Assembly: GCA_905478765.1 (NCBI GenBank)
Contig: CAJQJY010000003.1
Span: forward strand, 10,488-74,487
Length of the DNA: 64,000 nt
Direction: 5' to 3'
Origin: an uncultured Flavobacteriales bacterium
GTDB lineage: Bacteria > Bacteroidota > Bacteroidia > Flavobacteriales > BACL11
The notes beneath the pieces are model-generated. The model saw only the letters and a list, made by a program, of their open reading frames with translations. It was not told the DNA's origin and did no database searches. Positions 1-64,000 of this stretch are shown one piece after another (positions within the stretch are counted from its first letter, which is position 1; every line of letters begins with the position of its first letter). A program made the translations under genes and the position numbers.

Positions 1-828
1 AATTGTTTTTACATCTTTTGCTCCATATTTTTCCAATGAAATGTAAAACCTATTTAAGTTTCTTTCATTGGAAACTAAGGAGCTAAACCATAGGCAGTTT
101 TCAGTATAGTTTACACTTTCAATAATCATATTCTGTATAAACTGTTTTTCTCCTCCCTCACAAATCATTTCATCTGCCATTCCAGAAAAGTTAAGCTGTA
201 CTTTTTTTAATTTTTTACCTGTAAGATTTCTTACTTTTCGCATACTTCCTTTTTCTGCACCTTTTTTTGAAGCATGGAATGGAGGGTTGCAAATTGTTAT
301 GTCAATTTTATCATCTTCATTAATAATACCTTTAAAGATTTGGTTTTTATTTTCTTGAAAACGAAAATCAACTTTGTCTTTTAAGCTAGAATTTGAGCTT
401 ACTATTTTTTTAGCAGTTGCAATTGATTTCCTGTCAATATCTGATGCAATAAAATTCCAATTGTATTCACTTACTCCTAATATAGGGTAAATGCAACTTG
501 CTCCTACACCAATATCCAAACAAGTTATATTATCATTATTACCAAATAAATCAGCCATATAGTGTATGTAATCTGCTCTACCTGGGATAGGTGGGCAAAG
601 GTTAGTGTCAGGAAATTTCCAAAATTGAATTCCGTAATAATGATTCAACAATGATTTGTTAAGTAGTTTTACGGCAATAGGATTAGTAAAGTCAATAGTA
701 TCTATTCCAAGCTTATTAGTTTTTATATACTTTGCTAAATCCGGATTAAATTTTACTAAAGCCTTTAAATCGTACTGACCTTTGTTTTTGTTTCTAGGGT
801 GTAGTGTTGGTTTTTTACTTTCGGGCAT
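1..828 (-). CDS. rlmF: 23S rRNA (adenine1618-N6)-methyltransferase RlmF, partial (C-terminus runs off the window start)
   Basis: Absent from the supplied ORF track because it has no stop inside the window. Manual reverse translation from the ATG at 828-826 gives MPESKKPTLHPRNKNKGQYDL...CPPIPGRADYIHYMADL...DITICNPPFHASKKGAEKG...WFSSLVSNERNL. The frame stays open to position 1 (276 codons). The LHPRN, PGRADYIH and NPPFH motifs match RlmF/YbiN. Confidence 0.85.
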   Translation of the reverse strand, partial: MPESKKPTLHPRNKNKGQYDLKALVKFNPDLAKYIKTNKLGIDTIDFTNPIAVKLLNKSLLNHYYGIQFWKFPDTNLCPPIPGRADYIHYMADLFGNNDNITCLDIGVGASCIYPILGVSEYNWNFIASDIDRKSIATAKKIVSSNSSLKDKVDFRFQENKNQIFKGIINEDDKIDITICNPPFHASKKGAEKGSMRKVRNLTGKKLKKVQLNFSGMADEMICEGGEKQFIQNMIIESVNYTENCLWFSSLVSNERNLNRFYISLEKYGAKDVKTI

Positions 829-829
829 A

Positions 830-1171
830 TTAACCTTTCTTTACAAATTCTGATTTCAGTTGCATTGAACCAAATCCATCAATTTTACAATTGATATTAT
901 GTTCTCCTTTACTTAGGCGGATATTTTTTACTTTAGTACCTGATTTTACTGGTTTAGGAGCACCTTTTACAGGAAGGTTTTTGATAACAATAACGCTATC
1001 ACCAGTTTGTAAACGATTTCCATTGCTGTCCAATACGACTATTACTCCTTCCATTTCGACTTCCTTAGGACTCCATTCATTTGAACATTCTGGGCATGTG
1101 TAGGAATCATCACCTGTAGAATATCCATAAGGAGATTCACATATTGGGCAGGCTTTCATTTCTTCTGACAT
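830..1171 (-). CDS. yjdM: PhnA/YjdM family zinc-ribbon protein
   Basis: 113 aa. N-terminal CPIC...CPEC zinc ribbon followed by a PhnA-type C-terminal domain (GDSVIVIKNLPVKG...IRL). Its stop lies one nt from the rlmF start. Confidence 0.85.
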   Translation of the reverse strand: MSEEMKACPICESPYGYSTGDDSYTCPECSNEWSPKEVEMEGVIVVLDSNGNRLQTGDSVIVIKNLPVKGAPKPVKSGTKVKNIRLSKGEHNINCKIDGFGSMQLKSEFVKKG

Positions 1172-1176
1172 AGTTT

Positions 1177-2871
1177 TTATATTTTCAAATTCGTAATTTT
1201 CATAATCTCATCTTCCAAAGCACAAGCATCATTAACTAATTGTTGTCCTCTATCTAAAATATCAGCTACAAAGTCTTTGTCCTCACAATCGCCACAGTTA
1301 ATTTTAACATTCAGGAAAGCACCAATTACAGCAGTTCTAGCACACAATGCACCAACCCCAGCATCTGTCACCGAATTAGGATTTCCAAATTCAGCCATAG
1401 CCTTCATTACCTCCATTGAGTTGTAAGCTGTTTTCATAACCTTGAAAGGAGTGAGGATAGCATATTGGGTTGCTAATTGTATTGCCTCTTGTCTTTTTGC
1501 TTTTGTTGCTTCAGTATCTTTTGGTAAACGGAAAGCATCCATAATTTTATTAAATGCAATAGTATCTTCATCTACTAAATCTAATAAAATTCTTTGATAA
1601 GCCATTCCTTTTTCTGCCCATTCTGAGAATTCTTCCCATCTATCATCCCAACCTCTTTTATGTGCAGAAAGGTTCGCAACCATTGTCCCTAATGAAATTC
1701 CCATCGCTCCACAATAGGCAGCAATAGAACCACCACCTGGAGCAGGACTTTCACTTGCTGTTTCGTTTGCAAAACCAGTAAGGCTCATGTTTACAAGTGG
1801 CTTGTTGGCATCACTTTCCAACATGTATTCTATTATTCTTTCTTCAGGGTTAAAAGGAGCTAACTCATCTAATCCTAAAGTTTTAATTGCAATTTTTATG
1901 ATTTCATTTTCATTAATTCCTGTTGAGCGTTCTTGTTTTTTAAGGAAGTGTTTTCCTGCATCAATCAATACTTTTTTAGGTACTAAACCAATTAATTCTG
2001 ATCCAGTTACTCTCATCCCTCTAGCGATTGCACGCTCACAAGTTTTGTCGAATACTTCATGTAAAGGAGAGATGTTAATGTCAGTTAAGTTGTACGAAAT
2101 TTGTGCAATTCCATATTCTTCAATATACCAGCCAATTCCTTTTACTGCTTTAAAAAGTCCTGGAGTTTTTAAAGGATTTCCATCAGCATCTTTCATTATT
2201 TTTCCTGATAGAGTTCCTCCTTCTCTTTTTATTCTTCCTCCTTCACGAATGTCAAAAGCTACTGCATTTGCTCTTCTGGTTGAAGTAGTATTTAAATTCA
2301 CATTATAAGCGACTAAAAAGTCACGAGCCGAAATACCTGTTGCTCCTGATTTCTCAACTGTTTTGTTAAATTCAGAAGGACCAAAATCTGGCTTCCAATC
2401 CGCATCCACTAATTTTTTGGATAAGCCTTCATATTCTCCTTGACGACAGTTTGCAAGGTTTACTCTTTTTTCTTCTTTTGCTGCTGCTTCATAATGGTAA
2501 ACAGGAATTCCTAACTCTGTCCCTACTCTTTTTCCTAGTTTATGTGCCCATTTAGCAGTTTCTTTCATGCTAATATTTGCAATAGGTACTAGAGGACAAA
2601 CATCAGTAGCTCCCATTCTTGGGTGTTCTCCTGAGTGTTTGCTCATATCAATTAGTTCCTGTGCTTTTTGTATCAAAAGGAAAGCTGCATCAATTACTTG
2701 TTGTGGTTCTCCAACAAAGGTAATTACCGTACGGTTAGTTGCTTTTCCCGGGTCAACATTTAGGAGTTTCACACCATCAACTTCTTCCACTATTTGTGAG
2801 ATAATTCTTATTTTATCTTCATCTCTTCCTTCTGAAATATTAGGTACACATTCTATAATTTTCTTACTCAT
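1177..2871 (-). CDS. ftcD: Bifunctional glutamate formiminotransferase / formimidoyltetrahydrofolate cyclodeaminase
   Basis: 564 aa. The N-terminus IECVPNISEGRD is typical of formiminotransferase, and the helical C-terminal third is cyclodeaminase-like. This matches the FTCD fusion architecture. Confidence 0.85.
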   Translation of the reverse strand: MSKKIIECVPNISEGRDEDKIRIISQIVEEVDGVKLLNVDPGKATNRTVITFVGEPQQVIDAAFLLIQKAQELIDMSKHSGEHPRMGATDVCPLVPIANISMKETAKWAHKLGKRVGTELGIPVYHYEAAAKEEKRVNLANCRQGEYEGLSKKLVDADWKPDFGPSEFNKTVEKSGATGISARDFLVAYNVNLNTTSTRRANAVAFDIREGGRIKREGGTLSGKIMKDADGNPLKTPGLFKAVKGIGWYIEEYGIAQISYNLTDINISPLHEVFDKTCERAIARGMRVTGSELIGLVPKKVLIDAGKHFLKKQERSTGINENEIIKIAIKTLGLDELAPFNPEERIIEYMLESDANKPLVNMSLTGFANETASESPAPGGGSIAAYCGAMGISLGTMVANLSAHKRGWDDRWEEFSEWAEKGMAYQRILLDLVDEDTIAFNKIMDAFRLPKDTEATKAKRQEAIQLATQYAILTPFKVMKTAYNSMEVMKAMAEFGNPNSVTDAGVGALCARTAVIGAFLNVKINCGDCEDKDFVADILDRGQQLVNDACALEDEIMKITNLKI

Positions 2872-2892
2872 CTGTCTTTAAATTTATTTTGA

Positions 2893-2900
2893 CAAATATA
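2893..2900 (-). promoter_or_regulatory. Putative -7 promoter box for ftcD
   Basis: TATATTTG on the - strand matches the Bacteroidetes sigma-A -7 consensus TAnnTTTG, 21 nt upstream of the ftcD ATG. Confidence 0.4.
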
Positions 2901-2903
2901 GCT

Positions 2904-2938
2904 GTTAGTTACTAGTTGTTAGTTGACAGTTACTAGTT
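2904..2938. repeat. Five tandem heptamers GTTAGTT ACTAGTT GTTAGTT GACAGTT ACTAGTT
   Basis: Read directly from the sequence. Exact 7-bp phase, followed by a T run. Lies in the ftcD/queE divergent intergenic region. Confidence 0.9.
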
Positions 2939-2994
2939 TTTTTTCCTTATCCGAAATAAGCACATTATCTAATTATCACATTAACAAATTAAGT

Positions 2995-3002
2995 TACTTT
3001 TG
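2995..3002 (+). promoter_or_regulatory. Putative -7 promoter box for queE
   Basis: TACTTTTG matches TAnnTTTG and lies only 4 nt (taaa) before the ATG at 3007. Confidence 0.4.
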
Positions 3003-3006
3003 TAAA

Positions 3007-3636
3007 ATGGATAAATCGACAAAATCATTAGTAGATAAAGGAGAAATGCTCCCATTAATGGAAGCTTTTTACACAGTACAAGGGGAAGGATATTTCTCAG
3101 GTACTGCAGCTTATTTTTTGCGAATTGGTGGTTGTGATGTTGGTTGCCATTGGTGTGATGTAAAAGAAAGTTGGAATGCTGATTTGCATCCTCCAACCAC
3201 CATTGCTGATATACTTAAGGGCATTGCTGAATACCCTGTGAATACAGTTGTAATTACAGGTGGGGAGCCTTTAATGTGGGACATGTCAAAACTTACTACT
3301 GCCTTAAAAAATGAAGGGTATAAGGTTCATTTAGAAACCTCTGGTGCTTATCCTTATAGTGGTGATTTTGATTGGGTGTGTTTATCTCCTAAAAAGATGC
3401 AAGCTCCTTTAGATGCAATAAAACCTCTTGCCAATGAGTTAAAAGTTATAGTGAATAATAAACATGACTTTATTTGGGCAGAGGAGCAAAGAGCTTTGCT
3501 AGATGATTGTAAGTTATATTTGCAAGCTGAGTGGAGTAAGCGTGAGCAAGTTATCCCAATGATTATTGATTTTGTAAAAGAAAATAAAGATTGGACAATA
3601 TCCTTGCAAAGCCATAAATACATGAATATACCTTAA
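3007..3636 (+). CDS. queE: 7-carboxy-7-deazaguanine synthase (radical SAM)
   Basis: Radical-SAM cluster motif CDVGCHWCD and QueE-like length. I prefer the ATG at 3007 over the track start at 2923 (TTG). The extra 28 residues are translated from the heptamer array, and a -7 box lies at 2995-3002. Confidence 0.8.
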   Translation: MDKSTKSLVDKGEMLPLMEAFYTVQGEGYFSGTAAYFLRIGGCDVGCHWCDVKESWNADLHPPTTIADILKGIAEYPVNTVVITGGEPLMWDMSKLTTALKNEGYKVHLETSGAYPYSGDFDWVCLSPKKMQAPLDAIKPLANELKVIVNNKHDFIWAEEQRALLDDCKLYLQAEWSKREQVIPMIIDFVKENKDWTISLQSHKYMNIP

Positions 3637-5246
3637 TGAGAATTTTTATTCTGTTATTATTTTTATTACCTACCATTTCCTTTGCACAAAAGAAGGATTA
3701 TAAAACATATGATAAAGCAGTAAAATATTATAATGAAGGAAATAATGAAAAAGCAAAGAAATTAGCTTTTAAATTACTTGATAAAAGTGCTGAGTGGAAC
3801 AAACCAAACTTATTGCTAGCAAGTATTTTTGCTTCTGAAAAAAACATTGAAAAAGCAGCTGAATTTTTGCTGAATGTGTATTCTGAGGATAATCCTGATG
3901 ATGTGAAAGGAATTGAGGTGGTCGCTGATTTATATTACACTAATGGCTATTACACTGATGCTCTTTACTATCTTGCAAGCACCTTAAATCATGGTGATGA
4001 TAATTATCAAATTGTTTCAATGGCTACTTCATTAAAAATGAAAAGTTGCAAGTTTGCAATTGAGGCAATTAAAAACCCAACTGATATTGAGTTTAATAAT
4101 ATTGGGGCACTTATTAATTCTGAGATGAGTGAGTATGTAAATGCTATTTCTGTTGATGGAGAGAAATTGCTGTTTACCAGAAGAATTGAAGCTAATAAAG
4201 AAAGAGATCAAGAAGACTTATTTCTATATGATATAAGCGAACAATCAGTAAGTTCATTACCTTTTAATACTGAATATAATGAGGGTGCAATTACGGTTTC
4301 TGCTGATGGTAGTATGTATGTATATACTGCTTGTGATAGAGTTAATTCTATTGGGGGTTGTGATTTATACATTAGGCAATATTCTGATGAAAATGGCTGG
4401 ACAAAGGAATATAATTTAGGTAAAAATGTGAATTCAAAAATGTGGGAATCACAAGCTTGTTTTTCTCCTGATGGAAAATATTTGTACTTTATAAGTAGTA
4501 GAAATGAAGGGGAGGGACAAGAAGATATTTGGCGATCAGAAATCACAAAAGAAGGTTTCTTAAAAGCAGAAAATCTAGGTAGTAGTATCAATACTTCTAA
4601 ATCAGAAATGTCTCCTTTTTTACACCCTGATAACTTAACACTTTACTTTGCATCAGAAGGGCATGTAGGTATGGGTAGTGATGATTTATTTCTAAGCAGA
4701 AGAACGAAAACTGATGAGCAATGGAATACTCCTAAAAACATGGGCTTTCCAATAAATACTCATAATTCTGAGAATTCCTTAATAGTTGCAAGTGATGGGA
4801 AAACTGCTTATTATACTTCTGATAAATCTGGACATGGGCAAGAAGATATTTTTGTTTTTGAGTTACCAAAACAGGTTCAAGCTGAACAGATTTCTAACTT
4901 AGAAAAAGAAATTATTTCTCAAAAAGCAGGAGAGGAGGTCGTCTTAAAAAATGTAAGTTTTGAATCTAATTCAGCTGAGATAAATTCATCATCATATATT
5001 GAGCTTGATAATCTTATTGACTACCTTATAAAGAACCCTAATCTTAAAATTGAAATACAAGGACATACTGATGATGTTGGTAGTGAATTTGACAATCAAA
5101 GACTATCAGAAAAAAGAGCCAAAGTAGTGTTTGAATATCTGAGTTCAAAAGTTGCAAATACTCTAATTTTTAAAGGTTATGGAGAGATTCAACCTTTAGG
5201 AGAAAATAAGGCAGAAAACAGAAGGTCTTCTTTTGTTATTCAATAA
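3636..5246 (+). CDS. OmpA family protein with TPR-like and TolB/PD40-type beta-propeller repeats
   Basis: Signal peptide. Repeated SPDGKYLYF / ASDGKTAYY type PD40 motifs. C-terminal OmpA/MotB peptidoglycan-binding domain (GHTDDVGSEFDNQRLSEKRA). Its start overlaps the queE stop (TAATG). Confidence 0.8.
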   Translation: MRIFILLLFLLPTISFAQKKDYKTYDKAVKYYNEGNNEKAKKLAFKLLDKSAEWNKPNLLLASIFASEKNIEKAAEFLLNVYSEDNPDDVKGIEVVADLYYTNGYYTDALYYLASTLNHGDDNYQIVSMATSLKMKSCKFAIEAIKNPTDIEFNNIGALINSEMSEYVNAISVDGEKLLFTRRIEANKERDQEDLFLYDISEQSVSSLPFNTEYNEGAITVSADGSMYVYTACDRVNSIGGCDLYIRQYSDENGWTKEYNLGKNVNSKMWESQACFSPDGKYLYFISSRNEGEGQEDIWRSEITKEGFLKAENLGSSINTSKSEMSPFLHPDNLTLYFASEGHVGMGSDDLFLSRRTKTDEQWNTPKNMGFPINTHNSENSLIVASDGKTAYYTSDKSGHGQEDIFVFELPKQVQAEQISNLEKEIISQKAGEEVVLKNVSFESNSAEINSSSYIELDNLIDYLIKNPNLKIEIQGHTDDVGSEFDNQRLSEKRAKVVFEYLSSKVANTLIFKGYGEIQPLGENKAENRRSSFVIQ

Positions 5247-6729
5247 AAATATCCTTCTTGCATTTTGGCTGTTCACTTCCCCTCCAGTTAAATCCTTTTA
5301 AGTAGCGGTTCTTTTCTTCTACATCTTGGTAAGGTGTAGTTACTGAGTTGGGTTTTACTTCATAGTTTACAGCATCTAATTTACTGTCCTTAAAATAGAG
5401 TATTAAATCAGTGCACTCAGTATAATTGAGTCCCATTTTATCTTTTGTCTCCTCATCAGTTACTATAAAAATACTTTGTCCGTTTCCTTCTACATCCATT
5501 CTCCTCATTTTATTATCATTAAAATAAGCAGTCATATTTTTCCCTTTTATCTGATTGTAATCCAAAGAATCTTCTTGTGCTATTATCATTGGGCTAGGGT
5601 GGAGGAACATCCTACTAATCTTTCCTTTGTTGGCTAAGAACTGTATGCTGTCAGCAGTTATTTGAAATTCACTACTCCATAATATTGGCTCTTTGTACAT
5701 CTCAACTACTGAGTCTGTAAAATTATAGGTTAATGAATCGCATTTCCCTTGAAAATCAGTTTTAAAGAACTTTACTTTATTGTAAGCGAGTACCTTTTTA
5801 TCTTCTATCTTCTGCTGAGAAACAAATTGCTTAGCATGCATAAATACGGTGTCCTCTTCAAACAGCAACTTTAACATAGGTTTTTCACTGATGATTACTT
5901 TTTCTTCTGCTTCAAAGTATTCAGCAATCTCTCCAGATACAGTCATGTTTTCAACTGTATCAATAAGCTCAACATTACTGAATGCTTTTCCGTATTGCTT
6001 ATTTTTATTATAGTATAGACTATCTCCTTTTAGAAGGTAGTTGTCAGTAGTTATGTAAGAATTTTTTCTGAACTGTGCTATGTTAGTTTTGGTATTGTAC
6101 CAACCGTTTTCACAATAAATAGTTTTGGTGTCCGAAATGATAAAGGAAGGACCAAAAAAGTAAGTAACCTCACTGTTAGAATTATAGTGCATATTATCAG
6201 TAATTATTTTGTAATCTTTAGCCAAAACAACTACTGAATCTTTAAAAAGAAACTTATGAATATTGGAATGATAAGCACCTCTTTTTGAATTGATAGTTTT
6301 TTTATTATCAATAATAGTTCCTTTGCTAGGATAGGAGGCAATATTCGTGCTTAAATTGTAAAATACTTGCTCGGTATTTAAGGTCATATGCTTGTCAATA
6401 AGCATTACATCTCCTTTTATGTCAGCTTTGTTCTCTTTCCCAAAATAAGTAAGCATCTCTCCTGTAAGGGTAATGCTATCTCCTTGGTTGATTTTAATTT
6501 TCCCAAAGGCTTCCATTTTATTTTCAGTAATATAATGGTAAGCTGAATCGCATGTCATTATTGCATCATTATGCTTAAAGGACACATTCCCAATTAAACG
6601 CCAATAATCAGGATGAATATTAGCATTAGCATAAGTATTGTCAGCATTTAATATTTCAATTCTTTTACTGTTCTGAGCAATAGTGCTGATACTCAGAAGA
6701 AGCAGTAAAATATGAAAAAGAAGTTTCAA
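5236..6729 (-). CDS. OstA-like (LptD N-terminal-like) secreted protein
   Basis: 497 aa with a signal peptide and repetitive beta-rich sequence typical of Bacteroidetes OstA-like proteins. The function call is tentative. Confidence 0.6.
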   Translation of the reverse strand: MKLLFHILLLLLSISTIAQNSKRIEILNADNTYANANIHPDYWRLIGNVSFKHNDAIMTCDSAYHYITENKMEAFGKIKINQGDSITLTGEMLTYFGKENKADIKGDVMLIDKHMTLNTEQVFYNLSTNIASYPSKGTIIDNKKTINSKRGAYHSNIHKFLFKDSVVVLAKDYKIITDNMHYNSNSEVTYFFGPSFIISDTKTIYCENGWYNTKTNIAQFRKNSYITTDNYLLKGDSLYYNKNKQYGKAFSNVELIDTVENMTVSGEIAEYFEAEEKVIISEKPMLKLLFEEDTVFMHAKQFVSQQKIEDKKVLAYNKVKFFKTDFQGKCDSLTYNFTDSVVEMYKEPILWSSEFQITADSIQFLANKGKISRMFLHPSPMIIAQEDSLDYNQIKGKNMTAYFNDNKMRRMDVEGNGQSIFIVTDEETKDKMGLNYTECTDLILYFKDSKLDAVNYEVKPNSVTTPYQDVEEKNRYLKGFNWRGSEQPKCKKDIFIE

Positions 6730-6731
6730 AT

Positions 6732-7991
6732 TTATCTGAAAAGAGTTTGTTTTCTATCTGGCCCTACTGATACAATTGAGATTGGTGTTTCCAATACATC
6801 CTCCAACCAAGCAATATAATCATGCACTGCTTTGGGTGCTTCTGATAAATTTTCTAATTGCATTAGGTCCATATCCCATCCTTCAAGTTCTTTGTAAAAA
6901 GGTGTAAGTCCTTCATTATCTTCAAATGGCAAGTAATCAATTTGCTCTCCATTTAATTCGTAATGTGTACAGGCTTTAATATTGTCAATTCCTGATAAAA
7001 CATCAGCTTTCATCATCATTAATTGAGTCACACCATTTATACTGATTGCGTATTTTAGTGCAGGAATATCAATCCAACCACATCTTCTTGGTCGACCAGT
7101 AGTTGCGCCAAATTCATTCCCAATTTTAGCTAATCTTGCTCCAACTTCATCAATTAGTTCTGATGGAAATGGCCCGCTACCAACTCTGGTACAATAAGCT
7201 TTAAAGATACCAAAAACTTCTCCAATTTTATTAGGAGCAATTCCAAGTCCTGTACACGCACCAGCGGTAATTGTGTTTGATGATGTAACAAAAGGGTAAG
7301 ATCCAAAATCAATATCTAATAATGTTCCTTGAGCCCCCTCAGCTAAAATCTTCTTTCCTTCTCTCATGGCATTATGTATGTAATGCTCACTTTCAATGTG
7401 CTTGTATTTTTTAAGAGTTGCTAAACTAGAAAACCATGCAGTTTCTAATTCTTCTAATTCATATTCAAAGTCGTAAAAGTTAAGAATCTGAATGTGTTTT
7501 CTTTTTAATTTTTTGTATTTTTCTTTAAAATTAGGTGCTGATATATCTCCAACTCTAAGTCCGTTACGACCAGTTTTATCCATATAAGTTGGTCCAATGC
7601 CTTTAAGTGTTGAGCCAATCTTCTCTTTCCCTTTTGCTTTTTCTGATGCTGCATCAATCAGTTTATGTGTAGGTAAAATTAGATGTGCTTTTTTAGAAAT
7701 TAAAAGCTCAGACATTTCAATATCTAACTTAGATATTCCAATAATTTCGTTCTGAAAAATAACAGGGTCAATTACAACTCCATTTCCAATAAGATTAATA
7801 ACTCCTGGATGAAAAATTCCTGAAGGAATAGTATGCAAAACATGTTTTATTCCATCAAATTCTAAGGTATGGCCAGCATTAGGTCCACCTTGAAATCTTG
7901 CAATTATATCATATTTGGATGTTAAAACATCAACAATTTTCCCCTTTCCTTCATCTCCCCATTGGAGTCCTAATAATACATCTGCTTTCAT
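6732..7991 (-). CDS. purA: Adenylosuccinate synthase
   Basis: 419 aa. QWGDEGKGK P-loop, GIGPTY and GTTGRPRRCGW motifs. Confidence 0.95.
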   Translation of the reverse strand: MKADVLLGLQWGDEGKGKIVDVLTSKYDIIARFQGGPNAGHTLEFDGIKHVLHTIPSGIFHPGVINLIGNGVVIDPVIFQNEIIGISKLDIEMSELLISKKAHLILPTHKLIDAASEKAKGKEKIGSTLKGIGPTYMDKTGRNGLRVGDISAPNFKEKYKKLKRKHIQILNFYDFEYELEELETAWFSSLATLKKYKHIESEHYIHNAMREGKKILAEGAQGTLLDIDFGSYPFVTSSNTITAGACTGLGIAPNKIGEVFGIFKAYCTRVGSGPFPSELIDEVGARLAKIGNEFGATTGRPRRCGWIDIPALKYAISINGVTQLMMMKADVLSGIDNIKACTHYELNGEQIDYLPFEDNEGLTPFYKELEGWDMDLMQLENLSEAPKAVHDYIAWLEDVLETPISIVSVGPDRKQTLFR

Positions 7992-8006
7992 TATTTATTG
8001 AAATTT

Positions 8007-8465
8007 CTAATTAGTTATTTTGTCTTGACATTCTTGGCAAATTCCGTATAAATTTAATGCATGCCTATTTATTTTAAACTTCATACTTTCTTCAATTACA
8101 TTCTTAATTCCTTGTATTCTAGGGTCACAAAACTCTATTACTTTATCACAACTTGTGCAAATTAAATGGTCGTGCTGTTTGTTAGAATATGCTTTTTCGT
8201 ATTGAGCTTGTGCTTTCCCAAATTGATGCTTTCTTACTAAGTGGCAATCCAATAATAGATCGACAGTATTGTAAAGTGTTGCTCTACTTACACGGTAGTT
8301 TTTATTTTTCATCTGAATGTACATTGATTCTATATCAAAATGACCTTCAAATTCGTAAATTTCGTTGAGGATTGCAAAACGCTCAGGGGTTTTCCTGTGC
8401 TTATTAATAACTAAATATTCTGTGAATATTTCAGTTACAGTTTCAATTATTTTCTTATTTAACAC
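8007..8465 (-). CDS. fur: Fur family transcriptional regulator
   Basis: 152 aa. Winged-helix N-terminus, [12 protein letters not shown]...CQEC metal-binding cysteines. Apparent GTG start. Confidence 0.85.
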
Positions 8466-8543
8466 TTTTGCGCATTGAATTACAAAACTATAAAAAATCC
8501 TTATTTGGTATCAATAAAAACACAATAAAGATATACTAATTTT

Positions 8544-10739
8544 CTAGTGTTTATAAGTTCTTGTAATTGATGTAATTGCTTCAACTTTACGAAGTTTATC
8601 AGTTAGTTCTTTTAAGAATGTTACATTATGCACTTTAAGGGTAATAATACCTTCAAATATACCATCATAACTACTGATGTTAATACTTTTAATATTTACA
8701 TTCATTTGGTTGGAAATAATTTGAGTAACATTGTTCATAAGTCCGACTTTGTCGATTCCTTTAATATTGATTGTTGCAATAAAGTCAATTTCATTTTTAT
8801 TTACCCATTTTGCTTTTAGTATTCTATATGCGTAATTGGCTCTAAGCCGAATTGCATTAGGACAGTCTGATCTATGAATTTTTATTCCATCTACTACTGT
8901 TAAAAATCCAAAAATCACATCTCCTGGTATTGGATTACAACACTTAGCCATCTCATAGTCTAGTACTTCTCCATCTTCATTAAAGACAATTAATTTTTCA
9001 ACTTTTATAGCTGATTTTTTAGCTTTAGGATTATAAATTTTATTTTTGATTGTTTGATACCAACCACTGTTTTTCACTTTTACATATTCCTTAATTTCAG
9101 TATTGGAAATAGCCCCAGTACCAAAACGAAAATAAAGTTCTAATGAAGTTCCTGTATCAAAATACTTGATGAGTTCAGTTTCAGTATTTATATTGAATTT
9201 AAGTTTTAAATGTTTTAGTTTTCTTTCAGCAATCTCTTTTCCAACTCCAGAAATTCTTTTTTTATCTTCTTTTAATGCACCCTTTATTTTTGATTTTGCC
9301 CTTGATGTAATTACAAAGCGCAACCAATCTTTTCTTGGTCTTTGTTTTTTAGATGTGATAACTTCAACTTGATCGCCACTGCCTAATTGATGGCTTAATG
9401 AGACCAATTTCCCATTTACTTTTACTCCCATACATTTGAGTCCAACATCAGTATGAATTGAAAAAGCAAAATCAAGTGCAGTAGCTTTTTTAGGTAATGT
9501 TTTTAATTCTCCATTTGGTGTGAAAACATAAATCTCTCCCGCATAAAGATTAAGTTTAAAATCATCAATAAAATCAAGTGCGTTAGATTCAGGGTTTTCT
9601 AATAACTCACGGATATTATTGATCCATTCATCAAGTGAGTTTTCTTTACTTCCTTCTTGTTTGTATTTCCAATGTGCAGCATACCCTTTTTCTGCAATAT
9701 CATCCATTCTTTTACTTCTGATTTGTACTTCAACCCATTTACCATCATCACCCATTACAGTAGTGTGTAAGGACTCATATCCATTGGCTTTTGGAGTTGA
9801 AACCCAATCTCTCAATCTATCAGGATTTGGTTTGTAAAAATCAGTAACTATTGAATAGATCTTCCAGCAATCTGATTTCTCATTCTCTTGTGATGATTCG
9901 ACAATAATTCTGATTGCAAATTTGTCAAATACATTATCAAAATTAACACCCTTATTAACCATTTTATGTCTAATAGAAAAGATTGATTTTGGCCTTCCTT
10001 TTATAGAGCAATAAAGTTCATTTTCTTTTAATTTAGTTCTAAGTGGTTTACAAAATTTTGTGATGTATTTATTTCTTTCTTCTTTTGTAGCTTGTAGTCC
10101 TTCAGCAATTGCTTTATATACTTCTGGTTTTGTGAATTTAAGCCCTAAGTCTTCTAATTCAGTTTTGATAGCATAGAGCCCTAATCTGTGAGCGAGAGGT
10201 GCATATAAGTAAAGAGTTTCTGATGCTATTTTAAGTTGTTTTGGCTTTTTCATCGCATCCAAAGTTCTCATATTATGCAGTCTATCAGCAAGCTTGATTA
10301 ATATTACTCTTACATCATCAGAAAGAGTAAGGAGCATCTTTCTAAAATTCTCAGCTTGCATGGATACATTCTTATCAAATACGTCATGGATTTTAGTTAA
10401 TCCATCAATAATTTTAGATACTTTTTTACCAAATAACTTTTCAACATCTTTAAGAGTAAAGTCCGTATCTTCAACTACATCATGCAGTAAAGCACATATA
10501 ATAGAGGTAGTTCCTAGGCCAATCTCTTTTGCAGCAATATGAGCAACAGCAATAGGGTGATATATATAGGGTTCTCCTGATTTTCTTCTCTGATTTTTAT
10601 GGGCTTCAACTGCTAAATCAAAAGCTTTTCGAATCTCTTTTTTATCTGCTTTATCTGTTTTGTCAGCACATGCACGCAACAATGATTTATACTTATTAAG
10701 TATGTCTTTTTTTTCTTGTTCTAAATCTATTTGTTGCAT
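8544..10739 (-). CDS. rel: Bifunctional (p)ppGpp synthetase/hydrolase, RelA/SpoT family
   Basis: 731 aa. HD hydrolase motif (LLHDVVEDT), a RelA/SpoT synthetase core, and TGS and ACT-like C-terminal domains. Confidence 0.9.
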   Translation of the reverse strand: MQQIDLEQEKKDILNKYKSLLRACADKTDKADKKEIRKAFDLAVEAHKNQRRKSGEPYIYHPIAVAHIAAKEIGLGTTSIICALLHDVVEDTDFTLKDVEKLFGKKVSKIIDGLTKIHDVFDKNVSMQAENFRKMLLTLSDDVRVILIKLADRLHNMRTLDAMKKPKQLKIASETLYLYAPLAHRLGLYAIKTELEDLGLKFTKPEVYKAIAEGLQATKEERNKYITKFCKPLRTKLKENELYCSIKGRPKSIFSIRHKMVNKGVNFDNVFDKFAIRIIVESSQENEKSDCWKIYSIVTDFYKPNPDRLRDWVSTPKANGYESLHTTVMGDDGKWVEVQIRSKRMDDIAEKGYAAHWKYKQEGSKENSLDEWINNIRELLENPESNALDFIDDFKLNLYAGEIYVFTPNGELKTLPKKATALDFAFSIHTDVGLKCMGVKVNGKLVSLSHQLGSGDQVEVITSKKQRPRKDWLRFVITSRAKSKIKGALKEDKKRISGVGKEIAERKLKHLKLKFNINTETELIKYFDTGTSLELYFRFGTGAISNTEIKEYVKVKNSGWYQTIKNKIYNPKAKKSAIKVEKLIVFNEDGEVLDYEMAKCCNPIPGDVIFGFLTVVDGIKIHRSDCPNAIRLRANYAYRILKAKWVNKNEIDFIATINIKGIDKVGLMNNVTQIISNQMNVNIKSINISSYDGIFEGIITLKVHNVTFLKELTDKLRKVEAITSITRTYKH

Positions 10740-10747
10740 ATAGTAAT

Positions 10748-12019
10748 TTAAGCAAAAATTGGGTAAGTAGACATTAATTTATTTACTTCTTTTCTTACTT
10801 CAGACAATATACTTTCATCTTCATAATTCATGATTACTTTATCAATTAGATCAACAATAGTAGGTATTGTATTTTCTTTTATACCTCTTGTAGTTATTGC
10901 TGGTGTTCCAAATCTTATTCCGGAAGTTATAAATGGTGATTGAGTGTCAAAAGGAACCATGTTTTTGTTTGCAGTTATATCTGCTTTTACAAGTGCATTT
11001 TCAGCATCTTTACCAGTTATGTTTTTATTTCTTAAATCAATAAGCATACAGTGATTTTCTGTGCCTCCAGAAATAATTCTATACCCTTTTTTAACAAATT
11101 CTTCAGCCATTAGTTTTGAGTTTTTTATTACTTGCTTTCCATAGGTCTTGAATTCAGGTCTTAATGCTTCACCAAAAGCAATTGCTTTACTAGCTATTAC
11201 ATGCTCTAATGGTCCTCCTTGTGAGCCTGGGAATACACCTGAATTTAATATTGCTGACATCATTCTATTCTTTCCTTTTGGAGTTTTTAGTCCCCAAGGG
11301 TTTTCAAAGTTTTTTCCCATCATAATCATTCCACCTCTTGGACCTCTTAAGGTCTTGTGAGTAGTGGTAGTTAAAATATGGCAATGTGGAGCAGGGTCAT
11401 TTAATAATTTTGCAGCAATTAATCCTGCTGGATGAGCAATATCAGCCATCAATAACGCATTAACTTTATCTGCAATTTTTCTAAAACGAGCATAATCCCA
11501 GTCTTGCGAGTAGGCAGAGCCTCCACAAATAATTAATTTTGGCTGTTCTGAAATAGCAGTTTTTTCTAATTTATCATAATCAACTTTACCAGTTGATTCT
11601 TCAACATTATAAAATGAAGTTTTATATAGCTTTCCTGAAAAATTTACTGGTGATCCGTGAGTTAAATGCCCACCGTGTGAGAGGTTAAATCCTAAAATTT
11701 TATCTCCAGGATTAAGGCAGGCTAACATTACGGCTGCATTTGCTTGTGATCCAGAGTGAGGTTGTACATTAACATACTCAACACCAAATAATTCTTTTGC
11801 TCTATCAATTGCTAACTGTTCTACTTTATCAACAACTTCACATCCTCCATAATATCTTTTTCTAGGGTATCCCTCAGCATATTTGTTTGTTAAGCATGAG
11901 CCCATTGCTTGCATTACTTCATTACTTACAAAGTTTTCTGATGCAATTAATTCAATTCCATTCCTTTGTCTTTGATCTTCCTTATTTATTAAATCAAAAA
12001 TTATTTCATCTTTTTTCAT
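10748..12019 (-). CDS. glyA: Serine hydroxymethyltransferase
   Basis: 423 aa. ELIASENF, the PLP-lysine region [14 protein letters not shown], full length. Confidence 0.95.
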
Positions 12020-12074
12020 CTGATATTATTTTAAAATTTTTATTTTCGTAAACGCAACAAATGTATATAAATTT

Positions 12075-13019
12075 ATGAATAGAATTAAGGAACTTTTTGG
12101 AATAAAATATCCAATTATACAGGGGGGCATGATATGGTGTAGTGGTTGGGAATTGGCCTCTGCCGTAAGTAATGCGGGTGGATTGGGTTTAATTGGTTCA
12201 GGTTCAATGTATCCTGAAGTTCTAAGAGAACATATTAAGAAATGTAAGAAAGCAACTGACAAGCCTTTTGGAGTAAATATTCCTTTAATTTATCCGAATA
12301 TTGAAAAGCATATTCAAATCATTATTGATGAAGGAGTGAAGATTGTTTTCTCATCCGCAGGAAACCCTAATAAATACACCTCTTATTTACAAGAAAATGG
12401 AATAATTGTAGTGCATGTCATTGCAAATACTAATTTTGCTTTAAAGTCAGTTGATGCAGGAGTTAACGCAATAGTTGCTGAAGGATTTGAAGCTGGAGGG
12501 CATAATGGAAAAGATGAAATTACAACTATGTGCTTAATTCCTAAAATAACAGATGAAGTAAATATTCCTATAATTGCTGCAGGAGGTATTGGTGATGGGC
12601 GTGCAATGTTAGCTGCTATGTGCTTGGGTGCTGATGGCGTGCAAATTGGTAGTAGATTTGCTGTTTGTAAAGAAAGTTCTGCTCATGAAAACTTTAAAAA
12701 TTATGTTTTTGATGCAAAAGATGGTGCAACAGATTTAACTTTAAAGGAAATTACAGCTGTAAGATTATTGAAAAATAAGTTTTACCAAAACATACAAGAG
12801 GCATATACAGCAAAAGCAACAATTAAGGAATTAAAAGATTTGTTAGGAAGAGGAAGGGCTAAAAAAGGGATGTTTGAAGGTAATTTAACAGAAGGAGAAT
12901 TGGAAATCGGACAAGTATCCTCAATGATTAATAAAATGCAGACTTCCAAAGAAATTATTGATGAAATTATTGATGATTTCAATATTGCAAAAAGTGATCT
13001 ACACACTTTTAATGTATAA
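12075..13019 (+). CDS. Nitronate monooxygenase / FabK-like FMN oxidoreductase
   Basis: 314 aa. YPIIQGGM...SNAGGLGLIG and AAGGIGDGR motifs of the NMO (2-nitropropane dioxygenase) family. Confidence 0.8.
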   Translation: MNRIKELFGIKYPIIQGGMIWCSGWELASAVSNAGGLGLIGSGSMYPEVLREHIKKCKKATDKPFGVNIPLIYPNIEKHIQIIIDEGVKIVFSSAGNPNKYTSYLQENGIIVVHVIANTNFALKSVDAGVNAIVAEGFEAGGHNGKDEITTMCLIPKITDEVNIPIIAAGGIGDGRAMLAAMCLGADGVQIGSRFAVCKESSAHENFKNYVFDAKDGATDLTLKEITAVRLLKNKFYQNIQEAYTAKATIKELKDLLGRGRAKKGMFEGNLTEGELEIGQVSSMINKMQTSKEIIDEIIDDFNIAKSDLHTFNV

Positions 13020-13068
13020 GGTTTTTTTAAGCAAGTATTATCTTTAGTACTATGTTGACTTTTTTTTA

Positions 13069-13076
13069 TAAATTTG
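13069..13076 (+). promoter_or_regulatory. Putative -7 promoter box
   Basis: TAAATTTG matches TAnnTTTG, 20 nt upstream of the ATG at 13097. This supports that start over 13052. Confidence 0.4.
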
Positions 13077-13096
13077 TAAATATTATAAAATACATT

Positions 13097-16000
13097 ATGA
13101 AAAAGTTATTATTATTACTATTTGTTGTCTTATTAAATTTTTCTTCTCAAGCATCTCACTTTATTGGTGGTGAAATTACTTGGGAATGCGATAAGGATCC
13201 ATTAAGTCCAAATTATGGGAAGTATACGTTTTTTATGACAATTTATCAAGATTGCGATGGTATAGATTTTAGCACAACTAGTTATAGTATAGACGTTCAT
13301 AACCATCCGTCATTATTCTCAATTAATTTACCTTTCGTCTCTTCAGTAGATATTTCTCCAACTGGCATTCCAGGATCTATTCCTTGCTATGACTGTAATA
13401 ATCAGCCATTTGGAACATTTGGTGCTGTAAAACAATGGAATTATGCTTCAGTTCCCACGACAATTACAGGAAGTCCTCCTGCTGACGGATGGCATTTTAC
13501 TTGGGGTTCATGTTGTAGAAGTGGAAATATAACAAATGTTGGTACTCCGGGTAGTATGGATTGGACTGTTCGATCTGTGATGTATCCTTATACTGACCCT
13601 AGTGGAACGATATTCCCTAGTAGTAATGAGTGTTATGAAAATTCTCCAATTTTTAAAGAAGAGCCTAAAACAATTATATGTTCTGGTTATCCTTTTTCGT
13701 ATAGTCATCTTGCTTTTGATGTTGAGCTTGATTCCTTAAGTTATAGTTGGGCTGAACCTTTGAATATCGCATCTTCATATAATTATACAAATCCTAGCAT
13801 ACAGGCAATACCGTATATTGGAGGTTATACAGTTACATCTCCAATTCCAGGCAATCCTACTCTAGATAGTGAAAACGGAGAGATATCTTTCTTCTCAATG
13901 ACTAATGGTGTTTTTGTTACAGTTGTAAAAGTAGCAGCATTTAAATGTGGACAATTAGTTGCTGAAGTATACAGGGATGTAAATGTAGCTCTCTTAGGCT
14001 GTGGAACCTTGCCAAATGGTGCTCAAAATTCTCCACCTCTTATTACAGCTCCAGTTGGAAGTCAGAATTGGATTACGACTTTAAACCCTTCAACAGGCTT
14101 ACCATCATATGAAACTACAATTATGGCTGGTGAATTGGTCAATTTTTCGGTAGTTGCAACTGACAGTGATATTAATTCAACTGGAAATATGCAAGATTTA
14201 TCATTAGAGGTAGTGGGTGGCCAATTAGATCCATTGTTGGCACTTAGTAATCCTGCAACCTTTACAGTAACATCTTCATCACCAGGAAATATTTCAGGAG
14301 ATTTTGAATGGTTATCTAATTGTGACCATATGCAAGATTATGGATGTGGTAGGCAGGGAGGCGCTTATACGTTTAACATTAAATCTTATGATGACTTTTG
14401 TCCAGCAAATGGAATTAAAATGGCTACCATAACAATAAACGTAATCCCACCTCAACCCGACTTAAGATGCTTAGCTGTTGATCCAAATGGAGGAGTTGAC
14501 TTATTTTTTTCTTTTCCTGCTGGAGTTATTGATACAAATATTAAATATGATATATATCATTCTAAACAAATTTCAGGACCTTATTCAATAATTGATAGTA
14601 TTTTTTATCCTGATACAACTTTTTATCATTCAGGATCAGACGCTAATACATCAAAAAGTTATTATTATCTTTTAGGAAGCGTTACTTGTGGAACTAACAT
14701 TGGGGGAGGAAGTGATTCACTATTATATTCTGACACATTAAGCACTATTTTAATGAATTCTACAGCAGTTAACATGGGAATAACTGCAGATTTAAACTGG
14801 AATCCTACTCATAAACCTTTAATACCCTCTTCTTCTACAGATTATGATCTACATTATATAAATGCAGCTAATGTTGATGTAATTCTTTCTGTGCAACCTG
14901 ATACTTTTGCTCAAATGGATGGTGATAGATGTGACTATAATCCACAGTTTTATGTAGAAATACCTGATATTAGTGGATGTGTCTCAAAATCTTCTATTAG
15001 TTCAATAAATTTACTAGATACATTATCTCCTGTTACTCCAATTATTGAAGATATTTCAGTTGATGTTAATGGAAAATCAGTTGTAAGTTGGAGTGTCTCT
15101 GCTAATAGTGATTTTTACATTATTTACATACAAGATAATAATGGCGCTTGGATTACTTTAGATACAGTTTTGTTTGGAACTAATAGTTATCAGTTTGTTA
15201 ACTCAAATGCAACAATTAATTCTGAAAATTTTACTGTTAGAGCTATTGATAGTTGTGGAAATACAAGAGCAAGATCTGAAATACACAATTCTATTTATTT
15301 GCTACAACTAGTTGATGAATGTGATAATTCGGTAAAGTTAAATTGGAATGATTATATTAATTGGAGTGGTGGTACTCATCATTATAATTTATTCATAAAT
15401 GAGATTGATGAGAATGGAGTAGTGATTTCTGATGTAATTACAGTAACAAATTCTACTGAGTATTTGTTAGATGGTTTAACTTCATCCTCTCAGTATGAAA
15501 TATATGTTGAAGCTTATAATTTTGACGCTTCTTTTGTTGCGATTTCTAATCAATTAGATTTTAATATATCATTGGCAGCTAAGCCTAAGTTTCATTACAT
15601 TGAGTATGTCACTGTAAATCCTGAAAATGGTTTTATTGAGTTAAATTGTTATGTTGATAATCAAGGGGTGATTGATCATTATGATATTTATAGAAGTAAA
15701 ATTGTTAATGGAGTTGGGATTGGTTTAGATCTTATTGATAATGTAACTTTCAACGGAACATCATCTATTTATTATATTGATAATGAGGCTTCTACTTCTA
15801 ATTACTCCTATTTATACAAAACTTACCCTGTAGATACTTGCGGTATTACATTAAATGTACCGCCAGTTGATGATCCAGCCTATGCTAATGATATTTCATA
15901 TGCTCAATCAATATTGCTAGAAGTAGAAGTTAATAAAGATTATTCTAATTTACCTAGCTTAGAAAGTGATTACACAAATACAATTACTTTTAATGAGTAT

Positions 16001-16537
16001 GATAAATGGTTAGGAGATGTTTCAAAATATGAATTATTTAGATCTATTAATAATGAACCTTTTGTAATGTTGCCTATCAAAACTTGGGATATGAATAATA
16101 ATTCAAATCAAGAATTAGTTTTTATTGATAAGGTGACAGAATTTGGAGAAACAAATGGAAAATTCTGTTATTACATAAAGGCTACTGAAGGTATTAATAA
16201 CCCTTACGGGTCAGTTCCTGAAGGAAGTTTATCTAATATTGTATGCATTAGCCAAACCCCAAATATTTTTGTTCCAAATACTTTTACTCCTAATGGAGAT
16301 GAACACAATGAGGTTTTTATGCCAGTTGCGTATTTTGTTTCTGAGGATGGTTATTCCTTTTCTATTTATAATGCTAATGGAAGTGAGATATTTTCTACTA
16401 ATGAACCATCAAAAGGGTGGGATGGAACATATAAAGGAAGTAATGTACAGAATGATAATTATGTATATCATCTACAATACATAAATTCAGATGGAGAGTT
16501 AACACATAAAACAGATGCTTTTAGCCTAGTAAGATAA
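13097..16537 (+). CDS. Large secreted adhesin-like protein with a T9SS type B (gliding motility-associated) C-terminal sorting domain
   Basis: Signal peptide MKKLLLLLFVVLL, an N-terminal SHFIGGEITWEC module and many Ig/FN3-like segments. The C-terminus (IFVPNTFTPNGDEHNEVFMP...FSIYNANGSEIFST...GWDGTYKG) is typical of type B CTDs. Confidence 0.8.
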   Translation: MKKLLLLLFVVLLNFSSQASHFIGGEITWECDKDPLSPNYGKYTFFMTIYQDCDGIDFSTTSYSIDVHNHPSLFSINLPFVSSVDISPTGIPGSIPCYDCNNQPFGTFGAVKQWNYASVPTTITGSPPADGWHFTWGSCCRSGNITNVGTPGSMDWTVRSVMYPYTDPSGTIFPSSNECYENSPIFKEEPKTIICSGYPFSYSHLAFDVELDSLSYSWAEPLNIASSYNYTNPSIQAIPYIGGYTVTSPIPGNPTLDSENGEISFFSMTNGVFVTVVKVAAFKCGQLVAEVYRDVNVALLGCGTLPNGAQNSPPLITAPVGSQNWITTLNPSTGLPSYETTIMAGELVNFSVVATDSDINSTGNMQDLSLEVVGGQLDPLLALSNPATFTVTSSSPGNISGDFEWLSNCDHMQDYGCGRQGGAYTFNIKSYDDFCPANGIKMATITINVIPPQPDLRCLAVDPNGGVDLFFSFPAGVIDTNIKYDIYHSKQISGPYSIIDSIFYPDTTFYHSGSDANTSKSYYYLLGSVTCGTNIGGGSDSLLYSDTLSTILMNSTAVNMGITADLNWNPTHKPLIPSSSTDYDLHYINAANVDVILSVQPDTFAQMDGDRCDYNPQFYVEIPDISGCVSKSSISSINLLDTLSPVTPIIEDISVDVNGKSVVSWSVSANSDFYIIYIQDNNGAWITLDTVLFGTNSYQFVNSNATINSENFTVRAIDSCGNTRARSEIHNSIYLLQLVDECDNSVKLNWNDYINWSGGTHHYNLFINEIDENGVVISDVITVTNSTEYLLDGLTSSSQYEIYVEAYNFDASFVAISNQLDFNISLAAKPKFHYIEYVTVNPENGFIELNCYVDNQGVIDHYDIYRSKIVNGVGIGLDLIDNVTFNGTSSIYYIDNEASTSNYSYLYKTYPVDTCGITLNVPPVDDPAYANDISYAQSILLEVEVNKDYSNLPSLESDYTNTITFNEYDKWLGDVSKYELFRSINNEPFVMLPIKTWDMNNNSNQELVFIDKVTEFGETNGKFCYYIKATEGINNPYGSVPEGSLSNIVCISQTPNIFVPNTFTPNGDEHNEVFMPVAYFVSEDGYSFSIYNANGSEIFSTNEPSKGWDGTYKGSNVQNDNYVYHLQYINSDGELTHKTDAFSLVR

Positions 16538-16559
16538 TTAAAGCTTAAAATAATAAAAA

Positions 16560-16586
16560 TAGTCCCTTTTTAAGGGACTATTTTAG
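16560..16586 (+). terminator. Rho-independent terminator
   Basis: 9-bp stem TAGTCCCTT / AAGGGACTA with a 3-nt loop, followed by TTTT. Confidence 0.75.
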
Positions 16587-16628
16587 TATATAAATTGTTA
16601 ATTTTGCATAATTTTTAAAATAGTAATT

Positions 16629-18089
16629 ATGAGTAATAAAGTATTGAAGGAGGGTTTAACTTATGATGATGTTTTAGTTGTTCCTGCTTATTCGGAAGTA
16701 TTACCTCATATGGTAAGTACAGCTACTAATTTCACTAAAAATATAACGCTAAATATTCCAATAGTATCTGCTGCTATGGATACTGTTACTGAATCAAAAA
16801 TGGCGATTGCTATTGCACAGGAAGGTGGAATTGGAGTGCTTCATAAAAATATGAGTATTGAGAGTCAAGCGTTTGAAGTTCGCAAAGTAAAAAGATCAGA
16901 AAGTGGCATGATTTTAGATCCTATTACTCTAACCTTAAATGCAAATGTTGGTGATGCTTTTAGAATGATGCATGAAAATAAAATTGGTGGTATTCCTATT
17001 GTAGATGAAAATATTAATCTACTAGGAATTGTTACTAATAGAGATTTACGCTTTGAAAAAGATATGACACTTTCTATTAATGAAGTAATGACATCAGAAG
17101 GAATTATTACTACTGAATTAAATGACCTTGAAAATGCTGAGGATATCTTAAAAGAAAATAAAATTGAAAAATTACCTATTGTTAATGCTGAAAATAAATT
17201 AGTTGGACTTATAACTTTCAAGGATATTATTAAAAACAGAATGCGACCAAATGCTTGTAAAGATAAGTATGGTAGATTAAGAGTTGCTGCTGCTGTTGGC
17301 GTTACTAATGATGTTCTTGAAAGAGTAAAAGCCTTAAAAAATGCTGCAGTTGATGCAATTATAATTGATACAGCGCACGGGCATACTAAAGGAGTAGCTA
17401 ATGTTTTAAAGAAAGTAAAATCAACTTACCCTGATTTAGATGTTGTAGTTGGAAACATTGCAACTGCTTCTGCTGCTCAGGCTTTAATTGAAGCAGGTGC
17501 TGATGCTGTAAAAGTAGGAATCGGACCTGGTTCAATTTGTACAACAAGAATTGTAGCAGGCATTGGTGTTCCACAATTGACAGCTGTAATGGATGTTGCT
17601 GAGGTAACTAAGAAAAATAATATTCCTTTAATTGCAGATGGCGGTATAAGGTATTCAGGCGATATTGTTAAAGCTTTAGCGGGTGGCGCAAATACTGTTA
17701 TGTTAGGTTCGATTATTGCTGGAGTTGAAGAAGCACCAGGAGAAACAATTATCTTTGAAGGGAGAAAGTTTAAATCTTACAGAGGAATGGGGTCTATTGA
17801 TGCTATGGAAAAAGGATCAAAAGATAGGTATTTTCAAAGTGGAGAAGTTGATGCTAAGAAGTTAGTCCCTGAAGGAGTTGTCGGTAGAGTAGCTTATAAA
17901 GGGACTTTAGGTGAAGTTATTCATCAGATGATTGGTGGGTTAAGAGCTGGAATGGGTTATACTGGCTCGTCATCTATAGAAGAGTTGAGTAAAGCATATT
18001 TTTTAAAAATAACGACTGCAGGTGTTACTGAAAGTCATCCCCATGATGTGACAATAACGAGAGAAGCACCAAACTATAGTAGAAAATAA
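16629..18089 (+). CDS. guaB: IMP dehydrogenase
   Basis: 486 aa. CBS pair insert, catalytic loop [11 protein letters not shown], full length. Confidence 0.95.
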
Positions 18090-18105
18090 TAAACTAAAAA
18101 TAAAA

Positions 18106-20028
18106 ATGATGAAAAAAGTAGGATTAAGTATAATGTTAGCTGCATTTGTTTTAATTTCAAGTGCACAAGATGTATTAACTATTGCAGATGATAACATCTC
18201 ATTAAAGGAATTTAAAAATGTGTTTTATAAGAATAATCATAATGCTGATATTTCAGAAGATTACTTAAATGAGTATATGGAATTATTTGTGAAATTCAAA
18301 TTAAAAGTAAGAGAAGCGCAAGAATTAGGACTGGATACTATGACATCATATGTTAATGAGCTTGATGGTTATAGAAAGCAATTGGCTAAACCTTATTTGA
18401 AGAATGAAGAGTTTGATGAAAACATGCTTACTGAAGCTTATGAAAGAATTAGTTTTGATGTAAATGCAAGTCATATTTTAATTGCAGTTGATGAAAAAGC
18501 AACTGATGATGAAGTAAAAGTTGCTGAGCAAAAAGCAATTACAATAAAGAAGGATATTATAGATGGAAAGTTGTCATTTGGTGATGCTGCTAAGCTAAAC
18601 TCTGATGATAAATCTGCTGTTAGTAATATGGGTAAATTAGGATTTTTCACTGCTTTTATGATGGTTTATGATTTTGAAACTGCAGCTTATAATACTAAAA
18701 TTGGAGAGATTTCAAATCCTGTTAGAACAAAGTATGGCTTTCATTTAATAAAAGTAAATGATAAAAGAAAAGCTGTTGGGCAAGTAAAAGTAGCTCATAT
18801 CATGTTTAAAACAGGGCTGGGAGCTGATGAGAATAAATTAAATCAAGCAAATGAGAAAATTAATAAAGCGCTTCAGTTGTTAAATAAAGGAGAGGATTTT
18901 GCTGATGTTGCTGAAAGATTTTCTGAAGATAGATCAACTGCTGTAAAAGGAGGTGAGTTACCAGCTTTTGGAGTTGGAAAAATGGTTCCTGAATTTGAAA
19001 ATAATGCATTCGAACTTAAAAGTATTGGAGATATTTCTGTTCCATTCAGAACAGAATATGGATGGCATATCATCAAACTTATAGGAAAAGAGGAAATGCT
19101 TTCATTTGATGAGTTGAAAGTAGAATTGAAAAGAAAAATTGAAAAAGATAGTAGAGGTGATTTAAGTAAAAAAGCACTTTATGAAAAATTGAATGATACT
19201 TATAAAGTAATAAATAAGCCAGCTGTTTATGCTTCTTTTAGAAAAGGAGCTGTAAATTCAGTTGCATCAGCAACTTTTGAGAAAGTAAATAATAATCAAA
19301 CTTTAGCTACTATTGATGGAAAGAGTGTATCTGTTAATAAATTCTCAGAATATATTCTGGCTTATCAATCATTAGGAAGTGATATTGATGATATGTATAT
19401 TGATTTTGTAAATGAGGAGTTACTGGCTTATGAAGAAAGTAAATTAGAGGAGAAATACCCTGATTATAAAGCGTTATTACAAGAATATAGAGAAGGGATA
19501 TTACTATTTGATTTAACAAATAAGAAAGTATGGGCTAAAGCTGTTGAAGACACACTTGGTTTACAAGCATTTTATGATGCTAATAAATCTAATTATACAT
19601 GGGGAAAAAGATTGGATGCTACAATCTATAGCTGTATTGACTTAACAACTGCAAAGAAAGTGAAAAGAGAAATCTACAAAAAAAATAGGGGAACAATAAC
19701 TAATGCAGATATTTTAGTTAAAATTAATAAAGATGATGCTTTGAGTTTACAAATTGAAAGTAATAAATTTGTAAAAGGTGCTAATAAAAATGTTGATGCT
19801 ATTAAATGGAAAACAGGAATATCAAAAGATATAGTGTTAGAAAACGGATCGTATATTATTATTGATGTTCATGAGGTCTTAGAATCTGGAGCAAAGGAAT
19901 TGTCTGAATCTAGAGGAAAGGTTATCTCTGATTATCAGACAGCTTTAGAAAATGACTGGATAGCTTCACTAAAAGCAAAATATGCGGTTACTATTCATAC
20001 AGAGGTTCTTCATTCACTTGTTAAATAG
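18106..20028 (+). CDS. Periplasmic peptidyl-prolyl isomerase (PpiC/parvulin type, two rotamase domains)
   Basis: Signal peptide. Two parvulin domains (ASHILI...YGFHLIKV and VAHIMF...YGWHIIKL). Confidence 0.85.
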   Translation: MMKKVGLSIMLAAFVLISSAQDVLTIADDNISLKEFKNVFYKNNHNADISEDYLNEYMELFVKFKLKVREAQELGLDTMTSYVNELDGYRKQLAKPYLKNEEFDENMLTEAYERISFDVNASHILIAVDEKATDDEVKVAEQKAITIKKDIIDGKLSFGDAAKLNSDDKSAVSNMGKLGFFTAFMMVYDFETAAYNTKIGEISNPVRTKYGFHLIKVNDKRKAVGQVKVAHIMFKTGLGADENKLNQANEKINKALQLLNKGEDFADVAERFSEDRSTAVKGGELPAFGVGKMVPEFENNAFELKSIGDISVPFRTEYGWHIIKLIGKEEMLSFDELKVELKRKIEKDSRGDLSKKALYEKLNDTYKVINKPAVYASFRKGAVNSVASATFEKVNNNQTLATIDGKSVSVNKFSEYILAYQSLGSDIDDMYIDFVNEELLAYEESKLEEKYPDYKALLQEYREGILLFDLTNKKVWAKAVEDTLGLQAFYDANKSNYTWGKRLDATIYSCIDLTTAKKVKREIYKKNRGTITNADILVKINKDDALSLQIESNKFVKGANKNVDAIKWKTGISKDIVLENGSYIIIDVHEVLESGAKELSESRGKVISDYQTALENDWIASLKAKYAVTIHTEVLHSLVK

Positions 20029-20865
20029 ATGAATATTAAGCAATTATTTTTTTTTTCTGCAGTAGTTTTATTACTTAGTTCTTGTTTTAATAACAATCAG
20101 GGACGAATAATTGCTAGTGTTAATGAGAAGGATTTAATGCTTGAAGAAGTGTTAAAAGAAATGCCTATACAAATTGAAGATTCTTCCTTTTTTGTTGAGA
20201 GATACATGAATGATTGGATTCGTAAACAATTGATGATTTATCACGCTGAAATAAATTTAAGTTCAGATATTATGAATTATGAGAAACAGATAAAGGACTA
20301 TAGAGCTTCTTTATTAGTATACGCATATCAACAAGAGTTAATTAATCATAACTTTGATACTTCTATTTCTTTAAAACAAGTTACAAATTATTACAACCAA
20401 TATAAGGATGAATTTAAGCTAAGTAAAAACATTTTTAAAGGTAGGTTTATTGTGGTTGATAGATCAGCTCCCAAATTAACTAAACTTAATAAATGGTATA
20501 AATCTAATAAGAAAAGTAACTTAGAGGAGTTGAATGATTATTGCCAACAATTTGCTAAAGAATATTACTTAGAGGATGATAAGTGGCAATATTTCTCAAT
20601 TTTCAATCAGAAATTACCAGAGTATATTCTACAGGAATCTTATTTTTTAAAAAACACAAAAGGAGTTGTATTTGAAGATGATAATTTAAGATATTATGTT
20701 TTTATCAAGGATTACCTATTAAATGGCAGTATTAGTCCGTTAGAGATGGAGCACGAGAAAATAAAAAATGTATTATTAAACAAAAATAAAATTGAATATT
20801 TGAAGCAATTGGAAGATGATTTGTATCAGAATGGTTTAGCTTTGAAAAAAATTAAAATTTACTAA
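20029..20865 (+). CDS. Lipoprotein, chaperone-like (no rotamase domain)
   Basis: Lipobox LLLSSC. 278 aa, helical and Lys/Tyr rich. Its start immediately follows the preceding stop, so it is embedded in the PPIase operon. Confidence 0.6.
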   Translation: MNIKQLFFFSAVVLLLSSCFNNNQGRIIASVNEKDLMLEEVLKEMPIQIEDSSFFVERYMNDWIRKQLMIYHAEINLSSDIMNYEKQIKDYRASLLVYAYQQELINHNFDTSISLKQVTNYYNQYKDEFKLSKNIFKGRFIVVDRSAPKLTKLNKWYKSNKKSNLEELNDYCQQFAKEYYLEDDKWQYFSIFNQKLPEYILQESYFLKNTKGVVFEDDNLRYYVFIKDYLLNGSISPLEMEHEKIKNVLLNKNKIEYLKQLEDDLYQNGLALKKIKIY

Positions 20866-22191
20866 ATGAAAATATTTAAAAACCTGTTATTAATTTCACT
20901 TTTTGCTATTGGAGCACATGCTCAATCAATTGATAAAGTTGAGGCGATTATTGGTGATGAAATTGTGCTTACTTCAGAAATAGAATCACAATATTTACAG
21001 TATTTGTCACAAGGAAATTTAAAGTCAGATGCAATAAAATGTGAAATTATTGAAGACTTATTATTTCAAAAACTATTAATAAATCAAGCAAAATTAGACA
21101 GTGTAGTTGTAACTGATGAAGAGGTTGATACTGAGATCACAAAAAGGTTAACATACTTTGAGAATCAATTAGGTTCTGTTAAAAAAGTGGAGGAGTATTT
21201 TGGTAAATTAATAGTAGAAATCGAATTAGAGTTAGGCAAGGTTATTAAGGATCAGTTTTTAGCAGAGAGAGTCCAAAGAGGAATTTCATCTGATGTAAAA
21301 GTAACTCCTACAGAAGTCCGTGAGTTTTTTAATCATCAAAATGATACTGACATTCCTATTGTTCCTGCTAAAGTTGAGGTTGCTCAAGTTGTTATTAAGC
21401 CTGAAATATCAGAAGAACAAAAAGATAAACTAAGAGATAAGTTGAACTCATTTAGAGAGCGTGTTTACAAAGGAGAAGATTTTAAGATGTTAGCTACTTT
21501 ATATTCTGATGACCCTGGCTCGGCAACTATAGGGGGTGAGCTTGGTTTTGTGAATAGAGGTGATTTAGTTCCTGAGTTCGAAAGAGCAGCTTTTCGTTTG
21601 AAAGAAGGTGAAATTTCTGAGGTTGTTGAATCTCAATTTGGTTTTCATATTGTACAACTAATTGAAAGGAGAGGAGAGCAAATTAATGTCCGTCATATTT
21701 TGCTAAAAAGTAAGGTGAATTCTACTGCACTTTATTATGCAAAATTAAAAATTGAAGAAGTAGAAAAGGAATTAAGAGAAGGCAAGATTACTTTTGATGA
21801 GGCAGTTGATAAATACAGTGATGATGAAAGTAAGAATAATAATGGTTTGCTGCTAAATACTAATAATATGTCAACTTTACATGTAATAGACGAGATGTCT
21901 CCAACTTTAAAGTTTGAAGTAGTAAACTTGAAAGAAGAAATGTTTAGTTCTCCTGTTCTCACTCAAATGCCTGATGAAACTAAAGCATACAGATTGTTAA
22001 AGTTAAATAAAAGAATTGAAGAGCATAAAGCAAATCTAGTTGATGATTTTTCAATGATTAAGGATTTTGCAATTAATATAAAAAAGCAAGAGGAGGTAAT
22101 GAAGTGGATTGCAAAAACAATCTCAAATACATACATTAAAATTAATGATGATATTTCTGCTTGTGAATTTAAAAATAAATGGGTAAAATAA
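20866..22191 (+). CDS. surA: SurA-like peptidyl-prolyl isomerase
   Basis: Signal peptide, a SurA N-terminal chaperone region and one parvulin domain (FGFHIVQLIERRG...VRHILL). Confidence 0.8.
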   Translation: MKIFKNLLLISLFAIGAHAQSIDKVEAIIGDEIVLTSEIESQYLQYLSQGNLKSDAIKCEIIEDLLFQKLLINQAKLDSVVVTDEEVDTEITKRLTYFENQLGSVKKVEEYFGKLIVEIELELGKVIKDQFLAERVQRGISSDVKVTPTEVREFFNHQNDTDIPIVPAKVEVAQVVIKPEISEEQKDKLRDKLNSFRERVYKGEDFKMLATLYSDDPGSATIGGELGFVNRGDLVPEFERAAFRLKEGEISEVVESQFGFHIVQLIERRGEQINVRHILLKSKVNSTALYYAKLKIEEVEKELREGKITFDEAVDKYSDDESKNNNGLLLNTNNMSTLHVIDEMSPTLKFEVVNLKEEMFSSPVLTQMPDETKAYRLLKLNKRIEEHKANLVDDFSMIKDFAINIKKQEEVMKWIAKTISNTYIKINDDISACEFKNKWVK

Positions 22192-22192
22192 T

Positions 22193-23149
22193 ATGAGTAA
22201 TGAAGTACAATCAGTAAATGAATTTATTGTAGTATACAATGAGTTTAAAAATGAAATTGCAAAAGTTATTGTTGGTCAAGAAGAAGTCGTTCAGCAAGTT
22301 TTAATTTCAATTTTTTGTAACGGACATTGCCTTTTAGTAGGTGTGCCTGGATTGGCTAAAACCTTACTAGTGCAAACTATTGCTGATTCTTTAGGGCTTA
22401 ATTTTAATCGTATTCAGTTTACGCCAGACTTAATGCCTTCTGATATTGTTGGTGCTGAAATACTAGATGAGAATAGAAACTTCAAATTTGTGAAAGGACC
22501 TTTATTTTCTAATATTATTTTGGCAGATGAAATTAACCGTACGCCTCCTAAAACCCAATCTGCTTTATTAGAGGCAATGCAAGAGCGATCCGTTACTAAT
22601 GCGGGTACTTGTTATGCTTTAGATAAACCTTTCTTTGTATTGGCAACTCAAAATCCTATTGAGCAAGAAGGAACCTATCCTTTGCCTGAAGCGCAATTAG
22701 ATAGGTTTATGTTCAATGTACTTCTAGATTACCCTAGCTATGAAGAGGAATTAAAAATTGTAAAACAAACTACAGTTAAAAATAATGTAATTTTAAATAC
22801 AATTATGTCGGCTGAACAAATTATGAAATATCAAGAGTTAATTACAAAATTACCAGTTACTGATAATGTTTTGCAATATGCTGTAACTTTAGTGGCTAAA
22901 ACAAGACCAGATTCTGATAAAGCTGCTGATGTAGTAAAACAATATATTGAATGGGGTGCTGGTCCAAGGGCATCACAGTTTATGTTGATGGCTGCTAAGT
23001 GTCATGCTGCAATAAATGGAAAATATGCTCCAGATATTGAGGATGTAAAAGCAGTTGCAAAACCTATTTTAAGACACCGATTGGTAAAGAATTACAAAGC
23101 AGAAGCAGAAGGAATGAGTATAGATCAAATTATTGAATCAATTTTATAA
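22193..23149 (+). CDS. MoxR family AAA+ ATPase
   Basis: 318 aa. Walker A GVPGLAKT, Walker B ILADEINR, and the FxVLATQNPIEQEGTYPLPEAQLDRF block typical of MoxR/AAA_3. Confidence 0.9.
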   Translation: MSNEVQSVNEFIVVYNEFKNEIAKVIVGQEEVVQQVLISIFCNGHCLLVGVPGLAKTLLVQTIADSLGLNFNRIQFTPDLMPSDIVGAEILDENRNFKFVKGPLFSNIILADEINRTPPKTQSALLEAMQERSVTNAGTCYALDKPFFVLATQNPIEQEGTYPLPEAQLDRFMFNVLLDYPSYEEELKIVKQTTVKNNVILNTIMSAEQIMKYQELITKLPVTDNVLQYAVTLVAKTRPDSDKAADVVKQYIEWGAGPRASQFMLMAAKCHAAINGKYAPDIEDVKAVAKPILRHRLVKNYKAEAEGMSIDQIIESIL

Positions 23150-23706
23150 TGATATTACCAATAGTTGCTTTTGGAGCGCCAATTTTAAGAGAAAAGTGTG
23201 TAGATATTACACCTGAATATTTTGAATTAGAAACCCTTTTAACTAATATGTGGGAAACTATGTATGAGGCTAGTGGAGTAGGAATTGCTGCACCTCAAAT
23301 TAATAAAGCAATTCGTTTGTTCTTAATTGACACCACTCCTTTTGTTGAGGATGAAGAAACAGATGAGGTTATTGTCAAACAGACATTTATTAATGCTAGG
23401 ATTATTGAAGAAACAGGAGAGGTTTGGGACTTTAAAGAAGGATGTTTGTCTATACCAGATATAAGGGAAGATGTAAGTAGAAAATCAACTATTAAGATTG
23501 AATATTTTGATGAGAATTTTAAAAAACATACTGACACTTATGATGGCTTAACTGCCCGTGTTATTCAGCATGAGTATGACCATGTAAACGGAATATTATT
23601 TATAGATAAGATTTCTGCTTTACGTAAAAGAATAATAAAAGGAAAATTAATAGATATAAGCAAAGGTAAAGTAAATGCATCTTATAAAATGAGGTTTGAA
23701 AGGTAG
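23149..23706 (+). CDS. def: Peptide deformylase
   Basis: GVGIAAPQ, EGCLS and QHEYDH motifs. Its start overlaps the MoxR stop (TAATG). Confidence 0.95.
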   Translation: MILPIVAFGAPILREKCVDITPEYFELETLLTNMWETMYEASGVGIAAPQINKAIRLFLIDTTPFVEDEETDEVIVKQTFINARIIEETGEVWDFKEGCLSIPDIREDVSRKSTIKIEYFDENFKKHTDTYDGLTARVIQHEYDHVNGILFIDKISALRKRIIKGKLIDISKGKVNASYKMRFER

Positions 23707-23707
23707 G

Positions 23708-24319
23708 TTATTTAATAACTACCTTAAACATTTCTTGTTCTTCTATAAAGCCTTTTAACTCATCTCCAACTTTTACTGACCCAACTCCCTCAGGAGTTCC
23801 AGTATAAATTAAGTCCCCAATTTTTAAGGTAAAGAATTTTGAAATATGAGCAATAATAGTATCAAAATTAAAGCACATGTCTTTACTGTTTCCTAGCTGT
23901 ACTTGCTTTCCATTTTTTTGTAAACTAAAAATAATATTGTTTAAATTCAAATTAGATTTATCAATAAAAGTTCTACTAATTTGTGCTGAACCATCAAAGC
24001 CTTTTGCTTTTTCCCAAGGTAAGCCATTAGCTTTGCATTCCTGTTGAATATCTCTTGCAGTAAAATCAATTCCTAAGCCAATTTGAGAATAGTATGTGTG
24101 TGCAAATCTTTTTTCAATATGTTTTCCTGTCTTGTTTATTCGAATCACTAATTCCACCTCATAGTGAATGTCATTAGAAAAGTGAGGGATAAAGAAGGGG
24201 TGACCTTTTGGTTGTATGGCTGTATCAGGTTTTAGGAAAAATAAAGGTTCACTCGCAATAGCATTTCCTAATTCCTTAGCATGATTTACATAATTACGAC
24301 CAATACAAATTATTTTCAT
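23708..24319 (-). CDS. Fumarylacetoacetate hydrolase family protein
   Basis: 203 aa. KIICIGRNY...HYEVEL...GTPEGVG pattern of the FAH / 2-keto-4-pentenoate hydratase family. Confidence 0.8.
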   Translation of the reverse strand: MKIICIGRNYVNHAKELGNAIASEPLFFLKPDTAIQPKGHPFFIPHFSNDIHYEVELVIRINKTGKHIEKRFAHTYYSQIGLGIDFTARDIQQECKANGLPWEKAKGFDGSAQISRTFIDKSNLNLNNIIFSLQKNGKQVQLGNSKDMCFNFDTIIAHISKFFTLKIGDLIYTGTPEGVGSVKVGDELKGFIEEQEMFKVVIK

Positions 24320-24322
24320 GTG

Positions 24323-24685
24323 TTAACTTTTTAATCTGTTTCCTTCTTTATCAAAGAACTTAGTTATTTCAATTTCAGTTTTCCATATACTTAATCCAAG
24401 AGAAATAATAAGAAAACCATAACTTACTAGAAGAAAATCTCCACTATTATAGCTTAAAATTATTCCTGAAAGTTGAAATATAATTGTAGCTAAAGAAGCT
24501 ATAGTCATATGCTTTGAACTTATTTTATTTGCAAATTTCCAAATATCATTATTGGATATACTTCTTGTTGTTCTGTATACATAAATAGTACTGATTTCTT
24601 TAGGTTGGTATTTTGAGTAAATAAAACTAAAAAATAAGATTAAGGGTCCACATGCGAGCTGCCCTGCAATTAAATCAGATGACAT
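24323..24685 (-). CDS. Small integral membrane protein (SdpI/YhfL-like)
   Basis: 120 aa with three or four hydrophobic helices. Its start overlaps the stop of the upstream exonuclease gene. Confidence 0.55.
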   Translation of the reverse strand: MSSDLIAGQLACGPLILFFSFIYSKYQPKEISTIYVYRTTRSISNNDIWKFANKISSKHMTIASLATIIFQLSGIILSYNSGDFLLVSYGFLIISLGLSIWKTEIEITKFFDKEGNRLKS

Positions 24686-25470
24686 TAGTTCTTAAACTTT
24701 TTCTCTAACTTCATTTTTGTTGCAAAATTACGCATTACATTTTTGGTATATAAAGGGAAGTCTGCTTGATTAATCCAAGAGAAATATCCAGGATTATCTT
24801 TCCAGATTTGAGCTAAAGTTATATCACGGTATTTCCCAAAACTAAGCACCTCTTCACCTTTATCATTAAAACGAACAAAGCCTGCCATATCAGCAAACTT
24901 TCCATCCCTTTGTGAAAAATCTGCAAGGAAATCAACATTATTTTCTAACTCCTCATATTTATCAAGTTGAGAGAGCAGAACTTCATAAGTTGCAGTTGTA
25001 TCAGCTTCAGCTGAATGAGCATTTGTTAAATCTTTATCGCAATAAAACTTATAAGCTGCTACTAGTGTCCTTTGTTCCATTTTATGAAAGATATTCTGAA
25101 TATCAACCGCCTTTCTGTTAGTCATGTCAAAATCAATTCCAACTCTTAAAAACTCTTCAGCTAATAATGGAATATCAAATTTATTAGAGTTGAAGCCAGC
25201 TAAATCACAATTATGAATAAGTGTAGATATTTCATTAGCAAGTTCTTTAAAAGTAGGTTCGTTTGCTACTTTTTCATCAGATATTCCGTGTATTGCAGTT
25301 GTTGCTTCAGGAATTGGAATAGTAGGATTTACAATCCAAGTTTTACTTTCTTTATTTCCATTTGGAAAAACTTTCAGAATGGCAATTTCTACAATTCTAT
25401 CTTCTGCTACTTTCACTCCTGTTGTTTCTAAATCAAAAAAGACAATTGGTTTTTCTAGTTTTAAATTCAT
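24685..25470 (-). CDS. DEDDh 3'-5' exonuclease (DnaQ/epsilon-like domain protein)
   Basis: FFDLETTG (ExoI), GFNSNKFDIPLL (ExoII) and HSAEADT (ExoIII) motifs. Confidence 0.8.
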   Translation of the reverse strand: MNLKLEKPIVFFDLETTGVKVAEDRIVEIAILKVFPNGNKESKTWIVNPTIPIPEATTAIHGISDEKVANEPTFKELANEISTLIHNCDLAGFNSNKFDIPLLAEEFLRVGIDFDMTNRKAVDIQNIFHKMEQRTLVAAYKFYCDKDLTNAHSAEADTTATYEVLLSQLDKYEELENNVDFLADFSQRDGKFADMAGFVRFNDKGEEVLSFGKYRDITLAQIWKDNPGYFSWINQADFPLYTKNVMRNFATKMKLEKKFKN

Positions 25471-25485
25471 AATGCTAAAATACTT

Positions 25486-25520
25486 TTTTTAGTTATAAGT
25501 AATAGTGACAAGTAACTAGT
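25486..25520. repeat. Degenerate heptamer array (- strand: ACTAGTT ACTTGTC ACTATTA CTTATAA CTAAAAA)
   Basis: Read directly from the sequence. The first three units are ACT-phased. It abuts a near-consensus -7 box TATTTTAG (25475-25482) that lies 4 nt from the exonuclease ATG. Confidence 0.6.
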
Positions 25521-25530
25521 TTTTGAACAT

Positions 25531-25556
25531 AAAAAAAGGAAGCATTGCTTCCTTTT
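25531..25556 (-). terminator. Rho-independent terminator downstream of the E2 gene
   Basis: GGAAGC att GCTTCC hairpin flanked by an A run and a T run. On the - strand it is followed by TTTTTTT. Confidence 0.7.
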
Positions 25557-25602
25557 CTAAATTAACTTAAGAAACTATAACTAGTACGTAGAAACTATAT
25601 GG

Positions 25603-26910
25603 TTAAACCTCTTGAGTAGTATCGAATTGTTCTAAGTAATCTTTTACTTTACTTACAAATTGTCCTCCTAAAGCACCATCAACAACTCTATGATCGTATG
25701 ATAATGATAAGAACATCATATGACGAATTGCAATTACATCACCTTCATTAGTCTCTAAAACAACAGGTTTCTTTTTAATAACACCACAAGCCATAATAGC
25801 TACTTGAGGCTGATTGATAATTGGAGTTCCCATTAGGTTTCCGAAAGTACCAACATTTGTCATTGTAATTGTGCCACCTTGAATATCGTCTGGCTTTAAT
25901 TGTCCACCTCTAGCTCTAGTAGCTAAATCATTTACTGATTTAGTAATACCAATAAGGTTTTTGTTTTGAGATTCTTTTATAACAGGAACAATTAAGTTTC
26001 CATCAGGTAAAGCAGCAGCCATACCAATATTTACATTTTTATGAATGTGGATGTTAGTTCCATCAACAGAAACATTAATCATAGGGAAATCTTTGACGGC
26101 CTTTGCCATTGCTTCAATAATAATAGGAGTGAAGGTAATATTTTGTCCCTCTCTCTTTTTAAAGTCAGCTTTTACTGAATTTCTCCAGTTTACAATATTT
26201 GTCATATCTGCTTCAACAAAAGAAGTAATATGTGCTGAAGTTTGTTTTGACATAGTCATGTGAGCAGAAATTAGTTTTCTCATTCTATCCATTTGAACAA
26301 TCTCAGTACGACCCGTGTTAGGAATATTTACTGATGTATGTTCTGGTGCAGCTGTTTTATGTGCAGGAGTAGTCTTTTTAGTTTCAGTTTTAATTGGAGC
26401 TGTAGCAGATGTTGATCCTTTAGTTTTTAAATAAGAAACCATGTCCGACTTTGTTACTCTCCCTTCTTTTCCACTTCCAGTAATAGATTCTAATTCAGTC
26501 ATTTCTATTCCTTCTTCACTAGCCATGTTTCTTACTAATGGAGAATAGAACCTTTCTCCAGTATTTGTTATCGTAGTCGCTTCAACAACTTTAGTTACTT
26601 CATCCTCAACAACTTTAGTAACAGTAGGTGCTGGTGGAGCATTATTTAAATCAGGAATATCATCGCTACCTTCAGTTTCCAAAATCGCGAAAGGCTCACC
26701 AACTTGAACAACATCATCTGCCTCATGTAACATTTCGACTAGTTTCCCTTCATGTGTTGAGGGTACTTCAGAATCTACTTTGTCAGTTGCAATCTCTACA
26801 ATAGTTTCATCAAGTTCAACTATATCACCAATATTTTTACTCCAAGTAATAATAGTTGCTTCAGAAACACTCTCACCCATTTTGGGCATTATCAATTCTA
26901 CTCTTGCCAT
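25603..26910 (-). CDS. 2-oxo acid dehydrogenase E2 component (dihydrolipoamide acyltransferase)
   Basis: Lipoyl domain (EIATDKVDSEVPS), a peripheral subunit-binding domain (SPLVRNMASEEGI) and a catalytic domain with SYDHRVVDG. Confidence 0.9.
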   Translation of the reverse strand: MARVELIMPKMGESVSEATIITWSKNIGDIVELDETIVEIATDKVDSEVPSTHEGKLVEMLHEADDVVQVGEPFAILETEGSDDIPDLNNAPPAPTVTKVVEDEVTKVVEATTITNTGERFYSPLVRNMASEEGIEMTELESITGSGKEGRVTKSDMVSYLKTKGSTSATAPIKTETKKTTPAHKTAAPEHTSVNIPNTGRTEIVQMDRMRKLISAHMTMSKQTSAHITSFVEADMTNIVNWRNSVKADFKKREGQNITFTPIIIEAMAKAVKDFPMINVSVDGTNIHIHKNVNIGMAAALPDGNLIVPVIKESQNKNLIGITKSVNDLATRARGGQLKPDDIQGGTITMTNVGTFGNLMGTPIINQPQVAIMACGVIKKKPVVLETNEGDVIAIRHMMFLSLSYDHRVVDGALGGQFVSKVKDYLEQFDTTQEV

Positions 26911-26926
26911 AGTTAAAAATTTTTCG

Positions 26927-26934
26927 CAAAATTA
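26927..26934 (-). promoter_or_regulatory. Putative -7 promoter box for the E2 gene
   Basis: TAATTTTG on the - strand, 16 nt upstream of the ATG at 26910. Confidence 0.4.
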
Positions 26935-26973
26935 ACAAAAGTAAGGATATTTATTCCTTTTTGGAGCTGAGTT

Positions 26974-27001
26974 TTTAGTTACAGGTTGTTAGTATTGTAA
27001 C
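26974..27001. repeat. Degenerate heptamer array TTTAGTT ACAGGTT GTTAGTA TTGTAAC
   Basis: Read directly from the sequence. It shares TTAGTTAC.(A/G)GTTGTTAGT with the 2904-2938 array and ends at the recR stop codon. Confidence 0.55.
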
Positions 27002-27607
27002 TTACTCAGAATAAGGCATTCTGCTTGATATAGCAGTCCCAAGTGTTATTTCATCTGTATATTCAAGTTCATCACCAATAGCAATTCCTCTTGCAATTGA
27101 TGATATTTTAATGCCACTATCTTTTAGTCTTCTGAAAAGATAATAATTAGTTGTATCACCCTCCATAGTGGTACTTAGTGCAAAAATAACTTCCCGTACA
27201 TTTTCGTTTTCTATCTTATTAATGAGTTCTTCTACTCGAATATCAGTTGGGCCAATACCATCCATAGGAGAGATTAAACCTCCAAGAATATGATAAACTC
27301 CTTTATACTGCATTGTATTTTCAATAGCCATCATTACACGAATATCCTCTACAACACATATTGTTTGTTTGTCCCTTTTTGGGTTACCACACACCTCACA
27401 AAGTTCAGTTTCTGAAATACTGTAACACCTTGTGCAGTAATTAATTCTGTTAATTAGCTGAATGAAAGAATCACCAAACTTCTCCACTGCTAATTTGTCC
27501 TTCTTTAGCATATGTAACACTAACCTGAGGGCAGATTTCCTGCCAATGCCTGGAAGGCTTGATAGTTGTTCTACCGCGTTTTTAACAAGATTTGATGGAA
27601 AATTCAT
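27002..27607 (-). CDS. recR: Recombination protein RecR
   Basis: 201 aa. HhH N-terminus, C4 zinc finger CTRC...CEVC, Toprim domain. Confidence 0.95.
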   Translation of the reverse strand: MNFPSNLVKNAVEQLSSLPGIGRKSALRLVLHMLKKDKLAVEKFGDSFIQLINRINYCTRCYSISETELCEVCGNPKRDKQTICVVEDIRVMMAIENTMQYKGVYHILGGLISPMDGIGPTDIRVEELINKIENENVREVIFALSTTMEGDTTNYYLFRRLKDSGIKISSIARGIAIGDELEYTDEITLGTAISSRMPYSE

Positions 27608-27612
27608 AATTG

Positions 27613-27620
27613 CAAATATA
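27613..27620 (-). promoter_or_regulatory. Putative -7 promoter box for recR
   Basis: TATATTTG on the - strand, only 5 nt (caatt) before the ATG. Confidence 0.4.
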
Positions 27621-27665
27621 GATGTATTATCAATAATTCTGATAGTTTTGTAAAAAACAAAATTT

Positions 27666-29087
27666 ATGCAATTGAGCTTATCTCCATCATTAATTATTGG
27701 TGTAATAGTAACCTACTTTTTAGTATTGATACTAATATCCTACCTGACGGGAAAATCAGATAGTAATGCTTCCTTTTTTATAGGAGATAAATCATCACCA
27801 TGGTATGTAGTAGCTTTTGGAATGTTAGGAGCATCATTATCAGGAGTTACATTTATATCTGTTCCAGGTTGGGTAGCTACAAGTGAGTTTTCTTATATGC
27901 AAATGGTATTGGGTTATCTGCTAGGTTACTTCGTAATTGCAACTGTACTTATGCCTATGTATTATAGAATGAATTTAACCTCAATATACGGCTATCTGAA
28001 GGAAAGATTTGGAAACTCATCATACAAAATAGGAGCTAGTTTCTTTTTATTGAGTAGGGTAATTGGAGCATCCTTTAGATTGTATTTAGTGGCTAATGTA
28101 TTGCAGTATGCAATATTCGATAATTTTGGGATTCCTTTTGAACTAACAGTAGTAGCAACTATACTATTAATATGGGTGTATACTTTTAGGAGTGGAATAA
28201 AAACTATTATATGGACAGATACTCTACAGACTTTATTTATGTTAATTGCAGTGGGAATGAGTGTGTATTTGATATCAGTAGATATGAATTTGAACTTTAG
28301 TGCTTTGATTAGTACAGTAAAGCAATCAGATTACTCGCAAATATTTTTTTGGGAAGGGAAGCAACACTTTGTTAGTCAGTTTTTAGCAGGTGCATTTATG
28401 GCTATTGTAATGACAGGGCTTGACCAGGACATGATGCAAAAGAACTTGAGTTGTAAGAGTTTAGGTGATGCACAAAAAAATATGTTTTGGTTTAGTATCG
28501 TATTAGTGTTTGTTAATCTATTGTTTTTATCATTAGGAGCATTGCTTTATATGTATGCTGCAAATAATGGTATAACCTTTAATAAGGCAGACGACTTGTT
28601 TGCTGCTGTAGCTTTGAGTGGTAATTTAGGAGTAGGAGTTGGGGTGCTTTTTATATTAGGATTGATTGCTGCTGCTTACTCTAGTGCTGATTCTGCACTT
28701 ACATCACTTACAACTTCATTTTGCATTGATATTTTAGGTTTTGATGATAATGCAAGTGTTAAGCAGGTACAACAAAGGAAATGGGTTCATTTGGGTTTTT
28801 CCGCATTGTTGGTAGTAGTTATTGTTATTTTTAAAGAAATAAATGATGACAGTGTAATTTCATCCTTATTTAAGGTTGCTGGATACACTTACGGACCATT
28901 GCTTGGGATGTATGCTTTTGGGCTTTTTACTAAGCTAAACGTAAAAGATAATTTAGTGCCCCTAGTTGCAGTTCTTTCTCCTGTAATTGCTTATATATTG
29001 CAATTGTTTATTCCTTTTGGTTTTGAATTGCTAATTGTGAATGGCACACTTACTTTTGTTGGTTTGTTAATTATTATTAGAAATTAA
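27666..29087 (+). CDS. Sodium:solute symporter family transporter
   Basis: 473 aa, about 12-13 TM helices, SSF-like sequence. A TAGTTTTG -7 box lies 17 nt upstream. Confidence 0.85.
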   Translation: MQLSLSPSLIIGVIVTYFLVLILISYLTGKSDSNASFFIGDKSSPWYVVAFGMLGASLSGVTFISVPGWVATSEFSYMQMVLGYLLGYFVIATVLMPMYYRMNLTSIYGYLKERFGNSSYKIGASFFLLSRVIGASFRLYLVANVLQYAIFDNFGIPFELTVVATILLIWVYTFRSGIKTIIWTDTLQTLFMLIAVGMSVYLISVDMNLNFSALISTVKQSDYSQIFFWEGKQHFVSQFLAGAFMAIVMTGLDQDMMQKNLSCKSLGDAQKNMFWFSIVLVFVNLLFLSLGALLYMYAANNGITFNKADDLFAAVALSGNLGVGVGVLFILGLIAAAYSSADSALTSLTTSFCIDILGFDDNASVKQVQQRKWVHLGFSALLVVVIVIFKEINDDSVISSLFKVAGYTYGPLLGMYAFGLFTKLNVKDNLVPLVAVLSPVIAYILQLFIPFGFELLIVNGTLTFVGLLIIIRN

Positions 29088-29232
29088 AAAGGGGAGTCTT
29101 TAGTTCCTCTTTTTAAAGCTAAACAAATAAAAAACTTAAAATTTCTAACTGCAACTAACACAATAATATCCACTTATTATCTTAAAATAAGCAGTAAAGT
29201 AGCAGTTTGATAAAAAATTATACACCAACAAA

Positions 29233-30381
29233 TTAAATAGCCTTTTTGCCTTTATAAAGCAAAGTTAGCCCAATAATAGCTGTAAGAATCAAACTAAAAG
29301 AGATGATTTCAGCTTGAGTAATACCTCCCAAAATATTGTATTCAGTGTTAATTCTTATCTTTTCAATAAAGAAACGCTCCACACCATTAAATATTAAATA
29401 AATAAAGAACAAAGCTCCTGGAACTTTAATGTGCTTACGCATAGCCCATAGAATACCAAAAATTGTAAGAGACATAATCACCTCATAAAAGGCAGTAGGC
29501 CATACAGGGTTAGCTAATTCCATACAGAATTTTCCAGTACAGCCTTCAATCGGAACACCTGCATTAATTACATTATGAGGAAAAGTGTAGCTCCACATCC
29601 AATCAGGTAAAAAGCTCATCCATTCTGGTTTAGGAGAAATATTATCAATACCCCAATCCCCATCACCTGACATTTGACAACCAATTCGCCCAACTCCATA
29701 AGCTAACATTAAAGCTGGGGCAGCACTATCAATTAAGTGTTTGGTGTTAATCTTATATTTATTAGCATACCATATTACTGACACAGCTCCTGCAATAAGT
29801 CCACCATAAAAAGTAAGTCCACTAAATGATATTAACTGCCCAATAGGATCTGATAAAAATGCATCTATATTTTCTAAGTTATGGAATATTTTAGCACCAA
29901 TAATACCTGAAACAGCTGCTATCATTGTCATATTTCCTACTAACTCAAATGGGTGAACTGTTTTTTTAATGGTTTTAGGGGTACTGAGTTTCTGTGCTTT
30001 GTTTTCTCTCCATTTTAGGACGTAGGCAATAGCTGCTATTATTAAACCTCCTAAGAGATGCCCTCTTGTAGATAGTATGAAGGCCTGTGGATTATTTACT
30101 AATTCAGCATAATTAAATAACGCTTCTATTCCTTTAAATCCGATAATAAAACCAGTAATTATAGAGCTGATAATTTCGTTAGGAGTTAAGCTAAGTCCAA
30201 TTTGTTCTTTTATTATAATGGAAGATAAAAGACCTTCTTTTTCTTTTCTTTTTAGTTCAGAAGAGATTACCCAAGAAGCTGCAATAAATGCAATGGCAAC
30301 CCAAAAACCAAAAGTTTGTATAGGAAGTGGAATGTTAATTCCAAATAAATCAAAAAGTAAATGACTAATTGTAGGGTACAT
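29233..30381 (-). CDS. lgt: Prolipoprotein diacylglyceryl transferase
   Basis: 382 aa polytopic membrane protein with Lgt-family layout (YGVGRIGCQ region) and a long Bacteroidetes-type periplasmic insert. Confidence 0.75.
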   Translation of the reverse strand: MYPTISHLLFDLFGINIPLPIQTFGFWVAIAFIAASWVISSELKRKEKEGLLSSIIIKEQIGLSLTPNEIISSIITGFIIGFKGIEALFNYAELVNNPQAFILSTRGHLLGGLIIAAIAYVLKWRENKAQKLSTPKTIKKTVHPFELVGNMTMIAAVSGIIGAKIFHNLENIDAFLSDPIGQLISFSGLTFYGGLIAGAVSVIWYANKYKINTKHLIDSAAPALMLAYGVGRIGCQMSGDGDWGIDNISPKPEWMSFLPDWMWSYTFPHNVINAGVPIEGCTGKFCMELANPVWPTAFYEVIMSLTIFGILWAMRKHIKVPGALFFIYLIFNGVERFFIEKIRINTEYNILGGITQAEIISFSLILTAIIGLTLLYKGKKAI

Positions 30382-30384
30382 AGT

Positions 30385-31692
30385 TTAGTTTTTGGTTGTT
30401 AGCAATCGAGATTTCATTATACCATCTGTATCAATTTCTAAAAGCTTAATTCTTTTTTTTGTTCTGCAGATATCTGAGTTAAACGGAAGTTTTACTTTTA
30501 TATAATTGTCAGTAAATCCGTAAATCATTCCATCTCTATTGTCTTGCTCGAAAAGTGCAGTATGTTCTGTATTTATATATTTTTGATAAAATGCTCTTTG
30601 CAATTTGTTAGATAGTATTCTAAGTTGTTTACTTCTATCAGCTCTGGTTTGTTTACTAACTACACCCTCAAAATTAATAGCAGCAGTGTTTTCTCTTTCA
30701 GAATAAGAGAAAACATGCAAGTAAGAGATTGGTAAGTCTTTTATAAAGTTGAGCGTTTTATTAAATTCTTCATCTGTCTCACCAGGGAAACCTACAATTA
30801 CATCAGCACCTATGCATACATCATCAATTTTATTTACAATAGTGTTGATTTTGTTGCGGTATAATTTGGTTTGATATCTTCTCTTCATTTTTGCTAGTAT
30901 TAGATCAGAACCTGATTGCATTGGGATGTGAAAATGGGGCATGAATTTGTTGGAATGCTTTACAGTGTTAATAATCTCATCAGTAATTAAATTTGGCTCT
31001 ATTGATGAAATTCTGTAGCGTTCAATACCCTTTACTTGTTCTAGTTCAATAATGAGTTCTCCAAATTTTTTGTTATTCTTATCTTTAAATTCTCCAATAT
31101 TAACACCTGTAATTACTATTTCCTTAATATTATTAGCTGCAATATCATCAGCACTTTTAATAATATTTTCTATACTATCGCATCTGCTTTTTCCTCTAGC
31201 TAGTGGAATAGTGCAATAAGTACATGGGTAATCACAACCATCCTGTATTTTAAGGAATGATCTGGTTCTGTCATTTAAAGAGTAGGAAGTAAAATAATCT
31301 AGCTTCTCAATTTCACAGCCATGTATTTCAGTTTCTTCAACCGTCTTTAAATTGGTTAAAAGTTTAGGTAAATTGAACTTTTCATTTGCACCAAGTACCA
31401 TATCTACCCCTTCAATGTCTGATATTTCTTTTGGTTTAAGTTGCGCAAAGCAACCTGTTACCACTATAAATGCAGTAGGCGAGTTCTTTTTAGCTTTTCT
31501 TATTATTCTCCGGCATTCTCTATTGGCATTTTCAGTAACTGAACAGGTATTAATTACATATAAATCAGCTACATCTTCAAACTCGGTTTTAATAAAGCCA
31601 ATTTTCTCTAATTGCCTGCCAATAGTTGAAGTCTCTGAAAAATTGAGTTTGCATCCCAAAGTATAGAATGCTGCTTTTTTACCTTTAAACAT
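30385..31692 (-). CDS. mtaB: tRNA t6A37 methylthiotransferase MtaB (radical SAM MTTase)
   Basis: UPF0004 N-domain (FYTLGCKLNFSE...NTCSVT), radical SAM CDYPCTYC and a TRAM-like C-terminus. I prefer the ATG at 31692 (MFKGKK...) because a -7 box lies inside the longer ORF. Confidence 0.8.
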   Translation of the reverse strand: MFKGKKAAFYTLGCKLNFSETSTIGRQLEKIGFIKTEFEDVADLYVINTCSVTENANRECRRIIRKAKKNSPTAFIVVTGCFAQLKPKEISDIEGVDMVLGANEKFNLPKLLTNLKTVEETEIHGCEIEKLDYFTSYSLNDRTRSFLKIQDGCDYPCTYCTIPLARGKSRCDSIENIIKSADDIAANNIKEIVITGVNIGEFKDKNNKKFGELIIELEQVKGIERYRISSIEPNLITDEIINTVKHSNKFMPHFHIPMQSGSDLILAKMKRRYQTKLYRNKINTIVNKIDDVCIGADVIVGFPGETDEEFNKTLNFIKDLPISYLHVFSYSERENTAAINFEGVVSKQTRADRSKQLRILSNKLQRAFYQKYINTEHTALFEQDNRDGMIYGFTDNYIKVKLPFNSDICRTKKRIKLLEIDTDGIMKSRLLTTKN

Positions 31693-31696
31693 AGTG

Positions 31697-31704
31697 CAAA
31701 AATA
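31697..31704 (-). promoter_or_regulatory. Putative -7 promoter box for mtaB
   Basis: TATTTTTG on the - strand, 4 nt (cact) before the ATG at 31692. Confidence 0.4.
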
Positions 31705-31805
31705 AAGAAACACAAATGGATATTAGTTTTTGCAACCAATTTTATTTTATAGCCGTAATATAATGTAAGTTCTCCAAAACTTATGTTTGATTAAACCTTA
31801 TCACT

Positions 31806-32197
31806 ATGACCACATTATTACTGTTTATTTTTTTAAAAAGAAATCTTAGCTTAAAAATAGCTAGACAATGCAAATACCTTTTCCTAGTCCTAATAGCTAT
31901 GCTTGTATCCTTTAGTGCAACCCCAAAAGCAACTGCTTATTTTACGACAAGCACAGCAACATCAGGATGTGGCATGCTAGCAGTAGTGTTTGTTGATTTA
32001 TCTACTGGCAGCCCAGCATCATGGTTATGGGATTTTGGAAATGGCAATACTTCTAATCTTAAATATCCTGTTGCTATATTCTTAACTTCTTGAGTTTTTG
32101 CAATTAGTTAAAAGTTATAGATGGTATTATTACAAATATTAAGTCAACGGCTTCATATATAATAGTGTTATCTGTCGTTAATGATGCGTTATGGTGA
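31806..32197 (+). pseudogene. Decayed PKD-domain secreted protein (signal peptide plus one PKD domain, interrupted)
   Basis: The ORF encodes ...FVDLSTGSPASWLWDFGNGNTSNLKYPVAIF, a PKD signature, then hits TGA at 32091. The domain continues as VFAIS in frame. After a 1-nt deletion in the T run at 32108-32109 it continues as LKVIDGIITNIKSTASYIIV, ending at the TGA at 32195-32197. There is no downstream domain or sorting signal. Confidence 0.55.
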
Positions 32198-32329
32198 AAT
32201 TGTAAATAATGGCAAATACCTTTACATTTAGTTCTTTTTAATTATAATGGATTACTTTGGCTTTATAATGGCTATCAAAAACTTATGTGGTAATAATATT
32301 TACCTAAATTAGCCACTTAAAACTTAATT

Positions 32330-33895
32330 ATGAAGTGGAGAGTTAGCTTTTTTATTTTATTACTTTTTTTTGCAGCTTGTGGAATTGATGTTGATGATTC
32401 TGACAAGAAGATATTTAGGTATAATGAATCGGCAGGAATACATACTTTGGATCCTGCATTTTCTAAGGATCAAGCAACAATCTGGGCAACTAATCAACTC
32501 TTTAATGGTTTAGTTCAGTTGGATCATGAATTAAATGTTAAGCCATCTATTTCAAAAAGTTGGGATATTTCTTCTGATGCTCTAAGTTATACTTTTAATT
32601 TGCGTAATGATGTCTTTTTTCATGACCATGAGTTGTTTGAAAATGGAAAAGGAAGAAAGGTAACTGCTGCTGATTTTGAGTATTCATTTAAAAGGCTTTT
32701 AGATAAAGATTTTGCTGCTCCAGGAGCTTGGGTTTTAGGAAATGTAATTTCTTCTTCTGCTTTAAATGATAGCATCTTTATAATCAAATTGCAAAAACCT
32801 TTTCCTGCATTTTTATCATTATTGAGTATGCAATACTGCTCAGTAGTTCCTAAAGAAATTATTGATGGTACTGATTTTAATAGAAATCCTATAGGAACAG
32901 GTCCTTTTAAGTTTCAATTATGGGAAGATGGAGTAAAGTTAGTATTTAGAAAGAACCCTTCTTACTTTGAAAAAGAAGGAGAAGATCAATTACCCTATCT
33001 GGATGCAGTAGCTATTACATTTATACAAGATAAGCAATCAGCATTCTTGCAATTTATTCAAGGTAATTTAGATTTTATATCAGGAATTGATGCTTCTTAT
33101 AAAGATGAGATACTTACTAAAACTGGTGAATTGCAAACTAAGTATATAGACATTGTCAATTTACAATCTCAGCCGTATTTAAATACAGAATATTTAGGTT
33201 TTTTGATGGATAATAATCCTTTACCCTTAGAGATTAGGAAGGCTATTAATTATGGTTTTGATAGGGTAAAAATGCTTAAATACTTAAGGAATAATATTGG
33301 TACTCCTGCAATTTATGGATTTGTACCTATGGGCTTACCTTCCTTTAATACAAATGTAGTTGGATATAATTATAATCCTGAAAAAGCAAAAGAGTTGATT
33401 TCGGATAGTAATTTTGATACTAAACAGGAAATTGTACTTTCCACTACATCTACTTATCTAGATTTATGCGAGTACATCCAAAATAGTTTGCAAGAAATTG
33501 GTTTGAATATTAGGGTTGAGGTTAATCCGCCATCTACTCATAGGCAAATGGTTGCTACTTCCAAACTTAACTTTTTCAGGGGAAGTTGGATTGCTGACTA
33601 TCCTAATGCAGAAAATTATTTTTCTCTATTTTACAGTAAGAACTTTTGCCCTAAAGGACCCAACTACACTCATTTCAAAAGTATAGAATTTGATGCATTT
33701 TATGAGCGTTCTTTATCTGAAACTAATTTAGGTGTTAGATGGGAATTGTATAATAAAATGGATAAAATACTTGTAGATAATGCGGTTATTGTTCCTTTAT
33801 ATTATGATAAATTATTGCGTTTCTCACTTAAAAACATTGTAGATTTTAAAAGTAATGCTATGAATTTACTAGAGCTGAAAAGAGTTAGGAAGTAA
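32330..33895 (+). CDS. ABC transporter substrate-binding protein, family 5 (peptide/nickel type)
   Basis: 521 aa, lipoprotein-type signal (FFAAC), SBP_bac_5-like sequence (LDPA..., FKFQLWEDGVKLVFRKNPSYF). Confidence 0.85.
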   Translation: MKWRVSFFILLLFFAACGIDVDDSDKKIFRYNESAGIHTLDPAFSKDQATIWATNQLFNGLVQLDHELNVKPSISKSWDISSDALSYTFNLRNDVFFHDHELFENGKGRKVTAADFEYSFKRLLDKDFAAPGAWVLGNVISSSALNDSIFIIKLQKPFPAFLSLLSMQYCSVVPKEIIDGTDFNRNPIGTGPFKFQLWEDGVKLVFRKNPSYFEKEGEDQLPYLDAVAITFIQDKQSAFLQFIQGNLDFISGIDASYKDEILTKTGELQTKYIDIVNLQSQPYLNTEYLGFLMDNNPLPLEIRKAINYGFDRVKMLKYLRNNIGTPAIYGFVPMGLPSFNTNVVGYNYNPEKAKELISDSNFDTKQEIVLSTTSTYLDLCEYIQNSLQEIGLNIRVEVNPPSTHRQMVATSKLNFFRGSWIADYPNAENYFSLFYSKNFCPKGPNYTHFKSIEFDAFYERSLSETNLGVRWELYNKMDKILVDNAVIVPLYYDKLLRFSLKNIVDFKSNAMNLLELKRVRK

Positions 33896-33918
33896 GATAT
33901 TTACAAAATCATTATGAA

Positions 33919-33945
33919 GGTGGTTAAAAACTATTTTAGAGTAGG
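33919..33945 (+). promoter_or_regulatory. Orphan copy of the conserved GAAAAC-N-TAGAGTAGG element
   Basis: GGTGGTTAAAAACTATTTTAGAGTAGG matches 21/27 positions of the copy at 35900-35928. The next 11 nt match the 34155 copy at 9/11. No gene start follows it. Confidence 0.5.
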
Positions 33946-34133
33946 TATTTATAAACTAAGTATTATTAGTTTAAGCTGTTGCATTATCTGTAATTGCTTG
34001 TAGCAAATGTATTGATTTTACAAATTATCATCAAGGACTAACTTTTTTATTTATCGAAATAAAATATATTATTAATTTTATTACTGTTATAAAAAGTTAT
34101 TAAAAAAATAGTTGTTAAGTGTTTTTTTATTTT

Positions 34134-34141
34134 TAAGTTTG
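34134..34141 (+). promoter_or_regulatory. Putative -7 promoter box
   Basis: TAAGTTTG matches TAnnTTTG, 63 nt upstream of the ATG at 34205. Confidence 0.4.
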
Positions 34142-34154
34142 TTGAGAATTAAAT

Positions 34155-34184
34155 GGGTTAGCTGAAAACCATAAATAGAGTAGG
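34155..34184 (+). promoter_or_regulatory. Conserved leader element, copy B
   Basis: GGGTTAGCTGAAAACCATAAATAGAGTAGG ends exactly 20 nt before the ATG at 34205. Confidence 0.55.
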
Positions 34185-34204
34185 CATTTATACAATAAAA
34201 TAAA

Positions 34205-35254
34205 ATGAAAAAAATTCTATATTTATTAGTGTTGTTAATAATTACATCATGCGGAACTACGAAAGTAGTGCCTGTTGTTGAAGAAGTAAAGGGTTGTAAA
34301 GATAAAAATGCTATAAATTACAATTCGCAAGCTACTATTAATGATGGTAGTTGTAAATATGATAAAGTTGTTACTGATTATAATATATCAGTAAATGATT
34401 TAATGACCCTAGAAAAGGGCATGACAAAAAATGAGGTTCTAGTTGTAACAAAATTATTCCCTTATGAAATCTATCATAATGTAGATAATTGTGAAATTCA
34501 TGTTTACAATTACAGTAATCTTTTAAGAGAATTTGAAGCCGATATTGAGCATAAAAAAGCTGGGTTAAAAACAGGGGAAGATGTCTATAGTAATGAAAGA
34601 AAGCAAGTTCTTCTATATTACAGAAATGGATTATTAGATAATATTATAACTGAGCAAGCAAAATCAGCTCTTGTAAATGATATTTTGTGCTTTAATGAAA
34701 CTATATTAAGCTCATGTTCTACTGATGAAACTTATATAAAGTGCTTAGGATGTACAGATAAAGAAGCTCTTAATTATAATGCTTTAGCTAATTTAGATGA
34801 TGAATCATGTAAATATCCAATTATTAAAGGGTGTACAGATTCAGAGGCTTTAAATTACAATAAAGATGCAGTGGAAGATAATGGTAGCTGCAATTACTGT
34901 CCATGTGATTACAAACCAAACCCTGATTATGATCCTATAAGAAATTGTGGTGAAAAATGTATTCCAGAATTCGATTTCATTTCAGGATGCATGGATGAAG
35001 GAGCTATAAACTATAATCCTGAAGCAACTAAGGATGACAAATCTTGTCAGTACTGTCCTTGTGATACCGAAAACTACTATTATGTCTTAAATAAAAATAA
35101 AAATTGTGAAGGTGATCCTTGTGTTAAAGTGCAAAGGGTAAAAGAGAAAGAGTTAGCTAAAGAGAAAGATTGTTCATTATGCGATTTTATAGATCTTAAT
35201 GGTAAAATTGCTATTGAAGTAAAAACAGAGGGTATAATAACTAATAACGAATAA
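34205..35254 (+). CDS. Cys-rich repeat lipoprotein of unknown function
   Basis: Lipobox LIITSC. Four copies of a 23-aa module GC.D..A.NYN..A..D..SC.Y, a central GMTKNEV (SmpA/OmlA/BamE-like) domain, and two CPCD...NC...C segments. Confidence 0.8.
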   Translation: MKKILYLLVLLIITSCGTTKVVPVVEEVKGCKDKNAINYNSQATINDGSCKYDKVVTDYNISVNDLMTLEKGMTKNEVLVVTKLFPYEIYHNVDNCEIHVYNYSNLLREFEADIEHKKAGLKTGEDVYSNERKQVLLYYRNGLLDNIITEQAKSALVNDILCFNETILSSCSTDETYIKCLGCTDKEALNYNALANLDDESCKYPIIKGCTDSEALNYNKDAVEDNGSCNYCPCDYKPNPDYDPIRNCGEKCIPEFDFISGCMDEGAINYNPEATKDDKSCQYCPCDTENYYYVLNKNKNCEGDPCVKVQRVKEKELAKEKDCSLCDFIDLNGKIAIEVKTEGIITNNE

Positions 35255-35264
35255 AATATAAATT

Positions 35265-35804
35265 ATGAATAAAATAAAAAATATATTAATATTTCTAGGT
35301 GTTTGTTTATGTACTCTTGCTAACGCTCAGAAAATACAGAAAGAACATTTCACAACAATTGATAAATTATTTTATGTTGAAATTGGAATGACTTCAACTG
35401 AAGTTCAATCTACACTAGGAGTAGATCCATTTGATTTTTATCAAAACCTTGCAGAAGGTGAAATGATTGTTGAATACAGGTATTTGCATAAAAAATTACA
35501 AATTAAATCGAAAGATAATAATTATGTAAAATCAAATGGAGAAGATTATTTTACTGATGCATCTTCCATCTATTGTACTTTTGATATGGATAAGAAGTTG
35601 ATAGCTTTTTATACTGATTCTGGCAATGAAAATAGTGAAGATGCTTATATTTGGGAAAACACTATTAAGCAAGTGAGTGCAAATCCAGATTGTAGTAATA
35701 CTTGTGTAATTGTAGTTGAAAAAAAGGATGCAGAATCTAAAGAATTAGTAGAAAAAACTGAAAAAACTGAATCTAAAAAGAAAAAGAAGCTTTTTGGAAA
35801 ATAG
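35265..35804 (+). CDS. Secreted protein, paralog of the central domain of the preceding lipoprotein
   Basis: Signal peptide. IGMTSTEVQSTLGVDPFDFY...GEDYF aligns with KGMTKNEVLVVTKLFPYEIY...GEDVY of the upstream protein. Lys-rich tail. Confidence 0.7.
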   Translation: MNKIKNILIFLGVCLCTLANAQKIQKEHFTTIDKLFYVEIGMTSTEVQSTLGVDPFDFYQNLAEGEMIVEYRYLHKKLQIKSKDNNYVKSNGEDYFTDASSIYCTFDMDKKLIAFYTDSGNENSEDAYIWENTIKQVSANPDCSNTCVIVVEKKDAESKELVEKTEKTESKKKKKLFGK

Positions 35805-35874
35805 TATTTGAACTTTAACATGTTAATATAAAGTTATTATACACTTAGTACTTTATATATCTCTACTAGTGTCT

Positions 35875-35882
35875 TATTTTTG
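35875..35882 (+). promoter_or_regulatory. Putative -7 promoter box
   Basis: TATTTTTG matches TAnnTTTG, 66 nt upstream of the ATG at 35949. Confidence 0.4.
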
Positions 35883-35899
35883 TGATTTTTAAGAATAAA

Positions 35900-35928
35900 G
35901 GGGAAGCCGAAAACCATTTTAGAGTAGG
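35900..35928 (+). promoter_or_regulatory. Conserved leader element, copy C
   Basis: GGGGAAGCCGAAAACCATTTTAGAGTAGG ends exactly 20 nt before the ATG at 35949. Confidence 0.55.
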
Positions 35929-35948
35929 TAAACTAAAAATCATTTATT

Positions 35949-36539
35949 ATGAAGAAAAATTTTACAATTTTATGTGCAATGCTACTAAGTGTAGGTGTAT
36001 TTGCACAAGCACAATTTGGAGCAACGGCAGGTCTTAATATGGCAAATGTAGTAGGAGAAGACATGGAAACTGACATGAAAATGGGTATGCATGTTGGAGT
36101 TTCTGCTGCCTTTGAATTGTCTGATGCTATGACTTTAAAAACTGGAGCGCTTTATTCTACTAAAGGAGCAGTAGACTCTGAAGATGGAATGAAGGTTTCC
36201 TGGAATTTATCTTACATAGAAATTCCGTTAAATCTTTCATTTACTATTTCTGATCAAATGTCTTTAATGGTAGGGCCATATATTGGCTTACTTATGGGTG
36301 CTGAAGTTGAGATATCTGGTACTGACGGATTATTTGATGGAACAATTGATATGAAAGACGATACAAACGCAATGGATTTTGGTGTAAATCTAGGTGCTGG
36401 ATTTGCAGTTACTGAGGCTATTTCTATTAATGCTGGATACCAAATGGGTTTGATGCCTATAGATAGTGAAGGAGATGGTGATGCAAAAAATTCAAATATT
36501 CATATTGGCCTTACTTATAATTTTGGTGGAGGTTATTAA
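35949..36539 (+). CDS. Small outer-membrane beta-barrel protein (porin/OMP_b-brl family)
   Basis: Signal peptide, alternating amphipathic beta strands, C-terminal ...IGLTYNFGGGY aromatic terminus. Confidence 0.8.
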   Translation: MKKNFTILCAMLLSVGVFAQAQFGATAGLNMANVVGEDMETDMKMGMHVGVSAAFELSDAMTLKTGALYSTKGAVDSEDGMKVSWNLSYIEIPLNLSFTISDQMSLMVGPYIGLLMGAEVEISGTDGLFDGTIDMKDDTNAMDFGVNLGAGFAVTEAISINAGYQMGLMPIDSEGDGDAKNSNIHIGLTYNFGGGY

Positions 36540-36560
36540 GAGTAGTAAATGATGTAATAT

Positions 36561-36592
36561 AAAAAAAACCGAGCAAATAGCTCGGTTTTTTT
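36561..36592 (+). terminator. Rho-independent terminator
   Basis: CCGAGC aaata GCTCGG hairpin, preceded by A8 and followed by T7. Confidence 0.85.
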
Positions 36593-36678
36593 ATGTTTAA
36601 AACCTAAATAAGAATTAATGTAAACTAATATGCTATTTTTATACTTTTGTATTTATCATAAAAAAATCTTTGCACTAA

Positions 36679-39102
36679 ATGAAAATATCTTATAACTGGA
36701 TAAAAAATTACTTAAATCTTAATCTTCCTACTGATGAGATTGCTACTCTATTAACTGATACTGGTCTTGAAGTTGAGGGAATAGAGGTTGTAGAAAGTAT
36801 TAAAGGAGGCCTTAAAGGAGTAGTAATTGGTGAAGTACTTACAAAGATACAACACCCAAATGCTGATAGACTAAGCCTTACAACTGTTAATATTGGTGCA
36901 AATGAGCCATTACAAATAGTTTGTGGAGCTCCTAATGTTGCTGTTGGGCAAAAAGTTCCTGTAGCTACAGTGGGTACTTGGCTTTATGATGCCGATAATA
37001 AATTTAAGATAAAAAAAGGAAAAATAAGAGGAGAGGAGTCAGTAGGTATGATTTGCGGAGAAGATGAATTAGGTCTTGGAGAAGATACTGATGGTATTAT
37101 GGTATTAGATATTAAAGCAAAAGTAGGTATGCCTGCTAGTGATTATTTCAAATTAGAATCTGATATAGTTTTTGAAATTGGTTTGACACCGAACCGCTCT
37201 GATGCTATGGGGCATATAGGTGTCGCCCGTGATTTGATGACGGCACTCAATCATAAAGGAAGTAAACTTGAAATGTGCAAGCCTTCAGTAAATGATTTTA
37301 AAGTAGATAATACAAGCAAAACCATTGCTGTTGAAGTAAAAGATAATGAGCTTTGTCCAAGGTACTCTGGAGTGAGTATTAGTGGAGTTAAAGTTGCTGA
37401 TTCTCCTGAGTGGATTCAGAATAAATTAAAAGCAATTGGGATAACGCCAATCAATAATATTGTAGATATTACAAACTATGTTTTGCATGAAATTGGGCAA
37501 CCTTTACATGTTTTTGATATTGCAAAAATTGAGGGCGAAAAAGTAGTTATTGCTACTGTAAATGATAAAACTAAGTTCACTACTTTAGATGATGTAGAAA
37601 GAGAACTTTCATCTGATGATTTGATGATTTCTAATACTAGTAGCCCAATGTGTATTGCTGGTGTATTTGGTGGTGCTGATTCTGGGGTTTCTGAAAGTAC
37701 TACTGATGTGTTTTTAGAATCTGCTTATTTTAATCCTGTAAGCGTTCGTAAAACTGCTAAAAGGCACACGCTTAGCACGGATGCTTCTTTCCGTTTTGAA
37801 AGGGGTTGCGATCCTAATATCACTGTTTATGCTCTTAAGCGTGCAGCACTTTTAATCACAGAGATTTGTGGAGGGGAAATTGCTTCAGAAATCACTGATA
37901 TTTACCCAATTAAAATAGAACATTTTGAAGTTGAATTGACTTACGCTAAGATGGATGCTTTAATAGGTGAAAAAATTGATAGAGAAGTAGTGAAAGCTAT
38001 CCTTACAGATTTAGAAATTGAGATTAAATATACTAATGATAACGGGCTTTCTTTATTAGTTCCTCCTTTCCGTGCTGATGTGCAAAGAGAGGTAGATGTT
38101 ATTGAGGATATTCTGAGAATTTATGGATTTAACACTGTAGCAATTCCTCCTAAATTAAATACTACTATTTCATATTCTGATGGAGTCAATCCTGAAAAAT
38201 TAAGAAATACTATTTCTGATTTACTTTCTAGCACTGGTTTTAATGAGGTTATGAATAACTCCTTAACTAAAACAGAATATACTGTCCTTATTCCTGAAAT
38301 TGATTCAGCACTTAATGTTGAGATTTTAAATCCTCTTTCACTAGATTTAAATGTCATGCGTCAATCATTAATGTTTGCCGGACTAGAGAATATTGCTTAC
38401 AATCAAAACAGAAGAAATGATGATGTTAAGTTTTATGAGTTTGGAAAAACTTATCATAAGATGGAGGAGGGGTATAAAGAAAATCAGCATTTACAACTTT
38501 TAGTTAGTGGTAAGGTTTTAGCTGAAAACTGGAATACAAATTCTGATAAAGCTGATTACTATTTAATTAAAGAAAAAGTAGAACATATTCTTGCTCGATT
38601 GGGAGCAACAAATTTAAAGTCTGAACCTATATCAACTCATGGTTTTTCTGATGGTTTGATGTATAAGTTCAAAAAGAAAAGATTAGTTTGCTTTGGTAAA
38701 CTTGACAAGAAATTATGTAAAGCATTTGGTGTAAAATCGGATATATATGCTGCCGATTTTAATTGGGATTTAGTGTTAGAGCTTGCAGGATTTACAAAAA
38801 TAAAATACAAGGAAGTTTCTAAATTTCCTGAGGTAAGAAGAGATTTATCACTATTAGTTGATAAAGCAGTTTCATTTGATGAGCTGAGTAAAATTGCAAA
38901 ACAAGCAGATAATAAAATTTTAAAATCAGTAAATTTGTTTGATGTTTATGAAGGAGATAAACTACCTGAGGGTAAAAAGTCTTATGCTTTATCATTCACT
39001 TTGGCTGATGAAACTAAAACCTTAACTGATAAATATATAGATAAGGTGATGAAAAAATTAATGAAGTCTTTAGCTGACAAGGCGGGAGCAGAGCTAAGAT
39101 AA
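36679..39102 (+). CDS. pheT: Phenylalanine--tRNA ligase beta subunit
   Basis: 807 aa. tRNA-binding N-domain, B3/4, B5 and FDX-ACB domains, full length. Confidence 0.95.
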   Translation: MKISYNWIKNYLNLNLPTDEIATLLTDTGLEVEGIEVVESIKGGLKGVVIGEVLTKIQHPNADRLSLTTVNIGANEPLQIVCGAPNVAVGQKVPVATVGTWLYDADNKFKIKKGKIRGEESVGMICGEDELGLGEDTDGIMVLDIKAKVGMPASDYFKLESDIVFEIGLTPNRSDAMGHIGVARDLMTALNHKGSKLEMCKPSVNDFKVDNTSKTIAVEVKDNELCPRYSGVSISGVKVADSPEWIQNKLKAIGITPINNIVDITNYVLHEIGQPLHVFDIAKIEGEKVVIATVNDKTKFTTLDDVERELSSDDLMISNTSSPMCIAGVFGGADSGVSESTTDVFLESAYFNPVSVRKTAKRHTLSTDASFRFERGCDPNITVYALKRAALLITEICGGEIASEITDIYPIKIEHFEVELTYAKMDALIGEKIDREVVKAILTDLEIEIKYTNDNGLSLLVPPFRADVQREVDVIEDILRIYGFNTVAIPPKLNTTISYSDGVNPEKLRNTISDLLSSTGFNEVMNNSLTKTEYTVLIPEIDSALNVEILNPLSLDLNVMRQSLMFAGLENIAYNQNRRNDDVKFYEFGKTYHKMEEGYKENQHLQLLVSGKVLAENWNTNSDKADYYLIKEKVEHILARLGATNLKSEPISTHGFSDGLMYKFKKKRLVCFGKLDKKLCKAFGVKSDIYAADFNWDLVLELAGFTKIKYKEVSKFPEVRRDLSLLVDKAVSFDELSKIAKQADNKILKSVNLFDVYEGDKLPEGKKSYALSFTLADETKTLTDKYIDKVMKKLMKSLADKAGAELR

Positions 39103-39103
39103 A

Positions 39104-39784
39104 ATGATAGATCATTTTGTAATACCGCCACTAAGTTCTATTTGGTGGATTGGTATTGTATCTTCTGCTTTATTTATTTTCTTGTTCATTCGTTTGCTTA
39201 AAAATAAGTCAGCAATTGTAAAGTCAAATTTTGCAAGAGGATTGAGTGTAGCTTTTATTCTTACATATGTAATTTCGAATACAATAGCGATTTATAATGG
39301 TTGGTGGAACTTGCAGGATAACCTTCCCTTACATCTTTGTAGAATTTCCTTTTTTATAAGTATGGTAGTTTTATTAACTAGAAAGCAATGGATGTATGAG
39401 TGGGTGTTGTTTTTAGCTATTCCATCAGGAATTCATTCTATGCTTACTCCAGAAATGACAAAAGGCATAAGCACTTGGTTTTATTTTGATTATTATTTTG
39501 TTCATGCAGGATTAATCTTAGTTCCTCTTTACTTAACTATAGTTATGGGAATGAAATCTAGGGCAGATGCTTGGTGGAAAACTATTTTGCGTTTGCAGAT
39601 TCCTGTTGCAATTATATTGCCACTTAATTTTTTATTAGAGTCAAATTATATTTATTTAAGATACAAACCCTTAGTTGATAATCCTTTTTTAATAGGTGAT
39701 TGGCCAATTTACATAGTATTCTTAGAGCTCATTATGTTGGTTCATGTATTTGTAATCCATAAATTAGCACCTAAACATATTTAA
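39104..39784 (+). CDS. Integral membrane protein (TIGR02206/YwaF-like)
   Basis: 226 aa, about 7 TM helices. The family call is from overall resemblance only. Confidence 0.55.
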   Translation: MIDHFVIPPLSSIWWIGIVSSALFIFLFIRLLKNKSAIVKSNFARGLSVAFILTYVISNTIAIYNGWWNLQDNLPLHLCRISFFISMVVLLTRKQWMYEWVLFLAIPSGIHSMLTPEMTKGISTWFYFDYYFVHAGLILVPLYLTIVMGMKSRADAWWKTILRLQIPVAIILPLNFLLESNYIYLRYKPLVDNPFLIGDWPIYIVFLELIMLVHVFVIHKLAPKHI

Positions 39785-39785
39785 G

Positions 39786-41825
39786 ATGAAAAAAATACTT
39801 TTACTATTGCTTATAGTTCCTTTTATTGCTTCTACACAAAATAGTATGAATATGAATTTACTTGGGACTTATGAATATCCAACTACTAATGGAAATGACA
39901 TTTGGGGATGGGTAGATGCAAGTGAAAACGAATTTGCAATTGTAGGGCTTAGAGATGGAGTATCTTGTGTGAATGTTACAAATCCTACAGCTCCTGTAGA
40001 GGAATTTTTTATTCCAGATATCTATTCTATTTGGAGGGATATTAAAACTTTTGGACACTATGCTTATGTTACAACTGAATCGGATGCTGGTTTGTTGATT
40101 ATTGACTTAACTGATATGACAGGTAACACCTTTTGGCATGTAAAGGATTTTATGAATCCAATAACTGGGATTAGCTTGCATTGGGAATCAGCACATGATT
40201 TGTTTATTGATGAAAATGGTATTTGTTATATTTTTGGCGCAGGAAATCCTACAGGTTGGCCACAAGTTCCAACAGGCGCAATCTTTTTGGATGTAGCTAC
40301 AAATCCAATTAGCCCTACTCATTTAGGGCAATGGAATGAGCAATACATACATGATGGAATGGCTAGAGGAGATACTATGTATGTGGGTTGTATTTATGAT
40401 GGTTCTGTACAAATTGTTGATGTGAGTGATAAAGCATATCCATCGACTTTAGGTTCAGCTTATACTCCTGATTTTTTCACACATAATGCTTGGGTAAGTG
40501 ATGATGGAAACTATGTATTTACTACTGACGAAAAACCTGATGGGTATTTAGGAGCCTTTGATATTTCTGATTTAAATAATATACAAGAAGTAGATAGAAT
40601 ACAATCAAACCCTGGATTGAATACGATACCTCATAATACTTTTGTAGATGGTAATTTTTTAATTACATCTTACTATTGTGATGGAACAACTGTGCATGAT
40701 ATTACTCATCCCCATTACATGATAGAAGTGGCTTATTATGATTCTTATATTGGCACAGGGCCTTCTTATGATGGTTGTTGGGGAACTTACCCTTATTTGC
40801 CTTCTGGGAATATTATTTCTTCTGACATCAACAGTAGTTCAACAGGTCAAGGTAGATTACTAATTTATGGCAGAGCATTTCAGCAAGCATGTTATTTGCA
40901 AGGGACTATTACTGACTGTTCTACTAACCAAATTATTTCAAATGCTAATATTGAAATATTAAATACTAATACTTCAGAAAATTCTAATTTAATAGGATTT
41001 TATCAAACTGCAGTGGTTGATTCTGCTTTGTATCAAATTGTATATTCTGCAAGTGGTTATGAAAATGACACTATTATTGCAATTCTTGATAATGGTGTAA
41101 TGCTTACACAAGATGTTGCACTCAGTCCTACTTGCCCTATTCTAATAAATAATTTGAATATCTCTATCTGTATTGGAGATAGTTTTGTAGTTGGAAACAA
41201 CACTTATTCTAGTACTGGAAATTATACTGATGTAATTATTGATGCTTGTAATTGTGATAGTGTTGTAAATACAAACCTTACTGTTAATCCAGTTTATTCA
41301 TATAGTCAGAATATTGATATTTGTCAAGGAAATGTATTTGTTGTTGGCCAATCTGTTTATAATACAAGTGGAGCATATTATGACACTTTAATTAGCTCAA
41401 CTATGTGTGATAGTATAATTGTATCTTATTTGAATGTTGCTGATCTTGTTGGGATTATGAGTGGAAACTTACCTTACTTAGCTGTAGTGGCTAATGGAGG
41501 ATCTCAACCCTATACTTATATTGTAACTGGGCCTTTTGGATTTAATCAGCAGCTTAATTCTGTTGTTGGAGTACAGAATGTAGCACCAACCTATAATGGA
41601 CAGTATCAATTTATTGCAACTGATGCAAACGGGTGTGAATCTATGCCAGTATTTTTTGAAGTTTCTTTTCCTTTAAGTGTTGATGATTTTCGTGAAAATA
41701 GGTTAGTGGTAAAAATAACTGATTTATTAGGTAGAGAGGTTAATATTGATGAAGTGGTAGATAAAACTACTTTTCTTTATATTTATAGTGATGGAACGGT
41801 AGAAAAGAAGATTGATATTGAGTAA
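39786..41825 (+). CDS. Secreted beta-propeller (LVIVD / choice-of-anchor-B-like) protein with a T9SS type A C-terminal sorting domain
   Basis: Signal peptide, N-terminal propeller-like region and a CarboxypepD_reg-like domain. Two 43-aa Cys-bracketed repeats and a SprB repeat (GGSQPYTYIV...ATDANGCES). The C-terminal KITDLLGREV...LYIYSDGTVEKKIDIE is typical of Por/T9SS CTDs. Confidence 0.8.
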   Translation: MKKILLLLLIVPFIASTQNSMNMNLLGTYEYPTTNGNDIWGWVDASENEFAIVGLRDGVSCVNVTNPTAPVEEFFIPDIYSIWRDIKTFGHYAYVTTESDAGLLIIDLTDMTGNTFWHVKDFMNPITGISLHWESAHDLFIDENGICYIFGAGNPTGWPQVPTGAIFLDVATNPISPTHLGQWNEQYIHDGMARGDTMYVGCIYDGSVQIVDVSDKAYPSTLGSAYTPDFFTHNAWVSDDGNYVFTTDEKPDGYLGAFDISDLNNIQEVDRIQSNPGLNTIPHNTFVDGNFLITSYYCDGTTVHDITHPHYMIEVAYYDSYIGTGPSYDGCWGTYPYLPSGNIISSDINSSSTGQGRLLIYGRAFQQACYLQGTITDCSTNQIISNANIEILNTNTSENSNLIGFYQTAVVDSALYQIVYSASGYENDTIIAILDNGVMLTQDVALSPTCPILINNLNISICIGDSFVVGNNTYSSTGNYTDVIIDACNCDSVVNTNLTVNPVYSYSQNIDICQGNVFVVGQSVYNTSGAYYDTLISSTMCDSIIVSYLNVADLVGIMSGNLPYLAVVANGGSQPYTYIVTGPFGFNQQLNSVVGVQNVAPTYNGQYQFIATDANGCESMPVFFEVSFPLSVDDFRENRLVVKITDLLGREVNIDEVVDKTTFLYIYSDGTVEKKIDIE

Positions 41826-41828
41826 CTA

Positions 41829-42509
41829 TTACGTTAAAATAGATTCTCCATTTAAGTTCGTGGTAAGTACTTCACTCATATAATCAAAGAAAGGACGAAC
41901 TGCTTTAAATGAGTTAATTACAGTTGTATGAAAATCCTTTGATAACACTTCTTTGTCCGTAAACTTACGCAATACGATAAAATCCTTTTTCCTAATTAAG
42001 TCAATATTAGGGTGGTTTTTATCAAAACCAGTTGGTGCTACCTTAAGTGAGTTTCTAGTGTAAAAACCATCAAATATTTTTGTAAATTTTTTATCAGAAA
42101 TGATTTTTTCAATATAGGATCTATCTAGTTCAAACTCCTTTCTAATTCTGAATAAATCTTCTTTATTGGGTTGCCAAAAGCCTGCAGCTAAAAAACTTCC
42201 ACCTGGTGTGATTTCTAAATGATAACCTCCTCTTAATGCTTCAGTTGCTCTTTTGTAACTGCAACTTCTGTAGGTTTTGTAAGGTGTTTTATCTTTTGAA
42301 AAACGAATGTCTCTGTATATTCTATAGGCTTTCATTCCTCCTATATGATCTATAGCGGATAATGCCCCCTTTATAGTTGTGAAGAAATGCTTTATTTTTT
42401 TTTCTTCCATAAGATAGTAATCTTTATTTTCTGCAAACCATTTTCTAGTATTATTTTTTTTTAGGTCGTTTAGGAATCTAAAAATGGAAGAGTTAATGAT
42501 TACAGACAT
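41829..42509 (-). CDS. DUF2461 (TIGR02453) family protein
   Basis: 226 aa. FLNDLKKNNTRKWF...YRIYRDIRFSKDKTPYKT signature. Confidence 0.75.
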   Translation of the reverse strand: MSVIINSSIFRFLNDLKKNNTRKWFAENKDYYLMEEKKIKHFFTTIKGALSAIDHIGGMKAYRIYRDIRFSKDKTPYKTYRSCSYKRATEALRGGYHLEITPGGSFLAAGFWQPNKEDLFRIRKEFELDRSYIEKIISDKKFTKIFDGFYTRNSLKVAPTGFDKNHPNIDLIRKKDFIVLRKFTDKEVLSKDFHTTVINSFKAVRPFFDYMSEVLTTNLNGESILT

Positions 42510-42519
42510 TTTATATTTT

Positions 42520-44523
42520 TTACAATTCTAATGAATTAATTAAACTATCATCAGCTGTGTTAGGTATAGTTACTTTTAGTTCAGGATTCATTTTCATTGC
42601 TCTTTTAATCGCAAAGTTTGCTTCTTTATTTCTAGCCCAACTTCTTCTTGACACTCCATTATTGACATCCCAAGAAAGCATTGATTTTAGTCTTCTTTCA
42701 GCTTCAATAGAACCATCTAAAAGTAATCCAAAACCACCATTTATTACTTCACCCCAACCAACTCCACCACCATTGTGTATAGATACCCAAGTAGCACCTC
42801 TAAAGCTATCACCAATTACATTTTGTATTGCCATATCAGCAGTGAATTTTGAGCCATCATAAATGTTTGATGTTTCTCTGTAAGGAGAATCAGTTCCTGA
42901 AACATCATGATGATCACGACCTAAAACTACAGGAGCAGAAAGTTCCCCACTAGCAATAGCATTGTTAAAGGCCTCAGCAATTTTCATTCTACCCTCTGCA
43001 TCAGCATATAAAATACGAGCTTGTGAACCGACAATCATTTTATTTTCTCCAGCTGCTTTTATCCAATTGATATTATCACTCATTTGCAATTTAATTTCAG
43101 CAGGGGAGTGCTGCATAATATCTTCCAATACTTCACATGCAATTCTATCAGTAATTGCTAAATCCTTAGCGTCATTAGATGCGCAAACCCATCTGAAAGG
43201 ACCAAAGCCATAATCGAAACACATAGGTCCCATAATATCCTGTACATAAGATGGATATTTAAATTCTCCATTTGGTTTTAGTATATCTGCTTTAGTACGA
43301 CTTGATTCAAGTAAAAAAGCATTTCCATAATCAAAAAAATACATACCTCTTTCACTTAAAGTATTGATTGCATTAGTATGGCGAACTAAAGTTTTTTGAA
43401 CTTCCTTTTTAAACTGATCAGGATTTTTTACCATCATTTCATTGGCAGTATCATATGAAATTCCAGCAGGATAGTAGCCACCTGCCCAAGGATTGTGTAA
43501 TGATGTTTGGTCAGAGCCAATTTCAATATGAATATTTCGCTCTACAACTCTTTCCCATAAATCAACAATATTACCATCATAAGCAATGGAAACAGCTTCT
43601 TTTTTTTCTCTTGCTGAAATTGCTCTATCTAGTAATTTATCTATATTTGTATAAACTTCATCTACCCAACCTTGTTTTTGTCTTTTGTAAGTTGCTTGAG
43701 GATTTACTTCTGCTACTATACAGATTCCTTTTGCAATTACAGCTGCTTTAGGCTGAGCACCACTCATTCCACCAAGACCTGCAGTAACAAATATTTTACC
43801 ACTTAGATCTTTTGCTTTTGGGTCAATTTTTCGTGCAGCATTCAATACTGTAATTGTTGTTCCATGTACAATTCCTTGAGGTCCAATATACATGAAAGAT
43901 CCTGCAGTCATTTGTCCGTATTGAGTAACACCTAAAGCGTTAAATTTCTCCCAATCATCTGGTTTTGAGTAGTTAGGAATCATCATTCCATTCGTTACTA
44001 CAACTCTAGGCGCTTCCTTGTGTGATGGGAATAAACCCATTGGATGTCCTGAGTAAAGTGCTAGCGTTTGCTCATCATTCATTATGGCTAAATACTGCAT
44101 TGTCAAAAGGTACTGAGCCCAGTTTTGGAATACTGCCCCATTTCCACCATACGTAATTAACTCTTCAGGATGTTGTGCAATAGCATAATCCAAGTTATTG
44201 GAAAGCATCATTTGAATAGCAGCTGCTTGTTTGCTATTGTGAGGAAAATCCTCCAGATGTCTTGCTTTTATCTCATATTCAGGCATGAAACGATACATGT
44301 ATATTCTGCCGTAAGTTTTAAGCTCTTCAGCAAACTCAGGAGCTAATACAGTATGCATGTGCGCAGGGAAATAACGCAAAGCATTACGAATTGCTAATTG
44401 CTTTTCTTCTTTATTAAGATTATCCTTACGCTTAGGCGCATGACTAACGCTGGGGTTAATGTTCTTTTGTGTAGGTATTTCTGAAGGAATCCCTTGTAAA
44501 ATTGCTTGTTTAAGATTTGTCAT
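42520..44523 (-). CDS. hutU: Urocanate hydratase (long form)
   Basis: 667 aa. GGMSGAQP NAD-binding region and GxGWGEV-type C-terminal motifs characteristic of urocanase. Confidence 0.95.
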   Translation of the reverse strand: MTNLKQAILQGIPSEIPTQKNINPSVSHAPKRKDNLNKEEKQLAIRNALRYFPAHMHTVLAPEFAEELKTYGRIYMYRFMPEYEIKARHLEDFPHNSKQAAAIQMMLSNNLDYAIAQHPEELITYGGNGAVFQNWAQYLLTMQYLAIMNDEQTLALYSGHPMGLFPSHKEAPRVVVTNGMMIPNYSKPDDWEKFNALGVTQYGQMTAGSFMYIGPQGIVHGTTITVLNAARKIDPKAKDLSGKIFVTAGLGGMSGAQPKAAVIAKGICIVAEVNPQATYKRQKQGWVDEVYTNIDKLLDRAISAREKKEAVSIAYDGNIVDLWERVVERNIHIEIGSDQTSLHNPWAGGYYPAGISYDTANEMMVKNPDQFKKEVQKTLVRHTNAINTLSERGMYFFDYGNAFLLESSRTKADILKPNGEFKYPSYVQDIMGPMCFDYGFGPFRWVCASNDAKDLAITDRIACEVLEDIMQHSPAEIKLQMSDNINWIKAAGENKMIVGSQARILYADAEGRMKIAEAFNNAIASGELSAPVVLGRDHHDVSGTDSPYRETSNIYDGSKFTADMAIQNVIGDSFRGATWVSIHNGGGVGWGEVINGGFGLLLDGSIEAERRLKSMLSWDVNNGVSRRSWARNKEANFAIKRAMKMNPELKVTIPNTADDSLINSLEL

Positions 44524-44683
44524 TTCTCAGTTTTATTTTTTTTTTATACGGACAATGTTTGCAGTTGTTATTGCAACAATATCCTCTTTTTAAATGGTAT
44601 TTTTCAGTAAAAACAACATAGCCTTCTTTGGAATGATAATACTCATCCTTTTCTAAACTGTCTATTTTTGAAAATCCTTTCAT
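44510..44683 (-). CDS. Small Cys-rich protein (DUF5522-like)
   Basis: MKGFSKIDS...RGYCCNNNCKHCPYKKK. I prefer the ATG at 44683 because a TAAATTTG -7 box (44692-44699) lies inside the longer ORF. Its 3' end overlaps the hutU start by 14 nt. Confidence 0.6.
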   Translation of the reverse strand: MKGFSKIDSLEKDEYYHSKEGYVVFTEKYHLKRGYCCNNNCKHCPYKKKIKLRNDKS

Positions 44684-44691
44684 AGAGTTGG

Positions 44692-44699
44692 CAAATTTA
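44692..44699 (-). promoter_or_regulatory. Putative -7 promoter box for the small Cys-rich gene / hutU
   Basis: TAAATTTG on the - strand, 8 nt before the ATG at 44683. It forms an inverted pair (CAAAT-N7-ATTTG) with GATATTTG at 44701-44708 on the + strand. Confidence 0.4.
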
Positions 44700-44713
44700 C
44701 GATATTTGCACAA

Positions 44714-45598
44714 ATGAAAATAGAAACAGAAGAAATATCAATTCCACTTTTAAAAGAGAAGAAAGTGCGCCTATTTATAAAGCGAATTGATAAGTTGCAC
44801 CCTATTGTTTCTGGCAATAAATGGTTCAAATTAAAGTATAACTTGATTGAAGCTCAAAAGCATGATTTTGAAACGCTACTGACCTTTGGTGGAGCCTACT
44901 CCAATCATATTACTGCTACTGCCTTTGCGGCAAAGGAAAATGGTTTTAAAAGCATAGGGATCATAAGAGGTGAGGAGCACTTGCCTTTAAATCCTACTTT
45001 GCATTTTGCTATGGAGTGTGGTATGGAATTACATTATTTTAGTAGGAGTATTTACCGAGAGAAAACAAATCCTGATTTTTTAGAGCAACTAAAATCACAG
45101 TTTGGGTGTTTTTATTTGATTCCTGAAGGAGGAACAAATGAGTTAGCAATAAAAGGTACAGCTGAGATTTTGGAGGTGAATGATACACAAGATTATATTT
45201 GTTGTGCAGTGGGTACTGGAGGTACAATTGCAGGAATTATTAATGCTTCAAAAGCCAAACAAACTGTAATTGGTTTTCCAGCTATTAAAGGTATTGATTC
45301 CTTAGAAAAGGACATTGAAAATTGGACTAGTGTAACTAATTATAAGTTTATAAATAACTATATTGGAAAAGGTTATGCTAAAGTAAGTGAAAAGTTAGTT
45401 GAGTTTATAAGCGAGTTCAATACTGCATATGATATTCCTTTGGATGCTATCTACACAGGTAAAATGATGATGGGTGTTTTAGATTTGATTAGTAAGAATT
45501 TTTTTCCGAAAGGAAGTAGTATTTTAACTATACATACGGGTGGTTTACAAGGTAATAAAGGAATGGCTGAAAGGTTGGGGATTAAACTTCCCTCATAA
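44714..45598 (+). CDS. PLP-dependent ACC deaminase / D-cysteine desulfhydrase family protein
   Basis: 294 aa. GNKWFKLKYNL (PLP-lysine region), GGAYSNH and a GTGGT glycine loop. Confidence 0.75.
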   Translation: MKIETEEISIPLLKEKKVRLFIKRIDKLHPIVSGNKWFKLKYNLIEAQKHDFETLLTFGGAYSNHITATAFAAKENGFKSIGIIRGEEHLPLNPTLHFAMECGMELHYFSRSIYREKTNPDFLEQLKSQFGCFYLIPEGGTNELAIKGTAEILEVNDTQDYICCAVGTGGTIAGIINASKAKQTVIGFPAIKGIDSLEKDIENWTSVTNYKFINNYIGKGYAKVSEKLVEFISEFNTAYDIPLDAIYTGKMMMGVLDLISKNFFPKGSSILTIHTGGLQGNKGMAERLGIKLPS

Positions 45599-46973
45599 TC
45601 TCTAAAGGGTTTTCTTTTATCCAACTTCCACCTGTAAAATCAGGAACAATAATGGTTTGACTCTTGGCAGCTACCGAAAGTTCAGATAGAGGCGTGATGG
45701 CACTCCAATGAATACTATCGTAAACATTTATATCTAGTGGAATGCCTAAATTTAAACACTTTACTAAACGATAAATCATTACAAAATCCATACCTCCATG
45801 CCCTTGCTTAAAGCCTTGACTAATGGTTTTGAGTTTTTTAATTATTGGGTGTTGGTACTTGCTTTTATATTCGTTATAGGCTTCTTCTTTTAGCCAATTA
45901 TGTCCCCAATATTCAGGTTTTTCTGCTTCAATGTACAGTCTACTTGGGTATCCGTCATGCACTGCTTTAGTACCTACAATTTTATTAATTCTTGAATAAG
46001 GCCTTCCTGTATGCACATCAAATTGCAAGAGGATAGTTTTTCCTTTTTCAGTTTTAATTAGGGTGTTATTCATATCACCACATTTGTAGCTTTGTATAGG
46101 ATGCTTGTATTTTTTTGCGGCAATACTAAGGTTTAGTTCTCTACTACTCATAGAAGAAAGGTAAGAAAAATTATCGCCCCTTCCAATGCCTAAATAAAAG
46201 GCAATTGGTCCTAAAGCGTGTGTTGTGTATAAATTTCCATTTCTTTCAGCATGTTCGTGCAAACGCCATTGTCCTTCATAATAAGTGTCGTGTAGCATCA
46301 ATGCCCTTAAATCATGAAGATAAGCGCCCTCAGTATGTGTTATATCGCCAAATACGCCTTCTTGTATCATATTCAATACCCAAAGTTCTTCTTCATTATA
46401 ATTGCAGTTTTCCATCATCATGCAATGTTTCTGGGTGCATTCAGCCGTTTCAATAATTTTCCAACAATCCTCAATAGTGGAGGCAACTGGCACTTCACTA
46501 CCAACATGTTTTCCGTTTTCCATGCAATAGATTGCCATTGGTGTGTGTAAATCCCAAGGAGTTGCAATAATGACTAAATCAATATCATCCCTTTTGGCTA
46601 ATTTTTCCCATTCCGTTTTTGATTTATGATAAAGGACTGGCTTCTTGCTTTGCCAAACAGCTAATTTTTCTGCTGCTTTAGTTACTTTTTCTTCTGAAAT
46701 ATCTGATAAAGCAATGACTTCAGCCATTTCGTTTTCTACCAAGTACTGAAACATTTCAAGTAGGGTATTTCCTCTGTTCCCCAAGCCAATAATTCCAACT
46801 CTTACCTTACTAATAGGATCTGCAGCAAATCCAAACATAGTCCCCTTAACATCTCTTTTGGTATTGTTTATTAACTCCTGAATGGTAGTGCTATCTTCAC
46901 CCAAAGCAGTGAAGGGTAAACCTAAAAATGCACTTGCCCCTAAAACGGATTGTAGAAAATGTTTTCTTTTCAA
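45582..46973 (-). CDS. Gfo/Idh/MocA-type NAD-dependent glycoside hydrolase, GH109-like (alpha-N-acetylgalactosaminidase family)
   Basis: Tat-like or secretory leader, Rossmann motif IGLGNRG. MENCNY...HDLR...YTTHALGP...GHGGMDF blocks are colinear with GH109 enzymes as I recall them. Confidence 0.7.
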   Translation of the reverse strand: MKRKHFLQSVLGASAFLGLPFTALGEDSTTIQELINNTKRDVKGTMFGFAADPISKVRVGIIGLGNRGNTLLEMFQYLVENEMAEVIALSDISEEKVTKAAEKLAVWQSKKPVLYHKSKTEWEKLAKRDDIDLVIIATPWDLHTPMAIYCMENGKHVGSEVPVASTIEDCWKIIETAECTQKHCMMMENCNYNEEELWVLNMIQEGVFGDITHTEGAYLHDLRALMLHDTYYEGQWRLHEHAERNGNLYTTHALGPIAFYLGIGRGDNFSYLSSMSSRELNLSIAAKKYKHPIQSYKCGDMNNTLIKTEKGKTILLQFDVHTGRPYSRINKIVGTKAVHDGYPSRLYIEAEKPEYWGHNWLKEEAYNEYKSKYQHPIIKKLKTISQGFKQGHGGMDFVMIYRLVKCLNLGIPLDINVYDSIHWSAITPLSELSVAAKSQTIIVPDFTGGSWIKENPLEIMREV

Positions 46974-47053
46974 AATATATTTATTAAAAATTAGTGTTCA
47001 AATATATATTTTTTGAGTGTAAATAGTTTGAATGGCTTTTCTATTTTAGTATC

Positions 47054-47929
47054 ATGAAAAAATGCTTATTAATTCTATTCCTTTTTTCCTCCATTTTAGC
47101 GGTGGCTCAGAATAAAACAGAAGCTTATATAGAAAAATACCGTCAGATTGCTGTTAATGAGATGAATATGTATAATATTCCTGCTTCTATCACTTTGGCG
47201 CAGGGAATACTAGAGAGTGGAAATGGAGAAAGCCGTTTGGCAGTAGATGGTAAAAATCATTTTGGAATTAAATGCCATAACAATTGGAACGGTAAAACGA
47301 TTATTGAGGATGATGACGAAAAAGGAGAGTGTTTCAGAAAGTACAGTAAGGTATCAGAATCATACAGAGATCATTCTCTTTTTTTAACAGAAAGAGGTCG
47401 TTATTCTTTTTTGTTTGAATACAATAAAACAGACTACAAGAAATGGGCTAAAGGATTGAAGAAAGCTGGTTATGCTACTAATCCTAGATATCCAACTTTA
47501 CTTATTGATTTAATAGAAAAATATGATTTGAGTAGGTTTGATAAAGGAACAAAAAGCAAAAAGAATTTATACTTTGCTCATTCTTACGGCTTGCCTTATT
47601 TAACGGGTCTAGGGGCTTATTATTTTAATAAGAAATCATTGTACTTTACTGAGGTAAATACATCATTTTCTTTTAGTGAAGCTAGTATTGGTTATCATTA
47701 TAATTTGATAAACAAATTTTATGTAGGGGCAAAAGCAGGGTGTATATATATACCAACTGAGGAAGTTAGTATAAAACCTTATTTGTCTCCAGAATTTATG
47801 ATTAAAAGGGAAAAGAAAAAATCTGTTTTAATAAGGGGAGGAGTTCAGTTTCCATTAGTAGAAACACAGTGGTTCTCTAAGGAAGTAAAATTATTTCCTT
47901 ATCTAACTTTTACTTATTTGTTGGACTAG
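47054..47929 (+). CDS. Glucosaminidase (mannosyl-glycoprotein endo-beta-N-acetylglucosaminidase) domain protein
   Basis: Signal peptide. ITLAQGILESGNGESRLA...NHFGIKC catalytic region. Beta-rich C-terminal half. Confidence 0.8.
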   Translation: MKKCLLILFLFSSILAVAQNKTEAYIEKYRQIAVNEMNMYNIPASITLAQGILESGNGESRLAVDGKNHFGIKCHNNWNGKTIIEDDDEKGECFRKYSKVSESYRDHSLFLTERGRYSFLFEYNKTDYKKWAKGLKKAGYATNPRYPTLLIDLIEKYDLSRFDKGTKSKKNLYFAHSYGLPYLTGLGAYYFNKKSLYFTEVNTSFSFSEASIGYHYNLINKFYVGAKAGCIYIPTEEVSIKPYLSPEFMIKREKKKSVLIRGGVQFPLVETQWFSKEVKLFPYLTFTYLLD

Positions 47930-50519
47930 TTCCAAGCTCATAATTATAAAGCATCCCGTTTTTGATGTTTAAGATATTTCTCTTGCCATTATTATCAATG
48001 TCAGATATATTAAAGTAGCCATCAGTATCTATTGGAAAACCTTCAAGAATCAAATTAGCTTCCATTAAATACAAGCTATTTTCTGTACTAATAGTAAGTT
48101 TATCTCCAAATCCTTTTAAGAAGATTATCGCTCCATCAAGTGTAATGTTGTTTACTTGAGAATATCTCCCATCCAGAATTAAAAGTTTGTTGTTATTGGA
48201 AATATAAACATGGTTATTATGGAAAAGTATTTGGGAGTTAATATCTAGCTCAGAAATTTCAATAAGTTGAGAATTTCCATTTGTATTTCCTAGCCATAGC
48301 TTACCCTCAGTTGTAATCGCATAAAGCTCTCCTTTATCATTAATCTTAAGCTTATTAGCAAATTCATGAGCATCTTTAAAAGTTACTCTAGCTGATCCGT
48401 TTCTAGCTAATAATTGAGAAGTTGTATTCTTAGTTGCATTTAAAATAAAGTCTTTTCCGTTAACTGTAAAATGAATAGGGTTCTGAGTAATCCTATTTGT
48501 ATTTTTTGAGTATTTCCAGCCCTTTACTTTCTTTCCTTTTTTATCTAGGTTATAGATGATGTTGTCTTCTCCAACAATACAAATTCTGTAATTTCTGTTA
48601 TTGCTGTAATCAAATAATGAGTGGCCAAGCTTTGTAGTTGATGGTAATTCTTTAGGGAATCCTTCTACATTTTCGCCATTTCTATCAACTAAATATAAGT
48701 GTGTAGCCGTATTAAATAGCGCTTGGTATTTACTGTTCTTAAAAGCATCAATATAATTGATTTCTCCAAGTATTTTCCCATTAACTTGAATACTCCAAAG
48801 AGTTTCTCCGCTTGTGTTTAGTGCAAAAAGTTTATTGTTGTAATCTTGTGTTAAAACCATTTCTTCCTTTGTAAAATGATTTTTAACTACTTGAGGATTT
48901 AGCACTAAAATAGTATCAAGAACTACATACCATTCCTCTTTAATATCTTCTTTGTAATCCTCATCATAAAACAAACAAATATTGCATGTTAAAAGGTTTT
49001 TCTTTGCTGACATCTGCAAAGCAAATGCAGTGAATTTAAAAATAGAATCATTGTTAAATGCTAATTGTTTTGCATAACTATTTAAAAAACTATTCTGAAG
49101 AGTTTCAGCAGTTTTCCCAGGATTTATGTAATAATAGAAGTTTGCATCATTAGAAATGTAAGAGCTAAATTTATTGTAAGTTTTACTATTAGAAAGTGTG
49201 TTGTTAGAGCTGTAATTGTCAATAATATATTCTAGAGCAGAAGGGGAGTTCCCGAAAATGAAATAGTCGTTAATTACAGTAAAATATGGATTGTTTACTT
49301 TCAGTAAATCACCAAACAAATTTGCAGTTAAGTAATGGTCAAATAACTTATTAATTTGGTAATTATTGTACTTACTAGATTTTTGAATCATCCCTTGCAT
49401 TAAAGATGAAGTTCTGATAGATTCATTGGCTTTAAAGTAAGTAAAAGTATTTTCACTAATTAACTGTACTGATGTGTTGAATTTACCTGCTTCATCATCA
49501 ATCTCTCCAATAAGCTCATTGTAATTTACATTACAACTATCTTGTATCTTCTTGCGGTTTTTATCCCAACTCCAAAACCTATTTTGGTTTTGAAGAATCT
49601 TGTTCTTGCCATCAAATATATCTTTTGCATCAGAAAAACTTAAAGCTAAAAGCTCAGTTGTATTCTCAGGGATTATTTCAACAATATCAATATTACTGCT
49701 TTTTTGTCCGTTAAAAATATCAGAATAATTAGTAATATTACTATTTATTGAGCTGATACCATTTGCTAAGAGCACTTTGTCTTTTAGTTTAATATCAGTA
49801 GCAGTCCAGTTAGATAAATCGGTTGTAAGGTTTTTGTTTTTTGTAAAGGTATTTGTAAGCTCTATTAGATTGTTTCCATTAAAAATAAGGTTAATAGCAG
49901 CAGATGAACTTAAAGTGTTATATGCTTTAGAAAAACTATCATTAACATATAAATTGTCAGTATTTCTATTTGAAGTTCTTATGGCATCCGTAAGTAGCAT
50001 CTTAGTTGCAGAAAAAAATAAAATATCACCTAAAAATGAGTAATACATTCCAGTTTTATCTAAAAAGAAAATCTCTTGTTTGTCATATTCTGATGTGCTA
50101 TTTCCATTTCCAAATAACTGTATAATGGTCTCGTTATTTAGTGCAGTTACTCTGTTGAAAGTAGTACTGAACAGTGTTCCGCTATTATTTGCACCTACCT
50201 TATGGTAAGACACAAAAAGAGTGTTGCTTTTCAACACTTCCTGGTTTGAAGTAAAAAACTCGCTTATCTCTTTAATTTGAGTGTTGTTAAACTTGACGTG
50301 CTCAATGTAACCTAATTGCTCCCAAAGAGTTGTGAGCTCTAAGGTTCTGCTTAAATTCCTTACATCATTAATTTTTATAATTACTGAAGCATTAGTTGGA
50401 ATCACTGTAATAGGATCTTCAGAAGAATTTAGTGTTTTTTGGTAAGTATTGTACCCAATAAAAAGTATGATTCCAATCAATAAAATTGGAATAGAAATTT
50501 TCAATATTGTTTTGAACAT
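47910..50519 (-). CDS. Large membrane-anchored protein of unknown function (C-terminal beta-propeller-like region)
   Basis: 869 aa with one N-terminal TM helix. Asn/Ser-rich, with a C-terminal half of repeated ~45-aa beta-strand blocks. No catalytic motif recognised. Confidence 0.7.
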   Translation of the reverse strand: MFKTILKISIPILLIGIILFIGYNTYQKTLNSSEDPITVIPTNASVIIKINDVRNLSRTLELTTLWEQLGYIEHVKFNNTQIKEISEFFTSNQEVLKSNTLFVSYHKVGANNSGTLFSTTFNRVTALNNETIIQLFGNGNSTSEYDKQEIFFLDKTGMYYSFLGDILFFSATKMLLTDAIRTSNRNTDNLYVNDSFSKAYNTLSSSAAINLIFNGNNLIELTNTFTKNKNLTTDLSNWTATDIKLKDKVLLANGISSINSNITNYSDIFNGQKSSNIDIVEIIPENTTELLALSFSDAKDIFDGKNKILQNQNRFWSWDKNRKKIQDSCNVNYNELIGEIDDEAGKFNTSVQLISENTFTYFKANESIRTSSLMQGMIQKSSKYNNYQINKLFDHYLTANLFGDLLKVNNPYFTVINDYFIFGNSPSALEYIIDNYSSNNTLSNSKTYNKFSSYISNDANFYYYINPGKTAETLQNSFLNSYAKQLAFNNDSIFKFTAFALQMSAKKNLLTCNICLFYDEDYKEDIKEEWYVVLDTILVLNPQVVKNHFTKEEMVLTQDYNNKLFALNTSGETLWSIQVNGKILGEINYIDAFKNSKYQALFNTATHLYLVDRNGENVEGFPKELPSTTKLGHSLFDYSNNRNYRICIVGEDNIIYNLDKKGKKVKGWKYSKNTNRITQNPIHFTVNGKDFILNATKNTTSQLLARNGSARVTFKDAHEFANKLKINDKGELYAITTEGKLWLGNTNGNSQLIEISELDINSQILFHNNHVYISNNNKLLILDGRYSQVNNITLDGAIIFLKGFGDKLTISTENSLYLMEANLILEGFPIDTDGYFNISDIDNNGKRNILNIKNGMLYNYELGTSPTNK

Positions 50520-50552
50520 ATGACTTAAATGCTAAATAGCAAAATTAGTAAT

Positions 50553-51149
50553 TTATAGAGACAAACTCAGCTGATTAGGAATTAGTTGAAAACTTTTTCT
50601 GTGATGCTTAGTGCTTCCAAATTCTGCTATTGCTTTTCTGTGTTGATTTGTAGGATATCCTTTGTTGTTTTTCCAGAAGTAATTAGGGTGTTTTTTATCT
50701 AGCTCTTTCATAATATCATCACGATAGGTTTTTGCCAAAACTGATGCAGCAGCAATAGATAAATACTTCCCATCACCTTTAATGATACATTCATGATGAG
50801 TATTAGGATAAGGATTAAAACGATTTCCATCAATAATTAAAAGTTCTGGTTTTGTATTTAATTTTTCAATTGCCCTATGCATTGCTAAAAAGGAGGCATT
50901 TAATATATTTATTTTATCAATTTCCTTTGGACTTACAATTCCTACAGTGCATGAAATAGCTTCTTTTTCTATTATTGGCCTGAGTAACTCTCTTTTCTTT
51001 TCTGAAAGGACTTTACTATCGTTAAGTATATTGTTATTAAACTGCTTTGGGAGTATAACAGCAGCTGCAACTACTGGACCAGCTAAACAACCTCTACCTG
51101 CCTCATCACATCCTGCTATAACTAGCTTTGATTGATAGTGTTTTATCAT
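50553..51149 (-). CDS. rnhB: Ribonuclease HII
   Basis: 198 aa. [19 protein letters not shown] and [10 protein letters not shown] motifs. Confidence 0.95.
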
Positions 51150-51153
51150 AAAT

Positions 51154-51188
51154 TAGATGTGAGTATTAAGTATTTATTAGTTAGGTTT
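51154..51188. repeat. Degenerate heptamer array (- strand: AAACCTA ACTAATA AATACTT AATACTC ACATCTA)
   Basis: Read directly from the sequence. It ends 4 nt upstream of the rnhB ATG and shares ACATCTA and AATACTn units with the array upstream of smpB. Confidence 0.55.
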
Positions 51189-51228
51189 TGTCTATTTTCT
51201 ATTGTCAGTAAAAGGAGTGGTCTATTAT

Positions 51229-52113
51229 CTAATTTGGTGTTAGCCCTCTTTTGGGTTTTTTGTATTTTTTTACTTTTGTTTGATTTCTTATATCAACATC
51301 TTGCTCCAACCACCATTTCCCTTTTTTGTAGTTGTAGGAATTAAATGTTCCTTCAGGGATGTAGTATTCATAAAGTCCAGTTAAATCTTTACGGCTAGGC
51401 ACTAAATTGTCAAAAACTATACGTTCTTCTTTCTCATCATAATTAACACTGATTACTGTTTTGGAATCATATTGTAGTACTACTCTTTTCTGACTTTCTT
51501 TTTTTGATTTTTTAAAGATTGGAAGTCCGAATTTAATTTTGTTTTTACCAGAGAAATACATTACATCAATTATCTTTTTCGTACTGTATCCATCATGACC
51601 ATCCCATGATAGTATGGTGTAGTATTTTCTACCGCTTTTTTTGATGTAAATAATATTATAGACTAGACCTCCAAACCAAGTTTTAGCATCTAAATCTTCT
51701 TGTTCTGGGTTTCTAATATTTGCAGAATTATCTATTAAAGGAATTACTTCAAATCGTTTTCTTCTTTTGTTTTGATAATGCACTACACCATAATATTCAT
51801 AAGTACCATTGTCTTTTTTAAGGAGCCAACTAAAGATCCTAAAAGTATTATCTGAGGAGTAAACTCTACCTGTAGTTACTAAAGAGTCGAAAGGGAATTT
51901 AAAAGAATTTTCATATTGCAGTACTTCAGTTAAATTTTCAATAAATGCTGTATTTGCTGTTCTTTTTGCTTCTTCAGTATCAGCATTCATTATGGTGTGA
52001 GCCATCACTTTTAAAGTATCTTCATACTCAGCAAATAGGGTAGCATTTCCTTTTTGGGCGGATGCTGAATAGCATAAAAATACAAGAATGTTAATTAATA
52101 TTAGTTTTTTCAT
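51229..52113 (-). CDS. Secreted protein of unknown function
   Basis: 294 aa, signal peptide (CYSASAQ), Lys/Tyr rich. No motif recognised. Confidence 0.7.
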   Translation of the reverse strand: MKKLILINILVFLCYSASAQKGNATLFAEYEDTLKVMAHTIMNADTEEAKRTANTAFIENLTEVLQYENSFKFPFDSLVTTGRVYSSDNTFRIFSWLLKKDNGTYEYYGVVHYQNKRRKRFEVIPLIDNSANIRNPEQEDLDAKTWFGGLVYNIIYIKKSGRKYYTILSWDGHDGYSTKKIIDVMYFSGKNKIKFGLPIFKKSKKESQKRVVLQYDSKTVISVNYDEKEERIVFDNLVPSRKDLTGLYEYYIPEGTFNSYNYKKGKWWLEQDVDIRNQTKVKKYKKPKRGLTPN

Positions 52114-52161
52114 TTAGTGGATGGTAACAAAAAATTACTTTTGCACAAAGATAATTATTTG

Positions 52162-53166
52162 ATGAATTTACAAGCAAGAATACAGGCATTTACTCATTTA
52201 GGGGAATATTTAAAAACGGAGATACAGCAATATTCAGCAGAGAAATTGTACTCTGCAGAGGTGCTCAACCCTTGGTTTACCAAGGAAAATATTGATAAAG
52301 CCCTAAACGCTTGGCACGAGCAGTTAAAATTAGATATGTTTACGACTTGGCTGAGTCCTTATAAACTAAAGGAGGTAGCGTTCCCAAAAAAGGTACTTAT
52401 TATCATGGCAGGGAATATTCCTTTGGTTGGTTTTCATGATTTTCTTACTGTGCTTATTTCAGGACATAAAGTAGTGATTAAAATGTCAAGTACCGATAAT
52501 GTGCTTTTGAGGTTACTCATTGATAAGCTAATCAGTATTGCCCCTGAATTTAAGGAGCGTATTTCCTTTATTGATGAAGTAAAAAACAGAAAGTTTGATG
52601 CCGTAATTGCTACAGGAAGTGATAATTCTGCTAAGTATTTTGAGTATTATTTTAAAGGGGCTAAAAAGATAATCCGTAAAAACAGAAGGTCAGTTGCTGT
52701 ATTGGACGGTAGTGAATCGGATATGGAATTGCAAGGATTGGCTAATGATGTATTTGCTTATTTTGGATTAGGTTGTCGTAATGTTTCCAAGTTATTTTTA
52801 CCAAAAGGGTTTGACTTGGATAGACTGTTTAAAGCATTTTACAGCTATTCTTATATGGCAAAGCATAAAAAATATGGTAATAATTACGATTATAATAAAG
52901 CCATCTTCCTAATGGGAAATAATAATTTGATTGAAAACGGTTTTCTACTTATGAAAGAGGATAAATCCTTACTTTCACCAGTGGCTATGTTATATTATGA
53001 ATTCTATAAAGATATACATTCTTTAGAGCGGTTTTTAGAAGAAAATGCTGAACAACTTCAATGTGTTGTTTCAAAAAAGGATATTCCATTTGGAAACACT
53101 CAAAAACCTAACCTTTGGGATTATGCTGATGGGGTGGATACTGTAGAATTTTTAAGGGATATATAG
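52162..53166 (+). CDS. LuxC-family acyl-CoA reductase-like protein
   Basis: MAGNIPLVGFHDFLTVLISGHKVVIKMSS block and overall length as in flavobacterial acyl-CoA reductases. I prefer the ATG at 52162 over the GTG at 52117. Confidence 0.65.
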   Translation: MNLQARIQAFTHLGEYLKTEIQQYSAEKLYSAEVLNPWFTKENIDKALNAWHEQLKLDMFTTWLSPYKLKEVAFPKKVLIIMAGNIPLVGFHDFLTVLISGHKVVIKMSSTDNVLLRLLIDKLISIAPEFKERISFIDEVKNRKFDAVIATGSDNSAKYFEYYFKGAKKIIRKNRRSVAVLDGSESDMELQGLANDVFAYFGLGCRNVSKLFLPKGFDLDRLFKAFYSYSYMAKHKKYGNNYDYNKAIFLMGNNNLIENGFLLMKEDKSLLSPVAMLYYEFYKDIHSLERFLEENAEQLQCVVSKKDIPFGNTQKPNLWDYADGVDTVEFLRDI

Positions 53167-54627
53167 TTAATTATATTCATAAGCTCCTATGTCAGGGTTG
53201 CTTCTAGGATTTCCTTGAATGTCAGAACTAAATTCAGTTGAATTGTTGCCAGTATTAATAGCAGGAGAGTTGTCGTTTAAATGAAAGTTATTTTCGTTAG
53301 CATCAATAAATTTTGGCGATTGGTTAATTATTGAATTGATGTAATTTTCATTATCCGTATCAATTGTTGGGTCAAGCTTGATGAGACAATGGTCAAAAGT
53401 ATAATTGAATTCGCCTAGTTCCTGTTCCTGAAAACTCACTTCAGTAGACAGTGAGCCATAAATAATGCAATTAGTAAAATTGACTGCATCCAAATCCCTA
53501 ATATAAATATTTCCATCTGTACCTTCATAAAAGTTATTTAGCTGTATAGATGGCGTGTTTCTGTTGTTATAATCCCAGTAGTTAGCAAAAGTACAATGTG
53601 TAAAGTTATATGTGCCTCCAATATTGCAGGCTACCGTGTACTGTCCGCATTTGCTTACAATTGTATTAGAAGCTGCTATTTTAGCTCCCTGTCCTAAAAT
53701 GCCAATAGATGACATATTTTCTATAATAGTATTATTGATTGTTACGGTTGGGTTGCTGTTGGCTACTGAGTCGGCACGAATAGCAGTTGTTCCATTACTG
53801 ATTATTGCATAGTCAATTGTGTTATTAATGCTTCCTTGTACAAAATGTATTCCATTCCACTGTCCTGGGATATTTTCGTACCAAGAGTCTAATCGGTCAC
53901 CTCTTATAATTACCTCATTTCCTAAACTCCCATTAATTATTAGGGTTCCGTTATTTGTTGGTGTCTCTCCATTCTCACCTATTAAAAGAGGATTTCCAAC
54001 AAACATTCCAGAATTATTATGAAAATAGATTTTAGTTCCTTCTTCAATAGTTAGGGTAGCATTGGGTTCAATTACTACATATCCGTAAATAACATGGGGA
54101 AGGTCATTTGTCCAAGTAGTGTTTTCTGATATGGAGAAATACTTATAATTGATACTATCAGTTCCATCAGTAAAAATGTTGTCATAAGGTAAGTGAAAGT
54201 TCGCATTTCTTGCAGGGGATACTAGCTTAACATCTTGTTTTTTATTTCCTGTAGTAAACTCAATATTACTTGTAAGTAAAAAATCATTACTACTATTTTG
54301 GTTAGGCGTAACTTCTAAGAAAATGAAAATACTATCCTTAGCAGGAATTTCAATTGCGTTATGGTAGTTTCCTGCAACACCATCAACATTCATTCTGAAG
54401 CTACCACCACTTATTAGGTTTAAGGCTATATCAGTAAGAACAGTGAAGTTATTGCGATTATATATAGTAAGTGTTTGAGTAGGAGTTCCTATTGAATGAA
54501 AAGCAGTATCAAAAATGATGGTGTCATTTGAAAAATGCAAAGTAGCACTTTGGTTGCTTTCTAAAACATCTTTTTTACAAGCAAAAAGAATTGTTATAAC
54601 TAGTAAAAGAAGGAATAGTTTTTTCAT
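53167..54627 (-). CDS. Right-handed parallel beta-helix repeat lipoprotein
   Basis: Lipobox ILFAC. Repeated N.I....G-type PbH1 turns (NNTIIENMSSIGILGQGAKIAASNTIV...). Its start overlaps the smpB stop (TAATG). Confidence 0.7.
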   Translation of the reverse strand: MKKLFLLLLVITILFACKKDVLESNQSATLHFSNDTIIFDTAFHSIGTPTQTLTIYNRNNFTVLTDIALNLISGGSFRMNVDGVAGNYHNAIEIPAKDSIFIFLEVTPNQNSSNDFLLTSNIEFTTGNKKQDVKLVSPARNANFHLPYDNIFTDGTDSINYKYFSISENTTWTNDLPHVIYGYVVIEPNATLTIEEGTKIYFHNNSGMFVGNPLLIGENGETPTNNGTLIINGSLGNEVIIRGDRLDSWYENIPGQWNGIHFVQGSINNTIDYAIISNGTTAIRADSVANSNPTVTINNTIIENMSSIGILGQGAKIAASNTIVSKCGQYTVACNIGGTYNFTHCTFANYWDYNNRNTPSIQLNNFYEGTDGNIYIRDLDAVNFTNCIIYGSLSTEVSFQEQELGEFNYTFDHCLIKLDPTIDTDNENYINSIINQSPKFIDANENNFHLNDNSPAINTGNNSTEFSSDIQGNPRSNPDIGAYEYN

Positions 54628-55079
54628 TATCTCATATTTCTTATTCTATCCATATCTCGTTTTTGGTCTTTTTCTTTTATACTTTCTCTTTTATCGTACA
54701 CCTTTTTTCCTTTGGATAAAGCTATTTCTAGTTTTACTCTTCCTTTTTCGTTAATAAAGAGACGAATAGGAATAATAGAATTTCCTTTTTCAGTTACTTT
54801 CCCTAACATTTTGTTTAGTTCTTGTCTGTTAAGTAATAGTTTTCTTTCCCTTTTAGGCTCGTGATTAATGTAGCCACCATTAGGATATTCAGAGATATGC
54901 AAGTTTTTCACAAATAATTCATCACCATTGAAAACGCAATGTGCATCAGAAATATTGGCTTTATTGTTGCGAATAGACTTTATTTCTGTTCCTACTAGAG
55001 ATATTCCTGCAACAAATTTAGCAATAAACTCATATTCAAAGCTTGCTTTACGGTTTTTAATGTTGATTTTAACTGACAT
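54627..55079 (-). CDS. smpB: SsrA-binding protein
   Basis: 150 aa. NRKASFEYEF...GTEIKS...KLLLNRQE signature and a basic C-terminal tail. Confidence 0.95.
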   Translation of the reverse strand: MSVKINIKNRKASFEYEFIAKFVAGISLVGTEIKSIRNNKANISDAHCVFNGDELFVKNLHISEYPNGGYINHEPKRERKLLLNRQELNKMLGKVTEKGNSIIPIRLFINEKGRVKLEIALSKGKKVYDKRESIKEKDQKRDMDRIRNMR

Positions 55080-55084
55080 ATTTG

Positions 55085-55092
55085 CAAAGATA
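55085..55092 (-). promoter_or_regulatory. Putative -7 promoter box for smpB
   Basis: TATCTTTG on the - strand, 5 nt (caaat) before the ATG. Confidence 0.4.
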
Positions 55093-55125
55093 GTATTTAG
55101 ATGTTAGATATTAGAAGTTAGACAA
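55091..55125. repeat. Five TAG-phased heptamers TAGTATT TAGATGT TAGATAT TAGAAGT TAGACAA
   Basis: Read directly from the sequence with exact 7-bp phase. It overlaps the smpB -7 box at one end and the TTAGACA half-site at the other. Confidence 0.9.
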
Positions 55126-55143
55126 AAATGTCTCATGTCTAAA
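55118..55143. promoter_or_regulatory. Split copy of the TTAGACA / CATGTCTAAA metalloregulator-type site
   Basis: TTAGACA-aaaatgtct-CATGTCTAAA. The 10-mer CATGTCTAAA and the 7-mer TTAGACA are identical to the halves of the perfect palindrome at 56723-56738. Confidence 0.4.
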
Positions 55144-55159
55144 TAGTTAATGCTAAAAT

Positions 55160-56026
55160 CTATCCTAATGCTACATCAAGAACCATCATTACAATAAATC
55201 CTGCAATTAGTCCCATTGTAGCTAAATCCGTATTTCCTCCCCTTTGGCTTTCAGGGATTACTTCTTCAACTACAATAAAAATCATTGCTCCTGCTGCAAA
55301 AGACAGAGCATAAGGTAAAATAGGAAGAACTGTCATTACAATAGCAGCTCCAATTACTGCAAAAATTGGCTCAACTATTGCAGATAATTGTCCCCATTTC
55401 CATGATTTCCATCTGCTAACACCTTGTCTTCTAAGTGGCATTGAAACTGCAAATCCTTCAGGGAAATTTTGTATACCTATACCAATTGCTAGTGCAATTG
55501 CTGATCCTATTGTAAATACTGAATGTCCTTCCATTCCTAATATTTCAGGATTAGCCAATGCTCCAAATGCAACTCCAACTGCTAATCCTTCAGGAATATT
55601 ATGTAAAGCAATTGCTAGTACTAAAAGAATAGTTTTACGCCAGTTTGTTTCAACTCCCTCTGCTTCTTCTCTTTTTGCAAATATGTGTAAGTGAGGTATA
55701 ATTTTATCTAACCCAAACAAGAAAGCAGCTCCTAAAAAGAAGCCAATAGCAGGAGCAAGCCATACGGGTGAATCTGACATTCCCATTTCATTTTGCATTT
55801 CAACATAAGCAATTGATGGTGCTAAAAGCGACCAAAAACTAGCAGCAATCATAACTCCTCCAGTAAATCCTAATGAAATATCCAATGCTTTACGGTTACT
55901 TGTTTTGAAAAAGAAAACCAATGCAGCACCAAGAGCAGTTAGTCCCCAAGTAAAAAGTCCTGCATAAAGGGCTTGCAATACAGGTCCTTGTTGAACAAAC
56001 CATTTGTATAATTCGTAATTTTCCAT
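55160..56026 (-). CDS. ZIP family divalent metal transporter
   Basis: 288 aa, about 8 TM helices, HNIPEGLAVG and QNFPEGFAV signature helices. Confidence 0.85.
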   Translation of the reverse strand: MENYELYKWFVQQGPVLQALYAGLFTWGLTALGAALVFFFKTSNRKALDISLGFTGGVMIAASFWSLLAPSIAYVEMQNEMGMSDSPVWLAPAIGFFLGAAFLFGLDKIIPHLHIFAKREEAEGVETNWRKTILLVLAIALHNIPEGLAVGVAFGALANPEILGMEGHSVFTIGSAIALAIGIGIQNFPEGFAVSMPLRRQGVSRWKSWKWGQLSAIVEPIFAVIGAAIVMTVLPILPYALSFAAGAMIFIVVEEVIPESQRGGNTDLATMGLIAGFIVMMVLDVALG

Positions 56027-56028
56027 GT

Positions 56029-56685
56029 CTAATTTGTTTTAATTAAAAGGTGTTTTGCTACATCATTACTGATGTGTTGTTTGGTATTTACTATTTTGAT
56101 ACTGATTGATTGATCAAAAGGTATCTTTTCTAAAAGCTTAATTTCTGTCCCTATGCTGATATTTAACTTTGTTAAGTAATCTAAAAATGGCTTTTCATCT
56201 AATGTTACTCCCATAACCTTTCCATTTGTTCCTTCTGATAATTTATTTAAAGGTATAGTATTTGTTGTTGGGATTTTTCCATCTTTTGCAGGTATAGGCT
56301 CTCCATGGGGGTCAAATTTTGGGCAATCTAAAAAGGTATCTAATCTGTCTACAAGTTCTTCTGATTTTATGTGCTCTAATTGTTCGGCTACATCATGTAC
56401 TTCTCCCCAATCAAAGTTTAAGTTATTCACTAAAAAAGTTTCCCATAATCTATGTTTTCTTATTACTGATGTTGCAAAAGAGTTTCCTTTTTTTGTTAAT
56501 GATACACCTTTGTATTTCTTGTATTTGACAAGTTTTTTGTCTTGCAATTTCTTTAGCATATCTGATACTGATGCTGCAGTTGTTCCAATTTCTCCTGCAA
56601 TTGCATTGGTAGAAACTTTTCCATCAAAATTTAAACTAATGGATAAAATAGCTTTTAAATAATTTTCTTCTGCTAAAGTAATCAT
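56029..56685 (-). CDS. DtxR/MntR family metal-dependent transcriptional regulator
   Basis: 218 aa. N-terminal wHTH (ENYLKAI...VSTNAIAGEIGTTAASVSDMLKKL), a dimerisation/metal-binding domain (HRLWETFL...EQLEH) and a FeoA/SH3-like C-terminus. 2 nt upstream of the ZIP gene. Confidence 0.85.
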   Translation of the reverse strand: MITLAEENYLKAILSISLNFDGKVSTNAIAGEIGTTAASVSDMLKKLQDKKLVKYKKYKGVSLTKKGNSFATSVIRKHRLWETFLVNNLNFDWGEVHDVAEQLEHIKSEELVDRLDTFLDCPKFDPHGEPIPAKDGKIPTTNTIPLNKLSEGTNGKVMGVTLDEKPFLDYLTKLNISIGTEIKLLEKIPFDQSISIKIVNTKQHISNDVAKHLLIKTN

Positions 56686-56689
56686 GTGG

Positions 56690-56697
56690 CAAAAGTA
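56690..56697 (-). promoter_or_regulatory. Putative -7 promoter box for the regulator-ZIP operon
   Basis: TACTTTTG on the - strand, 4 nt (ccac) before the ATG at 56685. Confidence 0.4.
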
Positions 56698-56722
56698 ATA
56701 ATTATATTAATATAAAAAAAAG

Positions 56723-56738
56723 TTTAGACATGTCTAAA
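56723..56738. promoter_or_regulatory. Perfect 16-bp palindrome TTTAGACATGTCTAAA, candidate DtxR/MntR-family operator
   Basis: Read directly from the sequence. It lies centrally in the 99-bp divergent region between the regulator-ZIP operon and the TonB-dependent receptor. Its TTAG...CTAA ends resemble DtxR-type boxes. Confidence 0.6.
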
Positions 56739-56784
56739 AATTAAGATATTTGCCATGCTTAAATGAAATCAAAAAAACTAAAAA

Positions 56785-59082
56785 ATGAATAAAATAATTA
56801 ACCTATTAATAATTGCATTTGTCATATTTTCTTTAACAGCAAATTCGCAGACAATAAAAGGAAAAATAACATCCAAAAATGAAGTTGTACCTTTCGCAAA
56901 CATCATTATTGAAGGAACAAAATTGGGTGTTTCGACTGATGAGAATGGAAGTTATATTATTGAAAATGCACCATTAGGTCATCATCATATTATTGTATCA
57001 GCAGTTGGAATGATAACTAAGAAGTCTTATAATGTTGTTAATAAAGGAATAAATAATATTAATATTATGTTAGTAGCATCTGTATATAATTTGGATCAAG
57101 TTGTAGTTACAGGAACTAAAACATTTAAGAGAAGAACGAAATCTCCAGTAATTGTAAATGTGATGGATAGCAGACAATTAGAAAATGTTCAAGCTTGTAA
57201 TTTGGCAGAAGGTCTTAATTTTCAGCCAGGATTAAGGGTCGAGACTGATTGTCAAACTTGTAATTATACTCAATTGAGAATGAATGGATTGGCTGGGGGT
57301 TATTCTCAAATCCTTATAAACGGAAGGCCAATTTTTAGTCCTTTAACAGGGCTATATGGGATGGAGCAAATCCCTATTAATATGATTGATAGGATTGAAA
57401 TTGTAAGAGGAGGAGGTAGTTCGCTTTACGGCTCATCAGCAATAGGAGGAATAGTAAATGTAATAACTAAATTACCTACTACTAATAATTTTAGTTTTGG
57501 ATATGATTATAGTAGAATCAATAGCTCGGCTGATGATAAGGTTTTTCATGGCAATGCAACTGTTGTATCTGATAATAAAAATTCAGGAGCTACATTTTTT
57601 GTAAACAATCGTGATAGAATGTGGTACGATCATAATGGAGATAATTACTCAGAATTACCTGTTTTAAAAGACAATACTTTTGGGGCTAATTTCTTTTTCG
57701 TACCATCTAAAAATCAAAAAATAGAAGTAAATATGGGTAGTTTGCATGAGTATCGTTTTGGTGGAGAAATGATTACAGGTGCGCCACATTTTGCAATGCA
57801 ATCAGAAGAAAGAGTGCATGATGTGCTTTTAGGAAATATAGATTATCAAATTAATTTTAATGATGGTAACTCATCTCTTGTTACTTATTTAGCAGCACAA
57901 CAAACTAAGCGTGAGCATTATACTGGTATCAGACCAGAGGTTGGGTCTGCTGAAGAGCATTTGGCTAATCCTCCTTATGGAACTTCATTAAACACAACTA
58001 AGCAAGGTGGTTTTCAGTTGAATCATAAGATAAATAAGTTGTTTGGTCCAAATGTATTTACAATTGGTTCTGAGTATGTTTTTGATGATGTAATGGACGA
58101 AATCTCAGCTTATAATTATTTAATTGACCAAAAAGTAATAACTCTTGGTACTTTTGTTCAGTCTGACTGGGATTTGACAGAAAACTTTAATCTACTTTGT
58201 GGGGCAAGATTTGATAAGCATTCGTTATTAGAAAATATGGTGGTTAGTCCTAGGTTGTCATTGCTTTATAAATTAAGGAAAGAAACTCAATTTAGAATAT
58301 CATACAGTACAGGGTTCAGGGCACCACAAGCTTTTGATACTGATTTGCATATGGCATTTGCTGGGGGTGGAATTTCTCGTATTTTTTTGGCTGATGATTT
58401 GAAAGAAGAACGTTCAAAAAGTTTAAGCGCATCTATTAATTATGATAAAGCAACTGAGCATTATGTTTATGGTTTTACTTTTGAGGGTTTTTACACGTAT
58501 TTGAATTATGCATTTTATCAAGATCCATCTGGAGAAGATGAATTTGGAGAGGTTTTTACAAAAAGAAATGGAGCTGGAGCTAATGTAAAAGGTCTTACTA
58601 TGGAATTTAGAGCAAATTTAGAGCAAAAACTGCAGATAGAATCTGGTTTAACTTTGCAAAGATCATTGTACGATGAGGCGGTAAGTTATTCTGATGAGCT
58701 TGAGAGTAGAAAAGAATTTTTAAGAACTCCAAATAAGTACGGTTATGCTACTTTAACTTACTCTCCTACTAACAAATTAAGTTTTTCTGCAAATTTAGTA
58801 CATACAGGCGTTATGGATATATTGCATTTAGCTGGCGCTCCTGAGCAAACTAAGGATGAATTCATAAAATCACCTACATTTAATGTAATTGGACTAAAAG
58901 CAACTTACATACAGCAATTGAGTAGAGTAGGAACTAAATTAGCATACAGTGTTGGGATTAAGAATTTAACTAATGATTATCAGCAAAATCTTGATACTTT
59001 AAAAGACAGAGATAGTAACTTTGTTTATGGACCTAATTTACCAATAACAGTATACTTTGGATTAGTGCTAAAATCTCTTTAA
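56785..59082 (+). CDS. TonB-dependent receptor with an N-terminal CarboxypepD_reg domain
   Basis: 765 aa. Signal peptide, a carboxypeptidase-regulatory-like domain, a plug (DRIEIVRGGGSSLYGSSAIGGIVNVIT) and a 22-strand barrel ending in an aromatic-rich C-terminus. Confidence 0.9.
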   Translation: MNKIINLLIIAFVIFSLTANSQTIKGKITSKNEVVPFANIIIEGTKLGVSTDENGSYIIENAPLGHHHIIVSAVGMITKKSYNVVNKGINNINIMLVASVYNLDQVVVTGTKTFKRRTKSPVIVNVMDSRQLENVQACNLAEGLNFQPGLRVETDCQTCNYTQLRMNGLAGGYSQILINGRPIFSPLTGLYGMEQIPINMIDRIEIVRGGGSSLYGSSAIGGIVNVITKLPTTNNFSFGYDYSRINSSADDKVFHGNATVVSDNKNSGATFFVNNRDRMWYDHNGDNYSELPVLKDNTFGANFFFVPSKNQKIEVNMGSLHEYRFGGEMITGAPHFAMQSEERVHDVLLGNIDYQINFNDGNSSLVTYLAAQQTKREHYTGIRPEVGSAEEHLANPPYGTSLNTTKQGGFQLNHKINKLFGPNVFTIGSEYVFDDVMDEISAYNYLIDQKVITLGTFVQSDWDLTENFNLLCGARFDKHSLLENMVVSPRLSLLYKLRKETQFRISYSTGFRAPQAFDTDLHMAFAGGGISRIFLADDLKEERSKSLSASINYDKATEHYVYGFTFEGFYTYLNYAFYQDPSGEDEFGEVFTKRNGAGANVKGLTMEFRANLEQKLQIESGLTLQRSLYDEAVSYSDELESRKEFLRTPNKYGYATLTYSPTNKLSFSANLVHTGVMDILHLAGAPEQTKDEFIKSPTFNVIGLKATYIQQLSRVGTKLAYSVGIKNLTNDYQQNLDTLKDRDSNFVYGPNLPITVYFGLVLKSL

Positions 59083-59104
59083 TTAGTTACTTAAATATAA
59101 ATTT

Positions 59105-59131
59105 AAAAGCCACTTAATAAGTGGTTTTTTT
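59105..59131 (+). terminator. Rho-independent terminator
   Basis: CCACTT aat AAGTGG hairpin followed by T7. Confidence 0.8.
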
Positions 59132-59357
59132 ATGTAAAAATTAACTTTTGTAAACAAAGTTAGGTATAATTTGATATGAGTTTTTTGTAATTTACAGAAT
59201 TTTTAGTAAGATCAATGTATTATATTTGTTTTCAGTAATTTATAGTATTTATATGTAATGCTTGTTACGTTCTTTTATAAAGAAATCAGAACAATAATAT
59301 TAAAATATAAAAACAAATTTGTAGTTTTGCTGTTAACAATTGTAAATAGTAAAGTAA

Positions 59358-59657
59358 ATGCACGAAAGGCTCAAAAATTGGATGGGAATAGAAAGCTTAA
59401 AATCCTCAGCTTTGGCGGATAGTATTGGCGTGAATCGTGCAACAATCTCGCATATACTTTCTGGTCGAAATAAGCCAAGTATCGACTTTTTAGAAAAGCT
59501 ATTGAATGTGTATCCTAACATAAATGCCAACTGGTTAATTAGCGGAATTGGTTATATGCAGGACAATATGGATCAAAAAGAGGTACTTGTTTCAAAGAAA
59601 ATAGGCAAAGTTGTTGTGTTTTATGATGATAATTCCTTTGAAGAAGTAGGTGAGTAG
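59358..59657 (+). CDS. XRE-type helix-turn-helix protein
   Basis: 99 aa. SALADSIGVNRATISHILSGRNKPS is an HTH_XRE core. A TAGTTTTG -7 box lies 28 nt upstream. Confidence 0.8.
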   Translation: MHERLKNWMGIESLKSSALADSIGVNRATISHILSGRNKPSIDFLEKLLNVYPNINANWLISGIGYMQDNMDQKEVLVSKKIGKVVVFYDDNSFEEVGE

Positions 59658-59719
59658 TTGTTAGTTCCTATTTGTAATCTAATAACTATTAACTCATATC
59701 TTGTATCTTGTATCTATAT
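59650..59719. repeat. Ten tandem heptamers GTGAGTA GTTGTTA GTTCCTA TTTGTAA TCTAATA ACTATTA ACTCATA TCTTGTA TCTTGTA TCTATAT
   Basis: Read directly from the sequence. TA is fixed at unit positions 6-7 in 8 of 10 units. There is one exact tandem duplicate (TCTTGTA x2). Confidence 0.85.
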
Positions 59720-59723
59720 TTTT

Positions 59724-59731
59724 TACATTTG
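59724..59731 (+). promoter_or_regulatory. Putative -7 promoter box for pyrD
   Basis: TACATTTG matches TAnnTTTG, 14 nt upstream of the ATG at 59746. Confidence 0.4.
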
Positions 59732-59745
59732 CGAAAAATATATCT

Positions 59746-60774
59746 ATGTATAGAGTTTTCCGTTTTTTCTTATTCCTTTTTAACCCTGAAGCGATACACC
59801 ATATAACCTTTAAGATGATAAAAATTGCTGGGATGATTCCTGGTAAATTATGGGCTTTTCGTCTGCTGTTTAAAGTAAAGGATGCTAGATTAGAACGAGA
59901 TGTATTCGGATTAAAATTTGACAACCCTGTAGGCTTGGCAGCAGGCTTTGATAAAGATGCAAAACTGTTTGATGAATTAGCATCCTTTGGTTTTGGTTTT
60001 ATTGAAATTGGCACGGTTACTCCTTTCCCTCAAAAGGGAAATCCTAAGCCTAGGTTATTTCGCTTAAATGATGACAGTGGTCTTATCAATAGAATGGGTT
60101 TTAATAATCAAGGGATAGAAGTAGTAGTTGCTCGATTGAGAAGAAGAAAAACTAACATCATTATTGGTGGGAATATTGGGAAAAATAAAGTCACACCAAA
60201 TGAAAAGGCAGTAGATGATTATGAACTCTGCTTTGAGAAATTGTTTCCTTATGTGGATTATTTTGTGGTGAATGTAAGTTCGCCAAATACCCCAGGTTTG
60301 CGTGATTTGCAGGAGAAAGCACCCCTTACTGCTTTATTAAATAGATTACAGGAATTAAATAATGAAAAAGAATCCAGAAAACCAATCTTATTGAAAATAG
60401 CACCTGATTTAATCAATGACCAATTGGATGATATTATAGAAATTATAGCAACAACGAAAATTGATGGCGTGGTAGCAACTAACACAACAATTGATAGAAG
60501 TGGGCTTAAAACAGATACAAACAAGGTTAATGCTATCGGTAAAGGAGGTTTGAGTGGTAAGCCAGTTAGAGTAAGATCCACAGAGGTAATTAAGTACTTG
60601 GCTGATAAATCAAATAAAGCATTCCCAATTATTGGTGTAGGGGGAATACATAGTGCTGAAGACGCATTGGAAAAACTCGATGCAGGTGCAACATTATTGC
60701 AGTTGTATACGGGCTTCATTTATGAAGGACCATCACTTGTAAAAAGGATTAATAAGGCAATGTTAAAGAGATGA
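59746..60774 (+). CDS. pyrD: Dihydroorotate dehydrogenase (quinone), class 2
   Basis: N-terminal membrane-association helix, [27 protein letters not shown] and GGLSG motifs. I prefer the ATG at 59746 over the TTG at 59701, which lies inside the heptamer array. Confidence 0.9.
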
Positions 60775-61607
60775 AAATAATAGAATGTCCTAGAGATGCA
60801 ATGCAGGGTATTAGTGAATTTATTGCTACTGATATTAAGGCTGCATACATCAATCAATTGCTTAAGGTAGGTTTTGATACGATTGATTTTGGTTCATTCG
60901 TTTCGCCAAAGTATATCCCACAATTAAGGGATACGGCACAGGTTTTGGAACAGTTGGATTTAGAAAATACAAACAGTAAATTACTTTCTATTATTGCAAA
61001 TACTAGAGGCGCAACTGATGCTTGCAGTTTTGAAGAAATCAATTATTTAGGTTTTCCACTTTCGGTTTCTGAACAGTTTCAGCTGAGGAATACTAAAAAG
61101 AGCATTGCACAATCATTAAGTACAGTTGAAGAAATACAGAATTTATCCGTTAAAAATAACAAGGAACTGGTTGTGTATTTGTCAATGGCATTTGGGAACC
61201 CTTATGGAGAAAACTATCATACTGATATTGTAGCAGAACTTACTAAAAAATTACAAAAACTAGATATAGGAATAGTTGCTCTATCTGATACTGTTGGGGT
61301 TTCAAGCCCTAAAAATATTGCACCACTTTTTAGTACATTAATAAAAGAATACCAAAGTATAGAATTTGGAGCGCATTTCCATACTATTGCTGATAAATGG
61401 GAAGAGAAATTAGAGTCGGCCTATCAGAATGGTTGCAGAAGATTTGATGCTACCCTTAAAGGATATGGCGGCTGCCCAATGGCAAAGGATGATTTGGTGG
61501 GGAATATGCCAACCGAAAAACTAATCACTTATTTTACTAAGAATTTAGGATTAAGTCCATTAGAGTTAAAAAAGAGTTTAGATTTAAGCACTTTAGTTTT
61601 TAAATAA
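60771..61607 (+). CDS. Hydroxymethylglutaryl-CoA lyase
   Basis: 278 aa. [10 protein letters not shown]-terminus (the RD..Q catalytic region of the HMGL-like TIM barrel), HFH metal ligands. Its start overlaps the pyrD stop (ATGA). Confidence 0.85.
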
Positions 61608-61880
61608 AAAACATTCTTTTTACTTAAGGATAGGATTATTTAGTAGTTGAGAACTGTGAAGAGTAGTTTCGTTTGTATTAAATAGTAAAACTAAAAAGTT
61701 CACTATGACATGTTATTTTCTGAGTTTATGCTCATTAGCCTTTAAGTTATGTTTATCAATTGTTAGTTTGGTTTACCGTTTTATCAGATAGTTTTTATCA
61801 GAAACCTAAGTATATGTTTTTTAAAAATAATTATAAACTAAGTATATTAAATACACATCAATTTATATATTTGCTCCAAG

Positions 61881-62035
61881 TTTAGTACACTATTTTAGTG
61901 TAAAAGGGAATGAGGTGTGAATCCTCAACTTTACCAGAAGCTGTAAAGTCCGTAAATTTTTGGAAACTACATTGCCACTGTTTTAGTTAATGGGAAGGCC
62001 TTTCCAAAAGGACCAAGTCAGAAGACCTGCTAAGC
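61881..62035 (+). promoter_or_regulatory. Cobalamin (B12) riboswitch
   Basis: AAAGGGAATGAGGTGTGAATCCTCA core, GCCACTG...GGGAAGGC, and a B12 box AAGTCAGAAGACCTGC at 62015-62030. About 45 nt upstream of a TonB-dependent receptor gene. Confidence 0.85.
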
Positions 62036-62075
62036 TAAAAAAACTGAATCGTTTCTGGATAAAACGGTAGGCAGA

Positions 62076-63950
62076 ATGAAACAGACTATAGCGCACTTAT
62101 ACCTACTATTGAGTTTTGTAACTAACTTGCAAGGGCAATTGGCTATGGATACCATTCGGCTACCTGAAGTAAAGTTAGAAGATAATCGTTTACAAACTCA
62201 TTCTATAGGAACTCACCTAGTAATACTTAATCCTGAAATTATAGGTGAGTCCTCAAGCCAAAAACTATCTGATTGCCTAGTCAATCATTCATCCGTTTAT
62301 ATAAAACAGTATGGGGCGCTTGCTACTCCAACTTTTAGAGGTACTTCCAGCTCACATACTTTAGTGCTTTGGAATGGTATCCCTTTGAACTCAATTGCTA
62401 ATGGTTTACTTGATTTTTCAATTACTCCCGTACAGGGTTTTGAAAAGATAGCTATCATACATGGAGGAGATGCTTCCGTGTTTGGTTCTGGGGCTATTGG
62501 TGGTAGTATTCATCTTAACTCTATTACTGATTTTAAGCAGGAAAGGGAAATAAAATTAACCAGGGAACAAGGTAGTTATGGTTTATTATGTCAAGGGATA
62601 AAACTAGAACACAGTGCCGATAAATTGGCATTTAATCTGTCGTTTACAAACCTCTCAGATGAAAACAGTTTTATCTATTCAAATACCATAAAAAGGGGGC
62701 GTCCAACCTTAGTGAATGACTATGGTAAGATAGAGTCAAAATCAAGGAAACTAAACCTCACCTACAAATATGATAGTTCAACAAAATTTGCAGTCGCCTA
62801 CTGGAGTTTAGCTAATGACAGGGAAGTGCCGCAAAATATGACAATTTCTTTTTCGGATGCAAAACAATACGATAAGACTAACAACTTACTTTTTTTTACA
62901 ACTCATTTTTTTACAGATGGAGTAATTACCTTGAAAAGGGCTTTTCTTAAAGAAGATTTTCGGTATACTGAATACCTGAAAAATATTGATAGCCATTACC
63001 TAACTAATAGTAAAATTACGGATATAGATGTTAAAATTACTAAAGGTGGTTTCCTTTATAACTTAGGTAGTAGCATTACAAAACAGTCCGTAATCAACAA
63101 TAATTATAGGGATACTAGGCAGATAGAAAAGCAAAGTGCTGTTTTTTCTTGCGTGCAGTACAATTATGATTTCCTGAGTATAAATACAGTATTGCGTAAG
63201 CAGTGGCAAACTACTTTTGAAGTGCCCCTTATTACTAGTATGGCATTATCTGCTGAAGTTACTAAACAGCTAAGAATTCGTTTTAAATACAACAGGAATT
63301 TCCGCTCTCCTTCTTTCAACGATAGATTTTGGGCAGGAGCAGGGGCAAATGGAAATCCTGATTTAATTCCTGAAGATGCATGGAACAAAGAGTTTGGTTT
63401 TGAGATTAACACTGCCAATTTCAAGTTTAAAGCTACTGCTTATAATTTGGATATATCTGACATGATACTCTGGCAACAAATGGATAATGGCAGTTGGATG
63501 CCAAACAACATAAAGCAAGTATGGAGTAGAGGGCTAGAGACAAGATTGAAAGTGCAAACTAAAAATATATGCTTAATTGGGAATTATGCATTTACCAAAT
63601 CTACTAATGAAATAACAACGACTCCTTTGGATGTTTCTGTTGGTAAACAGTTGAGGTATGTTCCTTTGCACAAGGCAGGTATTGCTTTTATAGTTAAAGA
63701 GGATGACTTAACATTTACAATAAATCAGAATTATACTGGGGAAGTTATTACATCTCACAGTGTATTGGAAAACAATACTTTACCTTACTTTATCTTAACT
63801 GAAATTGCTGTTGCTTATTCCCCTGAATTTATTCCTTTTAGCATTGAGGGTAAGGTTAAAAACCTGATGGATAAAAGTTATACTACTTATCAGAATTACC
63901 CTAATCCAGGAAGAGAATTATTATTAACAATAAATTATATTATTAACTAA
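62076..63950 (+). CDS. btuB: TonB-dependent receptor, BtuB-like (vitamin B12 transporter)
   Basis: 624 aa. Plug domain (GGDASVFGSGAIGGSIHL), a short BtuB-size barrel and an immediately upstream cobalamin riboswitch. Confidence 0.85.
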   Translation: MKQTIAHLYLLLSFVTNLQGQLAMDTIRLPEVKLEDNRLQTHSIGTHLVILNPEIIGESSSQKLSDCLVNHSSVYIKQYGALATPTFRGTSSSHTLVLWNGIPLNSIANGLLDFSITPVQGFEKIAIIHGGDASVFGSGAIGGSIHLNSITDFKQEREIKLTREQGSYGLLCQGIKLEHSADKLAFNLSFTNLSDENSFIYSNTIKRGRPTLVNDYGKIESKSRKLNLTYKYDSSTKFAVAYWSLANDREVPQNMTISFSDAKQYDKTNNLLFFTTHFFTDGVITLKRAFLKEDFRYTEYLKNIDSHYLTNSKITDIDVKITKGGFLYNLGSSITKQSVINNNYRDTRQIEKQSAVFSCVQYNYDFLSINTVLRKQWQTTFEVPLITSMALSAEVTKQLRIRFKYNRNFRSPSFNDRFWAGAGANGNPDLIPEDAWNKEFGFEINTANFKFKATAYNLDISDMILWQQMDNGSWMPNNIKQVWSRGLETRLKVQTKNICLIGNYAFTKSTNEITTTPLDVSVGKQLRYVPLHKAGIAFIVKEDDLTFTINQNYTGEVITSHSVLENNTLPYFILTEIAVAYSPEFIPFSIEGKVKNLMDKSYTTYQNYPNPGRELLLTINYIIN

Positions 63951-63979
63951 ATTACATTTAACAAAAACACAAGAAAATT

Positions 63980-64000
63980 ATGAAAAAAAAAATACGAAAA
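63980..64000 (+). CDS. Start of an unidentified gene (partial, 7 codons MKKKIRK)
   Basis: An ATG 30 nt after the btuB-like stop, followed by a Lys-rich, signal-peptide-like beginning. The window ends here. Confidence 0.3.

Follow-up and report, generated by a model that had tools for sequence, protein, structure and literature searches.

The 135-bp spacer between the divergently transcribed genes ftcD and queE contains an array of tandem heptamers that borders the ftcD promoter (Table 1). Both genes lie in a window of 64,000 nt, the whole stretch of contig DNA that was analyzed, with a GC content of 32% and intergenic DNA that is poorer still. The ftcD product is a glutamate formimidoyltransferase (TIGR02024) fused to a cyclohydrolase-like domain, and queE encodes a radical-SAM enzyme. 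The nearest genomes are metagenome-assembled genomes of uncultured marine Flavobacteriales/Cryomorphaceae, and the exact FtcD protein is present on marine metagenome contigs.

Direct reading bears out what a preliminary description of this DNA had reported of the array itself: five in-phase heptamers at 2904 to 2938 (GTTAGTT, ACTAGTT, GTTAGTT, GACAGTT, and ACTAGTT); TAG at 2906, 2913, and 2920, in three different frames; a run of T after the array (T8); and a −7 box separated by 3 bp from the array and by 21 nt from the start codon of ftcD (ATG at 2871). These heptamers are contained within a longer array of six TAG-register heptads (TAGCTGT, TAGTTAC, TAGTTGT, TAGTTGA, CAGTTAC, and TAGTTTT), the first of which overlaps the TA of the ftcD −7 box. 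A repeat search resolves the full array into two 21-nt blocks (2899 to 2919 and 2920 to 2940) with 81% identity, and Tandem Repeats Finder (TRF) assigns it a period of 7, with 3.9 to 4.7 copies and 71 to 75% matches. Read on the minus strand, toward ftcD, the units are AACTAGT, AACTGTC, AACTAAC, AACTAGT, and AACTAAC. There are four different units among the five heptamers, and the array is best described as a decayed, degenerate simple-sequence repeat (SSR).

The ftcD −7 box reads CAAATATA on the plus strand and TATATTTG on the minus strand. In Flavobacterium psychrophilum, the box has been mapped at −12 to −5 (PMC9723704). By this spacing, ftcD transcription would start near position 2888, with a 5′ untranslated region of approximately 17 nt, and the array would occupy about −16 to −50 of the promoter. 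The remainder of the spacer holds a small hairpin (CTTAT..ATAAG) at 2946 to 2960 and a 16-nt direct repeat (CACATTATCTAATTAT/CACATTAACAAATTAA) at 2961 to 2992, immediately ahead of the queE box. The distance of only 4 nt between the queE box and the start codon suggests a leaderless or near-leaderless mRNA.

Table 1. Features of the ftcD-queE spacer and heptamer arrays elsewhere in the window
Feature	Position	Strand	Basis or remark
ftcD	1177-2871	−	
ftcD sigma-A type −7 box, TATATTTG	2893-2900	−	Direct reading
Full ftcD array, six TAG-register heptads	2899-2940		Direct reading, TRF, repeat search, chance tests
T8/A8 run closing the array	2937-2944		Direct reading, allele-A comparison
Non-repeat half of the spacer	2945-2994		Allele-A comparison
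queE −7 box, TACTTTTG	2995-3002	+	4 nt from ATG at 3007
queE	3007-3636	+	
dnaQ-like exonuclease array: AACTAGT TACTTGT CACTATT ACTTAT AACTAAA	25486-25524	−	P = 0.0085
Doubtful member	26970-27001	−	Beside recR stop, upstream of E2 gene
Extra array: TAATAAC TAATAAC GAATAAA ATATAAA	35235-35262	+	P < 0.0005; missed by the preliminary description
Weak array: AACCTAA CTAATAA ATACTTA ATACTCA CATCTAA	51150-51190	−	Abuts rnhB ATG; P = 0.014
smpB-proximal array: GTCTAAC TTCTAAT ATCTAAC ATCTAAA	55088-55122	−	P = 0.0005
pyrD-proximal array: TAACTAT TAACTCA TATCTTG TATCTTG TATCTAT	59679-59715	+	P < 0.0005

Period 7 and related arrays in the window

Several measures indicate that the heptamer periodicity is not a product of base composition. 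Four consecutive copies of AGTTN3, with no more than two mismatches, were matched 6 times, compared with an expectation of 0.19. In-phase CTA trinucleotides (at least four in five units) formed two clusters in 64 kb (0.05 expected), both of which are intergenic, at ftcD and smpB. The lag-7 self-match of the ftcD spacer is itself significant (P = 0.0035). Across the 3.6 kb of intergenic DNA in the window, four regions reached a lag-7 self-match of at least 0.64, compared with 0.58 regions in dinucleotide shuffles, and none of 300 shuffles reached four. No other period from 4 to 12 was enriched in the intergenic DNA of the window. Arrays at the frequency of shuffled sequence would have spoken against the preliminary description, and what was found is an excess of period 7 over the shuffles.

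The list of related arrays in that description stands in part. Lag-7 self-match is significant at the sites beginning at 25486, 51150, 55088, and 59679 (P values in Table 1). The site at 26974 to 27001 is not significant by this measure (P = 0.57), although blastn-short places it among the top matches to the ftcD array (78% over 32 nt; E = 0.03). The smpB array lies 3 nt from a box (TATCTTTG), and the pyrD array precedes another (TACATTTG). The dnaQ-like array, located upstream of its gene, is 79% identical to the ftcD array over 38 nt, and the two have the same orientation relative to their own genes. The additional array at 35235 runs across a stop codon, and only 2 nt separate its end from the following ATG. 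Six of the seven arrays in the window are in co-directional spacers, and the distance to the start codon is 2 to 3 nt at rnhB and 35235 and 32 nt at ftcD, where the −7 box lies between. The units differ between loci (AACTAGT, TCTAAC, TATCTTG, and TAATAAC), but all of the arrays show the pattern (A)ACTAnn or CTAAnn when read on the sense strand of the gene that follows.

Promoter elements, stop codons, and helical phase

As had been stated previously, coding sequence, a terminator, or a known promoter element does not explain the array. Neither strand of the array is predicted to form secondary structure (DNA folding energies of −3.5 and −3.3 kcal/mol, with z scores of −1.2 and −1.1), a terminator scan found no intrinsic terminator in the spacer, and no Rfam family matched the region; with folding z scores of about −1 and these two negative searches, a structured element or terminator was ruled out. 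A sigma-70 promoter scan is not meaningful for Bacteroidota.

The array had also been said to fill the place of a −33 TTG element while containing none. The minus strand of 2904 to 2938 does lack TTG, but this absence is uninformative. If a −33 element is taken to be a TTG located approximately 17 to 23 nt ahead of TAnnTTTG on the sense strand, almost none of the boxes here are accompanied by one, and there is no peak of TTG at any spacing upstream of the 20 boxes in the window, 58 in the clade, or 181 in distant relatives. A missing TTG thus carries no information, because the −33 element is undetectable as a positional signal in this data set.

Two further suggestions, a three-frame stop insulator and a curved or same-face binding array, fare no better. 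Stop codons close all frames of both strands in 6% of 35-nt intergenic windows and those of one strand in 21%; any unit bearing TAG or TAA gives three-frame closure automatically when repeated with period 7. A 7-bp period would be out of phase with the 10.5-bp helical repeat, and a planar bend of the A-tract type or binding to one face of the helix is therefore not expected.

Period 7 and strand polarity in Bacteroidota

The lag-7 survey of the flanks of 80 ftcD loci from close and distant Bacteroidota relatives revealed 6 period-7 regions in close relatives (0.97 expected) and 40 in distant Bacteroidota (7.4 expected). Period 8 was second in these flanks, with 22 regions (4.1 expected). A TRF survey of 1.2 Mb, restricted to arrays of at least three copies, gave a similar ranking for the 69 intergenic arrays, with 30 of period 7, followed by periods 8 (n = 13), 5 (n = 6), 6 (n = 4), and 9 (n = 3); the coding DNA, 1.07 Mb in all, contained only 5 period-7 arrays. 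Among intergenic tandem repeats of Bacteroidota, a period of 7 predominates (30/69). The units are diverse (GATGTCA, TGTTCGT, CTATTTA, GAGAAGT, and ACTATGG, among others), and array densities are similar in divergent, tandem, and convergent spacers (0.36 to 0.73 per kb). Arrays of this kind in other Bacteroidota are equally common downstream of stop codons and between convergent genes.

The intergenic period-7 and period-8 arrays of Bacteroidota also have a consistent strand polarity. On the strand directed toward the nearest gene, C exceeds G in 32 of 42 arrays and G exceeds C in 7 (P = 7e-5). Among arrays that follow stop codons the ratio is 22:3, with a background near 45:45. Avoidance of G is likewise seen upstream of start codons (57%, versus 36% in the background). 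Hairpin arms do not explain the polarity, because a significant inverted partner was found for only about 5 of 44 arrays. Such a polarity relative to the nearest gene has apparently not been reported and is the only part of these results that a specialist might not expect; if it reflects function, it would bear on the long-standing question of why bacteria accumulate heptamer repeats. This Bacteroidota-wide polarity and the conservation of the ftcD array described below are the two observations that remain without an explanation.

Turnover of the arrays at orthologous promoters

Comparison with relatives shows several forms of the ftcD-queE spacer. In allele A (the window, L001, L002, L007, L082 to L084, L086, and L087), the ftcD array is retained with only three point changes, and eight allele-A sequences from metagenomes and metagenome-assembled genomes have no copy-number variation, the three point substitutions being the only differences in the array. 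The T8/A8 run differs in length by 1 nt among them, the non-repeat half of the spacer is essentially unchanged in all eight, and the remaining changes in the spacer occur only beside the A/T run and at the queE-proximal end. Allele B, carried by sister lineages (L003, L004, L006, L085, L088 to L090, L092, L093, L095, L099, and L101), has an 87-nt spacer with a different array (TAGTTTT, TGGTTTT, TAGTTTG, and TAGTTTT), which reads CTAAAAA, CTACAAA, CTAAAAA, and CCAAAAA toward queE, with 2 nt left between it and the box of that gene, TACTTTTG. Its orientation is opposite to that of allele A, so that array orientation flips together with the promoter, and by inspection, variation is lower in the promoter-proximal units than in the distal units. 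In L091, the two arrays occur together as an inverted pair, one per promoter, and the array related to that of ftcD contains a 6-nt unit.

More distant relatives, with identities of 85% or less (L100 to L133, L008, L010, L012, and L013), lack an array, and their two boxes are separated by only 22 nt. Lack of conservation at orthologous promoters, which the preliminary description had named as evidence against its reading, is what these relatives display, and a dedicated promoter element is not supported, since the array is missing from orthologous ftcD promoters at this level of identity.

The sister arrays have undergone similar turnover. The pyrD array of L162 is shorter than that of the window by exactly one 7-nt unit, and at smpB, L162 and L163 have three units rather than four. 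The smpB array is absent in L164 and L166 (85 to 87% SmpB identity), and in L165 (86%) it is reduced to a degenerate remnant of period 14. L164 to L166 also lack the pyrD array, the spacer there being approximately 40 nt long, and the rnhB spacer is missing entirely in L165. Arrays that are absent, replaced, or changed by whole units in relatives point to young, clade-specific insertions, which can account for most of the differences in spacer length among closely related streamlined marine Flavobacteriales.

A dispersed mobile element of the MITE or REP type is disfavored; the non-repeat half of the spacer was found only at the orthologous site, and the similarity of the array itself to the dnaQ-like and E2 arrays (78 to 79% over 32 to 38 nt) is of a kind that low complexity inflates.

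Conservation of the ftcD-queE spacer

Among the eight allele-A sequences, 3 of 35 sites in the array are variable, compared with 64 of 200 third codon positions (Fisher P = 0.004). In the comparison with L002, the 90-nt bin that contains most of the spacer, including the array, is 4% divergent, the lowest value in 4 kb, and the adjoining coding bins are 12 to 18% divergent. A recombination tract is an unlikely cause of this low divergence, because such a tract would have to coincide with the spacer. The non-repeat half is at least as conserved as the array, and the low divergence would reflect either selection on the whole block or its very recent spread. These two possibilities are hard to separate because the population is strongly mosaic, with divergence between the window and L162 varying from 1 to 13% between neighboring genes. 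The ftcD array is not decaying like neutral DNA, which counts against a purely neutral SSR.

Origin and likely effect of the array

Overall, the array is a young, clade-specific filler between back-to-back promoters and not a conserved promoter signal. It is probably a degenerate heptanucleotide SSR that arose through slippage or duplication, is tolerated where the promoter needs no −33 element, and acts chiefly by moving two promoters from 22 to 94 nt apart. According to this explanation, slipped-strand mispairing or unequal duplication would have expanded a 7-nt unit with a TAGTT/AACTA core, initially to three units and subsequently with these 21 nt copied as a block, and the units would later have diverged through point substitutions. 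The array would have entered the 22-nt gap between the back-to-back queE and ftcD −7 boxes, the state seen in relatives, and inflated what is otherwise a minimal spacer in a streamlined marine Flavobacteriales genome. Its presence could be tolerated, given that a −33 TTG is not something on which these promoters rely. The array would now supply the DNA at −16 to −50 of the ftcD promoter, and the conserved block would be the upstream DNA of queE.

The most likely effect would be passive, in that the upstream regions of the divergent promoters, now 94 rather than 22 nt apart, would cease to overlap. The array may also present a G-poor, stop-rich, unstructured strand toward ftcD.

Alternative explanations

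The arrays could instead be DNA-level promoter modules that stand in for a −33 element and are recognized by an activator, by a sigma-accessory factor, or by RNA polymerase itself, which we consider unlikely. They end 2 to 6 nt from a TAnnTTTG box at ftcD, smpB, pyrD, and the allele-B queE, and the dnaQ-like array lies approximately 5 nt from an imperfect box (TATTTTAG), but abutment is little informative because an insertion in a minimal spacer must adjoin the box. The orientation of the arrays tracks the adjacent promoter, with one array per promoter in L091; however, relatives with identities of 85% or less leave no room for such a module (22 nt between the ftcD and queE boxes and 17 nt from stop to box at pyrD), and arrays elsewhere also follow stop codons and occupy convergent spacers. 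Conservation of the ftcD array above that of third codon positions, along with the lower variability, by inspection, of the promoter-proximal units in allele B, would be consistent with a bound sequence, whereas the differences in unit sequence from locus to locus and the tolerance of unit-size indels would not. The SARP activators, as described in PMC5930380, offer a precedent for heptameric direct repeats that replace the −35 element, but contiguous 7-bp units would set successive sites 240 degrees apart on the helix.

It is similarly doubtful that the arrays are polar elements at the RNA level, comparable to TAACTGA repeats as insulators or posttranscriptional signals, in which the strand facing the gene is poor in G, has more C than G, is unstructured, and carries stops in every frame. 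Read-through or antisense transcripts toward the gene would then be untranslated and may be good substrates for Rho or a single-stranded-RNA (ssRNA)-binding protein. The polarity itself (an excess of C in 32 of 42 arrays and of G in 7, with 22:3 after stop codons) fits this role, but it could reflect the general avoidance of G upstream of starts (57% versus 36%). The six co-directional arrays among the seven in the window could be reached by read-through, and those at rnhB and 35235 abut the ATG directly; the ftcD array, however, is located between divergent genes, on the upstream side of the −7 box, and is not crossed by any known transcript. Rho prefers YC dimers, whereas C in the ftcD array is mostly found in AC, and the window arrays are short. 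In favor of this role, two ftcD units, TAACTGT and TAACTAA, are one mismatch from TAACTGA, a heptamer sited ahead of start codons in other bacteria (PMC4679880).

A broader form of this idea, in which heptad arrays throughout Bacteroidota spacers would be polar functional elements, serving as Rho-type or ssRNA/ssDNA-protein loading or termination sites that insulate packed genes, is quite improbable in our view. The ftcD, allele-B, and L091 arrays would then be insulators, one per promoter, against read-through and antisense transcription, which would explain both their orientation and their conservation above synonymous sites.

It is very unlikely that the ftcD array is the surviving arm of an inverted repeat, that is, of a heptad pair forming a cruciform or hairpin between divergent promoters. 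The L091 spacer, which has both arrays, folds as one long imperfect hairpin (−10.6 kcal/mol, z = −2.6), but L091 may be a recombinant between alleles A and B. Inverted heptad pairs also occur in L016, L067, and L073, as well as in Xanthomonas (PMC4692102); nevertheless, a significant partner accompanies only about 5 of 44 arrays, and the window has none (best inverted match score of 6, z = −0.4; none in the repeat search). Chance low-complexity sequence in AT-rich DNA, to which a genome of 32% GC with still poorer intergenic DNA and the nonsignificant site at 26974 to 27001 might point, is already refuted by the shuffle tests, which reject it at several levels, and is made vanishingly improbable by an array kept in nine independent assemblies (L001, L002, L007, L082 to L084, L086, L087, and the window).

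Relation to known heptamer repeats

The array belongs to the known class of heptanucleotide simple-sequence repeats. For many bacteria, heptamers have been described as an over-represented class of long SSRs (LSSRs), with polymerase slippage suggested as the cause (Mrazek 2007, as summarized in PMC4679880 and PMC4692102). A slippage preference for 7 nt is thus a published proposal rather than a demonstrated mechanism. Like the heptanucleotide LSSRs, the arrays consist of head-to-tail 7-nt units without spacers, have an intergenic bias with 7 as the commonest period, turn over in length and sequence between close relatives, and have no assigned function. The ftcD array differs in that its units are degenerate (71 to 75%) and few (five to six), so that it would not reach the criteria for "long" and near-perfect repeats, and in that it lacks copy-number variation and is better conserved than synonymous sites.

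A parallel in location is offered by the TAACTGA repeats. In Beggiatoaceae and Flexibacter litoralis, these precede start codons by 1 to 43 nt, in forward orientation (PMC4679880), and they are also present in cyanobacteria and in five Bacteroidetes, the latter alongside other heptamer direct repeats (MacGregor 2015, PMC4679880). Both they and the ftcD array have heptamers built on an AACT core, with a stop codon in every unit. As with TAACTGA repeats, the location is 0 to 45 nt upstream of start codons, and the arrays are absent from orthologous spacers of close relatives. All window arrays are in forward orientation, although at ftcD the −7 box intervenes before the start codon. None of the ftcD units is an exact TAACTGA (TAACTGT, CAACTAA, CAACTAG, and TAACTAA are each one to two mismatches away), and the ftcD array lies upstream of the −7 box, outside the ribosome-binding region.

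Tandem heptamers are also known as the STRR sequences of Calothrix PCC 7601, GGGGAYT in Nostoc, and GGGAATC in Xanthomonas, and heptamer repeats vary in length and sequence between close relatives and can form inverted pairs (PMC4692102). The Bacteroidota arrays resemble these as dispersed intergenic tandems that vary between close species and sometimes form inverted pairs. However, the Calothrix, Nostoc, and Xanthomonas repeats are G-rich, often long (up to 26 units), and G-quadruplex capable, whereas those in the window are AT-rich, short, and predicted to be unstructured.

In Haemophilus influenzae, 7-bp repeats upstream of hmw1A and hmw2A are phase-variable promoter SSRs whose unit number can change expression. 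The arrays described here likewise place 7-bp tandem units in a promoter or leader region, but contingency loci have many identical units with copy-number polymorphism, whereas the units in the window are heterogeneous and the genes are housekeeping genes. A phase-variable contingency SSR of the kind covered in PMC12721329 was rejected, as all eight allele-A sequences have the same unit number.

In Streptomyces SARP sites, the heptamers are spaced 11 bp apart on one face of the helix and are conserved in sequence. The ftcD array has in common with them direct heptamer repeats immediately upstream of a −10-like box at promoters without a −35 element, which is how the activator array suggested in the preliminary description would work; SARP sites of this type, where heptameric direct repeats replace the −35 element, are treated in PMC5930380. 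The ftcD-type units, in contrast, are contiguous at period 7 and differ between loci, and the same two features, a spacing of 7 bp rather than approximately 10.5 bp and locus-specific units, would set the arrays apart from activator or iteron arrays in general.

These comparisons guard against over-reading, as a striking periodic array in promoter position is here a member of a widespread heptamer class that is dispensable at orthologous promoters. They also document the dominance of period 7 across Bacteroidota, beyond the cyanobacteria, Xanthomonas, and Beggiatoaceae. Within the window, the odd units follow one another in the same order in the arrays of ftcD, the dnaQ-like gene, and E2 (blastn-short E = 0.03 for each, in scores that low complexity inflates), which could hint that they are copies of one element rather than products of independent slippage.

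Promoter spacing and array polarity

The TAnnTTTG box (-7 box) lies 4 to 5 nt from the ATG for 5 of the 20 boxes in the window, including those of queE, recR, and smpB. This spacing implies that the five genes have leaderless or near-leaderless mRNAs. It also implies that the share of such mRNAs in the window (5/20 boxes) is higher than the 5.5% reported for F. psychrophilum (PMC9723704).

Counted over the window and the compared loci L008 to L081, the period-7/8 arrays in Bacteroidota intergenic DNA are polar with respect to strand. Read in the direction of the nearest gene, 32 of 42 arrays have more C than G, and 7 have more G than C; in arrays located right after stop codons, it is the mRNA strand that is G-rich (22:3). 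We know of no earlier report of strand polarity in such arrays.

The queE-ftcD spacer

The non-repeat half of the spacer (2945-2994) is essentially unchanged across eight sequences of allele A, the form with the window's array beside the ftcD box; in the same eight sequences, 32% of third codon positions are variable. The block, which contains a small hairpin and a direct repeat, looks like a candidate operator for some regulator.

One metagenome allele of this spacer, L091 (1351-1500), has both an allele-A-like array and the array of allele B, which adjoins the queE box. The two arrays form an inverted pair, each adjoining one -7 box; the predicted fold of the pair (z -2.6) is a long hairpin with imperfect pairing.

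Three contigs (L067, L040, and L061) from MAGs labeled Citrobacter freundii, Gammaproteobacteria, and Planctomycetaceae carry a Bacteroidota-like ftcD (65 to 67% identity), and L067 also has long inverted heptad arrays. All three are probably mis-binned Bacteroidota contigs.

Other elements and divergence

The core of the DUF805b RNA motif is also found in two more spacers, both with an Rfam DUF805b score below the gathering threshold. TAGTT/AACTA-type heptad sequence is found on either side of the terminator that follows the E2 gene.

Features located in the window
Feature	Position	Detail
Starts 4-5 nt from a box	3007 (+), 27607 (-), 31692 (-), 55079 (-), 56685 (-)	queE, recR, smpB, and two others
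Hairpin CTTAT..ATAAG	within 2945-2994	queE-ftcD spacer
16-nt direct repeat CACATTATCTAATTAT / CACATTAACAAATTAA	within 2945-2994	ends 2 nt upstream of queE -7 box
Intrinsic terminator, canonical	25545-25565	AAGGAAGC AAT GCTTCCTT T7
TTTAGAGTAGG core	33930-33960	AAAAAC ahead of core
DUF805b RNA motif	34152-34186	above Rfam threshold
TTTAGAGTAGG core	35905-35935	GAAAACC ahead of core
Cobalamin riboswitch	61866-62048	91 bits; upstream of TonB-dependent receptor gene (62076-63950)

Between positions 48300 and 64000, divergence from L162, a relative at 93% SmpB identity, shows a strong mosaic pattern: rnhB and its neighboring ORF differ by about 1%, zupT and the TonB receptor gene by 3 to 5%, and smpB and pyrD by 10 to 13%. 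This pattern indicates that recombination is frequent in the population.

What the first reader, a model, noticed from the sequence alone, without database searches (positions are those of the whole stretch)
34155..35928. Conserved ~30-nt element at a fixed 20-nt distance from the start codons of two envelope genes
Copy B (34155-34184) reads GGGTTAGCTGAAAACCATAAATAGAGTAGG and copy C (35900-35928) reads GGGGAAGCCGAAAACCATTTTAGAGTAGG. They share 24 of 30 aligned positions, including invariant GAAAACCAT and TAGAGTAGG. Each ends exactly 20 nt before an ATG (34205 for the lipoprotein, 35949 for the beta-barrel OMP). Each begins 13-17 nt downstream of a TAnnTTTG -7 box (34134-34141 and 35875-35882). 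It should therefore be transcribed as part of a ~60-nt 5' UTR. I see no convincing hairpin. The distance from the ATG is too long for a Shine-Dalgarno role. The GAAAAC-to-GTAGG spacing does not fit a -35/-10 pair. Possible roles are a protein or sRNA binding site or a translational enhancer for envelope proteins.
Basis: partly seen in the sequence, partly recalled or inferred. Interest (0 to 1): 0.55.

Follow-up and report, generated by a model that had tools for sequence, protein, structure and literature searches.

The report
Known DUF805b RNA pseudoknot before genes
The two ~35-nt elements are real copies of a catalogued but functionally uncharacterised Bacteroidota leader RNA (Rfam DUF805b); my comparison shows it folds as a small pseudoknot about 21 nt upstream of start codons in hosts and their phages, so it most likely acts on translation initiation.

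Summary
Copy B (34151-34187) and copy C (35896-35931) match Rfam RF02914, the DUF805b RNA. B scores 43.2 bits, above the 35.6-bit threshold; C scores 34.1, just below. A third copy (33916-33948) is decayed.

A pattern scan found at least 120 genome loci, almost all Bacteroidota, and at least 120 viral loci. The element always lies on the sense strand. Its 3' end sits at a median of 22-23 nt (IQR 20-24) before an ATG, across a G-poor spacer.

All four P1 pairs covary. Loop GCC also pairs with tail GGC: 11 compensated double changes against 3 exceptions. This makes an H-type pseudoknot. The invariant GAA/AGUA carries the signature of a loop-E (bulged-G) module and is identical to one half of 5S rRNA loop E.

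Downstream genes are very diverse. In hosts they are small exported proteins, OMPs, lipoproteins and RiPP precursors. In phages they are cytoplasmic ParB-like proteins. The element is therefore not envelope-specific and is unlikely to be a metabolite riboswitch.

Best reading (about 0.5): a cis-acting fold at the upstream edge of the ribosome-binding region that tunes translation initiation through the 30S subunit or a protein. It is a known family with unknown function.

The parts
34134..34141 (+). TAAGTTTG, a Bacteroidota -7 promoter box for the copy B transcript. The predicted TSS is about 34146-34147.
   Evidence: Sequence. The 4-5 nt box-to-TSS spacing is from Baez et al. 2019 (PMC6847099). 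Function is inferred.
34151..34187 (+). DUF805b copy B, the whole element
   Evidence: Rfam RF02914, 43.2 bits against the 35.6-bit gathering threshold. Model R1 gives 48.0 bits.
34153..34156 (+). Copy B, P1 5' strand AUGG. It pairs with 34169-34172 (CCAU).
   Evidence: Rfam and R1 alignments. Family covariation in all four pairs.
34169..34172 (+). Copy B, P1 3' strand CCAU
34161..34163 (+). Copy B, pseudoknot P2 5' strand GCU. It pairs with 34183-34185 (GGC): G-C, C-G, U-G.
   Evidence: Compensatory changes at all three pairs elsewhere in the family.
34164..34166 (+). Copy B, invariant GAA. This is the proposed 5' strand of a bulged-G/loop-E module stacked on P2.
   Evidence: Invariant in all family members. 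The structural reading is inferred from the AGUA/GAA signature.
34179..34182 (+). Copy B, invariant AGUA. This is the proposed 3' strand of the bulged-G module.
   Evidence: As above. Identical to the 3' strand of 5S rRNA loop E.
34183..34185 (+). Copy B, pseudoknot P2 3' strand GGC
34186..34204 (+). Copy B, a 19-nt G-free A/U spacer (the ribosome-binding region) up to the ATG
   Evidence: The family spacer is G-poor with A enriched at -3, -6 and -11 to -13.
34205..35254 (+). 349-aa lipoprotein ORF, with no Pfam match, served by copy B
35265..35804 (+). 179-aa signal-peptide ORF starting 10 nt after the lipoprotein stop. It probably shares the lipoprotein transcript and has no motif of its own.
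35875..35882 (+). TATTTTTG, the -7 promoter box for the copy C transcript
   Evidence: The orthologous loci L253 and L256 have a -7 box at the same place.
35896..35931 (+). DUF805b copy C, the whole element
   Evidence: Rfam 34.1 bits, 1.5 bits below the gathering threshold. R1 gives 41.8 bits. The same element is present before OMP orthologues.
35898..35901 (+). Copy C, P1 5' strand AAGG. It pairs with 35914-35917 (CCAU), with one A-A mismatch at 35899/35916.
35914..35917 (+). Copy C, P1 3' strand CCAU
35906..35908 (+). Copy C, P2 5' strand GCC. It pairs with 35927-35929 (GGU): G-U, C-G, C-G.
35927..35929 (+). Copy C, P2 3' strand GGU
35930..35948 (+). Copy C, a 19-nt G-free spacer up to the ATG
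35949..36539 (+). 196-aa outer-membrane beta-barrel protein served by copy C
   Evidence: PF13505/PF13568
33916..33948 (+). Copy A, a decayed DUF805b copy. The loop GCCG is deleted, so P2 cannot form. No ORF lies at the usual distance.
   Evidence: R1 gives 13.2 bits and Rfam does not report it. It lies just after the SBP_bac_5 stop. In relatives the OMP gene follows SBP_bac_5 directly.

Best explanation
Copies B and C are members of the DUF805b RNA family (Rfam RF02914), a Bacteroidota-wide cis-acting element in mRNA leaders.

The RNA folds as a roughly 35-nt H-type pseudoknot with these parts:
- P1, 4-5 bp.
- A 4-nt L1.
- P2, in which loop GCC pairs with tail GGC. P2 appears to be extended by the invariant GAA/AGUA into a bulged-G (loop-E/sarcin-ricin-like) module.
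- A variable A-rich L3.

The 3' end of the fold is held about 21 nt upstream of the AUG. That is just outside the unstructured, A-rich, SD-less ribosome-binding region.

My preferred mechanism is that the folded knot is recognised at the 30S platform/mRNA-exit side. The partner would be the ribosome itself (for example bS1) or a still-unidentified RNA-binding protein. This sets the rate of translation initiation of the gene directly downstream. I cannot tell the sign of the effect (enhancer or repressor site).

Shown here: family identity, fold, spacing, orientation, taxonomic range and use by phages. Inferred: the bulged-G geometry, the partner and the effect on translation.
For: Identity:
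- Rfam hits in the window.
- Rfam's own model also scores my pattern hits from genomes and phages at 40-56 bits.

Reality and range:
76 of the 80 listed are named Bacteroidota, spread across its orders.
- At least 120 viral loci were found.

Fold, P1:
- Column counts mirror each other: A44/T44, C24/G25, G47/C46.
- All 4 pairs show double changes.
- None of 500 shuffles reaches the observed covariation score (0.521 against 0.158).
- Slid registers collapse to 0.11 or less.

Fold, P2:
- 100% of cells are paired in an alignment made by a model that does not know P2.
- Compensated variants: GUC..GAC x3, ACC/ACU..GGU x4, CCC..GGG x2 and GCU..AGC x2.
- There are 3 uncompensated cases.

Coupling to the start codon:
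- Distance from the motif end to the ATG has a median of 23 nt (IQR 21-24) in hosts and 22 nt (IQR 20-23) in phages.
- L3 length does not trade off against spacer length (r=+0.26), so the 3' strand is the anchored end.
- The spacer has 5% G or less and is A-enriched at -3, -6 and -11 to -13. These are the positive determinants of initiation in Flavobacterium johnsoniae, where the region -20 to +20 is kept unpaired (PMC6847099).

Not tied to the promoter:
- Few copies have a -7 box nearby, and many follow an upstream same-strand ORF within 50 nt.

Not tied to a gene function:
- 75 Pfam families occur among 125 host genes.
- Phage copies precede cytoplasmic ParB-like genes, 31 of 79.

Modular and dispensable:
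- OMP orthologues either carry the element (L253, L256) or have a plain leader of 24-28 nt between the -7 box and the ATG (L251, L255, L257).

The fold is weak on its own (-2.4 to -3.5 kcal/mol, z>0), as expected for a structure stabilised by a partner.
Against: - There are no experimental data of any kind. I found no functional study of DUF805b.
- The fixed spacing could simply mean that the element is always added in front of a standard-length leader, and says nothing about the sign of the effect.
- Some phage copies break the rule. They lie 106-117 nt from a small ORF behind two extra hairpins, or head what looks like a non-coding transcript. The knot can therefore work away from a start codon.
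- No partner is identified. The one candidate I could test indirectly (bL25) got no support.
- My hit set was collected with an exact pattern, so the invariance of GCYGAAAA and AGAGTAGG is partly imposed.
Confidence: 0.5

Rival explanations
1. It is a riboswitch. The small pseudoknot would be an aptamer for a ubiquitous ion, alarmone or second messenger, and ligand-dependent folding would change expression of the downstream gene.
For: - It has the size and topology of the smallest riboswitch aptamers: an H-type pseudoknot of about 35 nt with about 20 near-invariant nucleotides.
- The fold is marginal without a partner.
- The family comes from a riboswitch-hunting pipeline (PMC5737381).
Against: - The element matches only DUF805b; no riboswitch family scores even at E<=10.
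- Downstream genes share no metabolic theme and include phage ParB-like genes.
- There is no expression platform. The 19-22-nt spacer is unstructured and G-poor, there is no terminator, and nothing is complementary to the start region.
- L3 varies from 2 to 9 nt and L1 varies in sequence, which is unusual for a tight ligand pocket.
Confidence: 0.15
2. It is an mRNA stabiliser or processing boundary. The knot would block 5'-end-dependent or 5'-to-3' decay. Alternatively it would mark an RNase or self-cleavage site and leave a defined, protected 5' end in front of a standard leader, as a natural insulator.
For: - In the window and in L253/L256 the knot starts about 6-17 nt after the predicted TSS, so it is 5'-proximal.
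- Copies occur in intergenic spacers inside operons and in front of each of several tandem RiPP-precursor genes (L090, L091, L086, L003). There, differential stability of one cistron would be useful.
- Some phage copies lie far from any ATG.
Against: - A stabiliser does not need an IQR of 20-24 nt to the start codon.
- Sequence conservation of the loops is much higher than a mere roadblock would need.
- Only a minority of copies have a promoter immediately upstream.
- The thermodynamic stability is poor.
Confidence: 0.15
3. It mimics 5S rRNA loop E. Free ribosomal protein bL25 (Ctc) or another 5S-binding protein would bind the knot, coupling these genes to ribosome-assembly status.
For: - AGAGUAGG and the opposing CCGA are identical to the helix V/loop E strands of bacterial 5S rRNA, in the same pairing register. 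The register is C-G, C-G, G.A, A.U.
- AGAGTAGG occurs once in an E. coli rrn operon, in rrf.
- The 5S genes recovered from viral contigs (L244-L250, organism not established) read GCCGAUGGUACUG.../GGAAGAGUAGGU.
Against: - None of 80 Flavobacteriia rplY (bL25) loci carries the element upstream. The best hit was 14.8 bits, on the wrong strand. There is therefore no autoregulatory copy of the kind that r-protein mimics usually have.
- Only half of loop E is mimicked, because GAAAA replaces GAUGGUA. From my recollection of the E. coli L25-5S structures, that is not the half L25 mainly contacts.
- The AGUA/GAA signature is generic to bulged-G modules, so the identity may be convergent.
Confidence: 0.06
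4. It is a target site for a conserved trans-acting sRNA, or a long-range SD-like site for the 16S rRNA 3' tail.
For: - A conserved purine-rich 8-mer lies near many start codons.
- AGAG..GG could pair imperfectly with the Bacteroidia 16S 3' tail ...CCUUUCU (recalled from memory, not tested).
Against: - The tail GGC is used for intramolecular pairing, with compensatory changes. These would destroy pairing to a fixed trans RNA.
- The distance of 20-24 nt is far outside SD spacing.
- The Bacteroidia anti-SD is sequestered on the platform (PMC13000453).
- No candidate sRNA is known.
Confidence: 0.04
5. It is a DNA-level signal, either an alternative (ECF-type) sigma promoter or an operator.
For: It lies upstream of envelope genes. 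GGAAGC...AGTAGG could be read as two boxes.
Against: - The spacing between the two conserved blocks varies by 5 nt.
- Strand-specific Watson-Crick and G-U covariation in two helices points to RNA.
- Copy B lacks the GGAA.
- The element sits downstream of sigma-A type -7 boxes.
Confidence: 0.02

Closest known systems
DUF805b RNA motif (Rfam RF02914, clan CL00115; from the comparative-genomics survey of Weinberg et al. 2017, PMC5737381)
   Same: It is this family. The 35-nt consensus AAGGcGGAAgCCGAAAAgCCUuAAaAGAGUAGGcA is the same, as are the P1 hairpin, the Bacteroidota range and the position upstream of ORFs.
   Different: - The window genes are not DUF805 genes.
- The structure line that cmscan prints for the Rfam model shows only the hairpin. 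The pseudoknot, the bulged-G reading, the start-codon spacing and the abundance in phages come from my analysis.
- I could not check whether the original supplement already mentions them.
5S rRNA helix V/loop E and sarcin-ricin-type bulged-G modules
   Same: The AGUA/GAA signature flanked by C-G pairs is shared. The 3' strand AGAGUAGG and the 5' strand CCGA are identical to 5S rRNA.
   Different: - Only half of bacterial loop E is reproduced.
- The element sits in an mRNA pseudoknot, not a three-way-junction rRNA.
- The Rfam 5S model does not hit the element.
- The geometry is inferred, not shown.
Structured mRNA leaders that dock on the 30S platform, such as the E. coli rpsO (S15) pseudoknot, and pseudoknot ligands of protein S1 (from my own knowledge; PMC3858243 turned up in the search but I did not read it)
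   Same: In both cases a small pseudoknot lies immediately upstream of the initiation region and acts on initiation.
   Different: - Those leaders include the SD or AUG within the fold and each serves one operon.
- DUF805b leaves a free spacer of about 21 nt, precedes hundreds of unrelated genes, and occurs in a phylum that does not use SD pairing.
Smallest H-type pseudoknot riboswitches (preQ1-I, SAM-II; review PMC11625349 turned up in the search but I did not read it)
   Same: Size, topology and degree of conservation are similar.
   Different: - There is no coherent regulon.
- The ribosome-binding region is not sequestered.
- Loop lengths vary.
- The element matches no riboswitch family in Rfam, only DUF805b.
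Kozak-like A-rich initiation region of Bacteroidia (Baez et al. 2019, PMC6847099)
   Same: The spacer after the knot shows the same A-3, A-6 and A-11..-13 pattern and the same lack of G.
   Different: That signal is unstructured and present in most genes. DUF805b is an additional folded module placed just upstream of it in a subset of genes.

Membership tests
DUF805b RNA (Rfam RF02914) | Covariance-model score at or above the curated gathering threshold (35.6 bits), copy B | tested here: met
   43.2 bits, E=6.1e-9 over the whole window
DUF805b RNA (Rfam RF02914) | Covariance-model score at or above the gathering threshold, copy C | tested here: inconclusive
   34.1 bits, which is 1.5 bits short because of an A-A mismatch in P1 and a 1-nt shorter L3. 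E=7e-6 for the window. R1 gives 41.8 bits. Orthologous loci carry clear copies.
DUF805b RNA (Rfam RF02914) | A 4-bp hairpin with a 12-nt loop ending in GCCGAAAA, followed by an unpaired tail AGAGUAGG | tested here: met
   Alignments to the model. The stem covaries in 77 sequences.
DUF805b RNA (Rfam RF02914) | Host in the Bacteroidota | tested here: met
   The only taxon-named homologue of the OMP is from a Flavobacteriales MAG, and the closest contigs include Tara ocean metagenome samples. Promoter boxes are TAnnTTTG. 76 of 80 listed genome hits are Bacteroidota.
DUF805b RNA (Rfam RF02914) | Upstream of a DUF805-domain gene, the association that gave the name | tested here: not met
   The window genes have no PF05656. 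Only 2 of 125 downstream genes in my sample do, so in practice this is not a defining feature.
Riboswitch (small H-type pseudoknot class) | Regulon coherent with one ligand | tested here: not met
   75 Pfam families among 125 host genes, and phage ParB-like genes
Riboswitch (small H-type pseudoknot class) | Expression platform (terminator, or sequestration of the initiation region) | tested here: not met
   Unstructured G-poor spacer and no terminator-like site
Riboswitch (small H-type pseudoknot class) | Specific ligand binding | not testable with these tools
   Needs in-line probing or ITC
Shine-Dalgarno element | GGAGG-type complementarity to the anti-SD, 5-10 nt from the start codon | tested here: not met
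   There is no GGAGG. The element ends 20 nt from the ATG in the window and 20-24 nt (IQR) across the family.
Ribosomal-protein leader mimicking 5S rRNA loop E (bL25) | Sequence and structure mimicry of the rRNA site | tested here: inconclusive
   CCGA/AGAGUAGG is identical to 5S rRNA, but only half of loop E is covered.
Ribosomal-protein leader mimicking 5S rRNA loop E (bL25) | Present in the leader of the protein's own gene (autoregulation) | tested here: not met
   0 of 80 Flavobacteriia rplY loci
Two-box sigma-factor promoter | Fixed spacer (+/-1) between the conserved blocks, and no RNA-type covariation | tested here: not met
   The gap between blocks ranges over 5 nt. There is compensatory covariation in two helices.

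The most novel reading that the evidence does not exclude
DUF805b would be a structured, SD-independent ribosome-recruiting module of the Bacteroidota. A loop-E-bearing pseudoknot would dock on the 30S platform or bS1 about 21 nt upstream of the AUG and boost initiation. It would have spread modularly in front of genes needing high output (small secreted proteins, RiPP precursors, OMPs) and would have been copied by Bacteroidota phages to capture host ribosomes. Some phages may also express it as a decoy RNA.
Probability: 0.25. Interest if true: 0.8.

Novelty: new member of a known kind. Interest (0 to 1): 0.45.

Why it matters
Bacteroidota, including the dominant gut Bacteroides and marine Flavobacteriia, do not use Shine-Dalgarno pairing, so how individual mRNAs are given high or regulated initiation rates is an open question.

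A compact pseudoknot held at a fixed distance from the start codon is a concrete, testable candidate for such a signal. It is present across the phylum and in its phages.

If it works as an enhancer or a regulator site, it would also be a ready-made 35-nt part for expression engineering in Bacteroides and Flavobacterium. For genome annotation it marks true start codons of small ORFs, such as RiPP precursors, that gene callers often miss.

Tried and rejected
- Literature. Full-text searches for DUF805b, RF02914, the motif sequences, and Bacteroidetes pseudoknot/translation initiation found no functional study. The main text of the discovery paper does not discuss the motif and its supplement is not held. 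RF02913 turned out to be pemK, not DUF805.
- Thermodynamic folding. No structure scored better than shuffles. The structure rests on covariation only.
- Fixed promoter distance. It is not a family feature.
- Terminator scan around the locus. It found none.
- Other TAGAGTAGG sites in the window (13856, 58923, 31256). They lie inside ORFs and score poorly, so they are chance matches.
- bL25 hypothesis. No L25 gene lies in the fetched loci. I recovered the real F. johnsoniae bL25 sequence from PDB 7JIL and fetched 80 rplY loci. None carries the motif.
- Bacteroidota-specific 5S. I could only obtain 5S genes from host DNA in viral contigs and did not establish their organism. Their loop E 5' strand is the standard GAUGGUAC, so the mimic is no closer than it is to E. 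coli.
- Exact-match look-up of the window OMP. It is not on record.
- ECF or sigma-54 promoter readings. I rejected them on spacing and covariation.
Full report
**1. The observation**

- Each ends 20 nt before an ATG (34205 and 35949).
- Each begins 13-17 nt after a TAnnTTTG box (34134-34141 TAAGTTTG; 35875-35882 TATTTTTG).
- The downstream ORFs are a 349-aa lipoprotein with no Pfam match and a 196-aa OMP_b-brl protein.
- A 179-aa signal-peptide ORF follows the lipoprotein after 10 nt and has no element of its own.

**2. What it is**

Rfam identifies copy B (34152-34186) as RF02914, the DUF805b RNA. It scores 43.2 bits against a gathering score of 35.6. Copy C (35897-35930) scores 34.1 bits for the same family, with window-wide E-values of 6e-9 and 7e-6. 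The only other Rfam hit in the window above a family's gathering score is a cobalamin riboswitch at 61866-62048.

A third copy at 33916-33948, just after the SBP_bac_5 stop, is seen only by my own model at 13.2 bits. It has lost the loop GCCG.

DUF805b comes from the comparative-genomics survey of Weinberg et al. 2017 (PMC5737381). I found no paper that studies its function.

**3. The family at large**

- Of the 80 listed with titles, 76 are Bacteroidota.
- They span Bacteroidales, Flavobacteriales, Chitinophagales, Sphingobacteriales, Cytophagales, Saprospirales and Kapaibacteria.
- Three of the four others look like mis-binned contigs with the full element, and one is a chance match.

Rfam's own model scores a sample of these genome and phage hits at 40-56 bits. 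The refutation condition "only at this locus / local duplication" therefore fails.

**4. Structure**

The hairpin is thermodynamically negligible. MFE values are -2.4 to -3.5 kcal/mol and no better than shuffles. Comparative evidence is strong, however.

For P1:
- In 117 hits, the free nucleotide 5' of the loop mirrors the nucleotide 3' of GAAAA: A44/T44, C24/G25, G47/C46.
- The neighbouring pairs behave the same way.
- On a model-made alignment of 77 sequences, all four P1 pairs show double changes.
- The covariation score is 0.521 against 0.158 in shuffles (0 of 500 reach it), and 0.11 or less in slid registers.

For P2:
- I built a covariance model (R1) and searched the fetched loci for copies that depart from my search pattern.
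- Departures in the loop GCC are matched by departures in the tail GGC.
- The variants are GUC..GAC (three loci), ACC/ACU..GGU (four), CCC..GGG (two) and GCU..AGC (two), plus many G-U wobbles. Three cases are uncompensated.
- In alignment A3 every cell of these three pairs is a standard pair, although the model knows nothing of them.

The element is therefore an H-type pseudoknot with these parts:
- P1, 4-5 bp.
- L1, 4 nt (G-N-N-N).
- P2, 3 Watson-Crick pairs.
- L3, 2-9 nt and A-rich.

The invariant nucleotides next to P2 are G-A-A on the 5' strand and A-G-U-A on the 3' strand. This is the sequence signature of the bulged-G (sarcin-ricin/loop E) module: a sheared G.A, a reverse-Hoogsteen A.U, a bulged G and an A.A. 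This step rests on established RNA-motif knowledge and was not tested here.

The two strands, CCGA and AGAGUAGG, are identical to helix V/loop E of bacterial 5S rRNA in the same register.
- The E. coli rrf sequence was confirmed, and AGAGTAGG occurs only there in an rrn operon.
- 5S genes recovered from viral contigs, whose organism I did not establish, read the same on the 3' strand.

**5. Position**

The element is always on the sense strand, upstream of an ORF.
- The number of nucleotides between AGAGUAGG and the ATG has a median of 23 (IQR 21-24) in genomes and 22 (IQR 20-23) in viral contigs.
- 75% of genome pattern hits and 56% of viral pattern hits have an ATG-ORF of at least 40 aa at 17-29 nt.
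- Spacer length does not compensate for L3 length (r=+0.26), so the anchored end is the 3' strand of P2.
- The spacer is almost free of G and enriched in A at -3, -6 and -11 to -13.
- These are the determinants of efficient initiation measured in F. johnsoniae, where -20 to +20 is kept unpaired and the mean leader is 33 nt (PMC6847099).
- The knot thus ends just where the ribosome-binding region begins.

The relation to promoters is loose.
- Only 9 of 113 host hits have an exact -7 box 10-24 nt upstream.
- 20 of 120 lie within 50 nt of the stop of an upstream same-strand ORF.
- Several operons carry one copy per tandem small gene.

**6. Genes served**

The 125 host genes hit 75 Pfam families. 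Examples:
- DUF6520 x6.
- T9SS sorting domain x4.
- OMP_b-brl x3.
- DUF805 x2.
- Subtilases, lantibiotic dehydratase and others.
- Several RiPP or bacteriocin precursor families (TIGR04149, FlmA, lanthipeptide leader).

The proteins are short, with a median of 135 aa. Signal-peptide or transmembrane-like N-termini are enriched: 64% against 37% of neighbouring ORFs, odds ratio 3.0, p=6e-6.

In viral contigs, 31 of 79 downstream genes are ParB-like nuclease or partition proteins. The rest are mostly unknown cytoplasmic proteins. The envelope bias is thus a property of which host genes use the element, not of the element itself.

**7. The window locus in context**

The window comes from an uncultured Flavobacteriales lineage. 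The only taxon-named homologue of the OMP is from a Flavobacteriales MAG, and the closest contigs include Tara ocean metagenome samples.
- In the relatives L253, L255 and L256, SBP_bac_5 is followed directly by the OMP gene (in L253 and L254 within the same PKD-protein / SBP_bac_5 / OMP / next-gene arrangement).
- The lipoprotein plus 179-aa pair of the window (34205-35804), with its own promoter and copy B, therefore looks like an insertion.
- Copy A looks like a decayed leftover.

OMP orthologues at 70% and 59% identity (L253, L256) carry the element at the same place behind a -7 box. Those at 75%, 64% and 50% (L251, L255, L257) lack it and have a plain A-rich leader, with 24-28 nt between the -7 box and the ATG. 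The element is a gain-or-loss module added in front of a standard leader.

**8. Mechanism**

The facts that need explaining:
- A conserved tertiary fold with a protein- or RNA-recognition-type module.
- Marginal stability when alone.
- Strict orientation and spacing to the AUG, with an unstructured standard initiation region in between.
- No link to gene function.
- Restriction to a phylum whose ribosomes ignore SD sequences (PMC13000453).
- Adoption by that phylum's phages.

The simplest account is a cis-acting module recognised at the platform/mRNA-exit side of the initiating 30S subunit. The partner would be the ribosome itself (bS1 is the usual suspect for upstream contacts) or a bound protein. 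The module would set initiation frequency. I give this about 0.5 and cannot decide between activation and repression.

Rivals:
- A riboswitch for a global signal (0.15). It is weakened by the absence of a platform or regulon and by variable loops.
- A stabiliser, processing boundary or insulator (0.15). It fits the 5'-proximal and intra-operon copies and the phage copies far from any ATG, but not the tight spacing.
- A 5S loop-E mimic for bL25/Ctc (0.06). I tested this indirectly: none of 80 rplY loci carries the element.
- An sRNA or anti-SD target (0.04). It is contradicted by the compensated P2 changes.
- A DNA promoter (0.02). It is contradicted by variable box spacing and RNA-type covariation.

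**9. Novelty and verdict**

The kind is known (RF02914). The window adds two members and one relic.

As far as I can check, these points go beyond the model's printed structure:
- The pseudoknot.
- The loop-E reading.
- The start-codon spacing statistics.
- The abundance in phages, including arrangements that look like non-coding transcripts.

I could not read the original supplement, so I do not claim priority. Interest is moderate. The element is an orphan RNA with a plausible bearing on the open question of SD-independent initiation in Bacteroidota, but the finding itself is a rediscovery.

Noticed in passing
window 61866-62048 (+): Cobalamin riboswitch aptamer (RF00174), 91.2 bits.
   Followed up: no
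window 33916-33948 (+), and window 34205-35804: A decayed DUF805b copy that lacks the loop GCCG lies right after the SBP_bac_5 stop, with no ORF at the usual distance. In relatives (L253, L255, L256) the OMP gene follows SBP_bac_5 directly. The lipoprotein plus 179-aa gene pair, with its own promoter and copy B, therefore looks like an insertion.
   Followed up: partly
L001 (~3215-3309), L002 (~6231-6320), L003 (4439-4522, 4881-4964), L074 (3112-3200, 3543-3630): In Sphingobacteriales/Chitinophagales loci the ATG lies 48-62 nt after the knot. In between is a second conserved element, AAAGTTTTT followed by a hairpin CTTTTTG..AAAAG. It precedes small 'MAR(S/F/C)WY...' proteins and is not in Rfam.
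   Followed up: partly
L137 2886-3030, L154, L158, L161, L172 5955-6110 and about 20 similar viral loci: In large (60-108 kb) viral contigs, possibly crAss-like, DUF805b follows a near-consensus -7 box. It is followed by two hairpins, and a 47-51-aa ORF (MPYEKKN.../MYNEKKS...) starts only 106-117 nt later. This is an exception to the 21-nt rule.
   Followed up: partly
L127 (~4200-4400, - strand), L148, L177, L202, L204 (9440-9640), L220, L225: One viral family has a -7 box (TATCTTTG), then DUF805b, then about 100 nt of structured RNA, then a GC-rich hairpin GGGAGGTGGTG..CACCGCCTCCC. An ATG lies only 4 nt after the knot. It looks like a small non-coding transcript headed by the pseudoknot and may be a decoy for whatever binds it.
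   Followed up: no
L090 (216-1368), L091 (5689-6285), L086 (6797-7808), L003, L028, L030: Clusters of 2-5 DUF805b copies occur, one in front of each of several tandem small genes. Many of these encode double-glycine-leader RiPP or bacteriocin precursors of 47-63 aa. The element could serve as a marker for such easily missed ORFs.
   Followed up: partly
L244-L250 (viral contigs): 5S rRNA genes, and in L246 a run of 14 tRNA genes, lie in contigs classed as viral. They are probably host flanks or mis-binned host DNA.
   Followed up: no
window 36484-36618: Weak, sub-threshold Leu_leader-like hits on both strands (27-28 bits, E of 0.14-0.19) straddle the OMP stop (36539) and run into the spacer before pheT (36679). 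This is probably just a hairpin. The simple terminator scan found nothing there.
   Followed up: partly

What the first reader, a model, noticed from the sequence alone, without database searches (positions are those of the whole stretch)
56723..56738. Perfect 16-bp palindrome TTTAGACATGTCTAAA centred between divergent promoters of a DtxR-family regulator/ZIP operon and a TonB-dependent receptor
The palindrome lies 25-41 bp upstream of the TACTTTTG -7 box of the regulator gene. It also lies 6 bp upstream of a GATATTTG -7-like box (56745-56752) facing the receptor gene. It therefore overlaps the -33 region of both promoters. Its TTAG...CTAA ends resemble DtxR/IdeR-type operators. This is the expected geometry for autoregulation plus co-repression of both transcription units by one metal-sensing dimer.
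Basis: partly seen in the sequence, partly recalled or inferred. Interest (0 to 1): 0.55.

Follow-up and report, generated by a model that had tools for sequence, protein, structure and literature searches.

The report
Operator of a manganese-type metal repressor
The 16-bp palindrome is almost certainly the DNA site where the neighbouring DtxR/MntR-family metal sensor binds to shut off an outer-membrane receptor gene and its own regulator–ZIP transporter operon; it is a real, strongly conserved site, but an ordinary example of a well-known kind of switch.

Summary
In detail: TTTAGACATGTCTAAA lies at 56723-56738, 25 nt from the regulator's TACTTTTG box and 6 nt from GATATTTG facing the TonB-dependent receptor gene. 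A perfect 16-bp palindrome alone is not significant here (about 2.7 expected per window). Conservation is decisive. TTAG-N6-CTAA lies within 300 bp upstream of the orthologous regulator in 70 of 80 Bacteroidota loci, about 150-fold denser than elsewhere in those loci. All 71 strong matrix hits sit in front of the regulator's transcription unit. The window holds one site.

The regulator's closest solved relatives are manganese sensors (M. tuberculosis MntR, SloR, DR2539, ScaR). The published DR2539 operator, ATTTTAGTCGCGCCTAAAAT, has the same TTTAG-N6-CTAAA layout. The DtxR/IdeR iron-box spacing does not fit.

Partner genes in relatives are metal importers (ZIP, NRAMP, TroA-type binding proteins), often with a divergent TonB-dependent receptor.

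Most likely mechanism: one metal-loaded dimer covers the -33 region of the receptor promoter and abuts that of its own operon, repressing both. Mn2+ is the likeliest signal, but Fe2+ or Zn2+ is not excluded.

Verdict: real and correctly interpreted, a new member of a known kind. No binding or expression data exist.

The parts
56723..56738 (.). 16-bp perfect palindrome TTTAGACATGTCTAAA. It is the core operator: two TTTAG(A/G)(C/T) half-sites with centres 11 bp apart.
   Evidence: TTAG-N6-CTAA is conserved upstream of the orthologous regulator in 70 of 80 loci. In an unbiased dyad enumeration it occurs in 67 of 74 upstream regions and 0 of 342 control regions.
56721..56740 (.). 20-bp extended operator as scored by the position weight matrix (AGTTTAGACATGTCTAAAAA), including the A/T-rich flanks.
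   Evidence: It scores 23.8 bits, against a training median of 24.0. The next best hit in the window is 7.4 bits, and the best of 100 shuffles is 18.2.
56690..56697 (-). Bacteroidota-type -7 promoter box TACTTTTG (TAnnTTTG) of the regulator–ZIP operon. It lies 25 nt downstream of the operator and ends 4 nt before the ATG, so the mRNA is probably leaderless.
   Evidence: The box is conserved in the clade alignment A5. The TAnnTTTG consensus comes from established knowledge of Bacteroidota sigma-A promoters. No transcription start data are available.
56698..56722 (-). 25-nt spacer between the operator and the regulator's -7 box. It holds the T-run that would serve as the -33 element directly next to the operator, and it is nearly invariant in relatives.
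   Evidence: Alignment A5. The 58 nt from operator to ATG are nearly invariant at 76-90% protein identity. That the T-run is the -33 element is inferred.
56745..56752 (+). -7-like box GATATTTG (one mismatch to TAnnTTTG) of the TonB-dependent receptor gene, 6 nt from the operator.
   Evidence: The same variant box (CAAATATC on the other strand) is conserved in L201, L203, L205, L206 and L171, and the perfect TACTTTTG or TATTTTTG form occurs at the same place in L003, L004, L005 and L001. In 24 other loci an exact box lies 6-9 nt from the operator.
56029..56685 (-). DtxR/MntR-family metalloregulator of 218 aa with three domains: winged HTH, dimerisation/metal-binding, and a FeoA/SH3-like C-terminal domain. 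It is the presumed binder of the operator.
   Evidence: Pfam. NCBIfam best hit is the Thermus-type MntR model, below its cutoff. Closest solved structures are Mn sensors: 5zr4 at 1e-39, SloR, DR2539 (8pvt) at 3e-29, and ScaR; IdeR and DtxR score only 1e-15 to 1e-12. Metal ligands are listed.
55160..56026 (-). ZIP/ZupT-like divalent-metal importer. It begins 2 nt after the regulator's stop codon, so the two genes are co-transcribed.
   Evidence: A ZIP gene lies directly downstream of the regulator in 26 of 71 loci.
56785..59082 (+). TonB-dependent outer-membrane receptor with an N-terminal CarboxypepD_reg domain and a CxxC motif (C156-C159) in the plug. It is transcribed divergently from the operator.
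   Evidence: The divergent neighbour is a receptor of this architecture in 23 of 51 loci. The CxxC is conserved in 20 of 26 of them.

Best explanation
The palindrome is the operator of the adjacent three-domain DtxR-family regulator, which is MntR/TroR/DR2539-like.

Proposed mechanism:
- When the cytoplasmic metal is sufficient, one metal-loaded dimer places its two recognition helices on the TTTAG half-sites. The half-site centres are 11 bp apart, so both lie on the same face of the DNA. Mn2+ is the most likely metal.
- The bound dimer covers about -19 to -34 of the receptor promoter. This includes the TTTA that would serve as the -33 element.
- At the regulator–ZIP promoter the operator spans about -38 to -53 and lies right next to the -33 T-run. 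Sigma-A RNA polymerase is excluded from both promoters.
- When the metal falls, the apo-dimer leaves. The cell then makes the outer-membrane receptor, the inner-membrane ZIP importer and more regulator, which is negative autoregulation.

Shown here: the sequence, its geometry, its conservation and exclusive association with this regulator, the family of the regulator, and the match to an experimentally defined operator of a homologue.

Inferred: actual binding, the direction of regulation, the transcription start sites, and the identity of the metal.
For: 1. Conservation. TTAG-N6-CTAA occurs within 300 bp upstream of the regulator in 70 of 80 genome loci spanning several Bacteroidota orders. 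Its density there is 3.14 per kb, against 0.021 per kb in the rest of the same loci. The flanking T and A (TTTAG, CTAAA) were not imposed by the search, yet are present in 70/70 and 69/70 sites. An unbiased dyad enumeration ranks TTTA-N8-TAAA and TTAG-N6-CTAA first, at 68/74 and 67/74 upstream regions against 7/342 and 0/342 controls.

2. Specificity. All 71 matrix hits of at least 15 bits in 604 kb lie in front of the regulator's transcription unit. Seventy are directly upstream of the regulator, and one is upstream of an NRAMP-regulator operon. The window has a single site at 23.8 bits; the next best is 7.4.

3. Regulator family. The closest solved structures are Mn sensors: Mtb MntR 5zr4, SloR, DR2539 and ScaR.
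   - Glu101 replaces the Cys102 of iron-sensing DtxR.
   - H78, E82, H97, E104, H105, D125 and H127 are invariant in the 80 loci.

4. Operator match. The DR2539 operator ATTTTAGTCGCGCCTAAAAT was defined by EMSA and a 2.2 A crystal structure of one dimer on a 21-bp DNA (bioRxiv 10.1101/2024.02.12.579695). It has the same TTTAG-N6-CTAAA layout, and the window site matches 12 of its 14 half-site positions. DR2539 Tyr59 contacts the minor groove; it aligns with Tyr58 here, which is conserved in 78 of 80 loci.

5. Partner genes. The gene after the regulator is a ZIP in 26 of the 71 downstream neighbour genes scanned, a TroA/PsaA-type binding protein in 21 and an NRAMP-Usp fusion in 15. The divergent gene is a TonB-dependent receptor in 23 of 51.

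6. Geometry.
   - The operator always lies 5-10 nt upstream of one -7 box. In 24 loci this is the regulator's own box.
   - In 34 loci (window included) the operator lies 24-31 nt from the regulator's box instead. In 21 of these 34, an exact divergent -7 box lies 6-9 nt away on the other side.

7. Close relatives. The operator and the regulator's promoter are nearly invariant, while the rest of the spacer on the receptor side has diverged.
Against: - There is no binding, footprint, transcription start or expression data for any Bacteroidota member of this group. No paper describing this operator was found in the searchable library.
- At the regulator's own promoter the operator sits further upstream (-38 to -53) than a classical repressor site. 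Autorepression may therefore be weak, or may depend on the protein's extended footprint.
- The metal is uncertain.
  - Asn8 replaces the Asp of Mn sensors and the Met of DtxR.
  - All 21 linked ABC binding proteins have the His-His-His-Asp (TroA-type) ligand set rather than the His-His-Glu-Asp set of PsaA/MntC.
  - ZIP transporters have broad specificity.
- The 80 loci were retrieved with peptide patterns that include EENYLKAI, so the invariance of Asn8 is partly a selection effect.
Confidence: 0.85

Rival explanations
1. The operator and regulator are as described, but the physiological signal is Fe2+ or Zn2+, or several metals, rather than Mn2+. The locus would then be an iron or zinc uptake switch.
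For: - The linked ABC binding proteins all carry the TroA-type His3Asp site (21 of 21). By established knowledge this site binds Zn, Mn and Fe.
- ZIP/ZupT transporters are broad.
- TonB-dependent receptors classically import iron chelates, and the NCBIfam hits here are to siderophore and haem receptors, all far below cutoff.
- Asn8 is an atypical primary-site ligand.
- T. denticola TroR responds to Mn and Fe (PMC2628430), and P. gingivalis MntR binds both (PMC4805248).
Against: - The closest characterised homologues are all Mn sensors, and iron sensors are far more distant.
- Glu replaces the Cys102 that is typical of iron sensing.
- NRAMP, the classical Mn2+ importer, is the operon partner in 15 loci.
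- The binding proteins are closest overall to PsaA, MntC and YfeA.
- From my own knowledge, not tested here, Bacteroidota normally have separate Fur and Zur regulators for Fe and Zn.
Confidence: 0.3
2. The operator controls only the TonB-dependent receptor promoter. The regulator–ZIP operon would be unaffected, or even activated from the upstream position (-38 to -53).
For: - In the divergent arrangement the fixed short spacing (6-9 nt) is kept with the receptor's -7 box, not with the regulator's.
- Positions around -40 to -50 are typical of activators. By established knowledge, some DtxR-family proteins activate from upstream sites: B. subtilis MntR at the efflux genes and IdeR at bfr.
Against: - In loci without a divergent gene the same operator lies 5-10 nt from the regulator's own -7 box, a repressor position. 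Autoregulation is therefore ancestral.
- Metal-dependent activation of an importer would be physiologically perverse.
- The full 58 nt from operator to ATG are under strong constraint in relatives.
- DR2539 was crystallised on a 21-bp DNA, longer than the 16-bp core. A footprint extending past the core would reach the adjacent -33 T-run.
Confidence: 0.12
3. The palindrome is bound by a different transcription factor, such as Fur, Zur or the nearby HTH_3 protein, and its position next to the DtxR-family gene is incidental.
For: No binding data exist. An HTH_3 gene lies downstream of the receptor gene at 59358-59657.
Against: - The motif tracks the DtxR-family gene across orders, whatever the other neighbours are.
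- It also sits next to DtxR-family homologues in high-GC metagenome contigs that are probably not Bacteroidota: L113 at GC 0.71 and L141 at GC 0.67.
- It matches the operator of a structurally characterised homologue.
Confidence: 0.03
4. The palindrome is a chance feature of AT-rich intergenic DNA, or an RNA hairpin or terminator.
For: Perfect 16-bp palindromes are expected about 2.7 times per window of this composition.
Against: - Conservation and roughly 150-fold local enrichment.
- The site lies upstream of both divergent promoters, so it is not expected to be transcribed.
- It has no loop and no T-tract, and no terminator-like site was called there. There was no Rfam hit.
Confidence: 0.01

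Closest known systems
Deinococcus radiodurans DR2539 (Mn sensor) and its operator in the dr1709 (NRAMP) promoter
   Same: - It is a three-domain DtxR-family regulator, the third-best solved homologue at E = 3e-29.
- Its operator ATTTTAGTCGCGCCTAAAAT has the identical TTTAG-N6-CTAAA architecture, and one dimer binds per site.
- The minor-groove Tyr59 aligns with Tyr58 here.
- Its target is a metal importer.
   Different: - The central 6 bp are GC-rich in Deinococcus and (A/G)(C/T)WW(G/A)(T/C) here.
- The fifth residue of the recognition helix is Gly43 in DR2539 and an invariant Asp42 here.
- The primary-site Asp11 is Asn8 here.
- The promoter context is Bacteroidota -33/-7 rather than sigma-70 -35/-10.
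- The site here is shared by two divergent promoters.
Treponema TroR with the troABCD operon
   Same: It is a DtxR-family repressor that is autoregulated within a metal-uptake operon, with a dyad operator at the promoter (PMC2628430). The ABC binding proteins linked to this regulator in relatives carry the TroA-type His3Asp site.
   Different: The Tro operator is an 18-bp dyad of different sequence. The window has a ZIP gene and a TonB-dependent receptor gene instead of an ABC transporter.
DtxR/IdeR iron box (TTAGGTTAGCCTAACCTAA)
   Same: It has a TTAG/CTAA half-site signature, belongs to the same protein family, and represses when the metal is bound.
   Different: - The spacing is different (TTAG-N1/N11-CTAA against N6 here). 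The best match in the intergenic region has 8 mismatches.
- By established knowledge, two dimers bind the iron box.
- The regulator here has Glu, not Cys, at the DtxR-102 position, and scores only E about 1e-13 against DtxR.
Porphyromonas gingivalis PgMntR
   Same: It is the only experimentally studied DtxR-family regulator from Bacteroidota found in the library. It binds the promoter of its own operon, which also encodes a Mn transporter, and Mn2+ enhances binding (PMC4805248).
   Different: - PgMntR has twin FeoA domains, with Asp19 and Cys108 in site 1.
- Its operator sequence was not defined.
- Its partner is FeoB2, not a ZIP or a TonB-dependent receptor.
MntR-controlled TonB-dependent receptor modules in Proteobacteria (Stenotrophomonas maltophilia TBDR-pTFP)
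   Same: A manganese regulator controls an outer-membrane TonB-dependent receptor in addition to inner-membrane importers (abstract of PMC13217887, as listed).
   Different: The MntR there is presumably the two-domain proteobacterial type. That is my own knowledge and I did not check it. The receptor is unrelated in detail and the operator is different.

Membership tests
DtxR/MntR family of metalloregulators (protein) | N-terminal winged helix-turn-helix DNA-binding domain (Pfam PF01325) | tested here: met
   PF01325, E = 2.8e-13, residues 4-61.
DtxR/MntR family of metalloregulators (protein) | Dimerisation/metal-binding domain (PF02742) with conserved His/Glu ligands | tested here: met
   PF02742, E = 9e-30. 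H78, E82, H97, E101, E104 and H105 align with the DtxR and BsMntR ligands and are invariant in the 80 loci.
DtxR/MntR family of metalloregulators (protein) | C-terminal SH3-like/FeoA domain (three-domain subgroup) | tested here: met
   PF04023, E = 9.5e-11, residues 144-216.
DtxR/MntR family of metalloregulators (protein) | Metal-dependent binding to a palindromic operator | not testable with these tools
   This needs EMSA or footprinting. Only co-occurrence has been shown.
Mn-sensing subgroup (MntR, SloR, ScaR, DR2539) | Acidic residue instead of Cys at the DtxR-102 position | tested here: met
   Glu101 in 80 of 80 loci.
Mn-sensing subgroup (MntR, SloR, ScaR, DR2539) | Asp at the N-terminal primary-site position (BsMntR Asp8, DR2539 Asp11) | tested here: not met
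   The residue is Asn8, where Mtb MntR, SloR and DR2539 have Asp. The invariance is partly due to selection by the EENYLKAI search pattern.
Mn-sensing subgroup (MntR, SloR, ScaR, DR2539) | Control of Mn importers (NRAMP or PsaA/MntC-type ABC transporters) | tested here: inconclusive
   NRAMP is the partner in 15 of the 71 downstream neighbour genes scanned. The ABC binding proteins are closest to PsaA and MntC but carry TroA-type His3Asp ligands. The window itself has a ZIP gene.
DR2539-type operator | Inverted TTTAG half-sites separated by 6 bp | tested here: met
   The window site matches 12 of 14 half-site positions of ATTTTAG-N6-CTAAAAT. The family consensus is given.
DtxR/IdeR iron box | 19-bp TTAGGTTAGCCTAACCTAA-like sequence | tested here: not met
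   The best match in the intergenic region has 8 mismatches. The best in the whole window has 5 and lies elsewhere.
Bacteroidota sigma-A promoter | TAnnTTTG -7 box with a T-rich -33 element about 17-21 nt upstream | tested here: inconclusive
   TACTTTTG is exact and GATATTTG has one mismatch. Both are conserved in relatives. There are no transcription start data. The sigma-70 scan is at chance level, as expected for this phylum.

The most novel reading that the evidence does not exclude
Bacteroidota may have built a dedicated two-membrane manganese (or mixed-metal) uptake module under one MntR-like operator. It would consist of a TonB-dependent receptor subfamily with a conserved plug-domain CxxC motif as the outer-membrane gate and a ZIP, NRAMP or TroA-type transporter as the inner-membrane step. 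The sensor would carry an Asn-for-Asp change in its primary metal site that retunes selectivity. This would make energy-dependent outer-membrane Mn acquisition a common trait of marine Flavobacteriales.
Probability: 0.3. Interest if true: 0.55.

Novelty: new member of a known kind. Interest (0 to 1): 0.33.

Why it matters
- It gives a testable operator consensus, TTTTAG(A/G)(C/T)WW(G/A)(T/C)CTAAAA, for a DtxR-family regulator that is widespread in Bacteroidota. More than 7,999 homologues scored E <= 1e-20. As far as the searchable literature shows, no binding site has been described for this group.
- It can be used to annotate metal-uptake regulons in marine and soil Bacteroidota genomes and MAGs.
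- It flags a TonB-dependent receptor subfamily as a candidate outer-membrane manganese or metal gate.
- It does not change what is known about how DtxR-family repressors work.

Tried and rejected
- **Fuzzy search for the 16-mer in the window.** The only other hit, 25117 with 3 mismatches, is at chance level and scores -1.3 bits with the matrix. It is not a site.
- **Palindrome statistics.** A perfect 16-bp palindrome is not significant alone. The second one, 57053 ATAATATTAATATTAT inside the receptor gene, is pure AT and was dismissed.
- **Sigma-70 promoter scan.** Hits are at shuffle level. The TAGACA-16-TATATT hit that overlaps the palindrome was rejected because this phylum uses -33/-7 promoters.
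- **Terminator or RNA element.** No terminator-like site was called at the palindrome. Rfam gave no hit at E <= 0.1 in 54400-59500, so there is no yybP-ykoY Mn riboswitch.
- **DtxR/IdeR iron box and E. coli MntR box.** Neither matches.
- **Metagenome scan with TTTAGACNNGTCTAAA.**
  - Most of the 120 loci are chance matches: 42 of the 122 matches lie in coding sequence and many others lie in unrelated contexts.
  - About 20 loci lie next to a DtxR-family homologue.
  - Other flanking genes include TonB-dependent receptors, NRAMP, ZnuA-type and ABC-3 proteins.
  - This is useful support, but it is not a clean definition of the regulon.
- **Literature.** No paper on this operator or regulator in Flavobacteriia was found. 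The search for the motif string itself returned only irrelevant hits.
- **Closest solved structure of the receptor.** 9gbc and CirA are similar only in the plug and N-terminal regions and say nothing about the substrate.
- **Second operator in the conserved spacer.** The matrix score there is -0.3, so there is none.

Full report
**1. Observation**

The window sequence at 56723-56738 is TTTAGACATGTCTAAA, a perfect 8+8 palindrome. It lies in the 99-bp gap between two divergent genes.
- On the minus strand, 56029-56685 encodes a 218-aa protein with the Pfam domains Fe_dep_repress, Fe_dep_repr_C and FeoA. A ZIP transporter gene (55160-56026) follows 2 nt after its stop codon, and smpB comes next.
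- On the plus strand, 56785-59082 encodes a 765-aa TonB-dependent receptor with an N-terminal CarboxypepD_reg domain.

TACTTTTG (56697-56690, minus strand) starts 25 nt from the palindrome, and GATATTTG (56745-56752) starts 6 nt from it.

A perfect 16-bp palindrome is not in itself unusual in this 32% G+C window. The window has two, and first-order Markov simulations give 2.7 +/- 1.5. The case therefore has to rest on other evidence.

**2. Conservation**

A peptide-pattern scan of one genome per species returned 80 loci encoding relatives of the regulator at 47-82% identity. They come from Flavobacteriales, Saprospiraceae/Lewinellaceae, Sphingobacteriales and Chitinophagales.
- Reading the 160 nt upstream of each showed the same dyad almost everywhere.
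- TTAG-N6-CTAA occurs within 300 bp upstream of the regulator in 70 of 80 loci. That is 3.14 sites per kb, against 0.021 per kb in the other 581 kb of the same loci.
- Of the ten without the exact dyad, three are cut off by the contig end. Two carry degenerate versions: TTAAGTTAACTTAA in L020, and TTTAAACTAATCTAAA in L032 at 13.4 bits. In L061 the site (25.7 bits) lies upstream of an NRAMP gene that precedes the regulator.
- The extra T and A that make TTTAG and CTAAA were not imposed by the search, yet are present in 70/70 and 69/70 sites. The consensus is TTTTAG(A/G)(C/T)(T/A)(A/T)(G/A)(T/C)CTAAAA.
- An unbiased enumeration of all 4-mer dyads with gaps of 0-12 ranks TTTA-N8-TAAA (68/74 upstream regions, 7/342 controls) and TTAG-N6-CTAA (67/74, 0/342) first.
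- With a 20-bp symmetrised matrix (22.6 bits), all 71 hits of at least 15 bits in the 80 loci lie in front of the regulator's transcription unit.
- The window site scores 23.8 bits, against a training median of 24.0. The next best position in the 64 kb scores 7.4, and the best of 100 shuffled windows scores 18.2. The window therefore has exactly one site.

**3. Close relatives**

Loci with 67-90% identical regulators were aligned over the intergenic region.
- The operator and the entire 58 nt down to the ATG are nearly invariant.
- On the receptor side only the -7 box is kept. It is CAAATATC, or CAAAAGTA/CAAAAATA in other members.
- Some close relatives lack the receptor gene altogether (L204, L001) but keep the operator.

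**4. Who binds it**

The regulator's best matches among solved structures are manganese sensors.

| Structure | E-value |
|---|---|
| 5zr4 (M. tuberculosis MntR by my own knowledge; deposited as 'metal-dependent transcriptional regulator') | 1e-39 |
| S. mutans SloR | 1e-31 |
| D. radiodurans DR2539 | 3e-29 |
| S. gordonii ScaR | 8e-26 |
| IdeR and DtxR | 1e-15 to 1e-12 |

The preprint on DR2539 (10.1101/2024.02.12.579695) reports three relevant things.
- The protein recognises ATTTTAGTCGCGCCTAAAAT in the promoter of the NRAMP gene dr1709.
- One dimer sits on the 21-bp DNA in a 2.2 A structure.
- Mutations of the T-run and of A6 were tested by EMSA, and Tyr59 reads the minor groove.

The window site has the same TTTAG-N6-CTAAA layout and matches 12 of the 14 half-site positions. 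Tyr59 aligns with Tyr58, which is conserved in 78 of 80 loci.

The classical DtxR/IdeR iron box has a different spacing and does not match.

The same 16-mer class was also found next to DtxR-family homologues in high-GC metagenome contigs (L113, L141). This suggests the operator type is older than Bacteroidota.

**5. What it controls**

Across the loci, the gene immediately downstream of the regulator (71 such neighbour genes scanned) is one of three kinds of importer:
- a ZIP transporter in 26;
- a cluster A-I metal-binding protein of an ABC transporter in 21;
- an NRAMP-Usp fusion in 15.

The divergent upstream gene is a TonB-dependent receptor with the same domain layout in 23 of 51 loci. 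Exact matches to TTTAGACNNGTCTAAA in metagenomes are mostly chance. About 20 of 120 loci sit next to a regulator homologue, and several others sit in front of TonB-dependent receptor, NRAMP, ZnuA-type and ABC-3 genes.

**6. Geometry and mechanism**

The distance from the operator to the regulator's TAnnTTTG box is bimodal.
- It is 5-10 nt (mode 8) in 24 loci. Only one of these has an exact divergent box 6-9 nt away on the other side.
- It is 24-31 nt (mode 25) in 34 loci, including the window. In 21 of these, an exact CAAAnnTA lies 6-9 nt away on the other side.

So the operator always keeps the short spacing with one promoter. Where a divergent receptor gene exists, that promoter is the receptor's.

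Taking the -7 box as about -12 to -5 (established knowledge of Bacteroidota promoters; no transcription start data here), the positions in the window are as follows.
- The operator covers about -19 to -34 of the receptor promoter. Its distal TTTA lies 18 nt from the -7 box, where the -33 TTTG element belongs.
- The operator covers about -38 to -53 of the regulator–ZIP promoter, directly abutting the T-run that would be its -33 element.

I infer that one metal-loaded dimer occludes the receptor promoter directly and the regulator–ZIP promoter through its extended footprint. This gives co-repression and negative autoregulation. Repression of the regulator–ZIP operon is the less secure half of the model.

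**7. Which metal**

Evidence for Mn2+:
- the nearest characterised homologues are Mn sensors;
- Glu101 stands where iron sensors have Cys;
- NRAMP is a frequent partner;
- the binding proteins are closest to PsaA, MntC and YfeA.

Evidence against certainty:
- Asn8 stands where Mn sensors have Asp and DtxR has Met;
- all 21 linked binding proteins have the TroA-type His-His-His-Asp ligand set;
- ZIP transporters are broad;
- TroR and PgMntR respond to more than one metal.

I put Mn2+ at about 0.65.

**8. Comparison with what is known, and novelty**

This is a standard DtxR-family operator with autoregulated uptake genes. Its closest experimentally defined counterpart is DR2539/dr1709, and its closest counterparts in operon logic are TroR/TroABCD and PgMntR.

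I found no paper describing the site or regulon in Bacteroidota in the searchable library. Curated regulon databases could not be queried. I therefore rate it a new member of a known kind.

The less ordinary aspects are:
- the conserved coupling to a TonB-dependent receptor subfamily that carries a plug-domain CxxC;
- the Asn8 substitution;
- the probable leaderless regulator mRNA.

**9. Verdict**

Confidence that this is the operator of the adjacent regulator is about 0.85-0.9. Interest is modest, at about 0.33.

Noticed in passing
window 56685-56697 (minus strand): The regulator's -7 box TACTTTTG ends only 4 nt before the ATG, so the regulator–ZIP mRNA is probably leaderless or nearly so. 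The same 4-5 nt gap occurs in L001, L003, L004, L006, L068, L044, L053 and L071. L005 has a 24-nt leader instead.
   Followed up: partly
window 56683-56740; alignment A5: The whole 58 nt from the operator to the regulator's ATG, including the spacer block TTTATATTAATTTAATT, is nearly invariant in relatives whose regulators are only 76-90% identical. The receptor side of the intergenic region is poorly conserved. The spacer is more constrained than a simple promoter spacer would need to be, and no second operator was detected there (matrix score -0.3).
   Followed up: partly
window 57250-57261 (receptor residues C156-C159, 'ETDCQTCNY'): The plug domain of the TonB-dependent receptor has a CxxC motif. 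It is conserved at the same position in 20 of 26 receptors that sit divergently to the regulator in other genomes, even at 26-36% identity. It is absent from the closest solved structure, 9gbc. It could be a metal-binding site or a structural disulfide.
   Followed up: partly
L204:1164-1926 and L001, compared with window 56785-59657: The receptor gene is variably present. In L204 (regulator 89% identical) the HTH_3 and dihydroorotate dehydrogenase genes lie directly upstream of the regulator, whereas in the window they follow the receptor gene. L001 has a Phenol_MetA_deg-family outer-membrane protein in its place. The operator is kept in every case.
   Followed up: partly
regulator residue 8 (window 56662-56664, minus strand): Asn stands at the primary metal-site position that is Asp in BsMntR, Mtb MntR, SloR and DR2539, and Met in DtxR. 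It is Asn in all 80 retrieved loci, but the retrieval pattern EENYLKAI biases this count.
   Followed up: partly
L009-L078 (genes downstream of the regulator in Saprospiraceae and others): All 21 ABC-transporter binding proteins linked to the regulator have His at the third ligand position (TSHDAF). This gives a TroA-type His3Asp site, although their overall best structural matches are the Mn-binding PsaA and MntC (His2GluAsp).
   Followed up: yes
L113 (GC 0.71) and L141 (GC 0.67), metagenome contigs: The same TTTAGAC..GTCTAAA palindrome lies directly next to DtxR-family homologues (42-44% identity) in high-GC contigs that are probably not Bacteroidota. This suggests that this operator type is shared across phyla.
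   Followed up: no
L035, L044, L053, L177, L186 (Sphingobacteriales-type loci): In these loci the divergent neighbour of the regulator is a 156-aa Lrp/AsnC-family regulator rather than a receptor, and the regulator is followed by an NRAMP-Usp fusion and smpB.
   Followed up: no
window 57053-57068: This is the second perfect 16-bp palindrome in the window, ATAATATTAATATTAT, inside the receptor coding sequence. It is pure A/T and consistent with chance.
   Followed up: yes
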